DNA of 64,000 nucleotides from Ginglymostoma cirratum (taxonomy: Eukaryota), in the NCBI GenBank assembly GCA_024137785.1, contig JAHRHZ010000062.1:42935933-42999932 (forward strand), in the 5' to 3' direction. The number at the start of each line of letters is the position of its first letter. Position 1 is the first letter of the stretch. The notes beneath the pieces were generated by a model, which saw nothing but the letters and a program-made list of their open reading frames with translations, made no database searches and was not told the DNA's origin. Position numbers and translations under genes: made by a program. This document shows positions 1 to 64,000 of the stretch, piece by piece.

Positions 1-178
1 GATGCCCGACATGTCAACCAGATTCCCCTTGTTGTCTATGACCTGCATTGCCTACACTCAAACAGACTGTGAATCATGGATATACTATTCACATACAGCT
101 TGTGAATCTTAAATATACAATTTAAATATAGACTGTGAACTCAAGTGGATGGTCTCTCTACACAGACAAAGTCTGTAT

Positions 179-1089
179 TTTTATGAACCCAGCTGACACA
201 GGACAGGGAAGATGCCAGACTGAAATCTGGCTTGATATATCATGTTTTGTTTATCCTTTTTATTTAGCTGTTCTTTAACCAAAGCACAAGCTCGCAATGC
301 TGTCGGTTTGGTTTTTAAACTAAAAGAGAAGTTCATTTTACAAAAGACAAGATGATGAAATAGAATAAACCAAGCTATGTACATGAAACACAATTTGAAA
401 GATTTTGAAACACTGTAAAAATACAGACATATCTATCTCAACACAGTAAAAGTATATTCACATCTATCTCAGCACAATCACTTTGCAGAGTTCGAACACC
501 AGAGAGAGTTATTTTCTGTGTCATAAACATAGGTTTGACTTAACTGTTTCTTTCAATTCCTGGTCTTCAGAGCTTGATAGGTTCTTCCTTAATAACTCAT
601 ACAATTGAGCTTAGACTTTCTTAGCTTTGGATAACTTCTTCAGGGTTCCAACCTCTGGTTTAGAACTTTCAAACTACAATGTTTACACTGAGATAACCTG
701 TTCATAACCCTAACTATCTCCTTCCTTCAGGAGAAACTGTTTAATACACCTAACTTCTACCACAGCTTCTGCCAACTTAAAAATAGAAGTTTTGCAAAGT
801 GGGATTTTCTCCTCAGCAAGAAGAAAATAAATCTCAATCCTTCCGTACAGAAAGCAAGCTGTTCCTTAATGCTTACTGTGTCTGCTTGTAAAACTCTCCC
901 AATGCACATAAATTCTCATTATGCCAGGGACACCTTTTCTCATACTGTTGTTTTAAAAAAAAACATGGGTGCAGAAAAACAGATGACTTAATTATTAAAC
1001 ACAGACCAATCTTTACATGCCACTAGTTCAAAATCTAAACACTAAAGTAAAAGATAATAAAATATATGCATCAAACACCTCACATCACA
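179..1089. mobile_element. Probable solo LTR (Gypsy-like), ~910 bp
   Basis: Begins T(t)TTATGA, one mismatch from TGTTATGA, and ends CATCACA, giving TG...CA-type short inverted termini. Flanked by GTAT at 175-178 and 1090-1093 (4-bp TSD). Its motif gatgccagactgaaatctggc recurs at ~23626-23650. Confidence 0.5.
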
Positions 1090-2026
1090 GTATTAACAAC
1101 TAATGTACAGAACTAAATAGACGTATATTGGGAAACTTATATTTCCCATTCAGATATTCAACTATCATCAATATAGCATATTCCATCCACTAATATTAAA
1201 TGGAAAGTACAATTGAACTATAATTACAGAATTCATGCTTGAAACTTTAGGAAGTCTAACATTTGGCTTCCAAAGTAGAGATGAGAGAAGCGTAAAGGTA
1301 AGCATCTTTTCCAGTTTTCGCCTCGGTACATATCTCCTGTTTTCTGAGTCTTGCTGAAGTACAATTCCATGTGGACAAACTATTCTCTGGTATCTCTCCC
1401 AAACAATCCTCCATTCACAGCCTGGACAGTGAGTGTATACACAGACTGGTTATGGAGAGTTAGACAGCCAAACCTGAATCTCATGTCATAAATGGACTCG
1501 TCAGGTGGTGTTATTTGACTGAAATAAAGTGATGAAACTCTAATTCTGCTTCCTTATCCCTGCCCAGGCTAATATCTGGATAAGACTAAAGTTAAATACA
1601 TCTTTGCCCCCATGCTGGTGGAGATCAGCTGTTGGTATAAACCATACATCAAGCCTGCGACTAGATACAGGCGAATACGTTACATGGTCAGCTGTGTTTT
1701 TATCCACTATTTGCTGAAGCCTTTTGTGGAAATGCTATACAAAGAGGTTTATTTCATGCAAGCAAGGTAGACCAATTTTGTAAGGGTTGCGGTTTTTGGT
1801 CAGATCGTCAATATTTCATGAACGTTGAGGTTTTGGCTGAGAGATCTACTCACAAAAGGTTTAATATTGTTCCCCGTGCTTTCGTTGAGAGAGAGGAATA
1901 AATCTCAGCAGAGATGACAGCAAAGCCAAAGTTGGAATGCAATTTTTAAATTTTCAGGTGGATATTATTAATTAAGGCTCCTCTCTGTAATGTATCTCAG
2001 CTCAGCAGCAATAAGGATGCTCCAAT

Positions 2027-2240
2027 ACAGGCAAAATACTGTGGATAATGGAAATCTGAAACAAACAGAAATTGCTGGAGAAACTCAACAGGTCTGGCAG
2101 CATCTGTGGAGAAAGAAGCCGAGTTAATGTTTCAAGTCCAGTTGAATAGTCATATCGGACTGGAAACATTAACTTTGTTTCTCCCTCCAGAGATGCTGCA
2201 AGACGCATTGGGTTCTTTCAGCATTTTGTGTGTGTGTTTG
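2027..2240. mobile_element. Fold-back pair of Penelope-derived short elements (decayed hammerhead family)
   Basis: aaacagaaattgctggagaaactcaacaggtctggcagcatctgtggag...gagttaatgtttcaagtcc is followed by its inverted counterpart ggactggaaacattaact...ccagagatgctgc. Confidence 0.7.
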
Positions 2241-2852
2241 GTAACGTTGCTCCATTTGGCCTTTCCCAGGGTTCTTGCTTCTGATCACTGTAACAGCAAG
2301 GACAAGATCAGAATTCAATCTGAGAGTCAAATACGGACAAACATTTATTGTCTGGCCTGATATTTGATCGGACAATTTGGTATCTTTGAAAGTATCTATT
2401 AGTGAGAGTTGCCATGTTCAAGAAAGTAGAGAATGGGAGGGAGAGCACGAAGTATATAACTAAGTACAAAGGAAGAAAAAAACAACTCGTCTCATTTTAT
2501 TGATGGCCCATATATGGATTCCATGGTGGTCTTCCACGTGACCATATGTTAACCACCTATGGTTTTATTCCCACTATCTCTCCTGAAAAGAATTAGGAAG
2601 TGCCATTAAAAAACTTCTTGAATATGTGTACCCTTCTCACTGGTAAAAATAATTCTGATGCAAGGTGTACAATTTTAGTTACCCTGTCCATAAAAAGGAT
2701 ATTCATACATTAGAAATTTATATCAATCCAACAATAAATGCCAATGAATACAAACCAATGCCCGTCTTTTGCAGTCGGTTCCCCATGTCCTTTAGCTTAT
2801 AGGGAGGCAGGGGTTTTTCATGTTTCTGAGCCAGCAGGTTTACCTTTATGAG

Positions 2853-2954
2853 CAACAAAAACAAAAATTGCCAGAGAAGCTCAGCAAGCCTGGCAGCACG
2901 TGTGGAGAGTAATCAGAGTTAACATTTTGGATACAGTGACTCTTGCTCAGAACT
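2853..2954 (-). mobile_element. Penelope-derived short element, decayed
   Basis: Same family as 2027-2240, 20321-20426 and 46701-46831 (aaaattgccagagaagctcagcaagcctggcagc...agagttaacatttt...cagaact). Confidence 0.65.
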
Positions 2955-3419
2955 GGTCTTACTTTTATGAGTACTGGTTCAGTACAGACCGTATGCCTTC
3001 ACTATACTATCTACATCGTTATGGGTTTTCCAGTTTTTTCCTTGGAACATATCTCCTGTGGCAGGTGCACCTCCTTGTTGTGCTGGAAAGTGACCATCCG
3101 CCATATCCAAGCAGGAATTCTGACACATAAGAACTTATGAAGTAGGAGCAGGGTAGCCACTTGACTCCTCAGTGAAACCCAGAAATATTCAGAAACCTGA
3201 TCATAATAGAGTAAGGCCTTTATACTGGCTGTATGATTCTTTTTGGGAAATTGTCTTTCTCCAGACTGTGACTAATCATGGGATGAATCACTAGCAGCAC
3301 TAACAATCAGCACAGGCACAGTCAGAACTTCACTTAAACAAGCTCACTCCTTCGAGATAACTGAGTTGCAGATTTCCCCTGTTAACTGTTGTCCACTGTA
3401 TTGTGCTTTATTCCAGCCA

Positions 3420-3690
3420 CTATTTTATCACTCAACCTCTGGTGCAATTCTGTCACTTCTCTGTCTCTCTCTACCCCACCCCTTGCTCTGGTACCACTTC
3501 TTTATCTCCCTACACCTCTCTTGTTCTCTCCAGTACGGGTGCTCACTCACTCTCTGATCTCAATATAGCTTTCTCACTTCTCTCTCCTGCACCACTGTAT
3601 CAGTCACTTTCTCTCTGTGTGGTACAACCCTATTGCTCTCTGTGTGTGTCTCTCTCTCTCTCTCTCGTACCAGTGTCACACATTATGCAT
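3420..3690. repeat. Degenerate CT-rich low-complexity repeat
   Basis: Recurrent ctctctct...(g)tacca/cacca units. Confidence 0.5.
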
Positions 3691-4081
3691 AATTCAACTA
3701 CTCAGGGAACATTAGTTAATTTATTATTGCTGAGCTCAGACAATAATGGCTTTGTTGCATTCACTTGGGAAAAACATTGGAGGAATGAAGGGTAATAGAG
3801 AATGAAACTTGGAAATTTATTAAAGCACTGCATAAAGAGAAAAGACTAGGCTCTGGTGTTAGGCTGTGTGACACATGGATTGAGCCTGGGAATACTTTGG
3901 TTGTTTATGAAAGGCTGTATATAAATGAAAATCCTTCTCCATTCTCAGAGTTGCAATTATTCTCTTTCTGTCTCACCATCTCTATCACAGGAGACTTTGC
4001 ATAGTATTATCTCTATCCCAGATGGGTATATGTTGGAATCATGTTTTTTTTTTCACAGTTTAGTATTTTGTGTATCTGCAG

Positions 4082-4156
4082 GTGCTGATTTGTTTTGCTG
4101 TCCTGTTCTGTGGAGTGGTACAGATGATGTACTGGAAATCTACTTATAAGCATCTG
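4082..4156 (+). CDS. TSPAN32: TSPAN32 coding exon (likely exon 4; TM3): VLICFAVLFCGVVQMMYWKSTYKHL
   Basis: ctgcag| acceptor, |gtgagt donor, 75 nt, phase 0/0. Aligns without gaps to recalled human TSPAN32 GFLCFSLAFCAQVQVVFWRLHSPTQ. A 75-nt TM3 exon is typical of CD81/CD9-type tetraspanins. Confidence 0.85.
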
Positions 4157-5244
4157 GTGAGTCATATTCCAAACCTGGACTCAGTTACATTTATTTATGT
4201 TAATATGACTTGTAACTGACTGGAGAAATGACAGATTGTGCTTGTTACAGCGAACAGGTAACACTGGGAATGGTAGTGCTTCTTTTAAATGGTCAGCGCA
4301 GTTTTGTTCGCCTCCATTAATGCAGAATTGGTCATAATGTGGCCATGGTCAGCAATAAATTAGGCATTGCACTCAGATGTTATGCTCGCGAAGTAAGACT
4401 GCCACACATAGTCCAGTGAAAGGTGCTCAAGAAAATAAACAGTATGTTTTACTCCCAGGGAATTTTAAATTTTAACCCAGAAGAATGGATGGGATTTAGT
4501 TGGTTGGAAAGTAAGAACTTTATATTAAAAAAAACCCCTCAAAACTAAATGCACCTCAAACACTCTAGAGGGGAAAATAGGTGCAGGCACCCAATATGCC
4601 AATAGGTGATGGGTCCCTTATTAAAATATTTTAGTAAAGTAACATTCCTCAAATCTTTATCTCTGTTTCAGCTTTAATACTGACCAATCTGGTTTCCCAG
4701 CATTGGGAACCCTAGCAGCTGTGGGGAAGTAACTGCTGTGTGGAACGAATTAGTGAATTTTCGGCACTACTTGTGGGGTAGAAGAGTGTTAACCTGCCCA
4801 GTATATGGACTCATTCTCCCCGTGATTCAATTCCTCTCCCAGCGTCCTCCACAGTCTGTAATCTCCTTCTGGCTTTCTGCTCCGTGATATCCCCAAACTT
4901 TACTTTTCTCTTCCCTCGTTCTCTGTGGTCCTCTCCCCTCTTCTGTGATCCCTGCTGACTCTTGAATGCTTTCCCATTCAGAGGCTTTCGAACACAATGG
5001 CAGGCAGTAGCAGGGCCGTGTGTGGGGTCCTGAGTCTGGGACTTGTCTCCTCTGCTTTCTTTTTACTTCTGCTTTTTCTTCTATTCTCCTTCCTCATTCT
5101 TCTTTTCCTTGAAGCCTTTTATGGCATGTTAAATCAGCAGCATCAGCACAGCAGCGAGAGTGGGCTAATCGCGGAATGGCAACAGCCTCCCAGTGGTCAG
5201 AGACAGCGGCAGCAGACACCATCCCTCCTGGCGATTGGAGGTGG

Positions 5245-5410
5245 CAGTGGCAGCAAGGGGGCCCCGCCTGGTGTTCGGGGATGGTAGGAGCAGCAANNNN
5301 NNNNNNTGGTGTTCGGGGATGGTAGGAGCAGCAAGGGGGCCCCGCCTGGTGTTTGGGTCCAGTAGTGGCAGCAAGGGAGTCCTCCTGGTGTTCGGGGACG
5401 GTAGTGGTGA
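5245..5410. repeat. ~40-bp GC-rich minisatellite with 10-N gap (5297-5306)
   Basis: Unit gcagcaagggggccccgcctggtgttcggggatggtagga, about 4 visible copies. Confidence 0.85.
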
Positions 5411-5989
5411 CCAGATATTGGAGGTACCAGCATCTGTGGCAGCAAGAACACAGCTCCTCCTGGTGATCATAGGCTGACCGAGACTCCCGGCTGTGACAAG
5501 GTCCGTGAGCCTGCATTGGTGGGTCCCAAACACCTTTAGGGAGATAAGGCTTAGATTTTAATATCTGGATTTTTTTTTTATCTTTTTGTTTTCTTTATTG
5601 CAGCCTGGTGCCGCAGGCTGACCTGCCTGACAGCTGTGGAGCCTCTCAAGCTGCTGGCTGCGAGCAGGAAGTGGAATCCAGAACGATTTCCTGCGGCTCT
5701 CTTAACAGCTCCAGAGGAAAGCATGAGCATCAGGCTTTCCTGATACAGCAGAAAGTGTGAACAGGGATGAGCTAAAGACTTCAAACTAGTAAGACAGAGA
5801 GATCTACGAGGAATGGGACAAGCCTAATGATAAATGAAACAGGAAGGCAGAACACAGGACAGACTATATTAAGGAATTACATAATTGGCTAGAGCACATT
5901 TAAAAGATTAAACATATAATTAATAATAAAGTGGCTTATTAAATAAAATTGAACTGCCTGCACAGCAATTTCACACATTATCCATAACA

Positions 5990-7200
5990 CAACAGGGGAA
6001 CCAGAGCCACTTATAAGAAATTTGGAACCAGATTTAGTTGGGATTACTGAGGCATGACTTCAAAAAAATCAGGACTAGGAATTAAACATTGCAGGGCATA
6101 ATATATTCAGCTGAGATTGCCTAGGAATAAAGGAGGTGGTGTAGTTAACCTTATAATGATCTCACAGAAAGTGACGACCATGAGTAAGACTGAAAAAGAA
6201 TCTATGTGGATAGAGACAAAAGATGATGGATTGATCACACCTATAATGGTAACCTACAAAACACTCATCAGTAGAAAGTAGGTGGAGGAAGAAATATTTA
6301 AATATATTAAGGAACCTGTAGACTTTTGGGTCCATACTATAAAGAATAAAAGCATGGCAGAGACCAGGGTAATGGATCATAGAAAAGTCGATTTGGGTTG
6401 CTGACTGGGAATAGGATTTTGGGAAAATAAAACGCACAATAATATTTGCTAACAATAACATAGAATGCTAAAGGGAAATGTTTAACGTGATGTTCAGTGG
6501 AATTCAGGAAAATCATATTTTGCTGAAAAGCAGTAGTAAACTATAACGTAATGAGAAACCATGGATGAATGAAGACATAACAGAAAAATTGAAGATAAGG
6601 AAAGCATACACCGAGTACATGGACAGCAGGGAACTTATAAGAGAGAATAAGGAGCAATTAGGAAATCAGTCAAAGAAGAATTAGGAATGCAAAGAGGAAA
6701 TATGAAATGAAGTTGTCGAGAAACATAAAGCAAATTGTAAAATCCTGTACAGGCAGATAAATAAAAGTAGGACAGTTAAGATTGAAAAAAAAATATACTA
6801 GTCAAACTAAAAGAGGAATAAAGTGTTTAATGACCTAATAGAGGCCTTTAAAATTATGAAAGGAGGGTTTTGATAGAATGCATATGGAAAGAATGTTTTC
6901 TCTTTGTTAAAGAGTATAACTGGAGGCCAACAATATCGGATGGTCACCAAGAAATCCAGTAGAACGTTTAGAAGAAACTTGTTTATCCAACGAGTGCGGA
7001 GAATGTAGAACTTGCAACCACTGAATGTCGTTGAAGTCAATTGTACAAGTGCATTTAATGGGAAGCTGAACAAGCACATGAGGGAGAAGGAAATAGAGGG
7101 TTATAATGATAGATTTAGATAAGGAAGGATGGGAAGAAGCTTGTGTGGACCATTATCGCCAGTCTGGACTGATTGGGTTGAATAGGTTGTTTCTACATGG
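5990..7200 (+). mobile_element. Degenerate, internally deleted CR1-type LINE
   Basis: Endonuclease-like remnant (PDLVGITEA*L...NIAG...KGGGV, ~6028-6145) and a CR1-type 3' end (gacctaatagaggcctttaaaattatgaaagg..., ~6832-7190). Confidence 0.7.
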
Positions 7201-7261
7201 AGAAAAAAATTACCACGAGTTATCTCTAGAAGGAGGTAGTTAAAAGAATAGAAAAGTGTTC

Positions 7262-9836
7262 TGCATAACATCTCGCCAGCATATTAATTTTGGAAACCCC
7301 TGGATAACCCTGGGGGAGTTCAGCCAGTATCTGGCAGTGACCTTTGCTCGGGACAATCACCCTCACTCCCCATAATAATATGCCTCGACTGTGATCCAGT
7401 CCCTCTGGGTCCTAAAATCAGGTTGTGATGGCCCTTTGTTTTCTCCCATCACCACTAGCTGCTTCAAGTTTTGCCAGGACCGGATCTTTCTGTGTCCAAA
7501 GTCTGATATTGTCAGCTGTGACTGGAAGTGTGTCCAGAAAATTTAAAATCATTATGGTCTCTTCCAGTGGCAGTACCACCAGCAGTATATCTGCCAGTGG
7601 GAGATGGCTCAATGCATCGGTGTTTGCTGATTGGCCTCCCAGAGAGTGTTCTGACTTGTAACTATACATACTTAGTATTAGAGCCCACTGCTCAATTTGG
7701 TCTGAAGTTATGGGCGGCACTGCCTTATCCTCTTTAAGTAGACCTGGTAGAGGTTTGTAGTCCATTATTATTACAAAGTTACATCCATAAAGGTATTGGT
7801 GGAACACCCTGACTCCAAATATGTTCTGCCAAACCTTCCTTCTCTAGCTGGACATATTTATGCTCTGCATTAGCCAAAACCTTGGGTGCATACGCTATTA
7901 GGCATTCCTCTTCATTGGCCATCATGAGTTAATACTACCCCAATGCCATGCAGGGAGGCATCACATGTCGATACGAGATCTCATTTGGGATCATAGTGTG
8001 CCAACACCTTAGAGGATGATATCTGTTCCTTCACTTCCCTGAAAGCTGTGGCTTGGCTGCACGACCATTTCCAAAGCAGACCCTTTGTCAACAGTTGATG
8101 CAAAGATTCCAGGATGGAGGCAAGGTTATGTAGGAACTTTCCACAATAATTCATCAGCCAAGGAAAGACCTAAGCTCCAGTATGAACATGGGAGCCAGGG
8201 CACCTTTGATCACTCTCACTTTATCCTTCAACGGGTGTAACCTGGTCTTGTCGACTCTGTAGAGTCGATCACTTGGGGTGCCTAGAACACACTTTTTTAC
8301 CTTCTTAGGCATAAGGCAGCCTGGGACAACTGTCTAAGGACTATGTCCAAGTTCTTTAAGTACTCCTTATTGGTCTTCCCTGTTATTAGTACGTCATCTA
8401 GATAAATGGCAACCTAGGATGACCTTGCAAAATGTTCTCCATCGTCCACTGAAAAATTGCACAGCCTGACATTGCTCTAAATGACAGTCTCATATACTGG
8501 TACAAATGCTTATGTGAATTAATTGTACCATACTTCTGGTTGCAAGTAAGCATGGCTCATGTCTAGCTTCGTGAACAACAGCTCCCCTGCCAGCTTTGCG
8601 TATAAATCCTCTACGCGAGGGATTGGGTATTTATCCAGCTGCCAAAAGCGGTTTACCGTTTGTTTAAATTCCCCACAAAGGCAAACCAACCCATTGGACT
8701 CCAAAATCGATATGATTTGTGCTGCCCATTCCATAACTGGTTTGATGATTCTTTCACTTTCCAGCCTTCTGATGTCTGCCTCTATTTAATGGCACTGGAC
8801 GGGCCTTGCAGAATCTTGGGATTGCTTCCTGGTCCACATGCAAGGTGGCCTGGGCTCCTTTGATGCTCCTTAGACCTCCTTGGAAGACTTCTGGGTATTT
8901 AATTAGGACTTCACAAAATCAGCCATTTTCAAATCGAAAAATGTTGAGCTAATCTCTCAACTAACTTCACGCCAACAGGCCAGGCCTTTTACTACAATCA
9001 ATCAGTGGTAAGTGAACCAGCTGCTCCTCGTGAGAAACTGGAACTGAAGTTATACCCTTAATCAGTAAAGGTTCCCCGTTATAGCTTCTCAGTCTAGCCA
9101 AGGTCTTGCACAAACTTAAGGGGTTGGACTCCAGAGCACATTTTGTTAAAGCCTGGTTCTGCAATCACTGATACAGCTGCGCTGGTATCAACCTCCATTA
9201 GAACCAGAAGACTATTTAACCAGACTTTTATTTTGATTGGTTCCAATTTGGATGTTGCTAAGCAATTTAGCTGTTCTAAACCAGATGTAGGTGGACTTTC
9301 CAGGGCGTGCACTGTCCTGGAATACCCTGCAACCTAGTCAGAGTGCCTCTTTGAAGTATAGTTGGGCTTCAGCTAGTAGGATCTTTTGCATAGTTGCATC
9401 TTAATCCTACAAGCCAACTGGTCTCTGAGCATCTCATTAAGGAGTAAACCAAAGTCACATGCTTCTGCCAATAGCTTAACCTCTCAAAATCTCGATATGG
9501 ATTTCCGTGGTTCTTGAATTGCCATGACAGACAAATTAGAGGAGGCTTGGGGTCATAATATTCCCTAACTCAATCCAACAATTCTTGAAAGGTTTTAGTA
9601 TCTGGTGTCTCAGGGAAAGTCAGACTCGTAATAACCATAAAAGCTGCAGGTCCACAAGCTCTCAGGGGAATTACTTGTTGCTTTTCATCTGCCCCAGTGT
9701 CCTTTGCCCAGTAAAGATAATGAATTCTTTCCACATACCGGGCCCTGTCTTTGACAAATAACGGCATAAAGCCAGAAATACTCAAACATGAGTTGCAAGC
9801 GAGTTACTTCAGGAACATACTTTACTTTCGTCACCA
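7262..9836 (-). mobile_element. Decayed Ty3/Gypsy LTR retrotransposon internal region (gag-protease-RT-RNaseH, start of integrase), 3'-truncated
   Basis: Gag-like YVERI...KTFQELL (9570-9785); protease MEVDTSAAVSVI; RT DKYPIPRVEDLYAKLAG..FTKLDMSHAYLQ and AIYLDDVLITG (~8378-8410); RNaseH MDYKPL...QWALIL...NTDALSHLP; LLWGVRVIVP...YPGVSKINMLAR at ~7270-7380. Many frameshifts and stops. Confidence 0.92.
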
Positions 9837-9837
9837 C

Positions 9838-10054
9838 TGAAATAACTCCCCAGAGGCTGGTGTCCCATCACCTAGTCGTCCTTTATTTACAAGTGGAAAG
9901 TCCTTGATGCTGGTCCAGCTCCCTCAGAATCAGCTTTCAGAGTGTCAGAATGTCTAACACTTTGCTTTTTATCTTTCAGACCAGACTAACAGCCCCAATC
10001 AGAGAACTCATATTCTGTGATATCCACCTGGCTGACCTCGTTACAATCACTACA
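9838..10054 (-). mobile_element. 5' LTR of the Gypsy element, with adjacent primer-binding site
   Basis: Minus strand reads TGTAGTGATTG...TATTTCA, with AATAAA at 9882-9887. PBS-like TGGTGACGAAAG lies one nt inside, at 9825-9836. Confidence 0.75.
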
Positions 10055-10841
10055 TTCTCAAACTATATTTAAAACATTCTTCCTTTTTCTTCCATTTGGA
10101 TAATTTGGCATTTCCACCTGGATAGATACTGGAAATTTACAAGGATCTGCTATTTCTCATTTATCCTGTGACTGATCTCAGGGTATGTCACTTCCTCACC
10201 AAATGTACCTGCGCAGTGGCCTTAAAGCCAGTTAAATACAATAAAACAACAGTTCTGAATTCGACACCAGACTGCCTACTGCTCACAGCAACCCTACAGG
10301 ACATCACCTACTATTAATTAAACCCTTGATTAACCATTGTTTGTGCTGTTAAAATTGCTGATATGATTCACAGACAATAGCAATTAATCTGAAGCAGACT
10401 GTCCTGCATTTATGCCTGTGTATTTCTAACAGCCTGCACTCAGTACCTTTTACTAACAGAGCCTAATATGAATGCACAGTCTTTGGCTCAGGGCCTTGCT
10501 TAATAAATTCCTTGAGGTTTGTGAGTCATCATTAATAACCGGAGATTGAATTGATTTTTGCTTTGTGAAGACTGACAGGAGATTCTTCAAGCAGACCATC
10601 CAATAAAGCTGGATTGGGGTGGGGGGTACTCACTCTAATTTCTGTGTTTTTATGGAATGTACAGCTGTGAAGGGTTGGATTTTTCCATAAAATTAGCTTA
10701 GTGTCAATTTTGGTGAGTTTCATGGTGGGTTCGTCTCCACGAGCCCTAGTGAGATTTCACACTTTAGTTACTGAAACTGACCTCATTAGGTGTGCACCAT
10801 GCTTCTGTGGTGCCTCCCTCATCAAATCTACCCTATCACCA

Positions 10842-10976
10842 CAGGCAAATGTATTCCTCACGTTCGGAACATCCCAGGCAAATGTATTCCCCACTTCCGG
10901 GACATCCCAGGCAAATGTATTCCCCGCAGCTGGGACATCCCAGGCAAATGTATTCCCCGCAGTTGGGACATCCAGG
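10842..10976. repeat. 33-bp minisatellite, 4 copies
   Basis: Unit caggcaaatgtattccccgcagctgggacatcc starting at 10842, 10875, 10908 and 10941. Confidence 0.95.
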
Positions 10977-11119
10977 GTTCCGGGGGCAGCACAATATTTA
11001 AAATGCAGCTTTGCATCAGGTTGAACGCTGTCAACCCAGATGCTGCTGTGTATGTTGTTTGAATCTGAATAATTGCTCTCAACCTGGAGAGCAGAGGAAA
11101 TATAAATTTCTCACCCATC

Positions 11120-11975
11120 CCCCTCCCGCCAAGATTTGCAGACAGGAGGACCTGATGGATGGGTAGTGCAAGAGAAGGGCCATCCTCTTCCTTCAGGCCT
11201 GGCAGAGGAAACCACATCCCCGGACCTTGGTCTAAGGGCTGGCTGCCACCCGTTGTCTGGAGGCAGCTGTGTGAGGGTAAGTGCCATACCCTTCTCTCTG
11301 CTACCTCACACAGAGTCTATCTCTGCTACCACACCCATCTCCACGCCAGGGCTCATGCTCTACCCCTCTCATTATTGTGTGCACTATCTTCCTTCACGTG
11401 CTCTCACCCACCTAACCCTACCCACACTGCTAACCCTCTGTGCTGCCACCTCAGTCTCTCGGAACACTTTTCCCCAACTTACACCAGTACCAACAGCTGG
11501 GCCATCCACTTTCATCTCACTCAATCTGTCTTTTCCTCTCATTCCAGAAGAAAACCACCCACATTAGAGCTGAAAGAACTAATTGTGTGATATGGCACCC
11601 AACGTCCATCTCCTCACCCTCTCCAGTGGGAGAATCCTTTCTCTAGCTGGTGAGGACCATGACCATTCCTTCGGTGATGCTCAAAACTTCATGAGATTGT
11701 TGCTAAATAAGGATCGTTGCCCGTTGGCGTGCTGTTCGCCCATTACAGCCACTAGGAATGTACTCTTAACACGCCTGAGTTTCTGCTCTTTCTTGTGATA
11801 CATTCTCTTTTTTGTCTCCAGTAAGCACTGATGAAACATGCATAGTCTCTGCCTTGAAGAGACTGGCCCCACAAGGCATCTCCTCCTTCTCCTCTGAGGC
11901 AGGAGCCTCAGACCCCTCCGAGGAAGCACCGGCAAAGCAGCTTCCTCCAACCTCCACCAGTACAGCTCCCATGGA
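11120..11975 (+). mobile_element. Probable PIF/Harbinger transposon remnant (spliced Myb/SANT-like ORF pseudogene)
   Basis: PPRFADR..DL..DG.V..RAILF..QRKP is followed by a gtaagt donor (11277), a CA/CT-rich intron, a ttccag acceptor (11547), then KKTTHIRAER...LT...ILSLAGEDHDHSFGD. This resembles Harbinger Myb-like proteins as I recall them. Frameshifted. Confidence 0.5.
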
Positions 11976-12249
11976 AATTTGCTAGACTAGATTAGGGAGC
12001 ACAATCTGGTGAGCACCTCACTGTGCCAGCTATACTGTTGGCTGAGGAAGGAACATCCCAGGTTGCTTTCACATGGAGAACTGCCAGACACCATTTTACC
12101 AGGCACCATTCAGCCCCAGGCAGGAAAGGACACATGATATTAACAATTATCAACTTGGAGCAACAGGCAAACTTGTTGTGGGCACTGGTCACTGGCTTAA
12201 AGGTGGAGGACTTCACTAACTCTTTTTGTACTGCCTCTAACGTGTGAGC

Positions 12250-12830
12250 ATCTGGCTGTCTTCATGGACATTATGATGGCTGTTATGGAGAGCCAAGTGC
12301 AGCACCCTTAGTGTCTGCTGGACATACACATGGACCTGTATTTCATTACTGTAGCCAGTGGTGGTCAGCACCATCAGCAAGGTGACAGGAGGTAAGGGAC
12401 CTTGACCCTTATTATTTATGCAGCAGCTGATCATTATCCTGAGGAACTCGTATAGTGATGGCCTGGAGCTGAGATGATTGACCTTGAACAACCACAGTCG
12501 ACTTCTTTTGGGCTCAGTATGACTCTAACCTAGTGGAGAATTTTCACTCAATTCCCATCGACTCTGATTTTGCTGGAGTTTTTTGATGCCTTCCTTGGTT
12601 AATGAAGCCTTGATGACAAGGTCACTCACTCTCATCTCACCTCTGCAGTTGCGCATTTAGCCGTATTGGAACAGCTCAGTTGGGGGCACAGTTAGCTCTG
12701 GAACACAAGTCTTTATTGCCACTGCTAGAATGTTGCCAGGGCCAAATTCTTCCAGTATTCAGTGCCTCCAGCCACTTTTCCTGTATCATGTGGAGTGAAT
12801 CAAATTAGTTGAAGTCATGGATGCTGGGGA
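12250..12830 (-). mobile_element. Old LINE (CR1/L2 clade) fragments
   Basis: Patchy similarity to the LINE family also seen at 52595-53170 (gccttgatgacaaggtcactcactctcatctcacctct...). Confidence 0.45.
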
Positions 12831-15800
12831 CATCAACCAAAACTGCCAAATGTTTGAAGGTGGTTGGCCTAATGCAGGTGCAGAATCAATACTAAAACTT
12901 TCTGGTACTGATATCAATACCAGTGCATCAGCAGCATTAATACGCCAATTACCGATCTCTGTATACATCCAAGTAACACCAGACAATCCCAATATTGATA
13001 CAAGTGTATGTCCAGGATCAGTCACTGCATTATAGCTCCAGGGTTGGTACTGATATTCTAGTAATTAAAACATGCACACATCCAGGAGTATTACTGATAC
13101 ACGAGTTGGCTTGGATGAGGATTAATATCCCTTTTAATGGTTCTGATCGACATTCATGTACTAGTGCATATATGTGCTGGTCTACTAACCATACACATAT
13201 AAATTCATTTCAAACATTACAACTGAGATCAGTCTTAATCCAGGATTAATATTGCTAACCTTGTGAGTGACACCTAATCTGGAACCAGTACTGATATCCC
13301 AATCCTAGCCTCGATTGCTGGAGGAGCAACAAGGCGATCCTATGTACAAGTTCTAACTTCTGAGGACAAAGTCACTTAACTGCTCTTGATTTTAATGCAG
13401 AAGTAAAAATGTTGAGAAGCCTGGATGATGTTGATCAATGCAGGGTATTTATATATATGTGAACATGGGACCGGAGCCTGCATAAAATTAACAGCAGGAA
13501 TAGAGCTTTGAAATTGCAATAAGATTAGAGAATGACTCCAAAAGGAGGACAGCCGAGTTAAGAAAATGCAATTCCCATGTAAGGTTTGAAAAAGCTGTGC
13601 AGTATTGTAATGAAATGATTAGGCTGTTTTGCTCATTGAATAATTAATCCTACATTACATTATTACAACACTTTAAATGAGTTTCATTGACTATAAGGTA
13701 TTTTTGGACCAGTCATTGTTTTTTAGGAATCCGGACTATGAAATTCTGGTTTTCCTGCAGTGCATGTGCAACATGCTCCTACAACTCACAGGAAACAGTC
13801 ATTGTAACTGAGTCAGCTCCTTGAATGTCAGGATTCTGAAGGAAGCTGCACTTATATTGTATTACTGCTGTTACTCTCCACAATCAATTTTAATTTTGGT
13901 ACTCCCTAGTGTAGTAAAAGGAGCCACAGAGCAGGGTCAACCGGAGATGCCAGATAGCATAAAAACTATACTGTATAGAACAGTTGGTTAGAGATGCCTT
14001 ACGGTTAAAGGGCCAGACACATCTACTTGGCAACAAAAGAGGTTCACTGCATCCAGAACTATTACATTTGCTTTAGAAGGACCTACAGACAACATGCAAC
14101 ATAACACGGCACCAACTGGTCATTTAGCTAACTACAACTGCCGGCTTTTATGTCAAAGTTTCATTAGGTTTGTGCACTGGACACCAGCAGGATCACTAGG
14201 TTCCCAATATTTTACTCAACAGAAAGGAAACCAAATTTCCTTTCCCACCAAATAGAAATAACAAAATAATAAGGCTGTTGATTCCTGACTTTCAAAAGCA
14301 AAAGGACGGTTGCTGATACCCATGTTTCCACCCAGTTCTATAGCCACAACAGCCCATGCAAATATGAGAAGGGTCCTATTTGATCAGTGCTTAACTGAGC
14401 ACCAGCACAGCATCATACAAATCTACAAGTGCTTCGCAGGCAGCACCCATATTGCTCTCATTTGAAGGCAGTCATTTGAGCCTGGAAAGTGACAGAGACC
14501 TTTCTCAGCCTTAACACCCTTACTGAACTGATGGTCTCAGGCAAATAAGTCAACCTTTTCCCGTTTCCCTGTTTCACAGGCCATCAGCTGGAGTGTGGTT
14601 CCATGTGCAGTGCTCCCAGACATCATTTGCTCCTCAAACATTTATTTTGTCATCCACTTTGTTTTGCCAACTTTTCTATTAGTTAATTTTAGTGACAGAT
14701 TCAAACCTAGGTGTGAGTCAAGTTTAAAGAAAATATGATGGATGCTTTCAGAAGATCTGTTTAGGATTTGTGCGATGTAAAGAAGGGAAGTTCCCTAGTC
14801 TAAGACTGGAAAATGTAGCTGAGCCTTTCTGTTCCGCCTTTCTCATTAGACTATCTACTTTTGAAGAGGATTCCCTTCTGTTCAACGCAGCATGGGCCTT
14901 GCTTCCTCTGTACAATTTTTGTGTGTCTTTCACAGGATGCAGGTATCACTGATTAAACCAGCAATCGTTGCCCATTCCTTCCTCTGAGAAAGCGGTGATG
15001 AGTCTTACAAACACAACTGTCACAGTCCTGAAGGTGTAGGTAGACCCACAGTGTTGTTAGGAAGTGGGTATTACACTCAGCAATTTCTTTTCGTAATCAG
15101 CAAACTGAAGCAAGCAACTTTATCCTGTCTTTCAGGGTAATTACTGTGTCATTCTTGACCAAGTTTCCTTTGTAATAATACAGAACTTTGATTATTTAAG
15201 CTTGAAAAATAGCATTATGCTTGACCATGGCACAGGAGGATCTGCTCTGGCAACTGAGAGGCCAGGTAATGACAAATCTTCCAATGGAGACCTCTAACTC
15301 CTATTTGGAAAAGATTACTAGAGCATGAAAGCAATGCCTCATGAGCGTTGGCTGGGAGGTGGAAAATCAAGACATTCCAACAAACTTGACTTTAAAGGCT
15401 AAAAATAGCTAATTGCTCATATCAACTGAGAATATACATATGGGCAGCATCGTTTATGATGCAGAGAGAGCCTCTGCAGGAGGTGCACTAAAGGAGGTTC
15501 CTCATTTGGAACTGAAGGCCAAAGCACCTTCTTCACGCCATCCGGACATGGGGTCTACATGAATGGAGAGAGGTTGAAAATTGAGTTGATGCAACTTCTA
15601 TCAAATTCCAGGCGTGAAAGATGTTTGCTGCTGTCGTGACAAAAACAAACATAATTATTTTTACTGGCGTTGTTTGTAAGTGTCCTTATCTGTGGAAGAG
15701 ACTTAAACAGAACATCTGGTCTTTGTGAGTGCTCTAATACAGAAAAAGAAATCTGTTCAGAGCACATTAGGTGGAGCGCTTGGGCACATTCCATGACTCA

Positions 15801-15940
15801 TTTCCAGGGAAGGGAGGGGGAGGAGAGGACAGGGAAGAAATATTAACAAAACCAAGTACAGCTATATTTTTTAAATGTTCATGTTATTGCCAAACAAGTC
15901 TGTGTGGTGGCTAACATTTGAATACAATTGATCTCACCAG

Positions 15941-16042
15941 GTCGAGAGTGCAGTGAAGGACGTGTATGATTTTCTATATGATGATTTCATGAGAAACAGT
16001 TCCATTAATTCAAAACAGGATTTGATAGCCATTCACTCAACT
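15941..16042 (+). CDS. TSPAN32: TSPAN32 coding exon (likely exon 5; start of large extracellular loop): VESAVKDVYDFLYDDFMRNSSINSKQDLIAIHST
   Basis: caccag| acceptor, |gtaagt donor, 102 nt, phase 0/0. Gap-free match to recalled human VEDAMLDTYDLVYEQAMKGTSHVRRQELAAIQDV. Confidence 0.9.
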
Positions 16043-16382
16043 GTAAGTACTGGCATAAGCTGTTTCTACTGTCACATCAGATGTTTTAGAGATAGTGACT
16101 GGAAATTTTAAAACTTAAATATTGCAGAAATCTGACATGAAGACTTGCATTTATACTGCATCTTTGATGCAGTCAACTATCCCAAAGACCTTCTCAGTAC
16201 TATTATCAAACAAAATTTGGCACAAAGTTACGTGAGGAGATTCAAGGACAGATGACTAAAAGAGGCAAATTTTAGGGGGGAGCCAGAGTAGAGAACTGGG
16301 AAGACTTAGTGAAGGAATTCTAGAATGCTGTACCTCAGCAAGTGGAAGAATTAAAATCAGAAAAGCCCAGGAGGCCAAAATT

Positions 16383-16682
16383 ATAGAATCATAGAACGTT
16401 TACAGTGTGGAAACAGGCCCTTCGGCCCAACAAGTCCACACTGACCTGGACCCATCCCCCTATAACCCACCTATTCTACACATCCCTGAACACTACGGGC
16501 AATTTAGCATGGCCAATCCACCTAGCCTGCACATCTTTGGACCGTAGGAGGAAATTGGAATACCCGGAGGAAACAGACACGGGGAGAATGTGCAAACTCC
16601 ACACAGACAGTCTCCTAAGGGTGGAATCGAACCTGGGTCATTGGCGCTGTGAGGCAGCAGTGCTAATCACTGAACTACTTTG
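16383..16682 (-). mobile_element. tRNA-derived SINE (HE1/V-SINE-like)
   Basis: Minus-strand Pol III A-box GTAGTTCAGTGATTAGCA (16661-16678) and B-box GGTTCGATTCC (16623-16633), V-domain-like core (tgtgtggagtttgcacattctccccgtgtctg), and a CR1-derived tail ending in (ttctatga)n. Confidence 0.85.
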
Positions 16683-16759
16683 TTGTAATCTGGGAGGGTT
16701 GTGGGCTGGAAGAGGTTACATACATAGAGAAGGGCAAGACTACTGAGATGTTTGAAATA

Positions 16760-17340
16760 TGATGAGAAGACTGCTAGACTGGAATTTAATGTACATAAAC
16801 ACATGGTGATAGGTGAATGGGACTTGGTGCAAGTTGGGATTCAGGCAACAAAACTTTAGAGTTGCTCAGGTTTGTGGAGGGTATAAAGTGCGAGGCTGGC
16901 CTGGAAAATAAGGAAATAATCATGTCTAGATGTAACAAAGGCATTGGTAGAGGTTTCATCGTCAGATAGGCTTGTGTGGGGTGGAGGTGACTGTTGTCAT
17001 TGTAGTGGAAGGAGGAGATCTTGGTGATGGAGGAGATATGTGATAGGAAGCTCACTACAAAGTCAGATATGGCATAGAGGTTGAAAGTGGTATGGTGCAA
17101 CTTTATACATTTGCCAGGAAGAGGGATGGAGCAGATGACTAGGGGATCATCTGCGGTAGCAACCAAAGATGTGGTCTTCCTATTATTTATTTTACACAAG
17201 TTTCTGTTTACTCAGCATTAGATGTTGGACAAATGGGCAACAAATGAGATACAATGAAAAGGTTGAGAGTGGTGATACTGAGGTACAGTTGGGCCTGGTC
17301 AACATACATGTGGAACCAAAGAAAAGTGCCTGTAAAGATC
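16760..17340 (-). mobile_element. Decayed L2 LINE fragment
   Basis: Minus strand ~16900-16960 reads ETSTNAFVTSRHDY, similar to the L2 C-terminal motif ETLIHAFVTSRLDY. Confidence 0.55.
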
Positions 17341-17450
17341 TAGTGCTCTCTCAGATGTGAATTTCTCCTTTTCAAATGTCAATTTGAATCTGGAACCAAG
17401 TCAAGGGAATATACAGATGTCCAGTATCAATGCTGGTGGTTGACCCTCTG

Positions 17451-18427
17451 TCCACAACAGAGAAAAAGGCCAAAGATACAGCTGAGTATGAAGTGAAAGT
17501 GTTCCAAGTACCCATCGGATCTCTAAATGGTTCAGTTCAGCCAGTGTGCCCATCCAGTTCCTAATGCAAGAAGAAACAGAGAGAGAAATGCAGAAAACCA
17601 CACAGAATTTTATAGAAAGTGAAATGGATGATTGAGAAATGGGGTTAAGCTGGAATTTGAAATATTGTCGACAAAATCTTAAAATATTTATGTTTTAAAA
17701 ATGTATCATCTTGGAGAAATTTGACATTCTACAAATAAAGAAGTGACCTTCTAAGGCCAGAGATGTTTTATAAGTATTTATACAGTTACTACATTGTTAA
17801 AGACCAGTTACACCTCATGCAACATGGTGTAACTAATACAGAAGGAATATCGGTACAAAAAGGTAACTTTTCTTCAATTCAGTGATTTACTTGGTTGCCA
17901 TCAGTGGGCAGGGTGTTTCAATACTACACCCTGTGTGGAACATTGCTGTCATCTCTAGAGACTTCACTGCACATGTGCAGATTCCAGAGGTTGCATCACC
18001 ACTGCAAAATGTGAGCCATTTCCTTTCAGAAGGTTAAGGCCTTAAAGGACAGCTCAGAATAAAGTCCTGGTCAGTGCTGATTTAGCAAAGGCTTCAGTGC
18101 ATATGTTGAAATTGGATTCACCCTGCCAACACACATTGTTTAGGCTCATGCGTAGTAGCTACTGGTGACAAGCAGAATACTAATGCAGAATGCTGACACA
18201 GCATCAGAAATTGCCAATAATTCAAAAACAGGGAACATGAGTTGAGGAATTCCTGGCACCTGTGCCCCATTAAATATCATTTCTTCCAAGTTACAACACA
18301 CATGAATAAATCTTGCACAAGGAACTGGGCACACTGGCTGAACTGAACCATTTAGAGATCCAATGGGTACTTGGAATACTTTCACCTCATACTCAGCTGT
18401 ATCTTTGGCCATTTTCTCTGTTGTGGA
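17451..18427. repeat. Long inverted repeat: ~110-bp arms (17451-17562 and 18320-18427) with ~760-bp spacer
   Basis: tccacaacagagaaaaaggccaaagatacagctgagtatgaagtgaaag...cagccagtgtgccc is the reverse complement of 18320-18427 with about 4 mismatches and a 4-nt indel. Confidence 0.92.
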
Positions 18428-19300
18428 AACTATAAATTGCCAGTTCACAATTGTCAAAATGACAGCCTATTTGGCTATGAACATATTTTTAATGCCGCTC
18501 ATAGAAGGATATTATTGAGCAGTATATGTTTCCCTATTGTCATTCCGTTATTGCCTTCTTAATAATGGTGGAGACCAAAGTCGAGCAATGAAGAGTGAAA
18601 CAGCAAGCATGTAAAACTACAGGAAAACCAGATATTAACAACAGCCATCAATATCTGTTTGTAAGTGGCACATATCTTACAAGACACTGATTGAGATGTT
18701 CCCTTCACTGTGAAATTCTGGGTGCATTTTGCAACTTTCTGTTGAAATGTTTGTTCCATAGCTGTCAGAGCAACTCAACTTCACTGTCTCAATCAACTTC
18801 TAAGCTGTAACTTGAGATTTTTGGAGGGTTATTCAGAGCTGTGTTCTCCTGCATATGCAGTCAGTGACATTTTTGAAGCTGGGAGTTCAGTCATTTTGGA
18901 TGACTTCTGGGCTGTTCATATCTCTCATGATTTCTGCAAAGCTAAGGAGAGATAGATGGCATCTATGTTGTACTCTAGGATCAAACATTTCAAATTCCAC
19001 CCTCTGTCTCTGTATGCCAATGCAGCATGCAAGTAGATTATGATGAAAGTACATGTCGAGAGCAACAGTTGGCTGTCTCAAGACAACATATTGGCCAGAA
19101 GCACAAAGATTGTGTCTTGTGGCTTTTTTCACAGTTCCTCCCTGAGAATGCAACATAAACACGGAAGTTGCATCTACCGGGAGACTCCCATAACAAGTAA
19201 TTAGAACTGGCTAGAGGAGGTCACTGTGACAAATGTTTTGAGGCAACAGTGAACATTTATTAGGATTCTTCATAACTGTCACATTCTATTTGACAACTAA
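18130..19300 (-). mobile_element. Possible highly decayed hAT transposase remnant
   Basis: Frameshifted L(P)VTVAT-like motif at ~18150-18180 and a NPSMSGIKN motif at ~18490-18515. Weak evidence. Confidence 0.3.
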
Positions 19301-20320
19301 GGGAGAGGATTTCTTTCTATTCAGACAAATAGTTTGCTTGAAAGTATGATCCTGGAGGGCAATGTGGATGCCATCTATTTTTCTCTCTTAACTTTGCACG
19401 AATCAGCAGCATGAGAAAACTAAACAGCCCAGGAGTCATCCAAACATTTATAGAAATTCTTTATCTTATTATTTTACTGGCAAGTTTTCTCTTATACTCT
19501 TATTTTCTCTCTTTCTTTATCTTTCTTTGCAATTTTTATATCCTGCCCAATTATCTGACAATTATTCATTTTGTTTTATACTGTCCTTAACATTTATAAT
19601 TAACCACAGATTGTGAGTCTGCTCCTTGGAATTTTTTCACTGGAATATAACTATTCTGCATATTTTGAAAAATCACCTTAAATGTTTGCCACTACATCTC
19701 TATCCACCTATTCTTTAACATAATTTGCCAATTCTCTTAAGCCAGCTCTGTTTCAAGTGCTTATAACCTCCTTATTTAAGTTTTTTTTTTACAAAGTCTC
19801 AGATCTACTCTTCTCTCCCTCAGACTGAATGTAACGTTCATTAATATTATGGTTGCTGCTACCTAGGGCCCGTTCACCAAGAGATCGTTAATCTATGGCT
19901 ATGTTTGCTGACATGAAGAAACAGGGATAATAACAGAGAAATCTCAGAAATAAATTGAAATGAAGAATGACAGAAAAACTAACAAACCTTTAAAAATTAA
20001 AAGAATATACAGAAAACACATAAAGGTGAAAAATTTTATAAAAGCTTAAATAAAGTAGTTTTTAAAAGCCAATTCAAAATCGACTTTATATTGCGCATGT
20101 GCATTAAAAACAAAAACAGAGGTGGGTATGTGCCGTTGAATTTTATCATCAGATGGTGGGTGTCAGCAGACACTCTTAATCCATCCCATCTCACCGCACA
20201 ATACCAGGTCAGGTATAGCCTGCTCTCTGCTTGGCTCCAGAGCATATATAAGACATGATCCTGAAAACATTATGTGAAATCCTCATCCAGATGAACTTTG
20301 CCCATCTGACTTTGAGAGCT

Positions 20321-20426
20321 CTGAGTTCTTAGGAAGGGTCACTGGACCCAAAACATTAACTTTAATTTCTCTCCACAGATGCTGCCAGATCTGCTGAGCT
20401 TTTCCAGCAATTTCTGTTTTTGTTTG
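20321..20426 (+). mobile_element. Penelope-derived short element with decayed hammerhead
   Basis: agtt-CTTAGGA-a-GGGTC-actg-GACCC-AAAA-ca-TT-aact at 20324-20361. Flanked by an imperfect direct repeat, tgactttgagag / tgacttttgagag. Confidence 0.75.
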
Positions 20427-21078
20427 TGACTTTTGAGAGTCTTAGTTTAAAATGATCTCTATTTCCCTAGTTATCTAGTAGAACATGGTACCAGTACGGT
20501 TCAGGTGCAGACTGTCCCATTAGTCTAGATCACACTTGCCCTAAGCCCGGTGCTCATGCACCACGAACCAGAACCCATTTCTCCCACAACTATCTTTAAG
20601 CCACACATTTATCTCACTAATCCATATTACCTTATGCCAATTTGAAATTTCCACCGTGATATTGGGAGTTGAAACCTAGTTATGTGATTGGACCCTAATC
20701 TCCTTATATAAAGAAGAATCTCAAAAGTGTTTGCAGCCTGCTCAGGAGATCTGGATAAAATAGAAAATAATGGAAATGCCCTGAAAAATTGAGTTGTATG
20801 TCAGGCAGATAGGGTTATAATTTCCTCTAATCCATTGCATAATGAGGACAATATGGAGGGTTAGTGCATAGTATTTTTAGGTTGCGTTCAAAGTTGTCTG
20901 TGGTTAGACACGACTCAAACATTGATGGGGTGGGAATTCTTTCTAGTTGTGATGGCAATGGACTTAATGGAAGCATATCTGAAGCCCACCAACTAAGCCC
21001 ACTATTCTGGGTAAATGGACATCATTTGCCCTATACAGCTGCAGTGATTCAGAGTGAATCAGTGTCATAAATCTTAAT

Positions 21079-21250
21079 AGATAACAGTGTGGACCTTTGA
21101 GGAACAGCGGGCCAGGAAAATTTTCTGAAGAAGAGTCCCAACCTGAAAGGTCAACTTTCCTGCTCCTTTGATGCTGCCTGGCCTGCTGTGTTCCTCCAGG
21201 TTCACGCTGTGTTATCTCAGACTCCAGCATCTGCAGTTCTTACCATCTCC
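21079..21250 (+). mobile_element. Penelope 3'-end insertion with short inverted leader, 14-bp TSD
   Basis: TSD tcataaatct(t/c)aat at 21065-21078 and 21251-21264. Contains CTGAAGA...GAAAggTC with a degraded stem II. Tail matches 51191-51320. Confidence 0.8.
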
Positions 21251-22568
21251 TCATAAATCTCAATGTTGTGTTAGCTTCAGGGCAAAGGGATATAATAATT
21301 TGCAGCACATTTCTCTTATTCAGTGACACCTTAGTGGCAAAAACAGGTCTCTGAGATGCCCAGCTAGGAGTGCCTTGGTCTGTGAATACAGCCTCAGAAG
21401 CAATGACAGGTACCTGACAGAATAACTCCCTTCTTTCTCTAAGTCATGGAGTGCGCTATTATCCCTTCAGCGGAATTACTGTCTGTAGCATGTTGTTTAC
21501 TGTAAGTTCATTTGTTGAAATCATCAATACCATAGGCAAGTGCAATAAACAAGAGATGCTGAAATACAAAATTGGCACCCCTCCGGCAAAAGGAACAATT
21601 TCAATAAGCTGAAAGCCTTTTCCTGAAAAAGACAAAGTAAAATACACATTTTTATTGAGCTATGAATGGTGTAACTAGCTTCAAGGATCCAAATTCAGCA
21701 AACTGGTGAATTGGCAGTAAGTTACCATTCCTTTCCTATAGCACCTCATTAACACAACTGTTTTGCAAGAAAGTTGCTGCTAAGCAGCATATTCATTTTC
21801 TATTCCGTTGTTTTGTTAATTGTAAGTTGTGGCACGTGGATCCTGGGGCACATGCACACACATTCCCTAAATCCTGACCTTTGCTTTTCAAATAGAATGG
21901 CCCACATGACCACCAGGACTTTGCAATTTCAGATTTTATACAAGAATTTGAGATGGCTTTGTTGGTAAATGTGCTGCTCTATATGGTATAAAGACATAGA
22001 TGCCAGAAACTCCAGACTCTATCCCTGGACACTGCTGAGTAAGGAGATCCAATTAAGAACATAGTTGGAATAGCAGAGTTGGTACTAATGCCCTAGATTA
22101 GGAAAGAATTGACTATAATTCAAATGTATGTGGTGTGTGGGTGTTGATGCAGGAATTAACTATGTCTGGCTGTGATGCTTTCAATATATGAATATCTTAC
22201 TGATTCTCTATGTTTATATGTATGCAGACCGAGGAGAGGTACCAATGCACTGACAATGACAACAACAAAGTCAGAGCTTCCAGGATCAGAGAAAAGAAAA
22301 GTGAGGAAATTAGGGGTAAAAAAACCAAATGCTTTCAAACTTTCAATTCTAAAGCACGGAATAAAAGTTTAGAAATGTATCAATGAAATTGTACACAGTC
22401 AGAAGTTACTCAAACCTGAATCATTAGAAAGTATGAAGCCTCACTTTTACCATGGGATTTTATCAAATTTCTGAATGCATATGCTGCACAAATCTCAGGA
22501 CTACCAAATCTGTAGTAATTTATCATGAGGCATAGCTAATTAAACAATCCTTTTTTATTCTCTCATAG

Positions 22569-22655
22569 TTTCTTTGCTGTGGAAAGAACTCAACATTTAG
22601 TCACTACAGTAGTGTGGAGAATGAAACATGCTTTGCAGAAGGTACTCACCTAAAG
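22569..22655 (+). CDS. TSPAN32: TSPAN32 coding exon (likely exon 6; CCG motif): FLCCGKNSTFSHYSSVENETCFAEGTHLK
   Basis: Polypyrimidine tract plus catag| acceptor, AAG|gtatgg donor, 87 nt. Carries the tetraspanin CCG signature and matches recalled human FLCCGKKSPFSRLGSTEADLCQGEEAARE. Confidence 0.93.
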
Positions 22656-22696
22656 GTATGGCACGAACTATAACTAAAGAGAGTGTTAAGGATTTT

Positions 22697-22944
22697 GTCC
22701 ATGATTACATACAGCTATAGGGACCATGTCTAGGATTACAGTCAATTATAGGGACAATAAACAAGATTACAAACAGTTGCAAGGACCATGGACACAACTA
22801 CGGACAGCTATAGAGACGATGTCCAGGATTACAGACAGCTATGGGCACCATGTCCAGGATTACAGACAACTATTGGGACCATGTGCAGGATTACATATAT
22901 CTATAGGGACCATGTTCAGGATTAGACATAGCTATAGGGACATG
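22697..22944. repeat. 31-bp minisatellite, ~8 diverged copies
   Basis: Consensus ggaccatgtccaggattacagacagctatag, in register at 22721, 22752, 22783, 22814, 22845, 22876, 22907 and 22938. Confidence 0.92.
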
Positions 22945-23674
22945 AGTTGAGTTGCAACACTCTACACAAATGTCAGGTATGTGGCTGCCCACATAGGCTA
23001 GGAACTCTAGTCTTCCCCAAGAGAACTTATTTTTGTAATCCTTAACCCTTTTACATGGTACCATATATGGAAAAATATATTTAAGTTTAACTTTATTTTG
23101 GTTGCAAGATCTTCTCTGTCCTATACTAACTCCCATCCTCTAGTTCCCCACCTTTTCTTGCACATATCTGAATCTCATTAAGCATTACCCACCTCCAGTT
23201 TAATGCTAGGCCCCACTGATGATAAGGAACCAAGAACACACACTACAAGTCCCCCACCCCACAACTTATCATTGGCAAGAGGAGGTTTTAACCCAGACCA
23301 AAATCATCTCCTTCCATCTCTTCCAAAAACTGCCAAAAAATATCAGGATCAAGCATAGACTTACTCCAGTGGTTAGGGCTTAGTCCTAAATTAACCTTGG
23401 GAGTCTTGGTATCTGTTATATCTCTGAAATAACATTCTAATGAGCTGAATAACTAGGGAAGAAGGCAAAACTAAATAGTAGGGGGAAGGGATAAAATTTA
23501 GGAGAATATTGTAATCAAAGACTAGAAACAAGCTGATAGAAAAAGGTATTCATGTGGGAAATAATAGACAGTGACAAGAAGGGACAGTATTTTTTTCTGA
23601 GCCGATGTTATAGCTAGACAAGTCAGATCCCAGACTGAAATCTGGCCTGACAGATCAGACGAGTCTAATTATGT

Positions 23675-23751
23675 GTCACTGGACTCAAAATATTAACTCT
23701 GTTTTTCTCTCCACAGATGCTGCTGAGTTTCTCCAGCACTTTCTGTTTTTG
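23675..23751 (+). mobile_element. Penelope-derived short element, decayed
   Basis: gtcactggactcaaaatattaactctgtttttctctccacagatgctg. Similar copies at ~33948-34035, ~38862-38955 and ~46355-46510. Confidence 0.65.
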
Positions 23752-24826
23752 GTTGAAGAAAGGGATACCAATTTATACAGCATGAGAAGAGGGTACTGAT
23801 GTCCATGGTATATAAATGCTGTCCCTTTTTTACCCTCGATAAGTGGAAGACGAAGAGCTTAGACTTCTTGTCTCCTTTTAGAGATGTTCAATTTCTGTAT
23901 TACCAAGCAATTATATTTATACCTGAGCAATTGTTGGAGCTCTGGTGGAGCAGGCTCAAGGGGCAAGGTGGCCTATTGCTAGTTCATAAATTTGATCTGC
24001 AGTGACATTGTTGTGCAGTCAAACTTGTCAGCCATTCTACACATAGTCAGAATCACATAAACAATAATGAAATTAAAAACCTTTTTGATGGTGTTGACTG
24101 AGGGACATACGTTGCTCACATTACTGAACGCATACTTCTCTGCACAGTGTTACCAGATTACTATCAGACAGGTTTGGTTATCTTATGTTTAATATCTCAC
24201 GTAAAGGATGGCATCTTTTGGAATAAAGTACTCCCTCAGTAGTGCATTGATACATTAACCTAGGTAATCAGTTCAGATCATTAAGTAGAATTTATATTCA
24301 CAAAATCCTGTTAACATAATGGTGGATGCTCAAAATCCTAGGGAAAACTTAGGAGAACTGAACATGGAAATGCTAAACCTATAGGTTCCAAGTGCAACAG
24401 TAGGGTGATGAGCACAAATGAGATGAGGAGCCTTCCCAGAACGGCAGCTGTGATTGCACCCAAAATAAAATTTGGACTTTTCTGCTCTTTAGCACCCTGG
24501 CACCCCCCTCTCTTGTGCCCATGATCCCTTTGCTCCTCTCTGATTCTACCCAGTTCTCCACTCTCCGTGCTGAAAAAAATGCCCAAATTACAGCAGGTAA
24601 ACTGCAACACTTTTTGGCATTTGCCATCTAACCATGCAGCTCCACTCTCTCCACCATCTGGTGAGAGTCCCACCGAGACCACCAGAAAGTTCATATAAAA
24701 AGCCAAACTAATCTTATCTGGTAAGGTCAGCTCGTTGGTGCAGAAACGTATTGATAAAAATTGGGAATGAAGGCATTGCTTCTGCTTTCAGGTGTGAGTT
24801 TTATAACTATGTGTTTTGTCCATTAG

Positions 24827-24910
24827 GATTGTCTTCAGGCAGTGGAGAATCGGATCACTAGTGACATGATTATCATTGAAGCACTGACACTATTGGTGGG
24901 AACTGTGATG
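24827..24910 (+). CDS. TSPAN32: TSPAN32 coding exon (likely exon 7; end of EC2 and TM4): DCLQAVENRITSDMIIIEALTLLVGTVM
   Basis: cattag| acceptor, |gtaagg donor, 84 nt. Matches recalled human DCLQGIRSFLRTHQQVASSLTSIGLALT. Confidence 0.9.
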
Positions 24911-26384
24911 GTAAGGTTAATCAAAGGCTACATTGCAATATCAGTTTGAAGAAAAATAGGTTATCGTCAAGTGTTACTACTGATGTGCAGGATAATACAT
25001 GCTAATGACTATTATCATCTGTGAAGACTAACTATCATTCTTAATGGAGTAAAATGAAAAATATAAACTCAACATGACCTGTGGGAAGCCACTGGAAAGA
25101 ATAAGAACCTCCAGAATTTTCATTTCTGAATGGCTTTAAAAGGTTGATATTGGATTGATCAACTGTTTTCAACCTACATGATTATACCACCCTGTAAAGT
25201 CAATGGCAGATTTACAAATCACCCTCATAACCCATGTCCAAGTATGCTGTAGGTGCTGGCTACTATTTCCCATACAGATTTCCTATTCCTGAAGGCTAAC
25301 AATCACTGCTCCATCTTTAATAAACTGAGTGGCCTCGAAGCTTCCTTGTTAACAGGGAAAATATTTAGTGTTTTTAAGAGGTACCATACTGCCCAGCAAA
25401 CACTGCAAAGAAAATGATATCATTTGTGTGGCAAAAGATGGTATTAGAATCAATGTCTTATGTCAGGTGGTTGCCGCGTATCTGCTGATCAGCAATGTAT
25501 TACATCCATAAATGCCATATAAACCACCCATTACTTCACTGCAGGATCTGTGTGATGGCTGCCTGTTCACTTTACAACTGAACAAATGACATTAGCAAAG
25601 TCTTTGCTCAGCACTACCATTTTTTCCATCATCTTTTGGTTTCATGGGTAGATCTATCATATATCAGCTGCTTCCTATAGTTTTTACATTGTTTGCCAGC
25701 TCAGGTTGTTAAAGCATCACAACATTTAACATAATGTTGCTGTTACTTAAAATAATACCCTCAATAACTTATTTTGGAGTTTCAGCCAAATATATTGTTA
25801 CTGCTGTGATCAATTTCAGCCATGATCTGATTTAATGGTGAAACATGCTTGATTTACCGATATCTTCACAATTATAATTTATCATTGGTGACCTTGGTTA
25901 TCACAAAGTGACTGTAGGCGCAGGGACCCTGAACCATGGAACACTGATCTGTATATGCCAAAGTAGTTTTACTGTGCACATATTTATTTACATTAAGTAC
26001 TTCTTTTCACCATCATGTAAGCCTATCTAGAGGCTGTTTGGAAAACTCATATTGTTAGGAAACAGCAAAGCATCTTGACACCACACTGTATGCATACCAC
26101 TACTGGGTCCAGGATCTGAGTGCCCATTGATCAGCAGAACAGAGGATTTGAGGACATGAGCTAGTTGTTTCAATAAAGTATCACATAGATGGCACGTTTA
26201 AAATGAAGGCAGTCACTGCCAGCAAAGACAGCAAACTGACTAAAGGACAGAAAACAGATTGTGTAAACTCTGATATTCCCTAGAATTCCCTGTTTGTAAA
26301 TTACTCTTCTTGCTTTTACATTTCTGGCACGGATATGATGGGATGAACGGTGGAATCCTTGAGCCAAATTTTGTGCAATATACA

Positions 26385-26590
26385 CAGGCTGGGAGGCAGC
26401 TTTGCAATGCAGAGTGAGGCCAACAGGCATGGGTTCAATTTCCACACCAGCTGAGTTACCATTGACAGACTCTTCGTCTCAGCTACCCCCTTGCCTAAGG
26501 TGTGGAGACCCCTAGGTTAAATCACCACCAGTCATTTCTCTCTAACAAGGGAGCAGCTCTATGGTTTTGTAAGACTATGGTGACTTTATA
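26385..26590 (+). mobile_element. tRNA-derived SINE (second family)
   Basis: B-box-like gggttcaatttcc, body ...ggttaaatcaccaccagtca..., tail gactatggtgacttta. Antisense relatives at 61925-62040 and 62389-62775. Confidence 0.7.
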
Positions 26591-27012
26591 TACATAGACA
26601 CTTTACTTGGGAGCAGAAATCAAAATGTCAACATTTCCAGAAGGCATGACCGTGGAATGGTGGTTAATTGAAAATAAAAGTGTAAATGACTTAGACAAAG
26701 GTAGGCAATTATGTGTCAGATGAAATGGGAGGTAATACGATTTTGGGCTAATTAAAAAGAAATGCAAACCAAACAATAAATCTTTAAAAAACAGTTAAGG
26801 GATTGGGGTTGCATTTTTAAGTGGCAGGACAAAGCAGGGTTTTTTATAAATAGTGGCAATTTGCTCATATTATGGAGGATTCTAATACCAACTACAGGAG
26901 TTAACAATTAAGAGGTTAGGAAGTAAAAAATAGAATGGAACTCAAGACTTCTTTTTAACAATCTCATTGCTAATTATTGGTATTAATTCCTGCGTTTCTG
27001 TTGTCATTCCAG

Positions 27013-27108
27013 GTTTATGGAATGATTCTGACTGCCTTCTTCTGCTTTGCTGGTTGCTTGGCCGAGGATTGGCACACAAAAGGCAAATACCAGGTGACAA
27101 AGCAGTAA
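27013..27108 (+). CDS. TSPAN32: TSPAN32 probable last coding exon (exon 8; TM4 end and cytoplasmic tail): VYGMILTAFFCFAGCLAEDWHTKGKYQVTKQ*
   Basis: ttccag| acceptor, in frame to TAA at 27106-27108. KGKY motif matches recalled human VSALLFSSFLWFAIRCGCSLDRKGKYTLTPR. Confidence 0.88.
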   Translation, partial: VYGMILTAFFCFAGCLAEDWHTKGKYQVTKQ

Positions 27109-27527
27109 CAAGCACTGAGGTGAAATCAGAAACTAGGTGCTGGTCAGCCAGAATGAGACACCCTGTGAAGTGAATTTTCTGGATTTTGTGAAGGATGTCA
27201 CCTCTCAGAGCTCTGATTCTCTGTGCTGAACATTCTTACTTTCACATTCTGAAGGAAGGCAAATTAATGGATAACTACTTTACACTGATCTGTTGTGAGA
27301 AAATCCCATGGGTCAGTCCCCTCCTCACTGCATTGTACCTAAAGATTCTGCTTCTAAAGAGTGCTGAGCTTTGTTTCGTGCTGTTGTGGCAAGAAACTGT
27401 GATATTGTGATCTGCCACCATGTGAGTTTCCTTAAAATACAAATTTTGAAGCAGCATATGGTGTTCAAAATTAACGTCAAGAACCTCAGCAATTCTTCTT
27501 ACTGGGATTGGCAGCGGGGATGAGGGA

Positions 27528-27900
27528 ACATATAGACATAAGAACAGAAATAGGCCGTTCAGCCCCTCAAATTTGTCTATACAATGAGGTCTGCTATTCA
27601 ATTAAATCCCTGATGATTTATATCTCAACTCCATCTACTTATTGTGCCTCCATATCCATTTATATTATTGATGGATTTTAGCCAGACAACCTCAGAATAA
27701 ATTATTAACCAAGCTAAAAACTTTTTGTGGGAGAAAGTTCCACATTTCTGTGTCGCTTCACATGAAGAAGTATATTTTAACTTCTCTCCTGAACGGTCTG
27801 GCTGTAACGTTAAGGTTTTGTTCCCTTGTCCCAGACTGTTCCACCATTGAAAGATGCAGAAGGCTGATCGATGGGCTTCCACCTATCAAGATTGATCCTC
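27528..27900 (-). mobile_element. CR1-type LINE 3' fragment
   Basis: catagacataagaacagaaataggccgttcagcccctc terminus, shared with other copies in the window. Confidence 0.65.
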
Positions 27901-28974
27901 TTCTTGATAAGCCTGTGTGGGAGGGTGGGAAGAACAAGCATTTAGGCTGAAGAAGAGGTGGGGTAGGAGGTGGAAGGGGGCAATTATATTAATGATCAGA
28001 ATGAGCTGCTAGGTTGATGGATAGATATTAGGAGCTGAAGATGAAACTATTGTCTTTTTAAAATTCTTATGAAAAGTTAAGTTGGAGCAGTGAGCAAACT
28101 GCCCCATTATCATTACTATGAAATAGAATTTGGTAGTAGTGTCCAACAAACCTCTTTGAAGCGAAGCTCTGTGGTGTAGTAATCAGGACCTGGAGTTTCG
28201 GCCTGCAATGTGATATTTTTATGTTATTCAGCTACTACCACTTCCTTTTCTTTCAATATATATTGAGCATCATAATCTTGGTGTCTGAGCAAAGCATTTT
28301 TGTTACTGTGTACTTTTACTATTAGTCCACATCTCTTATGTTGTCCTACTACTGTTCTCATTGTTGACTCTTTCAGTGGCCTTTCAGTCTTATTCCCATT
28401 CCACTGCATCTCACTGAGCCTATACACTTCCCTTGCATGTCACTAACGTTCTCATTAAGCTGGAATGCCCCTTTTTGCCTTTAATCAAAAGGAATTCTCG
28501 TACTGTTGTCCTAAAGAGTTAAGTTTGGCTTGTTTGGAAATTAAAATGTTTTACTGTTTGGTACTCACTGTGTAACTCACACACAGGCAGTGAGATGACA
28601 TGACTGACAGATGAACAGTGCCAATGTTTAATAAACAATGTAATGTCTGTACGATGCTGTTTCTACCGATGAAAGGATGAATTATACGATGTTCTCAGCT
28701 CCTTCAGATGGACTTTACTGCAGTGAGATTTTGTTTGTTACACTTAAACGCAGTAGAAAGACACCCACCCTCTTTGACTCAATAAGCCATTGCCAGCAAT
28801 GATCCACCTGCATGGTGTTGAGCAAGGGAAGCCTAGCATGTGCCAGGATTAATCCTTTAAGTGTTAGATTAGAGCAGTTGATGTGGTGCTACATTTAGCC
28901 CCAGGCTGAGGAGGATAAATCAATTCCCACTCACAATCGTTATTCAATAGTTCCTGCTGGATTGTGCATTGTAC

Positions 28975-29610
28975 AGAACTCGGAAACATAGGAAATCAGT
29001 GCGGGTGTAGGCCATTCAACCCTCAAGCCTGCTCCACCGTAAAATATGACGATGACTGATCAATACCCTAATACCACCCTCCCCCCTCATATCCCTGATC
29101 ATTTTAGCTACAAGAGCTATATCTACTTCCTTCTTGAAAAACACATAGTGTTTTGGCCTCAACCACTTTCTGTGATAAACAATTCCACAGGCTTACCATT
29201 GTGTGGGTGAGGAAATTTCTCCTCATTTCGGTCCTAAAAAGCCCTTTATTCTTAAACTATGACCCCTTGTTCTGGACTCCCCCCACCATCTCGAACATCC
29301 CTTCTGCATCTAACCCGTCTAGTCGTATTAGAATTTTATACGTCTTTTTGAGAACCCCCCTCATTCTTCAAAACTCCAGTGAATGCAATCCTAACGGACT
29401 CAATCTCTTCTCGTATGTCAGTCCTGCTACCCCAGGAATTAATTTGGTAAACCTTTGCTGCATTCCCTCTACAGCAAGAACATCCTTCCTCAGACACGGA
29501 GACTAAAACTGCGCACAAAATTCCAGGTTTGGCCTCGCCATTGTATAATTGCAGTAAGACATCTTTATTCCTGTACTTGAATCTTCCCACTATGAAGGCC
29601 AATATTCAGT
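28975..29610 (-). mobile_element. CR1-type (HER1-like) LINE 3' end
   Basis: RFKYRNKDVLLQLY...PxLEFCAQF*SP C-terminal RT-region motif, frameshifted, followed by a typical 3' UTR. Confidence 0.85.
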
Positions 29611-31769
29611 CTTTACTGTCTGCTGCACCTGCTCAGATGTCTACAGCCTGCAGAAATTCTTATCATTGTTAAAGCAGAGATCTCCAGATACAATATTGTA
29701 TCTAAACATCGAGCCCGATTATGGAATAGCTGCTGAATAATCAGCCTGCAGTCCATATTTATGTATCCATATTGCTTTAGACATATCACAGATATTCCCT
29801 GTTTAAAAAAAGAGCAAACCTCTATTTGCATGAACCTTACATCCTCAGGACATTCCAAAACACTTCAAAACCACTCAAGTACCTTAGAAATGTAGTCCTC
29901 ATGGTTACATTAGCAAAATAAAAACAATGCTTGTTCGATGTTCTATAATGCAGTCAGGTTGCTTACAGCAAAATCCCACAAACTGCAATGAGATAAACAA
30001 CTGGAATTTCCACTTTTGAGGGAGTTGATTGAGAGACGTTGACCTGATACATCTCCTATTCTTTTACATGTAATTATCTGTCATGGGATAGTTTATGTTC
30101 ATTTTAGGAGGGGCAACCGATGCTTCTGTTTGATACTTCATCCAAAAGACAGACCTTTCCAGGGAGCAGTGTGTCTCCCTCTCAGGATTGCACCGACATC
30201 TCAGGTCAGAATAAGTGCTCATCTGCGAAGTGGTTGAACTCACAAATTGCTAATTTGAAGACAAGTCTGCAACCAATGAACTGAGGCTGATATACTGTAT
30301 GTAGAAGCTATGGGAACCATTTCTTTAGCAAGATGTTTGTTCCGGAGATTGAGGAATAAAAGCTTATCATGCATCATGATAGAATGGTGGTACAGACTCG
30401 ATGAGCCAAATGGCCTAATTTTGCTCCCATATATTATGGTCTTATGATATTTAAATGTCTCCATGGTTTTTACAAATGCAGCACAATGCAAAAAAGAAAA
30501 TCACTCGGTGTGTTTGAAACAGAATCATACAGGCAGACTGGCAAAATACAGCACCAGCAATATTTAAGTATCTACAACATTGGATAATTACATACACCAG
30601 TGAGACCAGAAAGAGCATTGTACAGGCATAAAGCCTAATTGCAATGTAATAAAGGAAATTCAGACAATTTAGGGACAACTCAGTGCAGAATGACAACAGG
30701 GAAGTTTCATAATACAGTACCAGGCAGGCTGGATATTGATGTCGTAAGGGAAATAGTAAACAAGCTCAAAGTGGCAACACAGGTGTAATCAATGAGCTCC
30801 TGGGAAGCCTTGAGATGGGTCGAATTGTTATACCATTTCAAACTAACTCTGTTGCCAAGCAGAGAAGAAAATAGTGTAGTAGCTCACCTTATCGAATATT
30901 GATTTGTGATCTTGATGCAAATGGGACATGCAAACTACCAGATAATGTTGGTGTTACCAATGCTAACCAGAAAAGAGCTTAACGCCCAAGTAGCAAAATG
31001 TGAGAATTTACAATGACTGGGCCTGACTGACATCCCACCAAAGCAGGCAGAAAGAGGCAGCTCGCTAGCTTCACTCACCTTAGATTTGTAGGGCTATGTA
31101 GGTTAGGAACACATTGTATTACAACTGACAAGTTTTAGATAAAAAGGTAGTTTCAGCGGTGTACTAAACAACTGCTCTATAAAGTGAATAAAGTGCTCCA
31201 CCCAGTAGTAATTCGGGATTATATGAAAGCTAAGCTTAATGTGTAGGTCCTTCACACTCCTGAAATTATGAATAGGACTGGTGTTCATTGTAATAAATAA
31301 TTTCTAAACAAAATATAATGCATTATTACATTTTGTATTAGCTTGTAAAACAGGAACTGGATAAACTGCAATTCTACACTCTACACTTCCCAGTCCAGAT
31401 AACTGTCCAGTTTTGGAGCTTGCAAAAGGTGGCCTCTGTACATTGCCACTTACTAGACATAGTAGAAAGTATCCCTATCTTTAGGATCTCACAGAGTCTT
31501 GTGAGGTTTACGAAACTTATGCAAGGATTGTGTGATCTTAAGGCGGACAAGCCCATTTGTGGAAAATGACCTTGGTTGATAAGGATTCGACTGTAATTGG
31601 ATAAAAATGACTGCCAAAAATGAAAACATTTTCATTTACCTGCACGGTTCTTTGTGTCTACCCAGTGCTGAAACATAATAACAGTCAGCAGTACATCCAG
31701 GGCAGTGTAGGGGTAATTAATCAACATTCAAGATGAAATTGCAGTAAGACTGCCCTAATAAATCAGTTT

Positions 31770-33220
31770 CAGAATTTAGAAAGATATTTGAGAGAAAGGG
31801 GATACACAAACAGAGCAAAAGACGAGTTTTGTATTACTTCCTACGAGGGGAATAAACACCAGTAAGAACTGGTTAGCTGAACAATTTCCTGTGTTATAAT
31901 GTTCATGTAATTCAATAATCCTAGTCATTCTTATCTGAACCATTTCTAATGTATAAATTCTTTTGGAGTAAGGCAATTAAAACAGAAACCCCTCTTCAGA
32001 ACTGGCTTCATCTTTGACCTATACCATGTCAGCATAACATTTTCTGTGTAGCAGTCTAATGTTTTCCAAATGTGGCCAGCACATCATGTCACTTAACAGC
32101 TGCGTCACAATGGTCAAGTATTTTCAGGGTATCATTAATGATTGTTCCTAAATGTTTCTCCTTTGAGCTTCTACCAATGAAGACTCTTTCATGCTCTAAA
32201 CACATTCTGTTTCTTGTCTCATGCACATTGCTTTGTCGATTTAAAAATCAAACTGCTTTACTGTATGAAGGACAGAACAAAAGGAAGACTGTTTTCTCCA
32301 CTGCAGCAGGGATACATTTTAGAACCCATTTCATCATATGAAGACTTGTTTGGAACCACCTGAGGTTGAGAAAGGTAATATGTAAATGAAAGCTCTTTTT
32401 CTTGATAACTTTCATACCCGTTGATGGTTTCTTTAGAGATGCAAACCAATCTTCCTTCTCTTTATTTTCTGAAGACTATTTCGAGACACTTAATATTACA
32501 AATAGCAATGCCCTGTTCTATCTCATGATTTATGAAAAGTGGCAATCCCACAATGTTTCCCTGTGGAACTCTACTGATTAATTTTTCCAGGATTTTCCAT
32601 GTATTGCCACTGTTATTTGCCTATAAAACAATTCTCAATCCAGCTGTGTAATTTGTCCTATTTTCCACGTTATTGTATAGGGATGTTCGTTCATTTCTCC
32701 AAAATTTCCATGAGCTTAATTATTTCCTTTAAGAAATATTATAGATTTACAAACTACAATCAATTATTATCCTGATCTATGCCTATGTAACCTTTGCATT
32801 TGTATGTTCATTTAAAGCACTAGGCAAAATTTCCTCAACTATTTTCTCCAAACACATGTCCAACCATCAGCCTGTAATTGTCACATTCACAGATGACTCC
32901 TATTTCAATATCAGAAAAACTTTTGTTATCCTGCAGTTCTTAGGTATCTCACCAACATATGTAAATTTTATTAATGTTATCCAAAAATACTATTTTCATA
33001 CATTTTTCATTACTTAAAAATTCTCAGAAGTATCTCACTGGTCCAGAGATGCTCAGAATATTTAACCTTTCTAGTTTTTGGACAATACATTATTTATATC
33101 TTCTATAAAGTTTGTAAATTATTCAGTCCCATTGACCACAAGTAGAACTCATTCACAGCCATCTTTTGCAAACAGAGCCTTGCTGTATTCTGATCATTGA
33201 TCATGAATTTGTGAAAAGCA
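31770..33220 (-). mobile_element. Very old CR1-like LINE remnant
   Basis: MPYSKRIYTLEMVQIRMTRII resembles the CR1 motif P..KKDI..LE.VQRR.T. Also SRVPQG (gVPQG-like) at ~32560-32575. Confidence 0.5.
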
Positions 33221-35401
33221 GTGCATAAGTACAAGCTGTTTCTTTTCACATCATAGAAGCAGGCAAAGAAAGATAGTGATGCTAAGGAAGGAGGAAGAAT
33301 AGGTTGAATATGATCAGAGTGAAAAACTGAAAAGGCCGTTCAGTGGTAGCTGTTCACAGGATCTACTAAGACGATTCTTGCCGACCAAAACATGGCTTCT
33401 CGATGCTTTTGTGTATTTGCAGGAGCCACAGGATGACTATTTTACACTTTAAAAGTTTCTGATTTATTCATTGAAAGTCACAGCTCACAGAAATTGCTTT
33501 TCTTCAGACTTAAAGTGATTTTTACCGCAGGAAACAAAGCTTGCAGAAATCTGATGGGTTCTCATTATCTTGTTCACAAACCAAAACTATTCAACCACCT
33601 GGGAGCCAATCATATAGTTGTTGATAGTCAGAGGCTTTTGGCATTGATAAATCATCACTGGTCCACAGACAAACAGCTATGTGTTGCTGGCTGAAGCTCC
33701 ATTTGTAGATAGTACTTGGCTCCAGTGGGTCTGCAAACCATCTACGACTGTTTGAACCAACAGTTCTGTAAATAGTACATTCAAACAATATCAGAATACT
33801 TGCTTTACAAAGTGCAGTCATCCTTCAACAATATTTTTAATCCATTTCAGTCCATAAACAAAACTACAGAAAAATAGAAACATACAGTGTTCACAACCTT
33901 TAGCACAAAAACATCCTGTCTATTAGCCATTCGAAAGAAGTGTAATATTGGACCTGAAATATTATCTCTGTTCCTCTATCCACAAATGTTGCTAGACCTG
34001 CTGATTTTGTTTGGCATTTTCTGTTTTTGCTTCATGCAGCCTCTACAGTAATTGCTTTAATTTCAGTCCCTCAAGATCTGTTACATTTATGCCCATTTAG
34101 ATTGGTTCTTTAGTTCCTTGACTGAATAGTTCAGTTCATTAGAAAACAGGAGTTCAATAACACAAAGTGTAAACAATGTAGAAGATGTCAGGCATTGTGC
34201 ACATTCAATCACAGAAAAGAAGTTATGACCAGCAGAGGTGCTGTTGGTTTAGCGGATTCCAAGTAAACTCAGCTGGAAACAAGCCCTTGATTACTTCAAA
34301 GAAACAGAAGACTGTCAAGGTATCAGAGAAGAAGATATCCTACAGGACTATTGAAGACATGAATTTAAGGAACTCGTGTGAAGGAGTAAGTGAGCTCAGT
34401 TAGTAGCCTGTTTAAGGATCTCAGGAAGAGACATTAACTAAAGGAAACGGCATTGAATGAATGCAGAATTTTGTATCTGGATAAAGGAATTTTTGGGTAA
34501 AACACTTGAATCTTTCTTTCAGAATTTTGTAATGATTCAAATAGTTATTGTACAGTTTAACATAGAATGTGTTTATTTTTCTTGTTGTAATTAACTTTCA
34601 TGTTTCCTTGTCAAAATTATATTGGCAACCTCTTGTGAATATGGTCAGTGACTGATCACTCAGGTAGGCAAATAGCAAACATAAGCTTTATAGCCTATCA
34701 AGTCAGATCCCACCCATGGATCTTATTTGTCCAGCATTACCATCAGAGGGATCATAACACCAATTCCAACAGAATAATTGGCATCAGTGAAACCACCAAA
34801 AGTTTTACAGTCCCACCTTTATACGGTGAAGAACAGTGAGGATGTTGCCATTATACTGCTAACCATACGCCTGACCAGCTTTTCATAACTCTTATCTCAA
34901 CCAGCTGCTCTTGTGCTGTTGTGGCATATTTGATTATGGCTGTAAATCCTCCTATAATTTTCCTACTTTATCTCCTGTGAATATGTTGAACATGGAAACA
35001 GCTACCTTCATGTTTTCAGAAATTATTTCTTTGGTAATGGTATTATATCTTACCTGCTATAGCAATGTCTCTAGCTGAGAAATTTTACTCATGACATTTT
35101 ATATTAGCATACCTAAAATCTTCCTTAGCATGTTTGGCATTCTTACTCTTATTTACTCCTCATTTGGATCCATTTATTGTACTATTCCAATATTTTTCAT
35201 TGGTGATATCTTATTTCTTTCTTGTTGTTTTATCCTTCCTCACCTTGCAATGTGTCTTAAACACACCCAGTGAGGACACTTCTTCCAACTTTGTTCAGCT
35301 AATGATCATTCCTATTAATATTCATTTCAATGTCCCAGGAATGTAATTCTTTCTCTTCTGCAAATGATTCCAACTGTTAACATCATTATCCTACATGAAT
35401 T

Positions 35402-35612
35402 TATAGAGTCATACAGCACAGAAACATATCCTTCAGTCCAACTCGTCCATGCTGCCCAGGTCTCCCAAACCAAACTAGTCCCATTTGCCTGCATTTGGCC
35501 CATATCCCCCTAAACTTTTCTTAGTCATGTACCATCCAAATGTATTTTAAATGTTGTAATTGTGCCTGCATTTACCACTTCCTCTGGCAGTTCATTCCAC
35601 ATACCAACCAAT
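35402..35612 (-). mobile_element. CR1/HER1 LINE 3' UTR fragment
   Basis: Reverse complement of the LINE tail at 60230-60430. Confidence 0.8.
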
Positions 35613-36495
35613 CTGTCCTTCTATTTGTTGGCTCTACCATCATATTAACTTTCTGATATTTGCATAAAAGATCACCTTAACCCCCTGCACAATAACATTC
35701 AATAATTTCTCACCATTTTAAACCCATTGTTTTTTCCCTCTTCTTCCTGCGAACGGGAATCACATTTCACCACATTATATTCCATCTGCCAAAGTTTTAA
35801 ATATAATTGCATGGCACTGGGACTAATCCTGGGATTAATAAATATGTTTAGTTCTGCTCTTCAATCCATATCTTAATTGCTGAAACTGGCTTTGGGGACC
35901 TCAGTTCATTTTTTTCCCCATGTGATACAAACCGTAACTTCTGACTTTTCACCTTCCCAAAACATTTAACATTTACTCTCCGATATTGGCATTTAAGAGG
36001 TATTCAAAGGATTCAGGACTCAACTGAGATTACAAAAATGCCAGTCCATTCACAGAAACATGGAAAATAGTAAAGCAGCCATTCAATTCATTATGTCGAT
36101 TCCAGGCATAAAGGGCCATCCAGGCTTTTCAGCTCTTAGTATGTAGCCTGGGAGGCATTTATTTTTAATGCAGTGAGGGTTTCCAGCTCTGCCAACGTTT
36201 CAGGCAGTCGCTTTCACATTGTGACTAACCTCCTGATGAAATAAATTAATCCACTTCCCTCTAATCCTTCTAGTAGTTGCTTTGATTTTGTTTTGCCCCA
36301 GTCACTGAAAAAAATGGCCCGTCAAGTCCACTTTTCCTACACAACTTAATTTATGTACTTCCATTAAATCTCTTCCATTCCAAAGAAAACAATCCCATAT
36401 CTTTCTTTTCTGTACCCTCGGTATTGTGATCCAAACAGATTTTGGTGCTGGCACATTGCGTGTCTGAAAACCAGACCAAATAAATAAGATTATTC

Positions 36496-36675
36496 GACAA
36501 CAAGCATGGGGCTGGATGAACACAGCAGGTCAAGCAGCATCATAGGAGCAGGAAAACTTTTTCCTGAAGTTTTCAGTTTTCCTGCTCCTATGATGATGCT
36601 GCTTGACCTGCTGTGTTCATCCAGCCCCATGCTTGTTATCTCGGATTCTCCAGCATCTGCAGTACCTTTTATCTC
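36496..36675. mobile_element. Young fold-back Penelope-derived insertion with 14-bp TSD
   Basis: Arms 36499-36558 and 36575-36637 are exact reverse complements apart from an extra gat. Perfect TSD aaataagattattc at 36482-36495 and 36676-36689. Confidence 0.92.
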
Positions 36676-36959
36676 AAATAAGATTATTCCTACAGATTGT
36701 GCTTCGAAGTGGCAGAGTAATTAAGAACAAAATCAGTGATAGAAGTCACAACTGATATATGAGGAACATATTGTACATGGGATTAGTTTCAAGTAACGGG
36801 AGCATTTGGGAAATTCCAGGACCATTTTAATCATAGTGTTTGTAAGCAATCGGCACAACATTTTAATTTCCGGTGACACAGACTCAAAACCAATAACTAC
36901 TCGAATGAACCATTTGCTCATCTGCCAACCCCACAATGAACCTGCCCTCTTAACATAGA

Positions 36960-37379
36960 CCTGCTTGAATTGGACCGATCTTGTCCTCGCTCCCACGGGA
37001 GCCCGGACTCGCGCTCTCCGGGGATTGGCTGAACGCATTCGCCTAGAACAGGGCGGGGCGGTGAGTACTTTGCAGTGATTGGCTGTGCTCACCCGCTGTG
37101 CTGTGATTGGATGGATGCGATCGGACTTTTTCTATTGGCCGAGAGGAACCAAGCCGTCGGGGCGGGGAAGGGCTGTGCTTTAATTGGCTGGAACTGTCCG
37201 TGTTGTGCTGTGATTTGCTGAGCCGGGTCAGGCTGTGCAGTGATTGGTTGGGCATTGTCGGGTTGCGCTGTGATTGGCTGGGTGGCGCTGCCTCGACTCA
37301 CTCAGTTGCTGCGAGCGACCGTGCACCTTGCAGTCGTCATTTGCGAAGCAGCGGCTGAGTGTGAATACTGAGCGGAGCA
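36960..37379 (+). promoter_or_regulatory. CD81 CpG-island promoter and 5' UTR with 8 inverted CCAAT boxes and 2 GC boxes
   Basis: ATTGG at 36969, 37024, 37078, 37106, 37134, 37183, 37243 and 37273, plus ATTTG at 37213. GGGCGG boxes at 37051-37061 and 37159-37167. Strongest non-repeat CpG-rich stretch in the window, with no TATA box. Confidence 0.85.
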
Positions 37380-37445
37380 ATGGGGGTGGAAGGTTGTATG
37401 AAATGTATCAAGTACTTGCTGTTCGTCTTCAATTTCCTTTTTTGG
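37380..37445 (+). CDS. CD81: CD81 tetraspanin exon 1: MGVEGCMKCIKYLLFVFNFLFW
   Basis: Kozak-like gcaATGG, TGG|gtaagt donor, 66 nt. Near-identical to the human CD81 N-terminus MGVEGCTKCIKYLLFVFNFVFW. Confidence 0.97.
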
Positions 37446-39379
37446 GTAAGTGGTTAAGGAGACCCTAGGGATGAGGGGGCGAGTGGGGTTTCAGCTGGAG
37501 GCCCCCTCCCCCCGGCAGCCCCTGTGTATGTGTGTGTGGGGCGGTACCTCCAGACCCAGAGGCGAGTGCACCTCTTCGTGATGGTGCTGTTATTCCCTGG
37601 CTGTTGCTGCTGGAAGTGTTCCCTCTGATTGTGAGCTCCATCTCACCCGCCCCCGCTCCCCCCCCCCCCCCCCCCCCCGTGTCACTGTATGCATTTTATA
37701 TCATTTATAAGCACTTCGCTGTGTGCAAATTGTTTGTTGCATTCGTCTGTCTGGACTGTTATTCGGCTTCGTTAGCTTTTAAGTGCTTTCTAAAAATCCT
37801 ACCTTTTTTGAATTTCCCTTTCTCAACATTGTCTATTCTGAAAAGCTAGTGCCCGATTCATCGCAAAATTCAGTTCGTCAGGTTCTGCTCCTCCTAGTTT
37901 TTGACTTTTCTGTATATTATCTGGTCTCATTGAGTTGGGTTGCTTTGGATTCTGTGTCTGTCCAAGTGCAACTGCATTCCGATTATCCAGTTGGTTTCCC
38001 TTTTTCTGGGTGAATGTATAAGGGGAATTAAAGCAGTGAAACGTCTAGTGGTTATATTGAAATTGGAGCAAGAACACATTAGGCAGTTAAAACCTGCCTG
38101 TTCTCTCAAACCTACCTGATGCTCAAAGCTGTGGCATCCTAGCTAAACTCTTAACCAGTTCTCTCCTTGCTGTGGGGCTTCCATGGAATCTGAGAAGAAA
38201 AATCTAAAAACTCATGGCTAATAGAGTATATTTTGGAAAATTCTTCTTAACTCCAAGGAATTGAAACCAGGTGGTTATCTGGTCCAACTATTGTCAGCTA
38301 TCTGATGCAATCTCTGCCTCAGTCCAGAAGCACCTTAGCTCCTTCTGGAACATATTCAGTAAGCCAGCATTCAGTTAGTCTCAATATTGCTTTGGAAACT
38401 GAAAGTAGATGTTCTGAATTTGTTTCATGCAGCTATGTTATGCAGATGCTCATTCATTCTCAGAAATTTTGAAACCTGGTGCCAAAGTAAGAAAAGTTTA
38501 AATATTCAGAATTCATCCAAAAAGACTGGTAACGTAGATAGTTTGGGCTGCTGTGGTAAATGAATTCAGAATGAATATTGGCTAGCTAAGTAACTGTCCT
38601 GGTGTTACAGAGGGAAATTCACTGCCACTTCCAATTCTGTCTTTTCCTAGAGTATTTGGTCTCACACAGGAGTCAGTGGATAGTTCGGGGGGGGGAAAAT
38701 GAGCCAATGGGTGACTTTTATCTACCCAAGTTCAGCAATGCTTTATTGTCTGTATGGTACCTTTTTACTTGGCTAATAGCATTACTTTACAGAAACCTTC
38801 CTCTGACAAAAAAACCAGGGATGTTCCATATTAAGTAAAGCATTCTTTCTAAACCATGAAATAAAAACAGAATAATGGAAATACTGAGCTGCTCTGATAG
38901 CATTTGTGGAGAATGATTAAAACTGATGCTTCTGTTTTTGTTTTCATCTGAACAAGAAAAGGTTAGTTGTGAACAGATTTTGAGCAAGTACAAAGGCAGG
39001 AACAGTTAGAAGGGGTGGAGCACATGAGAAGGTCTTTTAACAGGGTGGAAGGCAAGGAGGGATTGAGTGGCAAGGGAGATTGACAGTGCCAGGCTCAAAA
39101 CTATGATAATGGGACAAGTATGGAAAGAAAAGATGGTTTCAGGGAAGCTACAAATGGACATAGCAAAACCATAATCTCTGCCACACATTTCCACCTGATC
39201 AGAGTTGTGATAGCTGTGAAGGGTCTGGTGGAAAGGTGGGGTGTTTCACCTGAACAGTATAGGGAGGCAGAGGTAGGACTGATTCCTTACATGACAGAAG
39301 ATAACTGCTGTGTGTAGAGGCTCTTTGCCGAAACTCCTCTTGACCTTTTGTAGGTCTGCATGTTGTTTTTATTCTCTTC

Positions 39380-42300
39380 AGGTGCTTAATCTAGTTCCCA
39401 TTTGAAAAGCTGTGGCTGAAGCTATCTCCAGCACTTCCAAGGTTGCAACCACACTCTGGGTTTTAAGAAAGAAATCCTTATTCTTTTACCAGTTAGCTTA
39501 AATAGATTTCCACTGGTCTTGACCCTTCTGCCAGTGGGAATTTGTTTTTCCTCATCTAAAACCTTCTCTTTTGAAGATTTCTAATAAATATCATCTAAGG
39601 ACAGCTGTCCAGCTTTTCTAATATCTTCACATAACTGTAATTTCTGAGTAATTTTCTCAAAACCTTGCTGTACCCTCTGAATCCTTCAGATTGTTCCCAA
39701 AGTGTAGTGGCCAGAGTTGAACAGAAGACATCAAACAGAATCAGTGTTTTTATATGTAGAAAGTGGCTCATTGTCTCTACACTGGTCAACAAGCATCAAA
39801 CTCATCTTTCGGCACTTGGCCTTATTATGATGGTTCATCTCAACTTCCTTGTTTCTTTACTCCACCCCTCTTGTCTATAAAGCCAATTTGTCTTCCTCTG
39901 GTTTGAAAAGCAATTGAGCAGCCTTATGTTTCCTGTCCATCAGTCAATATGGTATCCTTGTTGCCATTGTCCCACTTTATTTAATATGCTTTGATTTTTG
40001 TCAGCACATATCTCATTCTTCACTTTATCAAACACGTTTTGGAAAGTCCATATGCACCACACAACCTGTATTGCCCTAGTGTACCCTCAGTTACATTTTT
40101 TAAAAAAGTAACTATCAAATTCTATATAAACTTTATCCAATCCATGTTGGTTTTCCTTAATTTTATCCCGGATTATTATTTCTAAAAACTTTACCACTAT
40201 TGAGGTCAAACTGACCAGCCTACGGCTGCTGGGTTTCTGCTTTGCGACCTTTTTGAACTGTGTGTAACTTTAATTCTCCATTCCTCTATCAAAGTATTGG
40301 AAAGCTGTGACCAATATCTACACAATGGCCGCTCTTTTCTCTCTCAGCATCCTCTGGTGCATCCCATCTGGCCTTTGTAATTAATCAACAAGCAGTACAG
40401 ACAGCCTCTCTAAGATCTCTATCGGATCTTAACCCTTCCAGTATCTCCACTGTCCGTTTGTTTGTTTTTTACTATTATAAACTGTGGCTTCCTTGTTACA
40501 GACAAATGCCTGTACTCATTTAACACCTTGGCCATGATCTCTGCTTCTTGACTAAATTTCCTTTTTGGTCCCTAATTAATTTTATACCTCCCATTACTTT
40601 ATTTAGTGTTTTGTGTGCAGAACCTTTGTATTCCATCTTGACTCTCTCTCTTCTGCTTTCACATTCCCTCTGAATGTAGTCTGGCTCCATTTGTATTAAC
40701 AGCCTAACATCTGTCATCTGACCCTCATTTCTACTTTATCTCACTCTATTTCAACAAGCAAGGAACTCCGGTGATATTGCCTTGTGGGAATGCCTCAACT
40801 GTATCCAAGCTACCTCTTCTTTAATGGTAATCCAGTATGTTGTGATATTGTGTGAACCTTTTCCGCCTGCTCCCACAAACAAGACAAATTTGAAGTGGGG
40901 ATAGACTACTTAGCCCCATGAGCTTATTCTATCATTGCATAAGATATCAGCTTATCTAATTACTCCACATTTCTGCCACTGTTGATTAATGCTTGCTTAT
41001 CAAAATTCTTTCTAGCTCTGCCTTTAAATTTTTAGGGACTCTGCTTCACTTTCTCTTTTTAAGGAAGAGAGTTTCAAACACTCATGACCATCTAAGAAAG
41101 TTCCGTTCATCCTTTTAAGAGGGTGATCCCTCATTTTGAAACAGTGACTCCTAATTTGAAATTCTCACTGGAGAAAACATCTTTCCTACATTCACCTTAC
41201 CAAGATGCCTTAGGATCTTTTGTTTCAACTGGGTCATCTCTTACTCTTCTAAACACTTGTGTGCAAGCCTGGCCTATCCATACTTCCTTCATACCCCCAC
41301 TTTCCAAGTATTGATCTGCTAAACCTTCTCAATGTCCAATGAATTCCAGATCTTTCAAACACACCTTTACACAGCACTCTCAGATGTGGTCTCACTAATG
41401 CCCTGCATTAAAGAAACATAGCCTCCACACTTGGATGTTCAATTTCTGTCATTATAAATTGTAACATTCTATTTGATTTCTTAATTGCTTGTTGTACCTG
41501 TTCATAATCTTGTGTGATTTACGCACTAGGGACACCTAGATCCCTCTGCATCTTTCACCATTTTGATCATCTGCTCTTTGTTCAGTGTACTTAACTTGCC
41601 AGATGTTTTGCCCACTGACTTAATCTATTTATATCTTTCTGTAGCTTCCATATGTCCTCTTCGGAGCCTATTTTCCTATTTATTTTTGTTATCCACAAAG
41701 TTACCTTTAGTCCTTTCCTCTAACTTAGTTTTATAAATTGTAAAATGTTGAGGCCCCCAGTTGTTGTGCACCACTCATTAAATCTTCCCAACCAGATAAT
41801 TACCCATCTGTCTGCTCTCTGCTTCCTGGTAGCTAAGGTAAGAAGTCAGACAACACTGGGTCATTGTGCAGCTCTGTATACTGTGTGCTCTAAACTTTGT
41901 ACCTTAACTTGCTTTTTAGAAACACCTGCCACTCATCATCGCCACCACCACCATGGTTGCTACTTCATTAAAAATCCCAAATTGATTAGTTAAGCATGAT
42001 TTTCCTTTCACAAAGCCATGTTGGCTCTGCCTGATCAAATTGTAGTTTGTTTCCTGCTTTTAACCTCCTTTTTAATGGATTTGAGGATCTTTGTAGGTGT
42101 TAGGCTGACCTGGCCTTAAGATGTAACTGATTATTTTCCAATCCCGTGGAACTCTTCTAGACCGTAAATTTTGGAAGATGACCCAATGTATCTACCATCT
42201 GTACCGTTGATCTGGTCTTAGAACTTGTTAACCCTTTTAAGTCCAATAGTTTTACTAGCCCCTTTTCTCTGGTGATGTTGATTACTTTAATCATCTCTTG

Positions 42301-43180
42301 CTATCACCTTTTAGCTTTAGTTGCTCTTTCCTGTCCACATACTTGTAGAAGCTCTTCCTGTTTCAATATTACGAGCTAGCTATCTCAAACTGTGCTTCCT
42401 GTCTCTTTATTACTGTTTGTCTGCCCAGCCCTCTGAGCTATCACTGAACTTTGCAGATTTGTACAGTGTTTTCTTTTCAATTTAATACTATCCTTAATTT
42501 TCCCTGTTTAGTTGCAGATGATGTACCCTTCTCAAGAGCACAGAATTATTAAATATCATCTTAAAGGTCTACCACAGCAAGTCTACTGTCCTACCTCATG
42601 TCCTAGTTTCTCAGTTCATTGTAGCCAGTTCTGCCTTCATGCCCTCCTTTTTGACCTATATTCAGGTTTAGTGCTGGTCATGGATCCATGCTTTCTCTCA
42701 CTGAATGTGAAATTGTCATATGATTACTGTCAGCTAGAGAGGCTCCTTCACAATAAGGTTATTGATTAATCTTGTCTGCGTGCCTAGCCTAATCTCGGAT
42801 ATCATCTCCTGGTTGGCTGTGGGACATACTGCTGTAACAAACTGTGTCACCGAATCTCACTTTGAAAATCAGCCATAATTATTGTGACAAATATCTTGCA
42901 TGCTCCATGCTCTGACCTGCTAGGAGACTTATAAACTACTTCCTTGTGACTCTTGCCTTTAGTGCTTCCTATCTCTACCCAAACTGATTCTACATCATGA
43001 TCCTTCAAGTTAAGTTAATCTGTCAATACTGAACTACTGTCAACCTTAGAGTTGCACCAGCCCCATTCCATCTTCCTGGCATTCCTGTAAATGCTGTTCA
43101 ATATACAACTACCAAAATTGGTCACCTTTCAGCCATGCTTCTAGTGCCATTGGGTCATATTTATCTCCATTTGTATGTGG
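39380..43180 (-). mobile_element. Cluster of decayed CR1-type LINE fragments in CD81 intron 1
   Basis: Recurrent antisense CR1 hallmarks (gtcaaactgaccagcct, ttcacaaagccatgttggct, agatgtggtctcactaatgccctg). No intact ORF. Confidence 0.6.
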
Positions 43181-43911
43181 TTTCCACTTCCATTCTCCCT
43201 CCCTGCAATGGTTCTGTGTTTAGGATTTTATGAAGGTTAGGCTCCACCACAAATGTTTGTTTTAACAAACTTTAGAATAAAATCTTTAGAAATTGCAGGC
43301 AAACCCCAACATTTCTGCCACAACCTTCCCTAATACAGACCCCCGAACCCCTCAATTTAGCGGATACTATTTAAAATTCTTTAATCTCTCCAGCCCAATA
43401 ATCCTTGGATCTGGCTGATAACTGTTTGGGGAATTACAAGTTGGTACTTCTGGCTAAAACAGTGTCTATGAGTCAGGTTATTGTTCCTGACTCTGAGTGC
43501 AGATCAAGATCTCTACGATTTATCTGGAACACTTGGGTCTCCAACACATCTGCTAACAATTCATCCCCTTTATTACAAATGCTACAGGAGGTCATTTAGC
43601 TTAAAGTTCTTTCTGCTGCCTGTGTTATTCAACTAAGCCTACACCCACTGGTGTTCTAGCATCGCAACAGTATAGCTCCCACTTTCCCCATTCTGATGCT
43701 AGTGTCCTGTAATCTTAAACCTAGTTTTCCTAAACCAGCCTTTGAGCTCTGCGTTTAGCTTGCTAATCTTATTTACTCATGTTAATTTTTGTGTGGCTCA
43801 GGTAACAATTAAGAGACTATTACCTTTTTGAGGTTGTCTTCAGTTTAGCCCCTAACTGTTCATACATCTTGCAGAACCTCTATCTTAGCTGATCTATGCC
43901 ATTAGTATCCA

Positions 43912-44930
43912 TAAGACACGGGAACAGAATTAGGTGATTTGGTGGACTGAGTCTGCTGTGCTATTCAGTCATGGCTGATATGTTTCAATCCCCATTCTGT
44001 TGCCTTCTCCCTATTACTGTTGATCCCATAATAATCAAAAACCTATTTATCTCTGTGTAAAAGATGGTCAATGACTTGGCCTCCACAGCCTTTTGCAGAA
44101 GTGAGTTCCACAGATTCACCACCCTCTGGGTGAAGAAATTCCATCTCATCTCCACTCAAGGGTTGTCCCTTTGTTTGGAGGCTGTGCCCTCACATCCTTG
44201 TGTCTCCTGCTACTGGAGACCTCTTTTCCACATCCATTCTATCTGGGTTTCTCAGCATTTTAAAAGTCTAGAGGTTAGGCTAATTGGCCTGGACTTTCCC
44301 ATTATCTGCCTGCCTGCCTCATTAAATGGGGCTGCTATGTTAGCCATTTTCCAGTCTTCTGAGGCCTTCCCTGACTCCAGTGATTCCTGAAAGATCATTA
44401 CCAATACCTCTACAATATCTTCCGCTATCTCCTTCAGACCCTGGGCTGTCGTTCACCTGGTCCATTTTATTTATCCATCTTTTTAGGAATTTCAGCTTCC
44501 TCACTCCTCAGTGATGGCCCCTACACTCACCTCTGCCCCTGACTTTCTTGAAGTTCTGCTATGTTGCTGGTGTCTTCCACTGTGAAAACTGATGCAAAGT
44601 ACTGATTTAGTTCCTCTGCCTTTTCTTTGTATCCTATTACTCACTTTCCAGTGGTCCAATGTCCACTCTTGCCTCTGACCTTCTTAAAAAAAGAAACATG
44701 CAGTCGTCTTTAGTATTATGAGCTAGCTCACACTCCTATTTTATCATCTTCCCTGTTATTACTTGTCCTCTGGTTTTTAAAGGCTTTCCAATCCGCAGGC
44801 TTCCCACTAAACGTTGTCACATTATATGCTTTCTTTATTGCTCTTATGCTGTCCCTGACTTCCCTTGTCAGCCGTAGTTGCCTTGTTCTTCCCTTTTTGT
44901 ATGTTTCTTCCTTTTTGAATGAACTATGTG
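43912..44930 (-). mobile_element. CR1-type LINE, internally deleted
   Basis: 3' UTR (gagttccacagattcaccaccctctgggtgaagaaatt) joined at ~44270 to the RT N-terminal region (gaggttaggctaattggcct, i.e. ..RPISLTS on the minus strand). Confidence 0.8.
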
Positions 44931-46700
44931 TTTACCCTGTTTGGGGGGAGGGGGTGAGGGGTGAAAGGACTTACAAACTGTGAACCACAAAGCACATCTT
45001 TCCCTCTGTGCAAAATTCCCTGAGCTGTATACTCTGCCTGTATCTCACTCTGGGTGTACCCTCTCCTTTCTCACCAAGTGAACCATAACTGGCTCCTCTT
45101 CATCCCACTCGCAACTTCTCGTCCAGTCCAGAGAAAATGTTGGGAATGGACAGGCAATGCTATCACCTGGACTCTGGCTCATGGCTACAGTGAACTTCCC
45201 GTCCCTGTGACTGTACTAGCCCTGCAATTTGGCAACTGTTATGGGCAGCAAGTTCTTGTGGACAGTATTGTAATGACTTATGTTTTGTGATTATTATATG
45301 GGTTAAATATTTCCCAGGATACTGGATAACCCACTTGCTCATCACTCCAGAGTTGTACCATGGGATCTTTTAGATCCAAGGGAAGGCATGGCAGGGGTGG
45401 GGGGTGTCCTCGGTTGCAAGTCTCAACCAGTGTGAGCTTCAAATGCTGTGTTCAAATCTTTGAGGTTTGAGCCCATAGCCTGATGGCATATACCCATAGT
45501 CAGAGGCAAGAGTGCTACCAAATGAGCCAAGGCTAATACATATATCTCCTGGGCTCCTAGCGGCTGCATTGAGAGGGGGAGTCTCTGGAGGAGAATATTT
45601 GTCCTGATTTATTTACTTCTCCCTTTATTGTTTTTCCAACGCTGGAATAAATGATCCAAGTGTTTAGTCAACAACAGTGCATCCTTTAGTCTCTGGGCTG
45701 CTTAGGCAGGCTCTTTTTCAAAACAAGCTTCTTTTTGTAACAAACAGCACTTGCGCTAGTTTATACAAGTGAGCAATTTCCGCTGTATCGCATGTTGCTT
45801 CTTGAGGTTATTTACATTTTCCCTCCTTGAGCCCAAGCAACAAAGGAAGTAGGATTTGTGAATGATGCCCCGAGGCCAGACACGTTTCCCATTCTGAAAG
45901 GAAGCATGTGGGAAGCAGGTTTTTAAATTTCCCCTCGCTTTCTGAATCAGTTGTCTTTTTATTGAATACTTATGAAATAATAACACATACCAGGGCACAG
46001 TTTGACAAACTGATTTGTGACATGAGTGCTTCCCTGATGGCGAAACTAGCCCTTGTTTCCAGCCAACATGGCCGTATGTAATGTGTTCCACAGTTAGCTA
46101 AGCTGTCCGGGTTGGAAGGATTACGGCAATGTCTGCAACTGTAGATGCTGGTCCAGGAATTCCGTGCAGCGCTGGGGGCCCCTTCTATGTCTATGTATTG
46201 GCAATGGTGTGATTAACTCCTTTTAACCATCCTCAGAGTATTCTTGCTTTGCATACGGTGAACTTGTGGATTTGAGTTTATTATTTTTATGCTTCCATTT
46301 ACAACCTCTTCTCCTCAGCCAGAAACCGTTATAGGCTAATGCAAGGGCGCAGTGCTGCACATGCAGGAAATCTGAAATAACAAGAATTACTGGAGATACT
46401 CAGCATCTTAGATGATCTGATGGAAGATCATCTGATCTAAAATATATTAACTGTTTCTCTCCAGAGATGTAATGTGACCTGAGTATTTTTGGCATTTATT
46501 TTTTCAAACTGTTGTGTGCTTGTGTTTTTCATGAACGTGTTCATTTTGCATGCAACGATTTGGAGGCTGACTCCATTAGCTGTTCTTTCATTCTTCCATC
46601 AACTAACAATTGAACATAGATCATTTCCTTATGTCCTACTTGGTTCAATACCACATTGGACATTCTCTTTTCTCCATGTTGACTCTGTTAGTATGCAGTA

Positions 46701-46831
46701 AACTGAAAGAACTGTGGATGCTGTAAATCAGGAACAAAAACAGAAATTGCTGGCAAAGCTCAGCAGGTCTGGCAGCATCTGTGAAGAAAAATCAGTTAAT
46801 GTTTCATGTCCAGTAACCCTTAATTAGAACT
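46701..46831 (-). mobile_element. Penelope-derived short element, decayed hammerhead
   Basis: Minus strand reads agtt-ctaatta-agggttactggacat-GAAA-ca-tt-aact. Confidence 0.7.
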
Positions 46832-49036
46832 GGTGAATGAGAATGCAGAGGTTTGTTTTTTCAACTTAAGTTTAGCCCAACATGGGAAACATTAAACAAT
46901 AAATTAAATTATATGACAAAACAATGATTTTGATTTTTCCAGGGCAGGTGGCACCTGAAGAACTTCCAATGCCACTGTGCCTCCCACTCCTGTCCAGAAA
47001 TATGCTTCCAATGTTGTACATTCACGTCCACAGAACAGCTTTGTTTTTAGACATGAGGTCAGTTGATTTCTCTGCAGTAAAGAAATATTAAGTGGATCTG
47101 AAACTCTAGTTTTGATTCTTCTAGTCTTTATTTGTAGCAGAAGTTGTTGTTCACTTGGTAGCTCTTTTCAGATGTTGGCAACTTTTCTATTTTATAGTTG
47201 AGGTGTAGGCTCTTCTAATTGACTGCTCTGCCCTCTGGTTATTTTCACTACTGAGTCTGGGCTATGAATGCAGACTTTATGATGGAATATGTTTAGAACA
47301 GTTTTGATACAGCTCTCTTAGGGCCTGAATTTACAGCAAGTAACTCCAAATATGGTACAAAATTCATTTCTTTCCTCTACAATTATCTTTTACCTTGTAA
47401 ATATGGTTGCTGAGGAACTGTAGCAGTTAATGCAAGAGGATTGCTTTTCCGACACTGACACTTGTGATTTGATTTCTCTTTCAGTTTTAGATATTTTGTT
47501 TTCTATCTGGTGGGCAGGGCCTTTTCTGTGGTTTACAGGCAATGCTTTCAATTCTGATTTTTAAACCTAAATTTAGTTCAGGCTGAGACTGATTGTCACC
47601 ACCTCCAGATGAGGATCAAGATTAAGGTAATTTCTGTTGTGTTCGTAGTGCAGTTTAGGTTAAAAGAAACGTTATTTTGAAACAGTTTTAATAAATTGCC
47701 ACTGCACCCAGATTCCATGCATTGTCTGGTGGATTTTGTAACTGACACGATCCTAATAGAAGCAGTTATTATCCCACGGTTAACCCTATGTTCTGCACAT
47801 TTTAGACGTGGACCAATGCTGTTGACTTATTTCTATGTTGATTCTTTAAATCTTGGTTCAGTTGTTTGCGTTTCTCTGACATTGGAGTGCATTTTAGTCT
47901 GGCTCGATGTCTTCTCAACCCAGATGACCAACCGTGATTTATTTTACAGATCAATAGTGAGACTTTAAAGAGGTTGAGGTAAATTGAAGAGTAATCATTA
48001 GCAGGTGTCAAGTTTATGATTTAAAAGCATTTAGTTTGGAAGAAATTTGTGTGGTGTGTTCTACAGTTCTGCAAAACAATAGAGTACAATGCACTTTTGA
48101 CTTCACAAAGTAGAGTCACATAGAAAGGAGGGGTCATGCATCAGTTGATGCTGAGAGGAATTGAAAGGGAAGTTCAAAAAAGCAGTGACTACAGTAAGTC
48201 ATACCAGAGAGAGGGAAAAAGAGAATTTCAATGGAAAAGGCAGGTTAGAATTGAGACATTGGGTCATAAATGTTTCCCTGCACTCTATTTAGGAGTGAGG
48301 TTTTCTCAGAACTCCCATTCAGATTGAAGTGTCTTTAAATCTCTACAAGGTTGCCCATCTTCCTCAGCTAATTGCAAGGTATCTATGGAAGAGAAGACCC
48401 TGATCTCTGCCCTGACAGTGACTGGCTGGAGCATCGTTAATGACAACTTAGTGATCGGAGTGTTAAGCTTTGTGCATCTTATTTTTAATGTGACAGTTGA
48501 GGTTGAAGCACCTAGATGTGAACACGCTGTCACTTCTAGTGTGGTATCCCTGATTTTGGACATAACAATTGGATAAATTGTTAGATGGGCAGGCAATATT
48601 TTTGCACATTGAAGGTTGTCTGCATCTAACCAGCTGGTCCTCCTTATTCTGTGATGGGGAATTCTATTCATTGAAATGAAAACCACAGCCTGTTGTACGG
48701 GATACCATGAGAGTTGTGGTGATACTTGCATTAATAGTCTGATGTCACTCAAACTTTGATTCAGTAAACCTGGTAAATTGTCAGAAGCGGTTCAAGGCAA
48801 TAATGAGCTATCTGGGAGAATAAAAATCTGATCATTAATGTTAAGGTATCACTGGGAATCTTAGCAGCACTAGCCATGCTGGTGTCAATAGAATAGTGGT
48901 TAAAATAGTGTGTTTGGTGAAAGAATTTTAGTGTAGGATTGGATTCCGAATGCTGCAAATGAAAGGCTATGGTGAAAAAGAGGCTGATTGCAATTTGTTT
49001 CTCTTACAATATTTAATGTTAATTTTCTTTCTCCAG

Positions 49037-49151
49037 CTTGCAGGAGGAGTGGTTCTGGGTGTGGCTCTTTGGCTCAGACATGACCCTAAGACGACGAGCG
49101 TGTTAGAGACCCACTTTGCAGATCAAACAGCTCCCAGCACCTTTTTTATAG
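49037..49151 (+). CDS. CD81: CD81 exon 2: LAGGVVLGVALWLRHDPKTTSVLETHFADQTAPSTFFI(G)
   Basis: ttttctttctccag| acceptor, G|gtaagc donor, 115 nt, phase 0/1. Matches human LAGGVILGVALWLRHDPQTTNLLYLELGDKPAPNTFYVG. Confidence 0.97.
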
Positions 49152-50264
49152 GTAAGCATAAAGCTTTGAGTTCACTTTCGCCAAAGACAGCAACCATTGG
49201 CCATGCCTAACAATGGGGTTGGAGATTATAAATGCAAGCTAATCAAGGCTTTATGAAATGAAGGGACCACTTGTATTCTAAACAGGTTTAAGTTATGTCA
49301 ATATTTTTATAAACTACTTAAAATTCCCCATGTTAATAGCCTGCCTTGTGGAGCACTGAGTCGTATGTCTAGACAGGTTCCATGTTCTGTTTGCCTCTTG
49401 AGTTAATGAACCTCAGTAGAGGGGACAATCCAATCTGTTCCTGCTGTTACGGTAAAGGATCAACTGATGGTCTTTTGAGATGGTCATCTAGAGAACCTTG
49501 CTGCAAGTCTTGTGTGTTTGGTTAGAACTGTTATCTGAATCATTTTACAATAATCTTAAAAGTAAAGAGCTTGCCGAACTAGCTGCATGTGAGGAACTGG
49601 ATCTTGGCAGCACAAAGCAAAGTGAGCATTATAGCCCTAACATTTGTCAGTGTATAGCATCAAGGTAGCCTCGACAAAACGTCAACTTATGTAATTTTGA
49701 AGAAAATTTCTAAACACAGGATAAGAAAATTTGAAGGCCCAGGAGAGGGGAACTGATTGGGAGTAAGGCAAGAAAGTTCTATTTGCTGATCTGCATAAAG
49801 TTTAATAGTACACGTATACTTAAAATACAGTTTAAGTTGCTTTACCTTCTGGTTAAAGTGTGTCAGGACAATCTGGACAAGGTAAATGCCCATCTTGTTG
49901 CATGTGGGGAGTTCTAGACTTTTCTGATGACCTAGATAAGCTCATGTACAGAAAGTACCTCTGGCTGCACAAACCTGAGCTCTGGGTTTGACTTGGAACA
50001 GCAGCTGGAGTCAGAGTTCTGACTCGCAGAAGTATGTGAATAGCATGCACAGAGGTGGCACATTGCACATTAGGGGAAAGCAAGCAGTAACTAGTGGCTA
50101 CCAGGCAGCCGAAGAGAAACAGCTAGCTATAGGAGACCCCACTCACTTGTCATTTTTTCTGTTTTATAGATATCGGAGAGGGCCGTAGATCCATAGAGGA
50201 ATGGATGGGTAAACCTCTGATAGCTTCAGTTGTAGACAAAGAGCATATCATACCTTTTTGTAAC

Positions 50265-51005
50265 TTTATACTAAATGGACACAGCTCTGGCAGAATTCAA
50301 CGTAAGCAAGTATGAGGTTCTGCATTTTGGACGGAAAAATGATAGGTCAGGGTACTTTCTAGATGGTGTGAACTAAATACAGTGCATATCAAACTTGGGT
50401 GGTATTCCACCAGTACTTCGATCTTTAAAATCCCATGAACGGATGCAGAAAATAATCAAGAAGGCTAATAGAATGCTGACCTTTCTAATCTAGAGGATTA
50501 GAATAGAAGAATGCAAAAGTTATGTTGTAGTGATACAAAACTATGCTTTGACTCCACTTGGAATACTGAGACACTGCATTAGGAAGGATACGGCGGCCTT
50601 GGGAGTACAATGTAAGCTTACAGGAACGATACCCTGAATTTTTAGCAGTCAAGTTAGTAGAGGTTATTATAAATTAGGCCTGTTCTGTTTATAAAGGGCT
50701 AAGGGATAAAGATACTTATTCCACTGGATGGAGATTCTAGAAGTAGGAGCATAGTCTGAGAATGACTGACTGTCAAACCATTCAGGAGAGATGTTAGGAA
50801 GCACTTCTCCACACAGGGTGGTAAAGGTTTGGAACTCTGACAGTTGGATAAGTTAATTTGAAATCTCAATTTTTTTTGTTAAGCAAAGGTATTTAGGTGA
50901 TGTGGGTCAAAGGCAGGCATATGGATTTGGGCCACATATCAGCTATGATCATCATCAAGAATAGAATTGCTCTGTAAGCTGAATGGTCTACTCCCTGTTC
51001 CCAAG
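50265..51005 (+). mobile_element. CR1-type LINE 3' part, decayed
   Basis: W..QN.FNVSKYEVLHFGRKN-like motif at ~50288-50340, then ccacttggaatactg and a typical 3' UTR. Confidence 0.75.
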
Positions 51006-51190
51006 TTTATGGAGTGGCTATTACATGGCAGATGAAGTTCAGTGAGCATTATGTATTAGGTGATGCACTTTACACCATTTTTCCATGTTCTTTGTATCAA
51101 AGTGAAGGCTACTATTCTAAAGGATATGCAGAACCAGTGATACCTGGATGTATATGAACATAAGTCATTAAAGATAGCAGGACTAGAAGT

Positions 51191-51991
51191 AGAGAGGTAA
51201 AAGGTACTGCAGATGCTGGAGAATCCGAGATAACAAGGTGTGGGGCTGGATGAACACAGCAGGCCAAGCAGCATCATAGGAGCAGGAAAGCTTGACGTTT
51301 CGGGCCTAGACCCTTCATCAGAAATGGGGGAGGGAAGAGGGTTCTGAAATAAATAGGGAGAGAGGGGGAGATGGATAGAGGAGAGGATAGTTGGAGAGGA
51401 GGCAGACAAGTCCGAGGTGGGGATGGAGCCAGTAAAGGTGAGTGTGGGTGGGGGTGGAGGTAGGGAGGGGAGAGGTCAGTCCAGGGAGGGAGGACGGACA
51501 GGTCAAGGGGGCGGGATGAGGTTAGTAGGTAGGAGATGGGGTGGGGCTTGAGGTGGGAGGAGGGGATAGGTGAGAGGAGAGACAGGTTAGGGAGGCGGGG
51601 ACGAGCTGGGCTGGTTTTGGGATGCAGCTGGGGGAAGGGAGATTTTGCAGCTTGTGAAATCCACATTGATACCATTGGGCTGCAGGGTTCCCAGGCTGAA
51701 TATGATTTGCTGTTCCTGCAGCCTTCGGGTGGCATCATTGTGGCATTGCAGGAGGCCCAGGATGGACATGTCGTCTGAGGAATGGGAGGGGGAGTTGAAA
51801 TGGTTCGCGACTGGGAGGTGCAGTTGTTTGTTGTGAACCGAGCGCAGGTGTTCTGCAAAGCGGTCCCCAAGCCTCCGCTTGGTTTCCCCGATGTAGAGGA
51901 GGCCACAACAGGTACAGCGGATGCAGTATACCACATTGGCAGATGTGCAGGTGAACATCTGCTTGATGTCAAGTCGTCTTGGGGCCTGGGA
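51191..51991 (-). mobile_element. 5'-truncated Penelope-like retroelement with intact GIY-YIG endonuclease C-terminus and 3' pLTR
   Basis: FTCTSANVVYCIRCTCCGLLYIGETKRRLGDRFAEH...VANHFN...EQQIIFSLGTLQPNGIN (ORF 51587-52066) is a canonical PLE GIY-YIG domain. CpGs are retained, so the copy is young. Confidence 0.95.
51291..51324 (-). ncRNA. Minimal type I hammerhead ribozyme motif
   Basis: Minus strand reads UUU-CUGAUGA-A-GGGU(CUAG)GCCC-GAAA-CG-UC-AAG, with both conserved core boxes, stem II and a palindromic ACGU stem III. Predicted cleavage after GUC (51294/51293). Confidence 0.8.
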
Positions 51992-52594
51992 TTGGGAAGA
52001 GAGCTGATTCTTTAAAAAAAAAACAACAAACAAACTTGGCTTCGTTGACAAGGACCTGGAGTACAAGTGCAGGCAAATTAAGCTAAGCTATGTAAGATGC
52101 AAGTCAGGGCCCAACTAGAGTACTGCAAACAGTTTCGGGTGCCACGCTTCAGTAAGGCTGTGGATGTATTGACAAAAGTGCCCAGGGTTATGCACCAGAA
52201 TGGTTCCAGGGATGAGAAACTTAAATTCTGAAGTTGAATTGGAGGAGTGAGGATTGAAGGGAAGGCAGAATGGAGATTTACAAAATGATGTCTGGAGAAA
52301 AATAAGTGAGGCAAAACTATTCTTGCTCACAAGGAATGAGAACCAGAGAGCACTGTTTAAAATCTCTTGAAGAAACTTGGGAGGAATTGTTAGAATTTTT
52401 GATTATATTGTGCTTATGCTGGGTGTTGGTTGTGATTCCTTTTATTCTCCTTTACTGCTCAGGACCCTAGTTAGGAAATCTGGTCAGATAAGTGGGACAG
52501 AGCTAGTGCTGAAGCTTGTGAAACCAGAATGTGCTTAGCTGTGTGTACCATTATGATAAGGCTTTATTTTTAAATTCACTTGGGTTTCACTGGC

Positions 52595-53170
52595 TGCTAG
52601 AATATATTGCTTTGACCCTTGAGGGAAGGTAGTGGTGAGCTGCCACTTTGAACTGCTGCAGGAAGACTCTCAATGCCATTAGGGAGGGAATTCCAGGGTT
52701 TTGACCCAGCAAAAAATGAAGAATGTTGAATTATTTCCAAGTCAGGATGGGGAGTGGCGTGGAGGGAAACTCCCAGGTGATGGTGTTCCCACATACCTGT
52801 TGCCCTTGTCCTTCTCGTGGAAGCAGTTATGAGTTTGGAAAATTCTACAAGGATCTTTGAATTTCTGCAGTGTTTTTTTTTGTAGATAGTACACATTGTT
52901 GCTACTGAGTGCATTCGAATATTTGTGGATGTGGTGCCAGTTGGATGGGTTGCTTCATGCTGGATGGTGTGAAGCTTCTTTATTGTTGTTGGAGCTGGAC
53001 TCATCCAGGCTAGTGGAGTGTATTTCATTACACTCTTGATTTGTGCTTGTGGATGGTGGACAGGCTTCGGGAGTCAGATGTGATGAGTTGCTTGCTGTAG
53101 TATTCCTAGTTTCTGAACTCTCTTGTACCCACTGTATTTTAATGGTGAGTCCAGTTCAGTTTCTGGTTGA
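52595..53170 (-). mobile_element. LINE (CR1/L2 clade) 3' fragment
   Basis: MKYTPLAWMSPAPTTIKKLHTIQ...WNSLP, the C-terminal region of a non-LTR RT ORF. Confidence 0.75.
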
Positions 53171-56100
53171 TTGTGCAAAAGTCTTCTATTAGGAAGAGAG
53201 GTCCTTCTTTTCTACTGACCAAGGCAACAGGAGTTGTGTGTTCTTATGCAAGAATGCTGCTTTAGCCTGCTTTAACCTACAATGAGGTCTTGAATTAACT
53301 GCCCATGTATTGACATGATGCTGTTGATGGCCTAGAACACCTTTGCTTCTGCAGCAGTTCATCCTAACTACTGATGTTTGCTAAATTTTTTGAACAGCTT
53401 CAGATCTAATGATAAATGTTGGAAAGTTGCTAGAATCGTCATCAGGATCAAAGTGATTAAAACTCATTCAAATGCTGTCAGCATGGATTCGTAATGGCCA
53501 CCTCACCTCTGACTGATCCATTTTTGTGTTTAGAGAATTATGTTAATGAGGTGTTGAAATTATTGTCTACATGGATGTTACAGCAATTTTCTAAATATTT
53601 TGATTGAAGGACCCTTTTCCAAATATTTGGTAATCACAGACAACTCATTCTATGTAACACAAGAGTGGCATGTCAAGTGTTGCATTATACCCTAGTGAGA
53701 CAGCCAGTCCATTTTTTTTTTGGGTGGAGCATATAATTGCCATTCTCCTTCCAATTTCAGTCTGCATTTTTGCATTATATTGCAGATCTTTGGAAACTCC
53801 AAATTAACTTCCAGACTTCTGTTGGTTATAGCTTGAGAACAACTGTGCTAACAGAAAACATTTGGTAAGGCTCCACAAGAGTGACAAAGCTAGAAGTAAA
53901 TGGAATTGGAGGCAATCTTGTGATTGTTTGAAAATTTGCTGGGAAACAGGAGGTAGCAAAAGTAAAATGAATGTATTGTAATTAGCAGAATGTGGCAAAT
54001 GGTTTTTCCATGTAGTTAGACTGTTCCCTGTCTTTCCCTTAAGATCAAGTAGTGCAAGTAGATGGACTGTTCCGATTATTGCAATGCTTTATTTCACACA
54101 GGAAAATTTGACCACTGAAGGTGAAATGAATGTAATGCCAGAATCTGTGTTTCAAACAAAAAATCTTGAGATCATGAGCATTTTGGAAGAGAGAGCAGAA
54201 CCAATGCACACAAGTGAATGGATGTCTGCTGGTAGTTTTAGCTAGTGAGTTACTGACCACTAGATTCCCATAAGTGTATGACAACATGTTTCTGTATTAC
54301 CGTGGCCTGCAAAAGTTAACCTGTGTTCTCTGGAAGCCCCATGCACTGTTGGCTAGGCATCAGCTTGTGACCCTTTGATTTGAGAAATATCCTCTATAGG
54401 AAGTGATTGTCACTCCTCCATTTCCTGTCTGGCCAATGTTGTGCTGAAATTAAATCACTCGTTGCTTTTAAATAATTTCCCATTTCCTTTAATGTAGCAA
54501 TTTAAAAATCATTCTGTTCTACAGCTGGATTTCTCATTCAGTGTCAGTAGTATTTCTACCCTTTGTATGTGTCCATTTTGCACAAGAGTTGCCGAACCTG
54601 CTGCTGCCTGCTTCCACGGTCCTCTAACGACACTTCTTGCCCTTGTCCAAACCAAGCTTGTAGATTTGTATTCTGTGACTGAGTTTGTGCTCTGAAATTG
54701 GGCTCAATACTTCAGGCTAGTGATGGGGTAAGAGTCTGTTTGCTATTTGTTGACCTCCTTGTCAAACTCTGAAAATGGCTTTGGGCTTGTGCAGTGTCTT
54801 TTTGCACGACAGTAACGTGCCATCGTTCACCCTTTAGCTCTTGCATGAAGAATGGCCATTTGGTTGAGGGATAGCTTCCAAGGAGATGCAAGTACCCCAG
54901 CACATTGATACTTTATGGTTGTGAGAGACGGGGAAAGTTGTTGCCAGGTGTTATCCTTCGAAGCAGGCAGGCTAACTTTTGGTGTTTGTTAGTGTTCAGA
55001 TCTCTGGGTGCATTGACTGTGGATTTGCAATTGCCTTACCACGCACTCACCAGCAATACATCATCAAACCCAGTATATAAAAGTGCACCCTTGGCTTTTG
55101 TAGTGCAGTAGTGGTGTCCCTGCCTCTGAGCTAAGATGCAGGTTGCCTGTTTTGTGTGTGCAATAACACATCTGAACAACTTAACCTCGCTGCTGAAGAA
55201 TGTGATGGGCTGTAAATAATACTGAATGCAGAGATTGCTACTGGACTCCATCTACATATGGTGCAGCATGTAGCTGTGGTAAGCCATCTGTCTTTTAAAG
55301 TAGGTAAATTTAAGCAGGTTTGGGCCCTCCTGTCGCAGGAAAATTGACATATTGGGAGCAACATACCTGGAGTAGCAAGAGATAAGTGGTCTGAGTACCT
55401 AATGTATCTTTTCAAAAAAAAACTAAGATTATTTGGCAGCATTGAATAAGATCAGGATTGGGCTTAACTGCATTGTTTGGCAGGTATTTTCCTGACATTT
55501 AATGACTAAGAATAAACTTGAAAATGTCTTTCCTTTTCTGGGTAAAGTACCAAAGGACCTGTGACTCCGTATCCTTTCATGAAGGAAAATGAACAGTCAC
55601 TAGCAGAAAGAATGAAGAACTATGTTTAGCCTGTGTCCAATCAAATTGTGACTGCTATTTCCTACATGTCTAGTACAGGCAATCCCTGGGTTGTGAATAG
55701 GTTCAGTACTGAAGTCTGTATGCATTAGAACACAAGGCAAGATACTAAAGCTGTGCATGAGTATAGGAAATGTTTGTATGTTGGATGTTTAAAATTACAC
55801 TCCTGTATGAGGTCACATTTGTAAGCATGTGTACTCGTAAGTCGGATGTTCGTAAATCAGGGACCCTGGTGAAATGTTTTGCTGCTTGATCTACAAATTC
55901 AACCAGTTGAGTCTGTGAATGTTGATGTCTGATGATGTGGCCGGATGGGGAATTGAAGTACTGTAGTCTTGGAGGGAAATGTAGCTCACTTACTGGGCTA
56001 GGTTTCCTGATGTTATGTCATACCTATTATTGTTCAGTCTTCAGTGTGATTTGAAAAGGAAGTCATTGTTCTGTTTTGTCCCCAATTCGTTTAACAGGAA

Positions 56101-56599
56101 CTTTTATTTAACTTGGATCAGTCTCCTCAGGGTAAACTGAGATGTCCTCAGCTGTAAATCTGGTTTAGATTTCTCATGAAACTCAACTGGCCTATTCAGA
56201 GGAACTGGTCAATATCAACTTAAGGTGCAGTCTGGATGGTTCAGTCAAATTTTAGTAAGGTTTTATAATTCGTTCATTCAATTACCTTTTAAAGATAAGA
56301 ATGCACTGTTAGTCTTTTGTTCACTTTCTCACATTTAATTTTTTCCCCCTTCCCTGACTCTCAGTAGATATTATTCTGGGAATATGTGTGGTCCTTTGGT
56401 ATTTGCCCAGTTGACTATTTTTGAAGTGTATCTGTCGACATGGACTCTTGCTGGGCTGCTTGACTGAGGGTGGGGTGGTGGGAAGTAGAGAAAATTTGTT
56501 TTAGAGGTAAAAGGTACTGCAGATGCTGGAGAATCCGAGATAACGAGCATGGGGCTGGATGAACACAGCAGGTCAAGCAGCATCATAGGAGCAGGAAAA

Positions 56600-56632
56600 C
56601 TTGACGTTTCGGGCCTAAACCCTTCATCAGAA
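56600..56632 (-). ncRNA. Minimal type I hammerhead ribozyme motif
   Basis: Minus strand reads UU-CUGAUGA-A-GGGU(UUAG)GCCC-GAAA-CG-UC-AAG. Confidence 0.78.
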
Positions 56633-56646
56633 GGGTTTAGGCCCGA

Positions 56647-57046
56647 NNNNNNNNNNNNNNNNNNNNNNNNNNNNNNNNNNNNNNNNNNNNNNNNNNNNNN
56701 NNNNNNNNNNNNNNNNNNNNNNNNNNNNNNNNNNNNNNNNNNNNNNNNNNNNNNNNNNNNNNNNNNNNNNNNNNNNNNNNNNNNNNNNNNNNNNNNNNNN
56801 NNNNNNNNNNNNNNNNNNNNNNNNNNNNNNNNNNNNNNNNNNNNNNNNNNNNNNNNNNNNNNNNNNNNNNNNNNNNNNNNNNNNNNNNNNNNNNNNNNNN
56901 NNNNNNNNNNNNNNNNNNNNNNNNNNNNNNNNNNNNNNNNNNNNNNNNNNNNNNNNNNNNNNNNNNNNNNNNNNNNNNNNNNNNNNNNNNNNNNNNNNNN
57001 NNNNNNNNNNNNNNNNNNNNNNNNNNNNNNNNNNNNNNNNNNNNNN
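56647..57046. other. Assembly gap (400 N)
   Basis: Run of N. Confidence 1.
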
Positions 57047-57994
57047 TTGACCTGCTGTGTTCATCCAGCCCCATGCTTGTTATCTGAGAAAATTTGTTTT
57101 CACTGGTTCCTGGCAATTTAAGTTTTGCCAATAATCTCATGTTAAAAATGTCAAATGTCTGTTACAACAGTGGTTCTCAAATCAGGGTCTGTAGACTTCC
57201 CAGGACCTTGTGAAACAATGTTGAAAACTGTAAACTGATAAATGGTTGCTTTGTGCTCTGTAGAGTAAACTGCCTCATCAAGGAGTGTTATTGTCGGTGC
57301 TGAAGAAGTGAATTCTGGTCAAGAGGAAAGAGTTGGTCTCTAGTGGGAGCCCCTAAGCAATAGCCTTGCAACAAACAGGCATTGTCTAGTTTGCATGGAG
57401 CAAGATGGTGGGATGATGCACTTGTTTGGTGAAGGTTGTCATATGAGCATGGTGGCACCAATTTAAGTGAATGCGTCATAACTGGAATGCTTTATTCATC
57501 AGCCTTCCCCTGGTTCCTGTCTCAGCAAACATTTTACAGCTGGCAAAAACCCACGATGGTTGAAATCATTATATGCTAGATCTGAACTTAACAAAAATCT
57601 GAGGACCTACACAAGATCCGCAAATATATCTCCCCCATCAAGGAATGGGAAATGCAGGCAGTCACTAATGAATCTCTTGTGATGAATAACATGGGACTAG
57701 CCCTTCCTAAACAGACTTGGGATAAACCAGGGCCCTGGCACAGCTAACCTCTGCTTCTTGGGCCTCAGTATGAACTCCTTCCCTGCTTGAGAGGCAGAAG
57801 TAATGTATGTTATCAAGGGGTGACCCCTCCTATGCACGAAGCAGTGAACTTAACACCTTGACAAGGCAATCGCTTGGCTCCAGTGATTTTTGTAGTCACC
57901 AATTAACTATAATAAAGGGACATCGGTCCTTGCACTTTGGTATTAGACTTATCCCACGTGCATATATACTTGTGAAACTTTTCTGCAGGTGTAA

Positions 57995-58545
57995 TAGAAA
58001 CACAAGATAGGAGGAGGAGGCCATTCAGCCCTTTGAGCCTGCTCCTCCATTCTTCATGATCATGGTTGATCATCCAACTCAATAGCCTAATCCTTTCTCC
58101 CCATAACCTTTTGATCCCATTCACAGTCCTCCCCTGCTCCCCCCCCCCCCCCACAACATCCATTCCCTGAATGTTTGCCAATGCCTATCCACTGTCATCC
58201 CTTCAAGTAACCCTTCCCAATCTATCAAAGCCAACTCACTCCTCATCCTCGTCATTTCCTCTATTAAGGTTCAGCACCCTAGTCTCTGAATCAACAACCT
58301 CACTCTCTCTCTATCTTGATTTTAAAAAATTCTACCATATTGTGGTCTTCCCCAAGGGGTCTCCCTTCTCATTACACAGCGCCCAGTCTGGCCTGCTCTC
58401 TAGTTGGTACCTCCACCATATTGGTCAAGGAAACCATCCCGTATAGACTCGACGAATTCCTTCTCTGTGGCATTGTGGCTAATTTGATTTGCCTGATCTA
58501 TGTGCAGATTAATATCACCCATGACCACCTTCAATTCTGTTTTAT
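57995..58545 (-). mobile_element. CR1-type LINE remnant (3' UTR joined to endonuclease region)
   Basis: VVMGDINLHIDQANQISHNATEKEFVESIRDGFLDQY resembles the CR1 APE motif GDFN. 3' UTR at 58000-58125. Confidence 0.8.
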
Positions 58546-59769
58546 AACTGGAGCACAGTTGATTGAAGATGGAGAGGGGAATAGAAGAATCACAAATGTG
58601 TAACAAGATATTGCATGTGTAGCCTTCCAATTTTGAACAAACCGTATAGCCTTGAGCAGCATGTAGAGCAAATATCTGCTGCAGCCGGTAACACACAAGT
58701 TCTGCGACTACAGAACAGAATTGGGAATACATAGTGCGAATGTGAAATGGGCTGAAGAATTCTGAAATGCCCATTATGTGGGTGAGGTAACTGTTAAGCA
58801 GTTTCTTCAAATACTCCCTTCGTTTGAGACTGTTTATAGCAACAGTTAAACAATGACTGAGTTGTCTGGCAAATGTGAGCTCTCTTTCTTTCAAAAAAAA
58901 AGCCAAAAAACGCCTTTTCAACCTATGGGGAAGAATTTGAGTTCCAGTAAACATTCTCATTTTGAGACTGGCTAGCACCAAGTTTCCAGAATCCTGTGTC
59001 ACTGCCTTTACTCCCCATGTTTTTACTGAAACTGTCTTCAGGGTTTCAGCTTTTAAATCTGCTGTATCCCTCTGTTCTTTCTCAGTGACCATGTGTAATG
59101 GGCAGTCGCACTACCACTATTGCCCCTCTTATTTTGCAGGAGTGGAGTTGTAGAGGTTAAAGGCCTGGCCTGTTGATACAGTCCTCGGCGCCAGAGGTTG
59201 ACATCTGCCTCCACTGGTGTCGGGTTGAAAGTAATGCCTTTACCTCTGACTTCCTGAATGCTTTAAATGGATAAATGACATTTCAAGAGATCTCTTCCTG
59301 AGCAGGATGTCTGATTCTTTTGTGTGGGAATCGTGAGGAAGGTAATGCAGACTGCTGGCAGGAATTGCACAGGAAAGACAGCTTGTAGTTTTTTTGGTTG
59401 CCAGTTGTTTTTGGGCTGGTGCAGAAGGGAATCTGCAAAGGTGTTTGCCACATTGTGCGTGGAGACCGGGTGTCTTGGATCTTGGAATCACCACGTTCAC
59501 CATACCTGGGAATTAGTATCAGAATGTGGAATTATGACTAACTTTATACGTTATTGCAATGATGGCTTAAAAGTAACATTCTAGCTCTAATTAGGCTGTC
59601 ACCACTTCATTAATAATGTGACTGGCCTCATCAGCAGTTCCATGTTGAGATGTTGTGACCTTCCTGCCCACTTGCACCTTGCTAACTGTTCGGTATAAAC
59701 TGAATCTTACCATTTTATCTTGCCAGATCGTGACTGACTAGAAACGTATCATAGTTTGCTTTTGAAAAC

Positions 59770-60432
59770 TGAATAGCAAGTAGAAAGGATAGTGAAGAAG
59801 GCATTCGGTGTGCTTGCCTTCATTGGTCAGTGCAATGAATAGAGGTTTTGGGAGGTCATGTTGTGGCTATACAGGACATTGGTTAGGCCACTTTTTGAAT
59901 ACTACGTTCAATTCTCCCTTCTATAGGAAAGATGTTGTTGTGAAACTTGAAAGGGTTCAGAAAAGTTTACAAGGATGTTGCCAGAGATGGAGGGGTTTCA
60001 GCCATTGAGAGAGGCTGATGGGCTTGGGGCTATTTTCCCTGGAGCATTGGATGCTGAGGGGGTGACCTTTTATAGTGGTTTCTAACATCATGACTGACAT
60101 GGATAAAGTGAATAGCCAAGTCGTTTCCCTAGAGCAGGGGAGGCCAGAATTAGAGGGCATAGGTTTAAGATGAGAGGGGAAAAATTTAAAAGGGACCTGA
60201 GGGGCACAGTTTTCCTGCAGAGAGTGGTGCGTGTATAGAATAAACTACCAGAGGAAGTGATGGAGGCTAGTGCAATTGCAACACTTAAAAGACATTTGGA
60301 TGGGTGTACAAATGGAAAGGTTTGAGGGATATGCGCCAAATGGGACTAGTTTAATGTAGAATGTCTGTCTGGTCAGCATTGACGAGTTGGGCTGAGGGGT
60401 TCTGTTTCTGTGTTGTATATCTTTGACTGTCT
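59770..60432 (+). mobile_element. CR1/HER1 LINE 3' end
   Basis: LWLYRTLVRPLFEY...YRKDVV.KLERVQK.FTRMLP followed by a 3' UTR ending ctttgact. Confidence 0.88.
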
Positions 60433-61924
60433 GAAGGTGTCCTAACATACGTATACAGTTATATTGGTTTGGAGCCTGGGTTTCTCTTTCAGCTTTGAGG
60501 TACACTGTAAGAAAACAGGTTGGTCTGTTGGATTCTCCTCTTTTCTGTGTTTGTCAGAAGAACTTGGCAGTACCTTCGTTCTCTTTCGTTGAGCACTCCC
60601 ACATACTTTCCACTTGAAGCAACTTCCTGTTGAGATGTCAATGTTTTTCATTGAGTTGGAGCCAGGAGTAAGAAAGGAGCCTATGAGATGTCCTGATGGA
60701 ATATTTACAAGTCTTTTCCCTCTGTCGTTGAGGCAGCCAGTTTCTGGAATGGGGAGAGGCAGGGATTGGGTGTTAAAGAACTCCATCTGGAGATGGTAAC
60801 TGTTAAATTTATGGGAAAGGGCAGTGGAATGAAGATTCTTAATTAAATGCAAAAGAAGCTAAGCAGTTTTGCTTTCACAACTTGAGTGAAATCTTGATTT
60901 AAATTCTGTCTGACAGCAAGCCAGAACTTCTAAGTGTCATTAGGGGGTCAAAAAAGTCATCTTTTCAAATCTGTCCATTCCTACATTTGGCACCCCACTT
61001 CGACCCTACCCCCCTCGTTCAAGCCAGACCAGATGGCACACAGCCTTGGTGTCCTGCTTGGCCTGGGCTATGCTTCAAATCTGATGGTTATCTATTTTCA
61101 ATAATACCCACTCTGTTTCTGCCTGTAACTTAGCTGTACCCTCTGAAACCTTTGTACGTTTTCACTTCACTTTGGCACTGTATTTTGTTCTTTTGACAGT
61201 CTTCAAAGTTTCATCGTGACATGAATGCCAACGACTCAAGTATTGCACTGAGCTTGCAATGGTCTGGTCTTTGCCACGGTCTGGCTCCTCTCAAACACTG
61301 AGCTGTCTTTTTTTACAGCCACTTCTTGGTTTGCATCCCAGCTCATGTCTTGTGGGTGTTCTGATTTTTATCTGTAAATACAAAAAGGATCAGTTTGACA
61401 GTAGGGCTGGGCCTAACTCTGTAGTGGAGGGGTGGTGAATTTGCATGTAGTCAATTTTTGCAGTTCTGTCTTCCCTGTGCTCTGGCCACTGGGGCCCATG
61501 AGACACAGCCTATAGTACCCTGTTGACCCCTTCCTCCTTCACATGCTGTGGTCTGCCCCCTGTGCCTATCCACAACACCCATGCAGGAGCTGGAGGATAG
61601 TTTGCAGCCTTGTTATCTCCTGGCATTGGTTAAGTCTGGTACTGTGGTGTTACACGTAGTGAGCTTGAGAATTGTAGGTTGGTTTAAAAAAAATTTCTGG
61701 GCTTCAACTTGACCAGACCAGAAATCCAAAGGATACGAATCGAATGGAGTACTGGGAAACTTTCACAGGAAACATTTGAATGTTACAAATGTGGGGCAAT
61801 CCTGTAAAATACAGAATGGTTAGTCACCCTGTTTTTAGCTGCCTTTTCATTGATCCACCCTCCCAGTAATGAGATTTCATCCATCCTGCCTTTTTCTCTA
61901 GAACTCCTTTTCTTATCCTCCCTA

Positions 61925-62040
61925 CTACAAAACTGTCATCATAGTCTTGACAGACCGTAGGGCTGTGCTCTCATTGGAGAGAGGCAACTGGTAGTTTAAC
62001 CTGAGGGTCCCCACTCCTCAAGTGAGGAAGTGTTGACGAG
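61925..62040 (-). mobile_element. SINE 3' fragment (family of 26385-26590)
   Basis: gtcatcatagtcttgacagaccgtagggctg...gtttaacctgagggtc. Confidence 0.65.
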
Positions 62041-62388
62041 GTGAAAACTACTGTTTTCCATGTTTTTGGTTACTTTCCTTGCATTCATCCATGATCAGAG
62101 TTTTGGGCACTTCCAATAAAAATGGTATATAAAAATACAGGTAAAGTACAAGTTAAATGAGAATTTCTTTCGCAGCTGTACATGGTTATCTGAATCACAT
62201 TGCTTGGAAAGGTAGTGATTTCGAAGTTAATTTCAGAAGGGAAGTGGACAGACACATGCAAAAGGAAAATGTTGGTAAATGATGAACATAGAGCCAGGGA
62301 ATAAGGGAATTGAAGAGCTATTTGAAAGATCTGGAACAGACATGACAAGCTGAATTGTTTTCTTCTGTGTGGAATCAAAATACTAAAA

Positions 62389-62775
62389 GTAAAGTCATCA
62401 TAGTCTTGCCATGATGCGGAGGTGCTGGTGTTGGCTGGTGGATAAAGTCAGAAGTCACACAACACCAGGTTACAGTCCAGCAGGAAGTCACAAGTTTTCA
62501 GTGTTGGAGCAGCACGCCAAAAGTTTGTGATCTCAGATAAACCTGTTGGACTGTAACCTGGTGTCATGTGACTGCTGACATAGCAGCCCTATGGTGTGGC
62601 AAGACTCTCGCATTGGAGAGAGGTGACTGGCAGTGGTTTAACCTGAGAGCCACTATGCTTCAGGTGAGGGGGAGAGGTTGGAAAGGAGTGTCCTTCGTGG
62701 TAAACTTGGCTGGTGTGGGTATGCAGTTGGCATCACGACATTACAAACCAGCTGTCAAGTCAACTAAGCTAATTG
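62389..62775 (-). mobile_element. SINE interrupted by a fold-back element (~62410-62580)
   Basis: SINE tail gtaaagtcatcatagtc at left and body ...ggtttaacctgagagccac... at right. The insert has inverted arms gtcagaagtcacacaacaccaggttacagtccagcagg / cctgttggactgtaacctggtgtcatgtgactgctgac. Confidence 0.7.
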
Positions 62776-64000
62776 ACACCCCCTGCCATCCCAGTCAAAG
62801 TACTAATTTATAGGGGATCTAACTTTGTTTCATAACTTTCTGGAAAGTTTTCCTATAGGATTTCTAATTAGAGTTGCTGCACACTTGCTGTCTTAAACAC
62901 TTTGAAACAGAAACAGGCCCCTGGAAGTCTCGTTTATTTTTTCCCACTTTGATCCTGTGGCTCATGGTATGGAGACTTTAATTAGATTTTCAATTAATTG
63001 CCATCAATCGAGCATCATCCTGTTTCTGGCACACAATGTTTAGCTTTAGCTCCCTCTAATGTTCATTGGTTGATGGCAAATACCATGAGATTATCTGAGA
63101 TCAATTGACTGACTTTCAATTTCATCAGTGTTCACCTTTTTAAAAGCAACAGTATCAATTTATGCACTGGCTGCAGTGTACAAAAATCACAAACCTTGTC
63201 AACAAGCATAACGATAAAAACATTGAGACTAGGTGTGATTGTAACCATGATCGAAATGTGTTTTAAAGAGGGACTTGTTCGAGGAAGGGGAAAAGACGGT
63301 GATTTTTGGGAGGCAATTCTGGTATTTGAGGTAAATACAAGTTACAGCTGTTAATGTCAGAGTAAACAATATGGATGTGCAAGACTATAGCTGGGGATCC
63401 AGTGTTCTGGAAGTGGTTTGTACTGGTGGACAAGGCTAAGGATAGGGAACAGCTTGGCCATAACAGAATTACCTGAATGTTCACAGTAAAAAAACAGCAG
63501 CCAAGCTTTGTTCTAGATTTGATTGTGTGAAGCTGTTTGTTTGCCTCTAGTGATGGTGTAGATATTCTGCGTTCTGTAGCAGCCTTTTTAGCCAGTGTGG
63601 TGTTGCTGTACCAAGCGAAACAACATACTGGTGCATAGTTTTAACTTTGCGAGGCCCTTAGTACTGTTGATTTTAGTGTTGTAATGTTGTCCCAGGTCTC
63701 TGCAAAAGGCCCTTTAGTCACGTTCCCCTTTCCTGTTGCTGGAAGGTTAATCTTTGTAGATCAGAGGTTTTACTGGGCTTGATTTTTCACTTGTCTATCA
63801 ATCTATGGCCACCTCACCCAATTGATTATCCTTTATTTGTGAACCCTAACAATACTACATGCTAGGATATTTGACTGCAGGTGCATCATATCCGAGCCCT
63901 GTCACTTCCTTCCCCTATCTTTGATTCTGCCCTAGTGGGGTTAAATGGGAACAGGGCTGATTTTCTTTGAGGACAAATGCTGCTCAGCACAGACCATGGA

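Follow-up and report, generated by a model that had tools for sequence, protein, structure and literature searches.

Minimal hammerhead ribozymes (min-HHRs) are located in the pLTRs of metazoan Penelope-like elements, as described in the text of Cervera and De la Pena (2014, PMC4209133), which reports that they cleave weakly as dimers. Cleavage in the presence of protein has also been published (text of PMC11167929). The text of Craig et al. (2021, PMC8557442), which covers the Neptune-clade EN+ elements, states that the role of the hammerhead in Penelope-like elements is unclear. In the text of Frangieh et al. (2024, PMC11167929), devoted to the Poseidon element of Anolis carolinensis (PAc), the uncut RNA is the template, and insertion in vitro proceeds without the need for cleavage. 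Internal or pLTR promoters are given for other Penelope elements in the texts of PMC2377424 and PMC3846280. The preprint text of Li et al. (2026, 10.64898/2026.07.22.740005) reports only Neptune and Poseidon in vertebrates, and non-LTR retrozymes in the sole chondrichthyan sampled. In full-length L1 and SVA insertions, an untemplated 5′ G is read as a copied cap (text of PMC4859970).

The window, a stretch of 64,000 nucleotides from Ginglymostoma cirratum, contains an element of this kind on its minus strand. With a probability of about 0.8, this window copy is an RT-less, 5′-truncated member of a very high-copy Neptune-type Penelope-like family, in which the hammerhead is likely an idle passenger and whose members would replicate by the mechanism proposed below. 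The locus itself is ordinary, a dead copy of a known class in which the motif is real; the less ordinary part, worth following, is the pattern of copy ends across the family. Positions relative to the ribozyme are counted from the predicted cut (0 = window 51293), so that −28 is C3 at 51321, −32 is 51325 and +100 is 51193. The features are listed in Table 1.

Table 1. Features of the window; positions are those of the whole stretch
Feature	Position	Strand	Basis
Neptune-type Penelope-like retroelement, 5′-truncated: endonuclease, 3′ pLTR and tail, no RT	51193..51996	-	alignments
GIY-YIG endonuclease frame; CIRC, YIGET, RFAEH, HF, E and N motifs; TAA 51589-51587	51587..51967	-	profile and motif comparison with L207
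3′ UTR, C/T-rich; upstream part of pLTR	51326..51586	-	sequence
5′-end pile-up of sister copies, −31 to −33; inferred start of element RNA, initiator-like CCATTTC	51324..51326	-	copy ends and counts
Minimal type I hammerhead, predicted: 3-bp helix I, CUGAUGA, extra A, 4-bp helix II, GAAA, loopless ACGU helix III, C17	51290..51325	-	sequence, fold, descriptor
Predicted self-cleavage site GUC^A	51293..51294	-	canonical hammerhead numbering
Optional 35-nt tail between preferred 3′ ends +65/66 (51228) and +99/100 (51193)	51193..51227	-	copy ends
Short, older member of this family with start at −31 and damaged core	21123..21237	+	copy alignment
Two young pLTR ends arranged head to head, only one of them with tail; arms start at 0/+1; no core	36496..36678	.	
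Young pLTR ends paired head to head across a gap of 400 N; minus arm with intact hammerhead at 56630	56501..57085	.	
Older sister pLTR family, seven pieces with worn cores	2039-2141, 2157-2222, 2873-2952, 20326-20409, 23681-23739, 33935-34004, 46711-46828		
CD81 exon 1, coding part	37380..37445	+	translation and position; no profile match
CD81 exon 2	49037..49151	+	matches CD81 residues 23-60, E 5e-12

The window copy is 804 bp long, from its 5′ limit at 51996, where the alignment to longer copies stops, to its 3′ limit at 51193. Its endonuclease matches the GIY-YIG profile (Pfam PF01541, E 8.8e-5, 23.2 bits against a cut-off of 22.6), and no solved relative of the open reading frame was found in PDB. 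The minus-strand frame is open from 52087 down to the TAA codon, and a deletion of 1–2 nt near 51970 takes the copy's initial codons out of frame. The RT, the linker and the start codon are all absent from the copy, no RT lies upstream of it, and no target-site duplication was found around it. Further upstream, degenerate minus-strand frames at 52597-53155 resemble the C-terminal end of a LINE RT; they have no Pfam match and are unrelated to the Penelope RT. The copy differs from the majority of its 30 best matches at 20 of 744 sites (2.7%), is 94% identical to the closest copy among the matches listed and is about 95% identical to the youngest subfamily. These values do not support the youth that the original prediction ascribed to it, and the copy is a passenger, not the autonomous partner proposed there. 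RNA depth is at most 1.5 in its unique flanks and reaches hundreds to thousands inside, because other copies contribute reads there.

The family to which this copy belongs was reconstructed from longer relatives. Its layout comprises the pLTR with the hammerhead, two preferred 3′ ends (+65 and +100), an ATG at +139, the RT, a Cys linker and the GIY-YIG endonuclease. In L207 the RT and endonuclease share one open frame of 886 aa (RVT_1 7e-7, GIY-YIG 6e-5) with the linker CNRRKCYTC, the CIRC...EH...HF (CCHH) motifs and ADKG. Two further copies, L230 and L233, carry the pLTR, the tail, the ATG 38 nt past the tail and an N-terminus that joins the L207 frame, and both are broken by frameshifts. Full-length copies with RT and GIY-YIG, for which the original prediction proposed a search, were recovered only in part: the two domains stand in one frame, but none of the 20 long loci fetched is a single intact full-length element. 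Inverted arms are also present among the copies. By its sequence, the family is an EN+ Penelope-like element with a pLTR on both sides of the ORF, an optional tail and inverted 5′-truncated copies, and it is of Neptune type by its linker, CCHH and DKG motifs.

Such an organization agrees with the Neptune clade as set out in the text of PMC8557442 in the RT, the CX2-5CxxC linker and the C-terminal GIY-YIG with CCHH, as well as in 5′ truncation, an inverted 5′ copy and a 30–40 bp tail at one end. Unlike that clade, as its text presents it, the family carries a long Ala/Thr/Pro repeat before the RT, and the junctions examined here display no microsatellite targeting; the placement is one by motifs. 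The repeat is of variable length in L207 and L218. As in PAc (text of PMC11167929), two internal RT start sites bound the tail, whereas PAc has no Cys linker and its ORF begins within the ribozyme; here the ATG is 139 nt beyond the cut site. A literature search that had most subscription journals outside its reach turned up no paper on this family.

The family is very abundant. Exact genome counts give 90,622 occurrences of a 31-nt body motif and at least 57,991 ribozyme cores, compared with vertebrate counts of 4,000–9,000 in the text of PMC4209133, which, like two of its supplements, names no shark. Extrapolation from a random sample of 100 stretches of 10 kb yields some 700,000 pieces; the estimate is rough, since 41 of the 100 stretches are masked and read as N. 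Among the top 30 protein matches, 28 comparable copies form a young subfamily with a median of 7 differences in 1,404 nt (minimum 0). Such near-identity indicates that one subfamily was very recently active, in agreement with the activity originally predicted.

The hammerhead follows the endonuclease frame on the same minus strand. Its elements, proposed as CUGAUGA-stem II-GAAA-CG-UC, were confirmed base by base: A51325 and UUU 51324-51322 (the 5′ strand of helix I), CUGAUGA 51321-51315, the extra A 51314, helix II GGGU/GCCC with loop CUAG (51313-51302), GAAA 51301-51298, CG, U 51295, C17 51294 and AAG 51293-51291. The loopless palindromic stem III (ACGU) was likewise confirmed, and helix I has only 3 bp. 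From the canonical numbering, the cut is predicted at 51294/51293. The parts of a minimal type I hammerhead (CUGANGA, GAAA and UH core, helices I and II, palindromic helix III) are all present, which supports the class assigned by the original prediction, a minimal type I hammerhead in the pLTR of a Penelope-like element. In comparison with the min-HHRs in the text of PMC4209133, the type I core, the loopless palindromic helix III, the extra base between 9 and 10.1, the G10.1-C11.1 pair, the predominance of solo copies and the occurrence of some opposite-strand pairs are shared. The helices are shorter, with 2–4 bp in helix I and 4 bp in helix II, versus 4–5 and 7–8 bp given there for Schistosoma.

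No Rfam hammerhead family matched at the locus, and the loose core pattern, used by itself, is close to chance (14 matches versus 7.3 expected). A structural descriptor including the helices found 41 matches in the 572 kb of the random sample plus window, versus 0–1 in each of five shuffles. The folding z-scores (−0.01 to −0.63) reveal no special stability, and the monomer adopts the hammerhead fold in silico with a probability of 1e-5.

The core is intact in 36 of 82 sampled copies, and the other 46 have lost the core or helix II; its CpG positions are mutated in 12–22% of the 82. The excess conservation of the CUGANGA/GAAA core across copies, on which the original prediction was staked, is not observed: non-CpG core positions are kept no better than neighbouring controls (12/574 versus 92/3444, p = 0.48). 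An earlier comparison gave p = 0.02, but it was biased because C3-A6 anchor the alignments, and the value of 0.48 was obtained without them. This test was misplaced, because inserted copies decay neutrally and constraint is visible only between subfamilies. Between lineages, changes occur at N7 (T or A), in loop II and at pair 10.4-11.4 (U-G in 62 and U-A in 14 of the 82 copies), and none affect the core. Classes in which helix I comprises 2, 3 and 4 contiguous pairs have mean divergences of 6.0, 4.3 and 2.4% (n = 24, 11 and 23), an age order that is significant between the oldest and the youngest class (p 2e-4) and not between neighbouring ones (p 0.10 and 0.18). The fourth pair uses A-32. 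Lineage changes that spare the core, together with the growth of helix I, suggest that the ribozyme is maintained by selection on the master RNA.

The copies of this family end at preferred positions. Among 92 matches in the random sample, 26 have their 3′ end at +65/66 and 40 at +99/100. For the scoring of 5′ ends, 10 matches beside gaps and 2 at edges were left out. The 5′ ends form a wall: 27 of 53 copies at risk end in −34..−28. Genome-wide exact counts agree, as the fraction of copies retained when three bases are added is 58.9% at −34..−32, compared with 90.3% at −37..−35 and 94.7% at −2..0. The wall is not the sole end, since 24 of 75 copies at risk have their end within the ribozyme (−27..−3; the bins overlap at a few positions). 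Neither is it a subfamily artefact, because wall copies are flanked by unique sequence or by inverted arms, and several show target duplications. No ends fall at −52, and a 3′ splice site at that position was for this reason rejected as the source of the wall. No paper on a 5′ wall at helix I was found in a search outside of which most subscription journals and figures fell; the text of PMC11167929 reports none, and its Fig. S2 could show one.

Three features of the wall are relevant to its origin. First, the initiator consensus is YYANWYY, and CCATTTC at −34..−28 fits it with the A at −32. Second, a run of at least four T's stands at the end of 22 of 39 short copies and of none of 59 long copies. 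Third, in copies without C at −34, A-32 is preceded by G in 2,452 cases, by A or T in 1,920 and by C in 3,771, so that G:(A+T) is 1.28 versus a background of 0.35. By hand count, the base preceding that G is itself G in only 13 of the first 100 matches listed. Hand-sorting of G-preceded starts (40 of the first 42 loci) assigned 12 to a neighbouring arm or target and 8 to a short end duplication; for 11 no neighbour was identified, and only 9 look untemplated. This extra G before the first templated base resembles that of L1 and SVA in the text of PMC4859970, although here it is found on run-off copies of 100–130 nt and is partly explained by microhomology. In nine composites (L223, L228, L229, L233, L234, L245, L246, L249 and L251), the piece starting at −31..−33 is preceded by another piece whose end lies in the 5′ UTR/ORF, between about +230 and +480 and in one case at +1,570, a pattern expected from template jumps after run-off. 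Direct repeats of the first 7–20 nt of the element at the 5′ junction of L260, L266, L273, L279, L281 and L289 resemble repeated re-copying of the template end.

The pile-up is likely the trace of run-off cDNA, copied from a capped and uncut RNA whose start lies at helix I. In the mechanism proposed from these sequences, the master RNA would be a capped transcript beginning at helix I. After the endonuclease cut, the RT would use an internal priming site at +100 or +65, as it does in vitro for the anole element, and would run off the 5′ end of the RNA after 100–130 nt. Integration straight after run-off would give the short pieces, and longer copies such as the window copy would arise when the RT jumps to the 3′ portion of an RNA. 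The copied RNA would be mostly uncut. The ribozyme would be kept for a step in the life of the master RNA, either 3′-end formation or 5′ shut-off, acting as a dimer or assisted by protein, and not to generate the template's 5′ end.

A wider reading is offered tentatively, as possible though not the more probable outcome. The several hundred thousand stubs may constitute a fossil map of the Penelope cycle, with an RNA capped at the first base of helix I, internal priming, a strong-stop cDNA as in retroviruses and an uncut template. Selection may then have lengthened helix I from 2 to 4 bp up to the first base of the RNA, and a terminal repeat of 32 nt, available for strand transfer, would result from cleavage in the downstream pLTR. 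With a young subfamily of near-identical copies and junctions countable in the tens of thousands, the family offers genome-scale evidence for an uncut template. The end pattern names one base as the RNA start, so the question is open to a single 5′-end experiment. A 5′-end mapping aimed at 51294/51293, as originally suggested, may miss the main end, which maps to the equivalent of 51325.

The same element could also produce the wall by RT stalling or a repair preference at the border between ATTT and the C-tract, without any RNA start at this position. We consider this unlikely, while leaving it appreciable weight. The wall does sit just before a long C-rich tract, and many junctions show microhomology; moreover, no pile of molecule starts was seen at the wall in RNA-seq (X23 and X24 runs). 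Such a signal may be missed, because host read-through swamps it: 83% of the X23 reads, dominated by other copies, run on into unlike sequence, and X24 provides few reads. A border effect sits poorly with the absence of ends inside the tract itself, where none of 26 copies end in the next 29 nt (−63..−35; p 1.6e-6 versus the wall), and with the extra T's and the excess of G at the end. It also sits poorly with an older sister family, in six examples of which the flanks likewise turn unrelated just before helix I.

This sister family has 46 matches in the random sample, and its copies also start just before helix I. Its core is CUGAGGA, with helix II GGGUC/GACCC, helix I GUU/AAC and U17 at GUU^AAC. 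It accounts for 7 of the 12 other related pieces in the window, and the remaining 5 (three insertions) belong to the present family. The more than 10 short elements of the original prediction are thus reached only with the two families pooled, and the proposed system of an autonomous retrotransposon with dependent short elements is not supported, as the pieces look like abortive insertions of the same element and members of the older family.

It would be quite doubtful to regard the short pieces as a separate non-autonomous family, retrozyme- or SINE-like, mobilised by the long element. They are abundant, share their start and have target duplications of 8–17 nt (6 found), and one class (AGCCTT), with 9 copies in the random sample, has 7 at the wall and none that is long. 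However, subfamily marks are common to short and long copies in the three main classes, and long copies with related marks exist (L129, L230). The ends form a continuous gradation and are found as arms of composite insertions, and only 36 of 82 copies keep an intact core. Non-LTR retrozymes also have type I hammerheads derived from the pLTRs of Penelope-like elements, but they are defined as tandem units in the preprint text (10.64898/2026.07.22.740005), whereas the pieces here are solo or head-to-head. No tandem hammerhead units were seen among the pieces in the window or the junction listings.

The head-to-head pieces raise the idea that the hammerhead cuts the template and that this cleavage determines where integrated copies begin. 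In the 36.5-kb pair the two arms begin at 0/+1, and 5 of 28 matches in the contig-1 pattern set begin at about 0..+5. In the random sample, only 2 of 77 ends lie near the cut site (−2..+4), and among core-bearing copies the retention across −2..0 is at the level of mutation. Ribozyme mutants of the anole element insert normally in vitro, and none of the RNA-seq reads for that element end at its cleavage site (text of PMC11167929). In the RNA-seq examined here, likewise, no read ends at the predicted cut. Cleavage as the source of the ends is therefore very unlikely. The arms of the 36.5-kb pair are separated by a 15-nt spacer, with a AAATAAGATTATTC duplication on both sides, and lie 700 bp upstream of the CD81 start codon. 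Gaps of 400 N stand between the arms of young head-to-head pairs in the window (56647-57046) and at many sampled loci, and are probably assembly failures at palindromes.

The element lies in intron 2 of CD81, antisense to the gene, as it is flanked by exon 2 and by the following exon, which is found about 23 kb beyond the window end and matches residues 62-92. The predicted location is thereby supported, and the intron extends past the window end. The CD81 pre-mRNA holds the reverse complement of the ribozyme, since the copy is antisense. That the copy functions at the locus, regulating CD81 by self-cleavage or antisense transcription, is scarcely credible. In its favour, the core is intact where 46 of 82 copies have lost core or helix II; against it, 44% are intact anyway, the orientation is antisense, the flank RNA depth is at most 1.5 and there is no excess conservation at copy level. 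Elsewhere in the window, an exon-like plus-strand frame at about 15911-16070 (VKDVYDFLYDDF...DLIAIHST) resembles another tetraspanin, perhaps TSPAN32. An inverted repeat of 121 bp, 92% identical, has its arms at 17451-17571 and 18311-18427, about 740 bp apart.
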